In this document: in pieces, positions 1 through 17,935 of the stretch
How positions within the stretch are numbered: the stretch's first letter is position 1
Layout: the number at the start of each line of letters is the position of its first letter
Notes under the pieces: generated by a model
What the model was told of the DNA's origin: nothing
Databases searched by the model: none
Seen by the model: only the letters and a program-made list of their open reading frames with translations
Assembly: GCA_019057375.1 (NCBI GenBank)
Contig: DXJF01000100.1
Span: 1-17,935 of the forward strand
Reading direction: 5' to 3'
Length of the DNA stretch: 17,935 nt
Source of the DNA: Candidatus Heimdallarchaeota archaeon
GTDB taxonomy: Archaea; Asgardarchaeota; Heimdallarchaeia; Heimdallarchaeales; Heimdallarchaeaceae
Translations under genes and position numbers: made by a program

Positions 1-2
1 TA

Positions 3-818
3 GCAAATTCATTCTTAGGAATTCATCCAGTTTATGGAGTAGCAGGATTCAAGAGTGATGTTGGGCAAACAGTCCTATCTGATGGAGTGATTACCCTTGC
101 ACCTGGATTAACCTCAATATTTGCAGGAGCCGCTGAAACTTATCAACTGGTTGTTTCAAATATGGATTGGGGATTAGTTCTACCAAAGACTCAAAATAGA
201 AGACCTGCATTTCCACAACCAGTACTTGATATTGATGTAAGTGTTGAATTTATCATTCCAACTGATGCACCTTGGGAATTAGAAATTACCATAACCATCA
301 CAAATATTGGAGATGAAAGAACACACATAACTGCTATTCAATTCTATAACGCTACTGAAATGCAATTATTAAGAAAAATCACAACAGAAGGATATACAAC
401 AAATGCAACCCACTTAGGTGTTGGAGTAATACTTTTTGAAGGAATAACACTCTTGCCTGGTGAAGCTGTTACTTTAACTATGCGATGGCTCTTCTTAACG
501 AGTAATGGATGTTACATTCCTAGTATCATCGTGGTCTATGATAGTAGATTCGCAAGCGATGTGGGAAATGACGTTGTAGATACAGCTGCAGAAGCAGATG
601 CTCCTCTAATGTATGCATTAGATGGATCAGCTCAAGATGAAGAAGATTGGGAAGATTACGGTGAATCAACTCAAACAGGTTCTTCCGCTGGTGCTGATGT
701 ATTTACTGGTGGAACTCATACTCGAAGAATAGGTTCATACGATATGGTCTTCTGGTCAATCAGTGCAATATTTGTTACTGCAGTTGCTACTAGCATTAGA
801 AAGAAACTTAAAAACTAA
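3..818 (+). CDS. 5'-partial cell-surface protein with Ig/CARDB-like beta-sandwich, acidic linker and C-terminal TM anchor plus basic tail
   Basis: The frame stays open upstream of the track's GTG at 87 back to the window edge (3: GCA AAT TCA TTC...), so the gene starts outside the window. Beta-rich segment LEITITITNIGD...LLPGEAVTLT, N-x-T sequons (NAT twice), C-terminus SYDMVFWSISAIFVTAVATSIRKKLKN. Confidence 0.7.
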   Translation, partial: ANSFLGIHPVYGVAGFKSDVGQTVLSDGVITLAPGLTSIFAGAAETYQLVVSNMDWGLVLPKTQNRRPAFPQPVLDIDVSVEFIIPTDAPWELEITITITNIGDERTHITAIQFYNATEMQLLRKITTEGYTTNATHLGVGVILFEGITLLPGEAVTLTMRWLFLTSNGCYIPSIIVVYDSRFASDVGNDVVDTAAEADAPLMYALDGSAQDEEDWEDYGESTQTGSSAGADVFTGGTHTRRIGSYDMVFWSISAIFVTAVATSIRKKLKN

Positions 819-850
819 TTTTTTCTTTTTTCTTTTTCTTTTATTTTTAT
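819..850 (+). terminator. Oligo-T archaeal-type terminator after ORF1
   Basis: TTTTTTCTTTTTTCTTTTTCTTTTATTTTTAT starts directly after the TAA at 816-818. Confidence 0.7.
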
Positions 851-864
851 CCTGTAATAGCTTG

Positions 865-873
865 TTTTAAATA
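865..873 (+). promoter_or_regulatory. Putative TATA box of the SMC operon
   Basis: TTTTAAATA ends about 35 nt upstream of the ATG at 908, in the only intergenic gap. Confidence 0.45.
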
Positions 874-907
874 GTGATTTGTCGCTAGATTCCAAGAGTG
901 GAACTGA

Positions 908-3898
908 ATGGCAACTACAGTTGTAACCAATTCAGATTTATATGTTTTTGATAGTCTTATGTTATATAATTTTAAGATGCATAAGTCTACTGAATTATGT
1001 CTGTCTGAAGTTCCAATTGTTGTTATTTCAGGTGCCAATGGTAGTGGCAAAACACAGATTTTAGAAGCTCTGATTATGGCTATTGGTCATGTTCCTAATA
1101 GAGTCTCATTGAGTACGTATAAAGAGATTATAGGCCCCTTTGATAACTACTCCCAAATCCAGCTTAAACTGAATAATCCCCAACTTAGTGATAACAGAAT
1201 ATTCACAACTTCCGATCCTGATCTCATACCATTTATCGAGAAAGATTATTTTGTGATCGATGTGAAAATAAATCGCGAAGGAAATATCAGAAGAAAAATA
1301 ATTGATACGAAAGGTAAGGGTATAACCGTTACTAAAAGACAGATTCAGAATTTAATGAAAAACATAGGGATATTCCAGGATACTATGCTCAATTTCACTG
1401 AAGAAGGATATCTCAGCTCTTTTGCTGATGGTTCTCCTCATAAGAAATTAGATAGTTTATTAGTTGCAACTGGTTTGAAAGAAATATTTACTAGCTATAT
1501 TAATTCGAAGAAAAAAGTAGAAGAGAAGAAAAGGGAGCACTCTCCTTTAGTTATGCAGTTAGAAAAAGAGGAGAGCAAATTAGAAAGACTTAGGGAGAAC
1601 TTTGAAAGGATACAGAAAAAAAGAGAACTCATACAACGATATGAGGTTCTTGAAAGAGAACTAGTCTGGTTTAATGCAATTGAAAGTCAAAATCAATTTG
1701 AGGATGCAAACCAGAACTTAACCAGCAAAAAGAAAGAACTCAAAGAATTGGAAAAGAAACTTAATATTTCTTCGATTGATCAAGATAATTTACGTAAAGA
1801 GGTAAGAAAAGCAGAAGAAAATCTAGTAGATAGAAAAACTAGTATGAGGGAATTATCAGATCAGAAAAATAGGTTGGAAGGTCAGAAAGAAGAAAAAAAT
1901 CGAATGGTTCAGTCTTCGAAATCTCAGATAGCAAATATCGACTTGAAACTAAGCGAATTTGTGACCATTCAAACAGATGAAGGTTTTTCACAGAAAAAGC
2001 AATTACAGCAACAATTAGATGATGTTAATACACGTATTTTACAATTGAACAATGAGTTGCAGACTAGCCAAATTAATTTGAAAGACAAAGCAACTGAAGA
2101 AGACAATATAAAACAAAGAATATATGAAAGATCTCAGCTTTATGGAGAATTGTCTGACTATGAGAGGAAATTAATAAAAGATTGTATATTGTATAAGGAA
2201 AGAATACAAAATTCAGATTTTAAAAAGGAGATCATCGGACCTATATATGAGATCATCTCTATAAAGGAAGGTTTTGAAAATTATACAGATGTTGTAAAAG
2301 CATCTCTTGGAAGATATCTCTTTGGCTTTGTTGCTACTACTCATGCAGCTTATAAAGAAGCAAAAGACATTTACGATAATATTTTCCCAACCTATAAACC
2401 AAACTTCACAGTAGGGCGAATTTTAGAGGAAGAAAAAGGACCCAAACCTGATTATCTTACCAATCAATCATTACAGAGTAAACCCGAAGGCATAATTGAT
2501 TTTGCAGTTAATTTAATTGAAGCTCAATTTCAAGTTAAGTTATATCTGGTAAAGTTTGTAAGAATACTATTAGGCACTCCATCTTTACCTCCAAATCTTC
2601 TAACAGACTATGCAAAGCAATATAAAACCAACATTTTGACAACTGATTGTAGCAGCTTTTATCTTTCTCAAGAAGCATTTTCAAGACCCCCAAGAAGATA
2701 CAATGTAAAACTTAGTTTAGATCTCAATAAATACCAGTCAATTGAACGAATAAGAGAGCAACTACAATTGGTACTATTTGACATTGAAAAGATTACCGAA
2801 GATAAAATCAGAATTACTAGAAGTTTAGCTGAATTAGAAAACAGAAAACGAGAGCTAGAAAACCAGTTGAAACCTTGGAAAATGGGAACTGATGAAATTG
2901 AAAATGAATTTCTTAGGTTACAGCAAATCAAAAGTGCAGCAGAAATTTTAGTAAGAACCGAAACTGAAAACCTTTCTAAACTTGATGTGGAGATTACAAA
3001 GATTACTCATAACATAGTAGATATTGAGAAGGTTGTTACAGAACAGCAAAAACAGTATGATGAGATTAGAAAGAAACTTAATCATTTAAACGAAGAGATT
3101 AAGGAACTTTCAACAAGAAGAGACAAAAACCTTAAGTTGATAGATTTTCTTGAGATAGAGTTTTTAGATTTAAAAGAAGCATATGAAAATCTGAATAAAG
3201 AAGCAAAGGAGAAAGGAGAACCTCCTGAAAGTATTCGTTCAGATAAAGAAGATATTGCTTCCGAATATAATAAAGTTAAAGGACAGTTAGAATTATTAGA
3301 AATTACTCCAGAAGTATCACAAGATAGCATCGAAAAACAAGAACAGCAAGTTAGCATTTTGCAAGATGAAGTGAAAAATAATGAAATTCATCTAAAAAAT
3401 CTTAAGGAAGATTTAGAAAAGAGAATCAATGAATGGGAAGGAGGTCTTCATAATATTGTAGACCATCTGAACAAGATGCTGAATTTGCTTCTTCAAGATA
3501 TTTTTGTGAATATATCTATACAAATTCGAAATTATAATGATGAGAAGAGTGCAGGATTACATATAGAAGCTGAAACCAAGGGAGATAATAGGAGATATAG
3601 GCAGCTTTCAGGGGGAGAAAAAACACTGTTAGCTCAAGCAATCATTTTAGCTCTTCACATGATAAATCACTCTCCAATTCATGCAATAGATGAATTTACT
3701 CAAAAGCTTGATAAGAGAAATAAAGCTCTTGCTTTTTCCATGGCTTTAGCAACCTATAAAATCTCGAAGGAAAATAGGATAATTACTCCTCAATTCATTC
3801 TAATAACTCCCTCTCTTGATGATGTAGAACTCTCTGAAGAGTTTGCTCACAAAGTCTTGATTGAGAGCAAAGTAAAAGCTCCTGAGGTGAAAACATGA
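908..3898 (+). CDS. smc5/6: SMC5/6-family SMC ATPase (996 aa; head, coiled coil, hinge, coiled coil, head)
   Basis: Walker A GANGSGKT (1031-1054); Q-loop region NFTEEG; two long heptad-rich arms; central hinge starting IIGPIYEIISIKEGFENYTDVVKASLGRYLFGFV (from 2231); signature LSGGEKT (3605-3625); Walker B/D-loop AIDEFTQKLD; C-terminal QFILITP (3791-3811) with Pro in place of the H-loop His, as in Smc5/Smc6 and unlike Smc1-4, prokaryotic Smc or Rad50. Confidence 0.88.
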   Translation: MATTVVTNSDLYVFDSLMLYNFKMHKSTELCLSEVPIVVISGANGSGKTQILEALIMAIGHVPNRVSLSTYKEIIGPFDNYSQIQLKLNNPQLSDNRIFTTSDPDLIPFIEKDYFVIDVKINREGNIRRKIIDTKGKGITVTKRQIQNLMKNIGIFQDTMLNFTEEGYLSSFADGSPHKKLDSLLVATGLKEIFTSYINSKKKVEEKKREHSPLVMQLEKEESKLERLRENFERIQKKRELIQRYEVLERELVWFNAIESQNQFEDANQNLTSKKKELKELEKKLNISSIDQDNLRKEVRKAEENLVDRKTSMRELSDQKNRLEGQKEEKNRMVQSSKSQIANIDLKLSEFVTIQTDEGFSQKKQLQQQLDDVNTRILQLNNELQTSQINLKDKATEEDNIKQRIYERSQLYGELSDYERKLIKDCILYKERIQNSDFKKEIIGPIYEIISIKEGFENYTDVVKASLGRYLFGFVATTHAAYKEAKDIYDNIFPTYKPNFTVGRILEEEKGPKPDYLTNQSLQSKPEGIIDFAVNLIEAQFQVKLYLVKFVRILLGTPSLPPNLLTDYAKQYKTNILTTDCSSFYLSQEAFSRPPRRYNVKLSLDLNKYQSIERIREQLQLVLFDIEKITEDKIRITRSLAELENRKRELENQLKPWKMGTDEIENEFLRLQQIKSAAEILVRTETENLSKLDVEITKITHNIVDIEKVVTEQQKQYDEIRKKLNHLNEEIKELSTRRDKNLKLIDFLEIEFLDLKEAYENLNKEAKEKGEPPESIRSDKEDIASEYNKVKGQLELLEITPEVSQDSIEKQEQQVSILQDEVKNNEIHLKNLKEDLEKRINEWEGGLHNIVDHLNKMLNLLLQDIFVNISIQIRNYNDEKSAGLHIEAETKGDNRRYRQLSGGEKTLLAQAIILALHMINHSPIHAIDEFTQKLDKRNKALAFSMALATYKISKENRIITPQFILITPSLDDVELSEEFAHKVLIESKVKAPEVKT
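3884..3890 (+). promoter_or_regulatory. Shine-Dalgarno GAGGTGA for the 256-aa gene
   Basis: Archaeal-type SD 4 nt upstream of the ATG at 3895; ATGA start/stop overlap with the SMC gene. Confidence 0.75.
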
Positions 3899-4665
3899 CT
3901 GATCAAGATATTCTAGATGAAAGTTCTGATACAATTTCAATCTACATAGAAGAAAATAGAGAATGGGTTGAGAACATATTTCAATTGGTTTTCGAGCTCA
4001 AGAGGAAATATGGTAGATCGATAAGAAAGAAAGAAATTGTGAGACTTCTAGAATCAGAGGAAGATCGGTCCAAAGTTTCTGAGGCCTACCTATATTTGCA
4101 GAATAAAAAAGAAAATCTGTTAGATTCTGCTCTTTATGAAGACTTTATCAAAATGAATGATTTAAGAGAAAATGATTTTCTTGAAAAGCTGCTTTATCCT
4201 CAAGAAAGGTTAAAAACCTTTGTTGACAAAGTAAGAAGCTTATGTGTTCCTATAACTTATTTTTCAGGAACAACCCAAACATCATATGAAGAACCAATAA
4301 AAAATCTAACTGAAAAAATCATTGAACTGGAATCAAGTGAAAATATTGAGCTTTTTATGAAAAAATACAAAGGTTTCTTGAAAAGATTATCGAGCAATTT
4401 CCTAGATAAAGGTGAAATTTTGAATATTGAGAGTACTATTAAGGACAAACTGATAGGTAAGAGAATCAAGAGAACACAAATTAACACTCTTCTAACATCT
4501 TTAGAAGCAGAGATTCTATCCAAGATGATTAGCGAGAAAAAGATTCATGTCATTTTAGAGAATGATGTATTGATTTTTCAAACTGAAATAAAGGATGAAG
4601 AATCTGATGTTGTTTCTAGTTCAGTTCTCCTCTCACCTAAGAATTTCAAAGAAGAGAGTGACTAA
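3895..4665 (+). CDS. Probable kleisin-like (Nse4/ScpA-position) subunit of the SMC complex
   Basis: ATGA overlap with SMC, strong SD. Helical N-terminus, charged middle, and a C-terminal helix-helix-strand-strand segment (LLTSLEAEILSKMISEKKIHVILENDVLIFQ) compatible with a kleisin winged helix. The call rests mainly on gene context and size. Confidence 0.5.
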   Translation: MTDQDILDESSDTISIYIEENREWVENIFQLVFELKRKYGRSIRKKEIVRLLESEEDRSKVSEAYLYLQNKKENLLDSALYEDFIKMNDLRENDFLEKLLYPQERLKTFVDKVRSLCVPITYFSGTTQTSYEEPIKNLTEKIIELESSENIELFMKKYKGFLKRLSSNFLDKGEILNIESTIKDKLIGKRIKRTQINTLLTSLEAEILSKMISEKKIHVILENDVLIFQTEIKDEESDVVSSSVLLSPKNFKEESD

Positions 4666-4667
4666 TC

Positions 4668-5273
4668 ATGGAAGAAAATCATCTGGAACAATCCATTGAT
4701 TCAAATGAGATTGCTGAAGAAAATAATTTTTTACCTTCTTCTATTTCAGATGAAGAAAAAGGAGAACTATTTAGAGAGTTAACTACGATTTTATCTAGAA
4801 AATGGATAAAAGACAAAGTGACTGTTTTTGGTTGTTCTGAACTTGATTTATTATTAGCAACACGTTTTGATGTTCAAACCTTACGTGAAACAATTGAAGA
4901 ATACAAATCATTTGTGCAAATTTTGGGGCTAAATGTAATAGATTATGACATGGAAGGTGAAAAATGGTATTGCTTAAGATCCTCTAATTATGCACCTTCT
5001 GATTTACAGTCATCTGAATTAATAGTTCTGGGTACTATAATTGCTTTTCTAGAAAGTGATAAACAAAAACCTATAACTACAGAGAAGATTAAAGAAAAAT
5101 TGGTAGTCACTGGAAGGATGAAGGAATACCTAGTTGATAATAGTTTGAGAATATTAACAAGACTTGGCTATATCAGGAAGAAACAGAATGAATGGGAATA
5201 TAACTATCGAACCTACATTGAGTTTGGGGATGAAGAGAAAGATAAGATCGTAGAGGAGTTCAGAAGGATTTGA
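4668..5273 (+). CDS. KITE-family tandem winged-helix protein (Nse1/Nse3(MAGE)/ScpB/JetB-like)
   Basis: Two WH-like units: ...VQILGLNVIDYDMEGEKWYCL, then SSELIVLGTIIAFL...ITTEKIKEKL...DNSLRILTRLGYI...WEYNYRTYIEF. The ending resembles the GYI...R-x-x-x-E end of Nse1/MAGE WH-B. Starts 2 nt after the previous stop. Confidence 0.72.
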   Translation: MEENHLEQSIDSNEIAEENNFLPSSISDEEKGELFRELTTILSRKWIKDKVTVFGCSELDLLLATRFDVQTLRETIEEYKSFVQILGLNVIDYDMEGEKWYCLRSSNYAPSDLQSSELIVLGTIIAFLESDKQKPITTEKIKEKLVVTGRMKEYLVDNSLRILTRLGYIRKKQNEWEYNYRTYIEFGDEEKDKIVEEFRRI

Positions 5274-5725
5274 AGGAACAAGAAGCACTTTATTGCTTTA
5301 TTCGTTGTACTTTCTGTAATCAGATGAAAACTCTGAGAGATGCTGCTTTAGAAGGGTGGGAAGTTTGTGATCGATGTCAATTAGTATTTTGCAATGAATG
5401 TAAAAAAGACAATGAAGAAGAAGAATTATGTCCAGGGTCAGTCTATACCACAAAACATACTGCTAGTTTTGGACTTCTTCCTATAGAACAAATAATAGAA
5501 ACAGCAAGTAATATCGAGAAACAACCTAAAGAAAGCAAGTTTATTTCCAAGATATTTTTTGAAGATGAAAAAAAGAAAATTGAAATTCTCAAAAGCAGTA
5601 AAAAGAAGAAAGAACCCGCTGATTTTAGTATCGTAAGATTCCGAGAAGAACAATGGAGAAAATTCGGTACTGTTTTAGTCAAAAGGAAAGATGGTAAATT
5701 TCTAACCTGGGGTCAATTAGAATAA
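5270..5725 (+). CDS. Stand-alone Cys-rich Zn-finger protein (RING/PHD-like, Nse1-type spacing) with basic C-terminal region
   Basis: TTG start overlapping the upstream TGA (TTGA, 5270-5273), SD-like GAGGAG at 5253-5258. Motif C13-x2-C16-x16-C33-x2-C36-x4-C41-x2-C44-x9-C54(P)-x8-H63 (5306-5458). Confidence 0.7.
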   Translation: MKEQEALYCFIRCTFCNQMKTLRDAALEGWEVCDRCQLVFCNECKKDNEEEELCPGSVYTTKHTASFGLLPIEQIIETASNIEKQPKESKFISKIFFEDEKKKIEILKSSKKKKEPADFSIVRFREEQWRKFGTVLVKRKDGKFLTWGQLE

Positions 5726-5727
5726 CT

Positions 5728-5745
5728 AAAAGAAAAAAGAAAAAA
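5728..5745 (-). terminator. Oligo-T terminator after the ABC permease
   Basis: A-rich run on + (T-rich on -) about 10 nt past the permease stop, in the convergent gap. Confidence 0.6.
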
Positions 5746-5755
5746 TGGGAAGAGA

Positions 5756-8626
5756 TTATATCCCTGTGATTGCTTCTGCTCGAGAGCCTAGTATTACATT
5801 TGTTATGAAGAGACTGGTTATTTGTAATAACATTAGAAGCACTCCTATAGCACAGAAAATTTGGAACTTCAATGGATTCCATGCCATATACCATGTTATT
5901 GTTCCAGCTTTTGATGAGAATATCAAAAATATCGTCGTAGAGACTTCTGATAGACAATATAGGAAGGAAACTAGTGAACCAGCGAATATATTGAGGGAAA
6001 TTAATGGTATAGTAATTCTTGAAAAAGTTCTCATTCTAGAAGCACCTAAATTGAAGGAAGCTTCTTCTAGAACTGCATCCACTTGTTGTAACCCCGCATA
6101 AGCTGAACGAACCGTAAATGGTATTTTTCTTACTGTATAGCTCATTATTAGCAGAGTTACTGCAACTCCAATGAATGGATCTAATCGCAATCCTGCTGTG
6201 ATGTTAGCCATCATCTTGTTGAACCATGAAGGATTCCTGGTTGCTATTCCACTCCAATCAAAAGTTCGATAATAACCAATAGCTAAAACAATACCTGGGA
6301 TTGCGATAGGTAAGGTTACCAGTGCATCCAGAGCTTTTTTACCTACGAAGTTCTTTCTACTTATAACATACGCAGCAATGGAACCTATGATAATAATCAA
6401 GAGTGTTGCAAGGACGCTATAAACCAACGTATTGATTATATACGGCGGTATATTATACGTTGTAGATACAAATACCGCTCTGTAGTTTTCACCCGTGAAA
6501 GCTAGATCTGAGGGTTTCGTACCTCCGAGCGTTTCTAGAAACGACATCAGGATGACTCCTGTATGCACCAATAATGAGAATGCAAATAGTATAATCAAGA
6601 ATGGGTAGATGTAGAATAACTTCCATTTAGCTTTGGACATCCTGTATTGTCCTGCTCTACCTTTACTTACCATTGAATAAGTTCGTAAAGATACATACTT
6701 CCGAATCGCAAAGAACCCAATAAGTGCAATAATAAGGAGTATGCCTCCTAAGACACAGACTTCCGGCGTTATCGTAGCAGAACCCGCTTTCGAGTAATTT
6801 TCAAATATATAATAAGGTAGAAATTTCTTAGCACCAGTATCTCCCATTGCTGCAAAGATGATTGGGGTTCCTACATCTTCCATAGAAAGAATCAAAACTA
6901 ATATTGCTCCAGCTCCAATTCCTGGCATAGCTAATGGCAATGTAACAGAGGAGAATAAACGAAATTTTCCTGCTCCAAGATTCTCAGCTGATTCTTCCAT
7001 GCTTGGATCTATGTTCAAGAAGGCTGAAAAAGCATTAAGATAAACTAAAGCATAAAAATGCGATACTTGAACAAACACAATAGCGAACAGCCCTGAGAAG
7101 ATTAGCTTTGTCTGAAATGCTGGAATTAAGAAGAAATTGTTCAAAAATCCATTAGGTCCTAGAATTAACCTGAAACCCATACCTGATATGAACGGAGGTA
7201 TAATGAGCGGTGCAAGGGCTAGTACACTTACAAGTTTCTTCCCCGGAAACTCATACCTTGCTAGAACAAAAGCCAAAGCAGTACCAAGTATTACTGAAAA
7301 AATAGTAGTCAAGATTCCAAGAATAATAGTGTTCAGAACCACCCCATGATCTTTTCCGCTTAGAGTTATAACAGTAATCTCTATAGTATCTTCATATACA
7401 GCTATAAGAGTTAATTCAACTGAAACTTGAGAAGTATCTAGGATTTGAGTTCCTCCTTTTAGTTGAGAGAGGAAAATGAGATCATTTGTCGTATCAATGA
7501 AGATATCTTCTGTTCTATACACAGCTGTAGTGTAGTTGTTGACACTTTCAAGATTTGATGGATTAGAGACATCAAAAATTCGAATGCCATACTCAAACGT
7601 TATGTCATTAATGGAGATGAAGTAACCATAATTGCCTTCAACCCAAACCTGGAATAATCTTTCAACATCACCAACATTATAGTAATCAACACGCACCATA
7701 TTTAATGGGTCTGTAATGTTGAAAATAACTAAACCTTTGCTTCCTAAGGTGATGTAAGCTAAGTCCCCCTCTATATCTATATCCTGTGTTGTTAAAGTTC
7801 CAACTACCGGATCATCATTATAATGCGCTATCTCTAAGGGATTGACAGGATCAGAAATGTCATAGATTTTAATTCCTGTTGTGTAGCCTACAACATAGAC
7901 AAGGCCATTATCAATTACAACATTATAAGCATTCGTAACAACATCCACTGTAGATAGAACTTTTGGATCTGCTGGGTCTGTAACATTAATAATAGCGAAT
8001 CCCTCTCCATTGATATCTAAAATAACTAAATTGTTTTCAACAGCAATAAAATTAGTAGTATTAGCAATATCATACATATGACACATAGGAGCAAAGCTTT
8101 CGTGAACATCAGAAATGTTGAAAATAACTAATCCGCTCTGACTTGCAGCAGTGTATAACAAATCATCTTGTATCACTAATTCTCTAAAAATACTGACTTC
8201 TTCGTAATACTGCCTTATTTCCGTAGTCTCATTGGGTTGCGAGACATCTAGAATCTCTATACCTTCACTTCTTTCAGCAACAAAAGCAATATTATTATCA
8301 ACAGCAATAGCTGCAGCTGGACCTCCTTTATCTTGTTTATCTTTTGAAAAGAACTGGGTTTGATTATCTCCTGGAAAATTAAAGAATAAAGTATCACTAA
8401 AGACATTAGCTATGGGCGCACCAGACCATTGACCATTGAAATAAACAGCACCAGACAGAACTGAGAATAGTGGGATTACCATCCACACAATAAAAACAAA
8501 AGCTACAAGGACGATGATGAAATTTGTCGAAGGTTCTCGCAAAAGTTTAACATAAAGAAAATCAATTATTGATCTTCTCTTTTTACTCTTTCCCTCTTCA
8601 TTTGTTTTTTTACTAGAGCTAGCCAT
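5756..8626 (-). CDS. Fe3+/thiamine-family ABC transporter permease (FbpB/ThiP-like, two BPD_transp_1 units) with inserted LVIVD-repeat beta-propeller
   Basis: Two EAA loops (DPSMEESAENLGAG; DAVLEEASFNLGAS) and typical helices (NTIILG, LAPLIIPPF, TLPIAIPGIVLAIG). Seven G-x-x-I-x-[DN]-x-[ST]-[DNQ]-P-like repeats between TM1 and TM2. ATG at 8626 (MASSSKK) is preferred over the track's TTG at 8635. Confidence 0.88.
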   Translation of the reverse strand: MASSSKKTNEEGKSKKRRSIIDFLYVKLLREPSTNFIIVLVAFVFIVWMVIPLFSVLSGAVYFNGQWSGAPIANVFSDTLFFNFPGDNQTQFFSKDKQDKGGPAAAIAVDNNIAFVAERSEGIEILDVSQPNETTEIRQYYEEVSIFRELVIQDDLLYTAASQSGLVIFNISDVHESFAPMCHMYDIANTTNFIAVENNLVILDINGEGFAIINVTDPADPKVLSTVDVVTNAYNVVIDNGLVYVVGYTTGIKIYDISDPVNPLEIAHYNDDPVVGTLTTQDIDIEGDLAYITLGSKGLVIFNITDPLNMVRVDYYNVGDVERLFQVWVEGNYGYFISINDITFEYGIRIFDVSNPSNLESVNNYTTAVYRTEDIFIDTTNDLIFLSQLKGGTQILDTSQVSVELTLIAVYEDTIEITVITLSGKDHGVVLNTIILGILTTIFSVILGTALAFVLARYEFPGKKLVSVLALAPLIIPPFISGMGFRLILGPNGFLNNFFLIPAFQTKLIFSGLFAIVFVQVSHFYALVYLNAFSAFLNIDPSMEESAENLGAGKFRLFSSVTLPLAMPGIGAGAILVLILSMEDVGTPIIFAAMGDTGAKKFLPYYIFENYSKAGSATITPEVCVLGGILLIIALIGFFAIRKYVSLRTYSMVSKGRAGQYRMSKAKWKLFYIYPFLIILFAFSLLVHTGVILMSFLETLGGTKPSDLAFTGENYRAVFVSTTYNIPPYIINTLVYSVLATLLIIIIGSIAAYVISRKNFVGKKALDALVTLPIAIPGIVLAIGYYRTFDWSGIATRNPSWFNKMMANITAGLRLDPFIGVAVTLLIMSYTVRKIPFTVRSAYAGLQQVDAVLEEASFNLGASRMRTFSRITIPLISLNIFAGSLVSFLYCLSEVSTTIFLIFSSKAGTITWYMAWNPLKFQIFCAIGVLLMLLQITSLFITNVILGSRAEAITGI
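7391..8320 (-). repeat. Seven LVIVD-type repeats (about 42-49 aa each) inside the permease
   Basis: GIEILDVSQP, GLVIFNISDV, GFAIINVTDP, GIKIYDISDP, GLVIFNITDP, GIRIFDVSNP, GTQILDTSQV. An identical 18-mer AATGTTGAAAATAACTAA occurs at 7715-7732 and 8114-8131. Confidence 0.85.
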
Positions 8627-8633
8627 TTTATTC

Positions 8634-8647
8634 AACCAAATTTGGTT
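8634..8647. promoter_or_regulatory. Perfect 14-bp palindrome AACCAAATTTGGTT upstream of the permease start
   Basis: Self-complementary, 7 nt upstream of the ATG at 8626 on -. A BRE/TATA-like CAAAAAGCATTAAG lies at about 8664-8677 on -. Confidence 0.4.
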
Positions 8648-8760
8648 AGATAGGATGTAATATCTTAATGCTTTTTGAATTTTCTCCTTAGTTTATAAGT
8701 AAACTTGGAACTAAAAATAGAAACACTAGAGACAACAAATAATTTTCCAAATAAGCGCTC

Positions 8761-8778
8761 AAAAATAAAAAAAGAAAA
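8761..8778 (-). terminator. Oligo-T tract between the binding-protein and permease genes
   Basis: TTTTCTTTTTTTATTTTT on - about 10 nt after the SBP stop. Confidence 0.55.
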
Positions 8779-8788
8779 TTAGAAGTAT

Positions 8789-10276
8789 TTACTTCTTCTT
8801 TTTCCGAATTAAAACCATTGTAGCTACAAATATTGATGTAATGAAGACAGGGATCATACCAAAAGCATTTGTATCTTCTGGAGTCAACATCCCAAGTATA
8901 GTATTATACTTCGTTTGAGCAAAAGTTCTCCATTCTCCATCCTTTGTTGAAGAAAAACCTGCATCAGTTTGATATTGCGTATTCCAGTCTAATGACTCCT
9001 GTAAGGTCATTCCAGGAACTCCGAGATCTTCAACTAGTTCATTGAAATATGTAATATTTATATCTCCATCTCTTAATTGTGTTACCATCTCACCCCAAGT
9101 ATTTCTTAGCAGTGTGTGAGGTTGAGTGATTGTGTTGTGGAAATAGTAAATTGTTGTATCTAAATTTGCAGTAGCAAGAGTTTCGTTGAAGTCTATACCT
9201 ATATTAGCCAGTGTTTCATTGAATAACGTATATGAATCAGGGAAATTTTGTCCATATGGAGTGTGAAAAGCGGATTCATTAACTGGTAATCGGTCTATAC
9301 CTGGAGTTAACCAGACAGATTGACCTTCTGGGGTATTTACATATGTTAGAAACGCTGCAGCAGCAGCATAATCATCAACATTGATACCCATAGCGATAGG
9401 ATCACCATTGACAATTGATTGACCTTCTGGAATTATGTACTCACAATCAGGATTCTCTCCCATGGCTATTATTCCATAAAAGTCGATTGTCATAGCAATT
9501 CCTACCTCACCGCTAACTACAGCAGCTCTTGTGGCTACTGATCCTGTATACATTCCTGAATTAGCACCCATTCTTGTCAGAATCGACCATCCTTCTTCCC
9601 AACCAAATGCTTGGAGGATAATTTGGTAAATTCTTGTATTGGATGTGGTTAAAGGTGGATCACCCATACTAATAGCTCTAACACTAGGACTAATGTAATA
9701 AACTGGACTTGCTAATTCTTCCCATACGGTTGGAACTGGAAGAGCATGAGTGTCTAAGAATTCATGATTAACAGTAAAACCAAAAGAAGAGATAGCATTT
9801 GCTGCCCAAATAAGACTTCCATCTGGTGCAAAAGACTTCATACTTGCACCTGCTAATTCAGCAGGAACACTGTCGTTAATAGCAACAAATAAAGCGGCAT
9901 CAGTTACAGGGTCAATGTGTTTTAACAAACCCCAATTATCCATGGTGTTGAACAATGCTGGTCCTCCACCCCATGCAAGATCCACAGATTTCGAAGGATC
10001 CTCTAGAAGCTTCTTCCATCCGTCATCTGTTGTAGCTGATCTGAAATCAATTGATGTTACACCTGCTGCAGCTGCTTCTGGTGTAGCCAAGAAAGCAGCT
10101 TCAAATGCATTTGTTAGAGTTGTATCATGTCGAGTAACAACGACAAAGTTTACAGCATTTAGTTCTGGATTTGATGGTGTAGTAGTATCTACTTCAGCGC
10201 TAATCATAAAAACTGCTGAACCTGCTAATAAAGACGCAATTAAGAAAACTAGAATAACTGTTTTTTTTATTTTCAT
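8789..10276 (-). CDS. ABC transporter extracellular solute-binding protein (AfuA/FbpA-like, SBP_bac_6 type), N-terminal signal peptide and C-terminal TM anchor
   Basis: MKIKK plus hydrophobic signal; motifs DLAWGGGP, SSFGFTVN, PTVWEELASP, GWEEGWSIL, VVSGEVGIAMTIDFY, PEGQSIVNGDPIA, FLTYVNTPEGQ; tail AFGMIPVFITSIFVATMVLIRKKKK. Adjacent to the cognate permease. Confidence 0.88.
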   Translation of the reverse strand: MKIKKTVILVFLIASLLAGSAVFMISAEVDTTTPSNPELNAVNFVVVTRHDTTLTNAFEAAFLATPEAAAAGVTSIDFRSATTDDGWKKLLEDPSKSVDLAWGGGPALFNTMDNWGLLKHIDPVTDAALFVAINDSVPAELAGASMKSFAPDGSLIWAANAISSFGFTVNHEFLDTHALPVPTVWEELASPVYYISPSVRAISMGDPPLTTSNTRIYQIILQAFGWEEGWSILTRMGANSGMYTGSVATRAAVVSGEVGIAMTIDFYGIIAMGENPDCEYIIPEGQSIVNGDPIAMGINVDDYAAAAAFLTYVNTPEGQSVWLTPGIDRLPVNESAFHTPYGQNFPDSYTLFNETLANIGIDFNETLATANLDTTIYYFHNTITQPHTLLRNTWGEMVTQLRDGDINITYFNELVEDLGVPGMTLQESLDWNTQYQTDAGFSSTKDGEWRTFAQTKYNTILGMLTPEDTNAFGMIPVFITSIFVATMVLIRKKKK

Positions 10277-10295
10277 TTCTTATCAACCTTTTTTA

Positions 10296-10350
10296 TTGAT
10301 ATCTAGTAATATCAAATAATTATCTAGCATTCAGACTATAAAGTTTTTGC
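10296..10350 (-). promoter_or_regulatory. BRE/TATA (GCAAAAAC-TTTATAG, 10350-10336) plus a 7-6-7 inverted repeat TTGATAT-N6-ATATCAA (10296-10315) near the predicted start site of the SBP gene
   Basis: Both motifs read directly. The spacing puts the inverted repeat about 20-40 nt downstream of the TATA box. Confidence 0.45.
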
Positions 10351-10475
10351 ACTATCGATAAAATGGTTTTTTAAGAAGAGCAATCGATATGGTTCTCAAT
10401 TACAGACTTTCTTGAAATTGGAACTTATCTCGTTCTAAAACAAAGAAAGAGATAACTTTCTTTTTTCTTATTTTT

Positions 10476-12077
10476 CTAATGAAAAATAACTTTTTTCTGT
10501 TCATATCCTATTTTATTTCCATTGTCGTCTTGGAATATAAATTCAATGAATGTAGGACCTAAAAAGTTTGTTGCAGGAATTTCAACCATTTTAGGTTCAT
10601 GAGAATTAGCTTCCAAAAGCATTGGATAAAGGTGGTTAGTGTATATTCCCCCTCTAGTAAAAGAAACTCTTAAAGTTCCTATTATTCCTTCCTCACTACG
10701 ATTGTATAGATGTACTGGGATACTGAAAGGCTTGTGAATTGGGGCTGTATCAGGTGCTGTTACTCTAATTTCAATGTTTATATCTTGTTTGTTTAGATCC
10801 AGGCTTGGTAATGAAAACTTCCAGTTAAGGTTTTCAAATAGAGTACCTTTAGTTTTCCCATAATCTTCATTACTAGTTCCCTTCTTACCCTCAGCTAAAC
10901 CCTTATCCCACTTGACTTCTTTATGAGCATTAATAGAGATTTCATGTTGGTTCATATCATCATAGCTGTAACGCACTTCTCTAATGTTTGAATTCCCTAA
11001 AGTATTCCCCCTCTGTAAGATTATACAACTAGGATTTCTATACAAATATCTAAAATCATGCTGCAAAGTAGGGTCTATTGGGAACCAAACACCATTAGCA
11101 AAAAACTCAGCTTGTGAGTGATGAACCCAGCCTTCATATTCACTTAGAATGATGCTTGTAGTTAATCTAGCTGGAACATTACCTGCTCTACATAAACTTA
11201 CGAATAGGGATGAAAATTCTGTGCAATCTCCTAATTTGTTTTCGATCGCGTATGTAGCCCCATAATCTCCATCTTGGGGAACATAGACTAAATTCTCCTT
11301 TACATACTTCAAAAACGCTAAAACTTTACTTAATGGAGAATGGGAAAGGTATTTTTTAGCTATTTTAGCAATACTATCATTAGAGGATTCAAGATATGGT
11401 TCAGATTTGGTATATTTCTGGTAAACCTGAGGATAAAGGGTTTCGATATTTTTTTCTTCACCTCTTAAACGTGTAATATCATAAGCAACCAAACGAGTAA
11501 CAATATCTGCTTTATACGCAATAGTAATCTTTTCTCTAGGATTAATTTGATGAAAATAAAATCTTAGCCATCGATTCCCTTCATTATCAGTAATTAGTTT
11601 TGTTGGCTTGTGATTGCTCTCAACTTTCAATACCTGCTGAATAGGAGAGATAGAAGGCGGAATCATAACATCAAGAACAAAGTTGTTCAGAGGAAAATTA
11701 TTTGGATTTTTTAGTTGAACTCCATAGAATAGTATCCAACGATATATCAAATGTTTATTTGTACGAATATTAACCTTTTCTCTTCTCTTATAATCTCCTT
11801 CAACTTGCAGGAAGTATGTACCAGAATATAAATCAGGGGTTACTGGAAAAGAGTAAATTTTCCTTAAACCCGTTTCTTCTAATCTTACCTGATCAGAGTC
11901 AATAATAGTACCTATGGGCGAAATTAACAGAATGTGTAATTTTTGATTTCTTCTACTACCAACAAAAGGAACATCTTCCTCTTTGCCAGAAATTAATATA
12001 CTATCCCCTATCTCTACAGCCAAATCACTAGATAAAGGTCTTGCTTTATTCTGTTTAACATGAACAATTTTAATCAT
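10476..12077 (-). CDS. Transglutaminase-like superfamily protein (Cys-His-Asp triad) with N- and C-terminal Ig-like domains
   Basis: GDCTEFSSLFVSLCRAGNVPAR, HSQAEFF, WFPIDPT. N-terminal MG2-like LISPIG...FPVTPDLYSGTYFLQV; C-terminal RVTAPD...IPVHLYN...GPTFIEF. Start uncertain: ATG 12077 or TTG 12146. Confidence 0.8.
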   Translation of the reverse strand: MIKIVHVKQNKARPLSSDLAVEIGDSILISGKEEDVPFVGSRRNQKLHILLISPIGTIIDSDQVRLEETGLRKIYSFPVTPDLYSGTYFLQVEGDYKRREKVNIRTNKHLIYRWILFYGVQLKNPNNFPLNNFVLDVMIPPSISPIQQVLKVESNHKPTKLITDNEGNRWLRFYFHQINPREKITIAYKADIVTRLVAYDITRLRGEEKNIETLYPQVYQKYTKSEPYLESSNDSIAKIAKKYLSHSPLSKVLAFLKYVKENLVYVPQDGDYGATYAIENKLGDCTEFSSLFVSLCRAGNVPARLTTSIILSEYEGWVHHSQAEFFANGVWFPIDPTLQHDFRYLYRNPSCIILQRGNTLGNSNIREVRYSYDDMNQHEISINAHKEVKWDKGLAEGKKGTSNEDYGKTKGTLFENLNWKFSLPSLDLNKQDINIEIRVTAPDTAPIHKPFSIPVHLYNRSEEGIIGTLRVSFTRGGIYTNHLYPMLLEANSHEPKMVEIPATNFLGPTFIEFIFQDDNGNKIGYEQKKVIFH

Positions 12078-12349
12078 GTGGAAGCCACTACTTAGTAATG
12101 CAAATAGGCAAAGAATTATAGTACTTAAACCCGTTCCTACTATCAAAAGTAGCTTAAAATTTCAATTTAAATATACGTATTATTGTCGGAGTGTCTCAAG
12201 TGACCGTTTTCAGCGTTTTTCCGATTCATTCCAATTATTGAAATAAATCCAATTTTGAGGATTTCTAGCTCTTGACAATATTTTTGTCGGAATCCTCATT
12301 TCAATTTTTTCATCAGAAAAGTTTAATTAGGAGAATATTTCTGTATTAG

Positions 12350-12370
12350 GTGCACATATGTGCACGGTGA
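12350..12370 (+). promoter_or_regulatory. Perfect 16-bp palindrome GTGCACATATGTGCAC (12350-12365) abutting SD GGTGA (12366-12370)
   Basis: Read directly. A BRE/TATA-like CAGAAAAG-TTTAATTA lies at about 12314-12329. Confidence 0.5.
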
Positions 12371-12375
12371 AATAA

Positions 12376-13401
12376 ATGAAAAGAAAATATATCTTTAGTT
12401 TAATTCTAATTGTGGGAATGATAGCCGGCATGACTACAACAAATGCTTATACAACTAGTATTGATTTCTCCGGAAATAAAATCGCATTTGATATTTCTCA
12501 TGGAGGTTTTCACACAACAGAAGCTGATCTTGCTCCCATAATAGGGAACCTTACAGCTGCAGGTAACGAAGTTATCTTCATAAATGAAACTTGGGGAATA
12601 CCTGATGATGTAGACGCTTTATTCCTAACACAACCAGAACTCATGTATACAGCTACTCAACTCGCTGATATTTACTGCTGGTTCCACGGAGGAGATAAAT
12701 TACTCTGGATTTCAGGAGATTCTGATTTTGGTGGTTACTTCAATCCATGGTCAAGCAACGCAGTTTTAGAACAACTTGGTGCTATAGTCAGATTTGCTGG
12801 AGTTTCAATTGAAGATCCAGACAACAATGATGGATCAGCCTATCGTGTTGCTGCAACTGAAATTGGTGTTGGAGATGCAGTATATGATGATCTAGCTATT
12901 GAGCTAACAACTGGTATGGATGCTGGTGTAATCTTTCATGGTCCTACAGCAATTATGGCACACAATGGATATGATTACAGAGATTTAAGATATGGAAAAT
13001 CAGTCTTTCCACTAAGAGTTAAGGTGATTATGACTTATAGTGGAAGCGCTATTGCACTTGACTCTGATACAAGTGATGGTGTTCTCGATTATTACGCAAA
13101 CGTAACAGGAGATATCACAAAGGAAGGTTTCTATCCAGCTATTTGTTATGAAAACGTTACTGAACTGGGTAGTCACATAATTGTTTCAGGTGAATCTATC
13201 TATACAAACTACAAATTTATGTATGGACAAAACACCGAACAAGGAGAATACAATGATGGTACTCACTATGGTCAATTGTTAGTTAATAACATACTCAACT
13301 ACTTCTTAGAAACTCCTCCAGATGCAACTTCATATGCATTTGCTCTACTTCCATTAGCAGTAATTGGTGTAATATACGCTGTTTCCCGCCGAAAGAAATA
13401 A
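12376..13401 (+). CDS. Secreted, C-terminally anchored surface protein with a GATase1-like/GIFT (GldG/IFT52, DUF4350-like) domain
   Basis: Signal MKRKYIFSLILIVGMIAGMTTTNA; KIAFDISHG...NLTAAGNEVIFIN...DVDALFLTQP...GGDKLLWISGD; IIVSGESIY; tail SYAFALLPLAVIGVIYAVSRRKK; sequons NLT, NET, NVT. Confidence 0.65.
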   Translation: MKRKYIFSLILIVGMIAGMTTTNAYTTSIDFSGNKIAFDISHGGFHTTEADLAPIIGNLTAAGNEVIFINETWGIPDDVDALFLTQPELMYTATQLADIYCWFHGGDKLLWISGDSDFGGYFNPWSSNAVLEQLGAIVRFAGVSIEDPDNNDGSAYRVAATEIGVGDAVYDDLAIELTTGMDAGVIFHGPTAIMAHNGYDYRDLRYGKSVFPLRVKVIMTYSGSAIALDSDTSDGVLDYYANVTGDITKEGFYPAICYENVTELGSHIIVSGESIYTNYKFMYGQNTEQGEYNDGTHYGQLLVNNILNYFLETPPDATSYAFALLPLAVIGVIYAVSRRKK

Positions 13402-13405
13402 TCCA

Positions 13406-13426
13406 TTTCTTTTCTTTTTTCTTTTT
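13406..13426 (+). terminator. Oligo-T terminator
   Basis: TTTCTTTTCTTTTTTCTTTTT just after the stop at 13401. Confidence 0.65.
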
Positions 13427-13534
13427 AGTTTAAAGTAAGTTCTGGTGAGGTAATATTTTTGAGGAGATGTTATCTCATCTAAATTGTTAAATATCGCTTT
13501 CTTAAGTGATAATTGTAATAAACGCGTGAGATTC

Positions 13535-13948
13535 ATGGTCATCATCTGGGGTTACACACCTTCTGAAGCTCTACCAAATAATAAAATCATTGGAGAAAGA
13601 GTAAACGTAATCAAACAGTTGTTTTCTGCTATACTTTTTAAAACTGGAATTAAGGGAATATGTGTAAATCTAGGAGGAATCTCGCAAAAACCTGTTGTTA
13701 AACTAGATTTGGTGATTGATTCTGAATCAATCTATGAAACTAGTTTTTCACCAAAAAGGGCGAGAAAATATTCATTCGAATTAGATGAGATAATTTTTCC
13801 CAAAACAAAAATAGAGGTTGTGATGTCTGTTTCCAATGGATCAGTTGAAGTTGCTATTTCTCCTATTGGAACAGGAATGGGATTTCAAAAACAGGATGAC
13901 GAATTTGTTCCAACAAATCACTTTCCTTTAGGTGTAATTATTTCTTAG
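13535..13948 (+). CDS. Hypothetical 137-aa protein, predicted all-beta
   Basis: Fills the gap between terminator and GNAT, with a 4-nt convergent stop overlap with GNAT. ATG 13535 is preferred over TTG 13484. No recognised motif. Confidence 0.55.
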   Translation: MVIIWGYTPSEALPNNKIIGERVNVIKQLFSAILFKTGIKGICVNLGGISQKPVVKLDLVIDSESIYETSFSPKRARKYSFELDEIIFPKTKIEVVMSVSNGSVEVAISPIGTGMGFQKQDDEFVPTNHFPLGVIIS

Positions 13949-14448
13949 TGTTTTAGTTTCTTTCTCATTGATAACAGTTTTACAGAATAACCCAATTTAT
14001 CATAAAATTCTACACCACTTTCATTCAGAAGATGCACATACAACGATAATTCATCAACCTGATTCTCTCTAGCAAAATCTTTCTCGAATTTTTCCATCAG
14101 TTTCGTACCTATTCCTTGCCGTCTAAAACTTTCAACTACAGCTATGTCTGAGATATGAGCTATGTCTCGTTTCTTGAAGAAACCTGAATGCTTCTTTATA
14201 AAACCAAACAAGAACCCAATTATTTTTTCTTCTACTTTAGCCACATAGACTACTTGCGTTGGCTCATGTAATGCTTTTGAGACCATAAAACTGAAGTTTA
14301 TTTTTCCATCTTTATCTAAGGTAAAATCCTCATCAATTTCTGAATGCCAGTCTATAGTCTCAACCCAGATATTTACAATGTCTTTAACATCCTCTTTTTT
14401 TGCCTTTGAAAGTTTTACTTCTCTTAGGTCATCTGTTTTTGGGTTCAT
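13945..14448 (-). CDS. GNAT-family N-acetyltransferase
   Basis: HISDIAVVESFRRQGIGTKLM (acetyl-CoA binding motif A) and LYVHLLNESGVEFYDKLGY (motif B). Confidence 0.92.
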   Translation of the reverse strand: MNPKTDDLREVKLSKAKKEDVKDIVNIWVETIDWHSEIDEDFTLDKDGKINFSFMVSKALHEPTQVVYVAKVEEKIIGFLFGFIKKHSGFFKKRDIAHISDIAVVESFRRQGIGTKLMEKFEKDFARENQVDELSLYVHLLNESGVEFYDKLGYSVKLLSMRKKLKH

Positions 14449-14603
14449 TATATGATAGTATACATACTAGTTTCTATTTTTTACTATAGGTAATACTCAA
14501 GAAATTTGTTTAGAAGATAGTGAATAATCTTTTTATTATTCTTTTTTTTACTCGTCTATTAGTACTTGTGGAATATAAAAATTATGTATAGGTGAAGTAA
14601 TTC

Positions 14604-15860
14604 ATGTTGATAAATAACCCAACAAAAAAAGTTGATTATACAGAGAGAGATTTGTCAAATATTCTCAAATTTAGAGAAAAAAAATTTATCACAGATTTAA
14701 ATGTTTTCAATAAACGAGTGTTAGTAAGAGTTGATTATAATGTTCCACTTGATAAGAATGGAAAAATTACAGATGCAAGACGAATAGCAAATACTTTACC
14801 AACTCTTAACTATTTGCTAGAAGAGAAGTGCAGAATAATTCTGATTTCACATCTAGGAAGACCCGACGGAAAAATTGTAGAATCTCTTAGAATGGATCCT
14901 ATCCATAAGAAATTGAAGGAGTTCTTTCCAGAAACCAATGTCTATAAAGTAGATGACTGTATTGGAAAAGAAGTGGAAAGCAAAGTTTCCAAGTTGAAGA
15001 ACGAAGAAATACTTCTTCTGGAAAATCCCAGATTCCACAAAGAAGAAAAAGATAATGATCTTGAATTTGCCGCAAAATTGGCTAAACTAGCTGATGTCTA
15101 TGTAAACGATGCTTTTGCTACTGTTCATAGAAAACAAGCTTCAACTTATGGGGTTTGTTTCTTTTTCAAAGAGAAGGGATATGGTTTTCTTGTAGAGAAA
15201 GAGTTGAAATTCTTGTCATCCAGTATAGAAAAACCTCAAAGACCATTCACAGTAATTCTAGGAGGAAAAAAAGTTAAAGACAAACTTGAAGTGATAAAGA
15301 ATCTAATTGGTTTAGCAGATAATATCTTGATTGGGGGAGGGATGGCTTATACATTCCTTCTAGCTGAAGGATATCAAATTGGAAAATCTGTCAAGGATTT
15401 ATCTAAACTTGAAGAGATCAGAGATTATCTCAGAGATGAAACTCATGGAACAAAAATTTTTATTCCAAAAGATGTGCTGGTATGCGATGAAATCGAAAAT
15501 CCGAAGAAAATAGAAATTGTTCCTGTAACTGAAATTGGGGAAAATGATATAGGAGTAGATATTGGTCCTGAAACAATCAAAATTTTTAATCAAATCTTAG
15601 CAGAATCAAAACAAGTTTTATGGAACGGACCTATGGGTGTTTTTGAAAAGAAAGAATTTGAAAATGGAACAAAAGAAATAGCTAGATATCTAGCTGAAAG
15701 CGAGATTGTTACAATTATTGGTGGGGGAGATAGTGCTGCAGCAATTGAGAAATTTGATTATCAAGACGATATGTCTTTCATTTCTACTGGTGGGGGAGCA
15801 AGCCTTGATGTTATGCGAGGTGCTCTTTTACCTGCCATCGATTGTTTATCAGATAAATGA
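14604..15860 (+). CDS. pgk: Phosphoglycerate kinase
   Basis: RVDYNVP, SHLGRP, LLENPRF, YVNDAF, GGGMAYTF, WNGPMGVFE, GGGDS, STGGGA; SD AGGTGA at 14590-14595. Confidence 0.97.
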   Translation: MLINNPTKKVDYTERDLSNILKFREKKFITDLNVFNKRVLVRVDYNVPLDKNGKITDARRIANTLPTLNYLLEEKCRIILISHLGRPDGKIVESLRMDPIHKKLKEFFPETNVYKVDDCIGKEVESKVSKLKNEEILLLENPRFHKEEKDNDLEFAAKLAKLADVYVNDAFATVHRKQASTYGVCFFFKEKGYGFLVEKELKFLSSSIEKPQRPFTVILGGKKVKDKLEVIKNLIGLADNILIGGGMAYTFLLAEGYQIGKSVKDLSKLEEIRDYLRDETHGTKIFIPKDVLVCDEIENPKKIEIVPVTEIGENDIGVDIGPETIKIFNQILAESKQVLWNGPMGVFEKKEFENGTKEIARYLAESEIVTIIGGGDSAAAIEKFDYQDDMSFISTGGGASLDVMRGALLPAIDCLSDK

Positions 15861-17450
15861 TTAAAACATCCATATGAAATATAACAGGAGAGAAACAATA
15901 GCTCCCACAATAATGCTAAAAAGATTAACAAAATCATTTCTTAGCCATTTAACACCAGAATAATATTCTGTCTCTTCATTACAATGTACTTTCTTCTCTG
16001 TAATTTTTTCACATATAGTACATTTGTTTAGTTTCTGAATAGTACAAGCGAAAATACTATCAAAATATGAACCTATTAAACCACCCACAATTACAGGAAT
16101 GATGAAAGCCCACATAGAAGTAGGAAATACAGTATAACTATCAATGAAGCTAACTCCAAATCCTGAGAATGCAATAATTACTGCTCCTAAGATTGAAGCT
16201 AAGAGACCTAGTATTGATACGGCGCCAGGTGATCCCTGTTCAGCTTTGACCCATGGTTTGATAGATAATCTTGGTTTGAATTTCGATAAAGCTCCAATTT
16301 CTGTTCCTAGAGTATCAGCTAAACTAACAGCAATTGCACCCCCGGCAATAACAGTGATAATGGGATCTCTAAAAAGTATCACTAAGAAAGCCAAAAATGC
16401 AGGTATAACACTATTGACCATTGCTTGAACGCTATCTCTTCTAGTATCACTTTTCTCAAATTCTTGACTTATGGATTTCTTCTTGTTTTTTCCAAGAAAA
16501 GTAGTTAAACTTCCAAGAACAAAAAATGTGATATACATAACTCCCCATGTCCATGAGCCAAGACCAAGAATTACTAAACCAAAGTATAAACCAGCTAATG
16601 CTCCATCCCAGGTTAATGCCTTGAGAATAATTCCAGAAACAGCTAATAACAAACCAACGGTCGCTCCTGCTATTATTGCATTATTCGATAGTGATGAAAC
16701 AAAGGAAAACGAAGTTGTATACAGAATATACAATATAATCGCATTTGCAGCTGGAACCGCAATATTATCAAATCCTTTAGGAGTTAATGCTTCAACGAAA
16801 GCAGTAATAAAACCAGTCAGCAATCCTAGATAAACAGATAATACAACGGTTTGAGATAGGATTAAACAACTGATTGTAACTGCTCCAAAGGATGCAAATG
16901 CTGCAGCCCAACTTCCTAGTAATGTTTTTGTTCCTCCAAAAATATTGTATGCTTTATCATTCCCAAACTTAGAACCTATTACGGCACTTATCCCGTCCCC
17001 CCAAACTAAAGGCATGAAAGCTCCAAAAAGAATGATATTTGTTTGATTGTTTTTATCTGGACTGAAGAATAATACAACCAGAATCGTTAATGAAATAGCA
17101 TAAAAAACTGTACCATATTTATGTCCTTCACCTACACCTTTTAGTCTGAATTTCTTAATCGGGGAGCCAGGACCTGTAAAATAGGTGAAGGGAATAAAGA
17201 AAACCGGTCCTATCAATGCAAACCATATATTGGTAAAAACAAAAGGAAATAAGAGAACTACATTCCCTACAGATAGATGAACAATTTTCCTTGAGGTGCT
17301 TCCTGATACTTTGTCTTTTCTTCTTAGAATTTCGGCGATGAAAAGTGAAAGGAGAACAAAGATAAAAAGTGCTGCTAATCCAATGATGTCAGAAATAGCT
17401 ATTTTAGTAGGTAATGAAAAATCCAATTTATTTCCTCTTTTAATTCTCAA
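15861..17450 (-). CDS. Fusion of phytol/dolichol-kinase-like domain (CTP_transf_1 clan) and DUF92 (TMEM19/VTE6-like) domain
   Basis: N-terminal half (about 16701-17450): SRKIVHL, WGDGISAVIGSKFG, KTLLGS, EALTPKGFDNIAVP. C-terminal half: LTWDGALAG, RRDSVQAMVNS, ADTLGTEIG, GAVSILG, CTIC...HC, NDFVN. Start is TTG 17450 or TTG 17426 (AGAGG SD upstream). Confidence 0.85.
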   Translation of the reverse strand: MRIKRGNKLDFSLPTKIAISDIIGLAALFIFVLLSLFIAEILRRKDKVSGSTSRKIVHLSVGNVVLLFPFVFTNIWFALIGPVFFIPFTYFTGPGSPIKKFRLKGVGEGHKYGTVFYAISLTILVVLFFSPDKNNQTNIILFGAFMPLVWGDGISAVIGSKFGNDKAYNIFGGTKTLLGSWAAAFASFGAVTISCLILSQTVVLSVYLGLLTGFITAFVEALTPKGFDNIAVPAANAIILYILYTTSFSFVSSLSNNAIIAGATVGLLLAVSGIILKALTWDGALAGLYFGLVILGLGSWTWGVMYITFFVLGSLTTFLGKNKKKSISQEFEKSDTRRDSVQAMVNSVIPAFLAFLVILFRDPIITVIAGGAIAVSLADTLGTEIGALSKFKPRLSIKPWVKAEQGSPGAVSILGLLASILGAVIIAFSGFGVSFIDSYTVFPTSMWAFIIPVIVGGLIGSYFDSIFACTIQKLNKCTICEKITEKKVHCNEETEYYSGVKWLRNDFVNLFSIIVGAIVSLLLYFIWMF

Positions 17451-17480
17451 TTACTTCAGAGATAGCAAGTCATTAAAAAT

Positions 17481-17933
17481 CTACTGCTCGCTAAATGCAT
17501 CTCCTTTATTGAAGCTCTCTACTGCTTTTGCTCTATCGACAGCATCAACCATTCCATCACATCTGGGATGATAAAACTGATCACAGTTTCTACAAACCTG
17601 TTCATTCTTTCTATTTCTAAATCCTGTAAAATAAGCTCTGCTTGTAAAATAGAGAAAGAGAGTTGTGAGAATGACTACAAATGCCCACCAATTCATTGCC
17701 TGAGCAAGGGTAACTATAGAAAGAATGATCGATAAACCTGCTGAAATCATAGCAATTCCAAGAAAGAAACGGCTAACATCTTTTATTAAACGAGGAGGAT
17801 CAAGAAAAGCACTGATGGGTGTAAAAATGAACAAAATTAACATTGCTACAAATACCATCCAAAATGTCACTTTAAGAACAAATACCATTATAGGAGCTAA
17901 GATTAATCCAGCAATTATTCCGCTGTAGAGATT
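17481..17933 (-). CDS. 5'-partial multi-pass membrane protein with C-terminal CxxC-x4-HxxC motif
   Basis: The frame is open upstream of the ATG at 17888 to the window edge (NLYSGIIAGLILAPIM...). At least 3-4 hydrophobic helices, then CRNCDQFYHPRCDG. Confidence 0.6.
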   Translation of the reverse strand, partial: NLYSGIIAGLILAPIMVFVLKVTFWMVFVAMLILFIFTPISAFLDPPRLIKDVSRFFLGIAMISAGLSIILSIVTLAQAMNWWAFVVILTTLFLYFTSRAYFTGFRNRKNEQVCRNCDQFYHPRCDGMVDAVDRAKAVESFNKGDAFSEQ

Positions 17934-17935
17934 AA

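Follow-up and report, generated by a model that had tools for sequence, protein, structure and literature searches.

Organization of the four-gene operon

The window, a 17,935-nucleotide stretch of DNA from a member of the Heimdallarchaeaceae, carries on its plus strand four adjoining genes (908–5725) for an SMC ATPase and a putative kleisin, kite, and RING-fold zinc protein (Table 1). An earlier note on this DNA had described four coupled genes on one strand, and the ORF list and the sequence confirmed exactly those ORFs and junctions. The ATG of the kleisin gene overlaps the SMC stop codon within an ATGA (3895–3898), the kite gene starts 2 nt past the kleisin TAA (4663–4665), and the TTG start of the zinc gene overlaps the kite stop codon within a TTGA (5270–5273). 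This TTG start is backed by a 93%-identical ortholog (P0005) with Met at the same position.

Table 1. Features of the window and the basis on which each was assigned.
Feature	Position	Strand	Basis
T-rich tract, after upstream stop (candidate terminator)	819..849	+	Read from sequence
TATA-like box TTTAAATA, 34 nt 5' of the SMC ATG (candidate promoter)	866..873	+	Read from sequence
SMC5/6-type SMC ATPase, 996 aa (P0001), ATG start	908..3898	+	Pfam SMC_N 3.2e-23; family profile
Putative kleisin, 256 aa (P0002)	3895..4665	+	AF2 model, Foldseek, VIA; scores all weak
Putative kite, 201 aa	4668..5273	+	Sub-threshold sequence matches, kite families only
Predicted RING-fold two-zinc protein, 151 aa (P0004), TTG start	5270..5725	+	Alignments, AF2, fold searches
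Transglutaminase-core protein, 556 aa	10476..12146	-	Pfam Transglut_core 3.4e-17

Upstream of the operon lies a CARDB/DUF11-like gene whose stop codon (816–818) is followed by the T-rich tract. T-rich tracts are typical of archaeal terminators, and this one is probably an oligo-T terminator insulating the operon. Judged against the archaeal promoter consensus, the TATA-like box is a candidate for the operon's single promoter.

The conserved synteny on which the earlier reading depended was borne out: loci from at least five Asgard families repeat this gene order with tight coupling, although their flanking genes differ. Within the genus, each of genes 2–4 is under purifying selection, and for the zinc gene this is strong (dN/dS 0.04–0.14 in Heimdallarchaeaceae). 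Given this recurrence and selection, the arrangement is more than chance.

Assignment of the gene products

The SMC protein contains a Walker A motif (GANGSGKT, residues 42–49), an LSGGE signature (900–904), and a Walker B Asp928–Glu929 pair, all of which are invariant among 12 orthologs. When its family profile (A5) was compared with the PDB, Smc6 was the best match (2.2e-49, 171 bits); archaeal Smc (1.8e-30, 109 bits), Smc4 (5e-28, 100 bits), Smc5 (4e-21, 77 bits), and Rad50 (about 1e-11, about 45 bits) scored far lower, and SbcC and RecN were absent among the best 60 matches. By score, the protein is closer to Smc6 than to Smc1–4, Rad50/SbcC, RecN, or canonical Smc, in favor of the earlier reading. 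TIGR02169 yielded 51 bits, far below its cut-off of 729. The earlier note had taken the ITP ending and the hinge style as diagnostic of Smc5/6, but the C-terminal fragment alone does not separate Smc5/6 from Smc1–4. Together with a phylogeny published for a related genome, the profile scores support the assignment of this protein as an intact ATPase of the Smc5/6 type.

The AF2 model of the 256-aa protein has a kleisin architecture, with a helical N-domain (about residues 22–117), a disordered linker (119–168), and a C-terminal winged helix (172–229). Foldseek placed Nse4 (7qcd_F) first of 350,542 chains, followed within the top 30 by a second Nse4 (7tve_G), JetA, Brn1, and CAP-H2, and VIA aligned 7qcd_F over 150 residues (Z 8.9), the sole VIA match to cover both domains. 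In addition, orthologs lie between the SMC and kite genes at all loci. The scores are weak and sub-threshold, and the model and gene position support the proposed identity of this protein as a kleisin with Nse4 as its top structural match.

For the 201-aa protein, every match found was to a kite family (Nse1, MAGE/Nse3, ScpB, or MksE) and every one was below threshold, a weak but consistent pattern that agrees with the kite assignment proposed earlier. The protein itself matched Pfam MksE at 0.033, carries a MarR-type winged HTH in its C-terminal half, and led by an ESM Atlas route to MAGE/Nse3 clusters (0.88 and 0.79). The wider kite family matched Nse1 PDB entries at 0.08–0.22, with Pfam SMC_Nse1 detected in 5/36 members alongside MAGE, ScpB, and MksE matches. 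In a published table, an Nse1/3-related kite is listed for the family UBA460 (van Hooff et al., bioRxiv 10.1101/2024.01.07.573240).

The fourth protein has eight predicted zinc ligands (Cys13, Cys16, Cys33, Cys36, Cys41, Cys44, Cys54, and His63; alignments A1 and A4), whose positions are kept across families at 23–35% identity. Ligand substitutions are conservative only, namely C16 to His in several families (f6, f7, f29) and C41 to Asp in f12. A near-invariant Pro follows ligand 7 (the CP motif), and a C-terminal motif at about residues 123–149 is strongly conserved. Residues 10–80 were modeled by AF2 with a pLDDT of about 80, and the top 50 re-aligned PDB entries for this model were all RING, U-box, SP-RING, ZZ, or Rbx domains, with RNF4 (2xeu_A) the best match (Z 5.4, rmsd 2.4 Å, 58/64 residues) and Nse1 absent among these 50. 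The scores are low (Z ≤5.4, Foldseek E ≥0.15), as expected for a 60-residue domain, yet they fall short of proof. None of the Pfam RING gathering thresholds was reached by the zinc domain (best 0.003), and the C-x8-H spacing of its last two ligands is not RING-like. Based on the model, the protein appears to belong to the RING/U-box fold class; it would bind the SMC complex and may have E3 activity.

Distribution and a ubiquitin-like kit in sister families

Homologs of the zinc protein are encoded by 67 of 400 Asgard genomes, all within the same eight families as the kite subfamily, although these counts overstate the evidence for co-occurrence because related genomes are not independent. In all eight families, the zinc gene lies directly 3' of the kite gene at every locus where both were on the fetched stretch.

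The strongest functional clue lies outside the window, and was therefore missed by the earlier note: it is a dedicated ubiquitin-like (Ubl) conjugation kit that adjoins the operon in sister lineages. Four families (f7, f8, f29, and f12) have an orthologous set of Ubl, E2-like, E1, and JAB genes beside the operon, with two different configurations among them. The full kit, comprising JAB, E1, a 103–107-aa protein, and a 254–259-aa E2-like protein, is present in f7 and f12, while only JAB and E1 were seen in f8 and, on a short contig, in f29. The kit's candidate modifier has Val-Gly rather than Gly-Gly at its C-terminal end. Because the zinc protein is found beside a private Ubl kit in these lineages, the link between Smc5/6 and protein-tagging ligases known from eukaryotes may be older than eukaryotes.

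The window's own family presents a different picture, as the kit's Ubl and E2-like proteins were not found in five Heimdallarchaeaceae genomes (two closed), and ligase function is therefore the weakest step of our reading in this family. Canonical SMC was likewise not found in the closed Heimdallarchaeaceae genomes, whereas G081, used as positive control, gave 831 bits; the operon thus encodes the sole SMC complex identified in the cell.

Relation to known systems and proposed function

The eukaryotic Smc5/6 holocomplex consists of Smc5–Smc6, Nse4, the Nse1/Nse3 kites, the SP-RING SUMO ligase Nse2, and Nse5/6. Each product of the operon has a parallel there: the SMC is closest to Smc6, the kleisin is Nse4-like, the kite is Nse1/3-like, and a RING-fold zinc module goes with the kite, here by gene linkage. 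The operon differs in that the SMC and the kite are each encoded by a single gene rather than a paralogous pair and in that the RING-fold protein has a gene of its own. The earlier description of the complex as complete was overstated, since there is no counterpart of the arm-binding subunit Nse2 or of Nse5 and Nse6 and the zinc protein remains below the Pfam RING thresholds. The order of the kite and zinc genes is collinear with that of the winged helices and RING domain in Nse1. Eukaryotic Nse1 contains a C4HC3 variant RING (PMC8750328), which the zinc protein resembles in that its first four ligands are all Cys; it differs in having Cys or Asp in place of His as ligand 5 and C-x8-H in place of C-x2-C as the last pair. 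Neither Nse1 nor Nse2 stood out over other RINGs in the fold searches.

The SMC-kleisin-kite operon of TACK and Asgard archaea has already been described (van Hooff, Raas, Tromer and Eme, bioRxiv 10.1101/2024.01.07.573240), and archaeal SMC5/6-related SMCs have also been reported by Yoshinaga and Inagaki (PMC8665677). The present operon shares with these an SMC nearest to Smc5/6, an Nse4-related kleisin, an Nse1/3-related kite, a single operon, and presumed homodimers; this part is therefore not new. It also agrees with the UBA460-family Heimdallarchaeia row of van Hooff et al., which gives a single SMC, of the SMC5/6-related type, and a single Nse1/3-related kite, with canonical SMC, kleisin, and ScpB all absent, except that a kleisin was found here. 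Their study makes no mention of the fourth gene, for which we found no published description, and novelty is limited to this RING-like gene, as the earlier note had anticipated. Van Hooff et al. (bioRxiv 10.1101/2024.01.07.573240) regard archaeal kites as devoid of the Nse1 RING, held to be a eukaryotic innovation; in contrast, a separate RING-fold gene is kept after the kite gene here and is linked to the Ubl kit in sister lineages.

The likely product of the operon is a minimal Smc5/6-type complex with a small RING-fold two-zinc protein as its fourth subunit. A homodimer of the Smc6-like ATPase (a stoichiometry that we infer) would form a ring closed by the Nse4-like kleisin, with the N-terminal helices on one SMC neck and the C-terminal winged helix on the other head, and a dimer of the Nse1/3-like kite would sit on the kleisin linker. 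The zinc protein, whose synthesis would keep pace with that of the kite via the overlapping stop and start codons, is proposed to dock on the kite/kleisin module, with the conserved C-terminal motif as the probable contact, and may act as the Nse1 variant RING does by stabilizing the non-SMC subcomplex. Given a cognate E2, it would direct Ubl modification of the complex or its neighbors.

Since the kit's Ubl and E2-like proteins were not found in the Heimdallarchaeaceae genomes searched, the RING subunit of this family would either have a mainly structural role or use one of the genome's general E2 enzymes. A purely structural or DNA/partner-binding subunit, with a RING fold that stabilizes kleisin-kite and no ligase role at least in Heimdallarchaeaceae, is less probable than the main reading but deserves consideration: the zinc gene is still strongly constrained in genomes where the dedicated partners were not found, and a structural role has been documented for the variant RING of Nse1 (PMC8750328). 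The residue between ligands 1 and 2 also varies across families (Phe, Gly, Ala, Val, or Glu), and in many RINGs a hydrophobic residue at this position contacts the E2. Against a structural role alone, however, stand the orthologous gene flanked by the kit in four other families, the near-invariant Pro after ligand 7, and the general E2, E1, and ubiquitin genes, several in number, that the protein could use in the window's own genome. The zinc protein could instead be the E3 of the neighboring Ubl system and no subunit of the SMC complex, with kite adjacency a mere consequence of operon neighborhood. This fits f7, f8, and f29, where the zinc gene lies exactly at the point where the SMC genes give way to JAB and E1, but we regard it as improbable. 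In f12, the kit lies divergently on the operon's other side with its own zinc-protein paralog, while the ortholog remains 3' of the kite gene; such paralogs lack the C-terminal motif and match residues 11–116 only. Moreover, f1, f2, and f3 keep the zinc gene adjoining the kite gene (overlapping in f1) with neither JAB nor E1 adjoining the operon, and the distribution of the zinc gene tracks the kite subfamily in eight families. The ubiquitylation operon of Caldiarchaeum subterraneum (Ub, E1-like, E2-like, small RING finger protein, Rpn11; PMC5654768, PMC6043591), compared by description, similarly encodes a small stand-alone RING-type zinc protein alongside a modifier, E1, an E2-like protein, and JAB/Rpn11, a grouping that recalls f7, f8, f29, and f12; the zinc protein differs in being tied to an SMC operon, in its extra C-terminal motif, and in being kit-less in Heimdallarchaeaceae.

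An SMC-based anti-plasmid or anti-virus defense system of the Wadjet/JetABCD or Lamassu type, rather than a chromosome-maintenance complex, is very unlikely. PADLOC returned generic SMC-like matches (LmuB, 1.9e-17; JetC, 1e-6), but genes 2–4 had no PADLOC match, and the family profile gave a far stronger match to Smc6. The SMC-kleisin-kite architecture is shared with Smc-ScpAB and MukBEF/MksBEF/Wadjet, the kite family has weak MksE and ScpB matches, and JetA is among the weak fold matches of the kleisin; however, Smc-ScpAB is set apart by the low TIGR02169 score and the lack of any ScpA Pfam match in the genome, and Wadjet by its nuclease subunit, since no JetD-like nuclease is present here, and by its jetABCD gene order. 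In favor of defense, eukaryotic Smc5/6 is reported to restrict extrachromosomal DNA as well (PMC9458440). Against defense, the operon is single-copy, nearly universal in Heimdallarchaeaceae (27–28 of 30 genomes), and located in a conserved chromosomal neighborhood, and no second SMC complex was found in closed genomes of the family.

A weak lead to a partner of the Smc5/6-type complex lies downstream in the window, where the transglutaminase-core protein is a possible remnant partner of the operon. Its f12 homolog overlaps the zinc-gene paralog by 4 nt inside the kit beside the SMC operon, and a phmmer search with that f12 protein against the window's own genome returned this ORF as the sole match (2.7e-36).

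Organization of the operon and assignment of its SMC, kleisin and kite genes

The operon lies on contig C50 of genome G000, an assembly of 3.47 Mb in 159 contigs that is 89% complete. The ORF list and the sequence exactly reproduce the arrangement described in the earlier note, which had proposed a complete prokaryotic SMC5/6-like complex at this site: four ORFs on the same strand, of which genes 1 and 2 overlap by ATGA, genes 2 and 3 lie 2 nt apart and genes 3 and 4 overlap by TTGA. The TTG start of gene 4 is matched by a Met at the same position in a 93%-identical ortholog. Judged by sequence, a T-rich tract and a TTTAAATA box ahead of gene 1 are read as a terminator and a TATA box, respectively. 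Since the next gene downstream is convergent, the operon stops at gene 4.

Coordinates of the operon, its neighbors and related loci (positions in the window unless a contig or locus is named)
Feature	Position	Strand	Length and remarks
Upstream gene, C-terminal end	3-818	+	about 1015 aa; stop at 816-818
T-rich tract, read as terminator	819-849	+	after the upstream gene's stop
TTTAAATA box, read as TATA box	866-873	+	34 nt upstream of SMC ATG
Gene 1, SMC (P0001)	908-3898	+	996 aa
Gene 2, predicted kleisin (P0002)	3895-4665	+	256 aa
Gene 3, putative kite (P0003)	4668-5273	+	201 aa
Gene 4, predicted RING-fold zinc protein (P0004)	5270-5725	+	151 aa, TTG start
LVIVD-repeat/ABC permease protein	5756-8635	-	959 aa
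Solute-binding protein	8789-10276	-	
Transglutaminase-core protein	10476-12146	-	556 aa; 4.7 kb downstream
ORF	12376-13401	+	341 aa
ORF	13484-13948	+	154 aa
GNAT acetyltransferase	13945-14448	-	167 aa
Ubiquitin-type cluster, G000	C132:25729-28598		
Ubiquitin-type cluster, G000	C97:842-3249		
Shorter P0004 paralog	L035:18105-18482		about 125-131 aa
Shorter P0004 paralog	L037:3021-3413		about 125-131 aa
Shorter P0004 paralog	L040:15360-15755		about 125-131 aa
Modifier candidate, f7	L035:10314-10625		103-107 aa
Modifier candidate, f12	L037:4462-4785		103-107 aa

P0001, the product of gene 1, matches Pfam SMC_N (3.2e-23) over residues 16-945 and carries the Walker A, signature and Walker B elements of an SMC-family ATPase in two head halves, with G42, G45, G47, K48, S901, G903, E904, D928 and E929 invariant across 12 orthologs from six families. 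We ran a profile of 12 SMC orthologs (A5) against all PDB sequences, in which human Smc6 (2.2e-49, 171 bits) and yeast Smc6 (1.6e-45, 158 bits) scored above archaeal Smc (1.8e-30, 109 bits), Smc4 (5e-28, 100 bits), Smc3 (4.1e-23, 84 bits), Smc5 (4e-21, 77 bits) and Rad50 (about 1e-11, about 45 bits). By this ranking of scores, which is not a phylogeny, P0001 is nearer Smc6 than prokaryotic Smc, Smc3, Smc4 or Rad50, in line with the affinity proposed earlier, and gene 1 is a predicted Smc5/6-type SMC. In a published tree, the single SMC of a related UBA460-family Heimdallarchaeia genome falls in the SMC5/6-related clade (van Hooff et al., bioRxiv 10.1101/2024.01.07.573240). The ITP ending, which the earlier note took as Smc5/6-diagnostic, drew no support from searches of this region: a C-terminal SMC fragment did not tell Smc5/6 apart from Smc1-4, and the last 57 residues returned no match.

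The 256-aa product of gene 2, P0002, had been proposed as the kleisin, and its AF2 model, built with 12 orthologs, shows the expected layout: a helical N-domain (residues 22-117, pLDDT 80-92), a disordered linker (119-168) and a C-terminal winged helix (172-229, pLDDT about 80). Gene 2 is a kleisin as judged from this predicted domain layout. A Foldseek search of the model against 350,542 chains ranked yeast Nse4 (7qcd_F) first with a weak score (E 0.15, probability 0.51); Nse4 7tve_G, JetA, Brn1 and CAP-H2 were also among the top 30, all at E 0.15 or worse, and the scores are weak because the relative placement of the domains is arbitrary in a monomer model. VIA aligned Nse4 7qcd_F over 150 residues (Z 8.9) as the sole match covering both domains, among many helical matches at Z 8-10. 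The kleisin-family sequence profile (A2) found no Nse4 match, nor anything else, in the PDB, and Pfam and the ESM Atlas likewise returned nothing for P0002.

The evidence that gene 3 encodes a kite is weaker than that for the kleisin and comes largely from sub-threshold sequence matches. P0003 itself has a sub-threshold Pfam match to MksE (0.033). A winged helix of the MarR/SarA type makes up its C-terminal half (MarR_2 2.5e-6 in family members, SarA 1.5e-4) and was the only feature that appeared when the kite-family profile (A3) was run against the PDB, with no match to Nse3. Among 36 family members, SMC_Nse1 was matched by 5/36, ScpB by 3/36, MAGE by 2/36 and MksE by 2/36, all below threshold (0.0037, 0.0014, 0.0011 and 0.0051, respectively); kite families account for the recurrent specific Pfam matches, the remainder being generic winged-helix and scattered single-member matches. 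Furthermore, the 36-member alignment gave sub-threshold matches to Nse1 in the PDB (0.08-0.22), aligned over winged helix B, and the ESM Atlas placed MAGE/Nse3 clusters (0.88 and 0.79) after archaeal hypothetical proteins (0.92). The P0003 family is narrow, with 63 representatives in 1.84 billion proteins.

Two other kinds of SMC system were considered for the operon as a whole. Were it a canonical Smc-ScpAB system, gene 1 would encode a canonical Smc; P0001 scores 51 bits against TIGR02169, the curated model of canonical prokaryotic SMC, whose cut-off is 729, and the genome has no ScpA Pfam match, and we rejected this reading on both counts. A defense system of the Wadjet or Lamassu type finds some echo in PADLOC, which returned generic SMC matches for P0001 and none for P0002-P0004. 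Such systems consist of a JetABCD or LmuABC set with a nuclease effector, whereas the ORF list and Pfam place no nuclease gene inside the operon, and this assignment was rejected as well.

The RING-fold zinc protein

Within the window's family, C13, C16, C33, C36, C41, C44, C54 and H63 are invariant among orthologs of P0004, the product of gene 4. Across seven families, represented by 15 aligned sequences of 23-35% identity, the eight ligand positions of a two-zinc RING are kept, and the only swaps are conservative (H replaces C16 in several families, namely f6, f7 and f29; D replaces C41 in f12). In the AF2 model, residues 10-80 are confidently predicted. Foldseek and VIA lists for this model hold mainly RING, U-box, SP-RING and ZZ domains with a few other zinc fingers, and the best 50 re-aligned PDB entries are all RING, U-box, SP-RING, ZZ or Rbx; the best match, RNF4 (Z 5.4, rmsd 2.4 A, 58/64 residues), is low in absolute terms. 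On the predicted model, and at these low scores, gene 4 is a RING-fold two-zinc protein with the RING/U-box fold. P0004 itself has no Pfam RING match and no family member exceeds the gathering score; curated RING models match a few members below threshold (zf-C3HC4 0.003, zf-RING_4 0.0061, zf-RING_2 0.018). The second element of P0004, also strongly conserved, is a C-terminal motif (residues about 123-149) of low AF2 confidence, for which the PDB gave no match. Three shorter paralogs lack this motif. An f7 paralog lies about 10 kb downstream, beside a histidyl-tRNA synthetase gene.

To our knowledge, no eukaryotic SMC complex other than Smc5/6 has built-in ligases; these are the ubiquitin E3 Nse1 and the SUMO E3 Nse2, and P0004 was compared with both. 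The variant RING of Nse1 is a C4HC3 domain whose first four ligands are all Cys; it stabilizes Nse1/3/4 and, together with Ubc13/Mms2, serves as an E3 for Nse4 and Nse3 (PMC8750328). The first four zinc ligands of P0004 are Cys as well. However, its ligand 5 is Cys or Asp rather than His, its last pair is C-x8-H rather than C-x2-C, and it is encoded by a separate gene, whereas the Nse1 RING is fused C-terminally to kite winged helix B; on these grounds P0004 is not an Nse1 variant RING. Nse1 is absent from its best 50 structural matches, and no fusion that would lengthen the zinc protein (e.g., kite-RING) was found when sought, which is weak evidence. Mms21/Nse2 aligned with the P0004 model at Z 4.3-4.4, not above other RINGs. 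Its single-zinc SP-RING follows Smc5-arm-binding helices, whereas P0004 has two full ligand sets in an N-terminal zinc domain with no arm-binding helical region before it, and an Nse2/Mms21 identity was likewise rejected.

Conservation of the operon and its association with a Ubl kit

The zinc protein and the kite profile each served as a query against 400 Asgard genomes. A zinc-protein homolog is present in 67/400 genomes, and strong kite-profile matches occur in the same eight families (f1, the window's own Heimdallarchaeaceae, f2, f3, f6, f7, f8, f12 and f29); because related genomes are not independent, these co-occurrence counts describe a pattern and do not amount to a statistical test. 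Elsewhere among the Asgard families, where the genomes searched included 12 from the same order and 22 from the same class, neither query was found, bar a few weak or partial matches. Conserved synteny, on which the proposal of a single complex had depended, was borne out: the order SMC, kleisin, kite, zinc protein is kept in each locus examined that has both the kite and zinc genes, at junctions that are overlaps or gaps of <40 nt, while the flanking genes vary by family. In more distant operons of the SMC-kleisin-kite kind (f14, f19, f20, f28), no zinc gene follows the kite gene. Within the genus, dN/dS for the zinc gene (0.04-0.14) is as low as that for the kite gene (0.05-0.14) and below that for the kleisin gene (0.11-0.24). 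The gene ahead of the operon, which gives weak matches to CARDB/DUF11 Ig-like domains and precedes the operon throughout the window's family, was rejected as a fifth subunit given this CARDB/DUF11-like character and the unrelated genes found there in other families, such as a subtilase in f7.

In f7, f8 and f29, a Prok-JAB gene directly follows the zinc gene and is itself followed by a ThiF-type E1 gene; in f7, these are succeeded by genes for a 103-aa protein and for a 259-aa E2-like protein, the latter matching UQ_con weakly. The same four orthologs, here called the Ubl kit, are found in f12 (labelled Hermodarchaeia/Promethearchaeota) on the opposite side of the operon, where the genes for the 107-aa and 254-aa proteins are divergent from the SMC gene. 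The orthologous zinc gene of f12 still follows the kite gene, despite the kit being on the other side, and the kit also holds a zinc-protein paralog, which a transglutaminase-core gene overlaps by 4 nt. The strongest case for a functional link is that SMC operon and kit stay associated through rearrangement. The 103-107-aa modifier candidate has no Pfam match and ends in AQVG, that is, in Val-Gly and not Gly-Gly.

We infer zinc-protein binding, complex stoichiometry and catalysis as follows. An SMC homodimer, the kleisin and a kite dimer would form a minimal Smc5/6-type ring, and the RING-fold subunit would dock onto the kleisin-kite module via its C-terminal motif, in parallel to the Nse1 variant RING. 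In lineages that bear the kit, the complex or nearby chromatin proteins would likely undergo Ubl modification, with the JAB peptidase reversing it; in Heimdallarchaeaceae, the zinc subunit would be structural or be served by a general E2.

Why Smc5/6 has ligases is a long-standing question, and in the current evolutionary account they were added in eukaryotes. A RING-fold subunit conserved in the Asgard counterpart, and associated in several lineages with a private kit of Ubl, E1, E2 and JAB genes, would date the link between SMC and ligase before eukaryogenesis. The SMC-kleisin-kite core is already published, in a study that calls the Nse1 RING a eukaryotic innovation (van Hooff et al., bioRxiv 10.1101/2024.01.07.573240); our literature search turned up no paper in which an SMC operon of archaea is connected with a RING protein or Ubl system. 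It is possible, though we think it rather unlikely, that the RING-fold gene represents the unfused ancestral state of the Nse1 RING (a "split Nse1") or of the Smc5/6 ligase arm generally, and that the Asgard ancestor of eukaryotes had a Smc5/6-type complex modified by, or directing, a dedicated Ubl cascade. If this were true, Smc5/6 ligase activity would be an archaeal inheritance, contrary to the published scenario of eukaryotic innovation. The system would be small and bacterially expressible (four proteins, plus four for the kit) and would allow the effect of tagging on an SMC ring to be asked.

The complement of Heimdallarchaeaceae genomes

Orthologs of the modifier and of the E2-like protein were not found in G000 or in four other genomes of the family, two of them closed single-contig assemblies; of the kit proteins sought, G000 and the closed genomes yielded only weak JAB paralogs and more distant E1s. 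Neither canonical SMC (TIGR02169) nor the ScpA Pfam model gave a match in G000, G015, G016, G011 and G037, which include the two closed genomes. As a positive control, the same search recovered a full canonical SMC (831 bits) from an f7 genome that also has an SMC5/6-like operon, and the missing canonical SMC in Heimdallarchaeaceae is consistent with the table that van Hooff et al. published. The SMC5/6-like complex appears to be the sole SMC complex in the Heimdallarchaeaceae genomes examined. This version offers a natural contrast, as the only SMC complex found there keeps its RING subunit without the kit, and would allow a structural role of the zinc protein to be told apart from any catalytic one.

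General ubiquitin, E1, E2 and JAB genes are present elsewhere in G000, with E2s on contigs C97, C102, C21 and C132. On C132, a ubiquitin-like gene (78 aa) is clustered with an E1 and a UQ_con protein of 482 aa, close to ESCRT-like genes; the C97 cluster contains an E2 and a JAB gene together with a Cys-rich protein of 367 aa. Both clusters might supply partners for the orphan RING-like subunit. Downstream of the operon, the transglutaminase-core protein is the only G000 homolog of the f12 transglutaminase-core gene (2.7e-36) and, as a lead only, may be a leftover kit partner or a papain-fold peptidase of the kit. The two ORFs beyond it have no Pfam match and no likeness to the Ubl kit. The GNAT acetyltransferase gives a weak extra match to Acetyltransf_13 (ESCO1/2; 2e-4); ESCO enzymes acetylate cohesin, and the match probably reflects generic GNAT similarity. 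The convergent neighbor of the operon encodes an ABC permease domain fused to a long N-terminal LVIVD-repeat region; in other genera of the family, too, it is paired with the solute-binding protein gene close to the operon.

Follow-up and report, generated by a model that had tools for sequence, protein, structure and literature searches.

A RING-like zinc protein is encoded by the last gene of an SMC5/6-like operon in Asgard archaea

The window considered here, the whole 17,935-nucleotide stretch of DNA that was analysed from a Candidatus Heimdallarchaeota archaeon, contains a four-gene SMC5/6-like operon on the forward strand, in which genes for an SMC-like ATPase, a candidate kleisin and a KITE protein are followed in last position by a gene for a RING-like zinc protein, hereafter the finger. 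The 996-aa SMC-like ATPase (908-3898) matches the Pfam SMC_N model at 3.2e-23, and its best PDB sequence matches are SMC5 (2.2e-9) and SMC6 (8e-8), narrowly above prokaryotic Smc. Its stop codon overlaps the start of the following gene (3895-3898), which encodes a 256-aa protein (3895-4665) with no significant match in Pfam, NCBIfam or PDB-profile searches; this candidate kleisin is named by position only, its gene being flanked in all loci by those for the SMC and KITE proteins. The operon is without a nuclease or JetD-type gene, is single-copy, and is carried by 27 of the 30 genomes of the window's family, Heimdallarchaeaceae (family f1 below), with neighbours that are stable across different genera, namely a surface protein upstream and an ABC transporter downstream. 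The 271-aa ORF at the upstream edge of the window (3-818) was considered as an SMC partner and rejected, since it is the end of an Ig-like/CARDB surface protein of about 1030 aa.

The third gene (4668-5273) encodes the 201-aa KITE subunit, a disordered N-terminus followed by two winged helices. The preliminary description of this DNA had read the protein as a WH-WH KITE, and the AF2 model (pLDDT 82) bears this out, in that its closest fold is 7dg2_A, from the Nse1-Nse3-Nse4 complex (Foldseek E 1.1e-4; VIA Z 11.1, covering 163 residues), the identity of the matched chains of that complex being judged from chain lengths, with ScpB (Z 9.6), MukE and JetB next, and 5hvq_C at E 2.4e-4. The nearest named ESM cluster is MAGE/Nse3 (0.88). 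A single KITE of this family was found in the window's 89%-complete genome, and the archaeal KITE is apparently a homodimer, unlike the Nse1/Nse3 pair. Prediction of a complex of two KITE copies with the finger and two Zn gave a median ipSAE of 0.27, relative to a mark of 0.32, which speaks for binding as little as against it. Families f14 and f5 also gave weak KITE-profile matches, which trace to separate, finger-less loci: a gene cluster around another SMC-like ATPase (G116) and another SMC operon (G079).

The finger gene (5270-5725; 151 aa) begins with a TTG codon that overlaps the TGA stop of the KITE gene (5271-5273), producing a 4-nt TTGA junction at 5270-5273, and the gene overlap noted in the preliminary description is therefore real. 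The TTGA junction is the same in 20 of 20 same-genus genomes. Ca. Heimdallarchaeum has GTGA in its place and family f12 has ATGA; the junction opens to a gap of 0-3 nt in family f4 and Hodarchaeales, and reaches 20 nt in family f6, with a GAGGTGA Shine-Dalgarno sequence. In all genomes examined the finger has a cistron of its own, tightly coupled to that of the KITE. Programmed -1 frameshifting at TTGA was considered and set aside, as the junction lacks a slippery heptamer and the spacers of distant lineages contain a ribosome-binding site of their own. It had also been proposed that a one-base deletion would join the two ORFs; this is mistaken, because relative to the KITE the finger is in frame -1 (5270-4668 = 602), so that fusion needs a one-base insertion or a two-base deletion.

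A fused ORF, as envisaged in the preliminary description, was not seen: the KITE and finger genes are separate in every genome examined, and no KITE-finger fusion occurs among 1.8 billion protein representatives or in a longer-protein search, which likewise returned no longer finger forms. The long proteins among the representative matches, P0068 (Ig repeats), P0075 and P0076 (Stc1 fingers), are spurious repeat matches and not fusions. An assembly indel or pseudogene, such that both ORFs would really be one gene for a fused Nse1 orthologue, has the 4-nt overlap itself and nothing else in its favour, and its probability is negligible. The comparative data already refute it, as the 20 same-genus assemblies all have the two-ORF structure and six more families have it too, with differing junctions, and the finger open frame is always 148-192 aa in the compared genomes. 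Because the genes are separate in all these genomes and no fused form was found in the databases searched, the overlap is not an assembly error.

The SMC-kleisin-KITE-finger order, with tight coupling, is found in loci fetched from families f1, f2, f4, f6, f8 and f12, and KITE-finger adjacency is also found in f7 and f29, for eight Asgard families in total. Among 400 Asgard genomes, strong finger and strong KITE matches share these same families (27/30 each in f1), and neither protein was found, or only weakly, in f3 (0/12), f5, f20 (135 genomes) and the remaining families. Co-occurrence of the finger with the SMC operon, on which the earlier reading depended, was always seen across the families examined. 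The arrangement varies in detail. On a Hodarchaeales contig the SMC and kleisin genes are divergently placed and the KITE-finger pair is still together, and in Heimdallarchaeota LC_3 an ABC-transporter insertion lies between the KITE and finger genes. The finger family is present in Hodarchaeales and in other Heimdallarchaeia, and it is small, with 43 representative clusters among the 1.8 billion proteins, mostly of 110-192 aa.

The N-terminal half of the finger holds a putative binuclear zinc domain (residues 9-65; 5294-5464), in which the Cys/His spacing first described, C13-x2-C16-x16-C33-x2-C36-x4-C41-x2-C44-x9-C54(P)-x8-H63, provides the eight ligands. These ligands and W30 are invariant in 13 homologues of 44-94% identity (alignment A1), and they are nearly so in 30 homologues that extend down to 21% identity (alignment A3), where C33, C36 and C54 are invariant, C13, C41 and C44 are at least 90% conserved, the second ligand varies among C, H and D, and most members have H63. 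C9 is not conserved and is not a ligand. The finger gene is under purifying selection, with a dN/dS of 0.13 overall and 0.14 for the zinc domain.

Structure prediction, proposed earlier as a means of looking for cross-brace topology, yielded a RING/U-box-type beta-beta-alpha fold with modest fold Z scores (~5). The zinc domain is modelled at a pLDDT of ~83 and matches the RNF4 RING at Z 5.4, with 58 of 64 residues aligned at an rmsd of 2.4 A, and the fold-match lists consist nearly entirely of RING, U-box, ZZ or SP-RING domains. The predicted model thus places the domain in the RING/U-box superfamily, with eight ligands in four pairs and a predicted cross-brace. No curated Pfam RING-clan model reaches its cut-off; RING, FYVE, B-box and IBR models match below threshold, and the matches to zf-RING_UBOX (1.9e-4), zf-C3HC4 (1e-3), FYVE_2 (1.8e-3) and B-box (0.03) are each found in a minority of the 30 members; a protein-atlas search with the finger returned no usable match. 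The closest fold and sub-threshold sequence matches are the RNF4 RING, the C4C4 RINGs of NOT4 and TFIIH p44, and U-box domains. Like small RING-type E3s, most members of the family have the beta-beta-alpha core, the central-helix pattern C-x2-C-[ILV]-x2-[FYW] and the C-P, which are kept in most lineages, but the last ligand pair of the finger is C-x8-H rather than C-x2-C, and its setting is an SMC operon. In the window's genus, K45 and N48, which are not hydrophobic, occupy central-helix positions that we take, from c-Cbl/UbcH7, to be those contacting E2 in RING E3s.

Whereas the zinc pattern of the first description of the finger was sound, that description overlooked a second conserved half, the roughly 85 residues from 66 to 151. 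Its most conserved part, and that of the whole protein, is a basic C-terminal motif, EExWRxxGxVxVKRxRGKFxTWE (residues 119-150; 5624-5719), which is presumably a docking element. The dN/dS of the C-terminal 32 residues is 0.025, the strongest constraint in the finger. A profile of the motif found no meaningful relative in PDB or Pfam, and we know of no counterpart in Nse1.

The finger had first been presented as an Nse1-type zinc finger. This designation is unsupported, because its signature is C7H and not the C4HC3 of the Nse1 vRING, the Nse1 model PF08746 is silent, and no Nse1 is among its best sequence or fold matches. Specifically, a six-frame search with PF08746 (zf-RING-like) leaves the locus unmatched even at E<=10, and the model is absent from the hmmscan matches; its matches elsewhere in the window's genome are spurious sites. 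Profiles of alignments A1 and A3, searched against all PDB chain sequences, return no Nse1 chain at E<=10, and the same searches match RNF4, NOT4 (E 0.19) and TFIIH p44, all sub-threshold. The top 50 fold matches of the finger contain the Nse2 SP-RING and no Nse1 chain, a result still compatible with a relationship to Nse1.

These results bear on the proposal of a split Nse1, in which the finger gene would be the direct ancestor, and so the orthologue, of the Nse1 RING, through a KITE-finger fusion that preceded the last eukaryotic common ancestor. The archaeal genes share with eukaryotic Nse1 an order of tandem-WH KITE first and two-zinc RING-superfamily module second, within an SMC5/6-type complex and with a plausible ubiquitin-type link; the genes overlap, the KITE has its best structural match in a chain of the Nse1-Nse3-Nse4 complex, both domains are of the RING fold class, and the family occurs in Hodarchaeales as well as other Heimdallarchaeia. 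The spacing of ligands 3-6 agrees with the C-x2-C-x4-[C/H]-x2-C that is presumably shared by Nse1 and PHD-type fingers, but identical spacing exists in other C4C4-type fingers, among them TFIIH p44, itself a weak match here. Direct descent is nonetheless unlikely in our estimate. Neither PF08746 nor the PDB profiles give any sequence signal, the top folds are RNF4, U-boxes and the Nse2 SP-RING, no search returned a fused intermediate, and the finger has a conserved C-terminal motif where Nse1 has none that we recall. The archaeal KITE and finger are two polypeptides, whereas the Nse1 RING is fused C-terminally to WH-B, and the C7H ligands of the finger, with their last C-x8-H pair, differ from those of Nse1, a ubiquitin ligase that works with Ubc13/Mms2 and has a C4HC3 vRING (PMC8750328). 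The split-Nse1 proposal is an evolutionary claim, compatible with an E3-like role for the finger as a fourth subunit.

A suspected link to ubiquitin-like ligation, raised in the preliminary description, gains independent support from three sister families, in which a cassette with JAB, E1, modifier and E2-like genes adjoins the operon. In family f6 the cassette lies directly downstream and consists of JAB, a ThiF-type E1, a 103-aa candidate modifier, an E2-like protein and a 98-aa protein; in f8 and on a metagenome contig, JAB and E1 are downstream of the operon; and in f12 the cassette is upstream and divergent, and includes a RING-like paralogue of the finger without the C-terminal motif. 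The cassette RING-like paralogues retain all eight zinc ligands. The E2-like protein (~255 aa, HPR...C) and the modifier have no match to any curated family; in PDB, 29 of 29 matches of the E2-like protein are E2 enzymes (best E 0.0098). It is confined to finger-bearing families (10/12 genomes in f6, 2/2 in f7, 1/1 in f8 and 19/19 in f12) and was not found in any finger-less family sampled. Searches of the window's genome and of 30 genomes of its family recovered neither the dedicated E2-like protein nor JAB; the window's genome encodes ubiquitin, E1 and UQ_con E2s elsewhere, and its canonical ubiquitin-E1 cluster is on another contig, beside ESCRT genes. The sister-lineage cassette resembles the known prokaryotic E1-E2-JAB-Ubl conjugation cassettes of the Caldiarchaeum and Asgard ubiquitin operons (PMC5654768, PMC6043591) and of bacterial Bil-type systems in its JAB, ThiF-type E1, E2-like protein with HPx...C, candidate modifier and small RING-like protein, but differs from them in being physically attached to an SMC5/6-like operon.

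The composition of the cassette could also be read as that of a defence system, in which a Wadjet-like SMC system directed at foreign DNA would be coupled to a Bil/CBASS-like Ubl module rather than serving in housekeeping. Bil anti-phage systems likewise combine JAB, E1, E2 and Ubl. PADLOC detects a generic likeness only, of E1 and JAB to CBASS E1-E2/JAB models and of the SMC protein to LmuB/JetC, and eukaryotic SMC5/6 restricts extrachromosomal DNA (PMC10586767). We regard a defence role as very improbable, since the KITE, kleisin, finger, E2-like protein and modifier are without a PADLOC match, and a comparison with Wadjet (JetABCD) showed weak JetC/LmuB similarity of the SMC protein only, and no JetD nuclease. 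Moreover, an operon that is single-copy, carried by 27 of 30 genomes of its family and flanked by stable chromosomal neighbours is typical of core genes and not of defence islands.

The gene structure, conservation, predicted fold class, co-occurrence and adjacency of the finger, and the cassette of the sister lineages, are shown by the analysis, whereas physical binding, zinc binding and ligase activity are inferred. We cautiously favour as probable a reading of the finger as an E3-like fourth subunit, dedicated to an SMC5/6-like complex of Asgard archaea that comprises the SMC protein, the kleisin candidate and a homodimeric Nse1/3-like KITE. Its N-terminal half would be a two-zinc RING-superfamily domain, and its C-terminal motif would dock it onto the complex, most likely at the KITE/kleisin module because the finger gene is translationally coupled to the KITE gene. 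By analogy with Nse1 and Nse2 in eukaryotic SMC5/6, the ancestral finger may have been an E3-like adaptor that brought a dedicated set of E1, E2-like protein, small modifier and JAB to the SMC complex on DNA or to substrates of that complex. In Heimdallarchaeaceae, where the cassette was not found, the finger might use the general Asgard ubiquitin machinery of the genome or keep a structural role only. Counted against the fourth-subunit reading are the lack of a RING model at threshold, the modest fold Z scores, K45/N48, the failure to find the dedicated E2-like protein and JAB in the window's own family, the naming of the kleisin by position and the LC_3 insertion.

Some of these same points suit a zinc subunit that, in the window's genus at least, would be no ligase and would serve only in structure or regulation, by stabilizing the KITE/kleisin module or binding DNA. 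The cassette and dedicated E2-like protein are not found in Heimdallarchaeaceae, K45 and N48 stand in this genus where E2 contact is presumed, the basic C-terminus is highly conserved, and a structural role within the Nse1/3/4 trimer is documented for the Nse1 vRING itself (PMC8750328). Yet the ligands and fold of the zinc domain are still under purifying selection in the genus, paralogues of the domain sit inside the f12 Ubl cassette, and the genome retains ubiquitin, E1 and E2s. A purely structural or regulatory role seems improbable to us.

SMC5/6 is the least understood of the eukaryotic SMC complexes and, to our knowledge, no other has ubiquitin and SUMO ligases among its own subunits. 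In current evolutionary reconstructions the Nse1 RING was added in eukaryotes. Because a constant RING-like fourth gene and an E1/E2-like/modifier/JAB cassette are linked in several lineages, the present data suggest an archaeal origin for the link between an SMC complex and protein tagging, and eukaryotic SMC5/6 may have a ligase arm that predates eukaryotes. A more specific history, in which the Nse1 vRING, or the SMC5/6 ligase arm, would descend from the finger gene by fusion to the KITE and the Asgard ancestor would already have had an E3-bearing SMC5/6-type complex wired to a ubiquitin-like cascade, is doubtful. If the Nse1 vRING did derive from the finger gene, the RING would have been inherited from archaea and would not have originated in eukaryotes. 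A prokaryotic system of four to nine genes also makes the purpose of SMC-tagging coupling biochemically approachable.

SMC5/6-related SMC-kleisin-kite operons of three subunits have been described in TACK and Asgard archaea by van Hooff et al. (bioRxiv 10.1101/2024.01.07.573240). The operon in the window appears from its sequence to be of this archaeal SMC5/6-related type, with an SMC protein nearest SMC5/6 by a small margin, a kleisin-position gene and an Nse1/3-like kite in one operon, but it differs in its RING-like fourth gene, constant in eight Asgard families. The supplement of van Hooff et al. (10.1101/2024.01.07.573240) never mentions a zinc or RING gene in the archaeal operons, and the literature searched holds no description of a RING-like fourth gene of an archaeal SMC operon. 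The LC_3 contig MDVS01000144.1, which van Hooff et al. (10.1101/2024.01.07.573240) cite for an SMC5/6-related SMC and an 'Nse1-3-related' kite, bears homologues of both the KITE and the finger of the window.

The window is the entire 17.9-kb contig of a 3.47-Mb, 89%-complete metagenome-assembled genome, and four of its genes lie head to tail and tightly packed on the + strand: an SMC-like ATPase (908-3898), a 256-aa protein (3895-4665) that is a candidate kleisin on position only, a 201-aa protein (4668-5273), and a 151-aa Cys-rich protein, the finger (5270-5725). The open ORF upstream of the SMC gene encodes the final part of an Ig-like surface protein of ~1030 aa, and the ABC transporter genes downstream of the finger are convergent; both lie outside the four-gene unit. 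SMC5 and SMC6 narrowly lead the PDB sequence matches of the SMC protein. For the 201-aa protein, sequence methods gave only winged-helix and weak MksE signals; its AF2 model is a tandem winged helix (pLDDT 82), and two independent structure searches each gave 7dg2 chain A, from the Nse1-Nse3-Nse4 complex, as the top match (Z 11.1 over 163 residues; Foldseek E 1.1e-4), followed by ScpB, NSE1 and MAGE-G1 chains, MukE, and JetB. Its nearest named language-model cluster is MAGE/Nse3, and the modelled fold identifies it as a predicted KITE. SMC5/6-related operons with 'Nse1-3-related' kites have been described in TACK and Asgard archaea (van Hooff et al., bioRxiv 10.1101/2024.01.07.573240), and the LC_3 contig cited there holds homologues of the window's KITE and finger; no description of the fourth, finger gene was found in the literature searched. 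Homologues are named Candidatus Heimdallarchaeaceae and Heimdallarchaeota, Heimdallarchaeota AB_125 being of the same genus as the window genome, and Ca. Heimdallarchaeum aukensis and endolithica, both with closed genomes, belong to the window's family.

A preliminary description had seen the KITE gene overlapped by a separate finger ORF, and this arrangement is real: the KITE stop TGA (5271-5273) and the finger start TTG (5270) form a TTGA overlap (5270-5273) that is the same in 20 of 20 same-genus assemblies. In other lineages the two genes overlap by GTGA or ATGA, lie 0-3 nt apart, or are separated by a 20-nt spacer that contains a GAGGTGA ribosome-binding site, and the open frames at finger loci span 148-192 aa in all cases. 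An assembly artefact is excluded as the origin of the two-ORF structure. Furthermore, the finger is a real, constrained gene, because its dN/dS is 0.13 among 20 congeneric genomes. The suggestion that a single-base deletion would fuse the two ORFs was wrong, as the finger is read in frame -1 relative to the KITE and a one-base insertion would be needed. Across 1.8 billion representative proteins, searched by profile without an index, the finger family makes up only 43 clusters, mostly of 110-192 aa, and neither there nor in a profile search limited to longer proteins was a KITE-finger fusion found. Three long matches to the finger profile, considered as fusions, were rejected as unrelated repeat proteins.

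The finger ligands are spaced C13-x2-C16-x16-C33-x2-C36-x4-C41-x2-C44-x9-C54-x8-H63, and the Cys/His spacing first noted in the window holds among relatives, the eight ligands and W30 being invariant in 13 homologues and nearly so in 30, at identities down to 21%, with C, H or D as the second ligand. The finger model is confident over the N-terminal domain (residues ~10-80, pLDDT about 83), with a poorly modelled C-terminus, and the matches from four structure searches are nearly all RING, U-box, ZZ, or SP-RING domains, including the RNF4 RING (Z 5.4, rmsd 2.4 Å over 58 residues, TM 0.65 by target), GID/CTLH RINGs, the Prp19 U-box, Ring1b, TFIIH p44, and Mms21/Nse2 (Z 4.3-4.4 for these last three), and, in the ESM Atlas, Prok-RING and RNF207 clusters. 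These Z values are modest, as would be expected for a 60-residue domain, and the match lists are homogeneous. Sequence profiles gave sub-threshold matches only, among models to RING, FYVE, B-box, and IBR and among chains to RNF4, NOT4, and p44. The RING central-helix pattern C-x2-C-[ILV]-x2-[FYW] and the C-P are found in most of the family, and the window's genus has K45 and N48 at central-helix hydrophobic positions. We conclude from the models that the Zn domain probably belongs to the cross-brace RING superfamily, with no sub-type assigned.

The finger had been called Nse1-type, and every specific test of that assignment failed. The x4 spacing noted at the time is common to PHD and other C4C4 fingers, and TFIIH p44 and NOT4 were among the finger's weak matches. 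The ligand signature is C7H, in contrast to the C4HC3 of Nse1 (PMC8750328); PF08746 had no match at the finger locus at E<=10, finger family profiles reached no Nse1 chain among PDB chains, and no structure search had one in its top 50 fold matches. It is possible that the finger gene is the direct ancestor of the Nse1 RING, as the gene order is that of Nse1 and the fold class is common to both, but nothing beyond gene order and fold class speaks positively for such descent, and the Nse1 RING has explicitly been described as a eukaryotic innovation absent from archaeal kites (van Hooff et al., bioRxiv 10.1101/2024.01.07.573240). The second half of this putative RING-superfamily protein, passed over in the preliminary description, comprises a helix, a linker that is basic and variable, and the C-terminal motif EExWRxxGxVxVKRxRGKFxTWE, which surpasses the rest of the finger in both conservation and constraint (dN/dS 0.025) and had no known relative in Pfam or PDB profile searches.

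Co-occurrence of the finger with the SMC operon extends well beyond the window. In a sample of 400 genomes of the phylum, strong finger and strong KITE-subfamily matches occur in the same families, f1 (Heimdallarchaeaceae, the window's own; 27/30 each), f2, f4, f6, f7, f8, f12, and f29, and both were not found or only weak in f3 (0/12), f5, f20 (135 genomes), and other families. The two genes adjoin wherever contigs allow, and on a Hodarchaeales contig the pair is intact though SMC and kleisin are divergent from it; the sole non-adjacent case seen is LC_3 (locus L067, MDVS01000144.1, 1104-7501), where an FtsX/ABC-transporter gene set is inserted between KITE and finger. In the f6 genome G056, ~10 kb downstream of the operon (locus L023, 18105-18482), a second finger paralogue of about 125 aa, limited to the Zn domain, follows aromatic amino acid lyase and HisRS genes; in other f6 genomes it lies elsewhere in the genome.

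A link to ubiquitin-like ligation had been suspected, and in sister lineages a JAB-E1-modifier-E2-like cassette does lie beside the operon. Next after the finger on its strand, f6 has genes for a Prok-JAB peptidase, a ThiF-type E1, a 103-aa candidate modifier that ends in Gly and has no family match, a ~255-aa E2-like protein, and a 98-aa protein; the E2-like protein has an invariant LPR-YP...HPR...G-AC motif, and 29/29 of its PDB matches are E2 enzymes. JAB and E1 also follow the finger in f8, as they do on a metagenome contig of 94 kb. In f12 (19 genomes), a divergent operon beside the SMC gene joins the genes for the modifier, the E2-like protein, and the 98-aa protein to those for a RING-like paralogue and a transglutaminase-like protein; JAB and E1 lie just past this operon. 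The E2-like protein is confined to finger-bearing families (f6 10/12, f7 2/2, f8 1/1, f12 19/19), and was found in no other family sampled and in 0/30 genomes of the window's own. The occurrence of the same genes in three different arrangements argues for a functional link between the cassette and the SMC/finger operon, and not for chance synteny. Because the f12 paralogue keeps all eight ligands and is without the C-terminal motif, the data fit a modular reading, in which the Zn domain would serve the conjugation machinery and the C-terminal motif the SMC complex. In the E2-like protein, the 98-aa protein, and RING-like paralogues (L023 10724-11796; f12 locus L069 5021-6402; alignments A4 and A6), the C-terminus carries repeated (R/K)[VI]x[IL][IL] cores and then acidic runs; these look like SUMO-interaction motifs and could serve to bind the modifier non-covalently.

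The Bil-like make-up of the cassette gives weak grounds to see operon and cassette together as a defence system, but the specific subunits had no PADLOC matches, there is no nuclease, and the operon is single-copy, family-wide, and syntenic. As for the functional link to conjugation, dedicated JAB and E2-like proteins were not found in the window's own 89%-complete genome, and a ubiquitin-E1-UEV/Vps23/Vps28-Vps36 cluster and two clear UQ_con E2s are encoded elsewhere in it, so the finger may there use the general ubiquitin system as its partner. Alternatively, the finger of the window's genus may have a mainly structural role, of the kind reported for the Nse1 vRING (PMC8750328), for which K45/N48 and loss of the cassette both speak. 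The ubiquitin cluster (contig C132, locus L077, 5730-9773) encodes ubiquitin (78 aa), E1, a UEV-Vps23-Vps28 fusion (482 aa), and Vps36/EAP30, with a Ras-family small GTPase ~2 kb upstream (3146-3682), and is the known Asgard ubiquitin-ESCRT neighbourhood.

A transglutaminase-like gene in the window (10476-12146, - strand) has 28% identity over 349 aa (E 4e-38) to the f12 cassette gene (L069 3420-5024) overlapping the RING-like paralogue; in the f1 genomes G009, G001, and Ca. Heimdallarchaeum (G027) the gene is convergent with the finger and lies 5-7 kb downstream of it, and could be a cassette remnant or plain synteny. Downstream of the operon, a gene for a 959-aa ABC permease (BPD_transp_1; 5756-8635, - strand) with LVIVD beta-propeller repeats in its N-terminal part is kept in G001 and G027. 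In G027 (Ca. Heimdallarchaeum aukensis; locus L025, 12660-16863), a 214-aa stand-alone SMC N-terminal head fragment (AAA_23/SMC_N), flanked by two Ig-like surface-protein gene copies and directly before the full-length SMC gene, is apparently left over from a local duplication.
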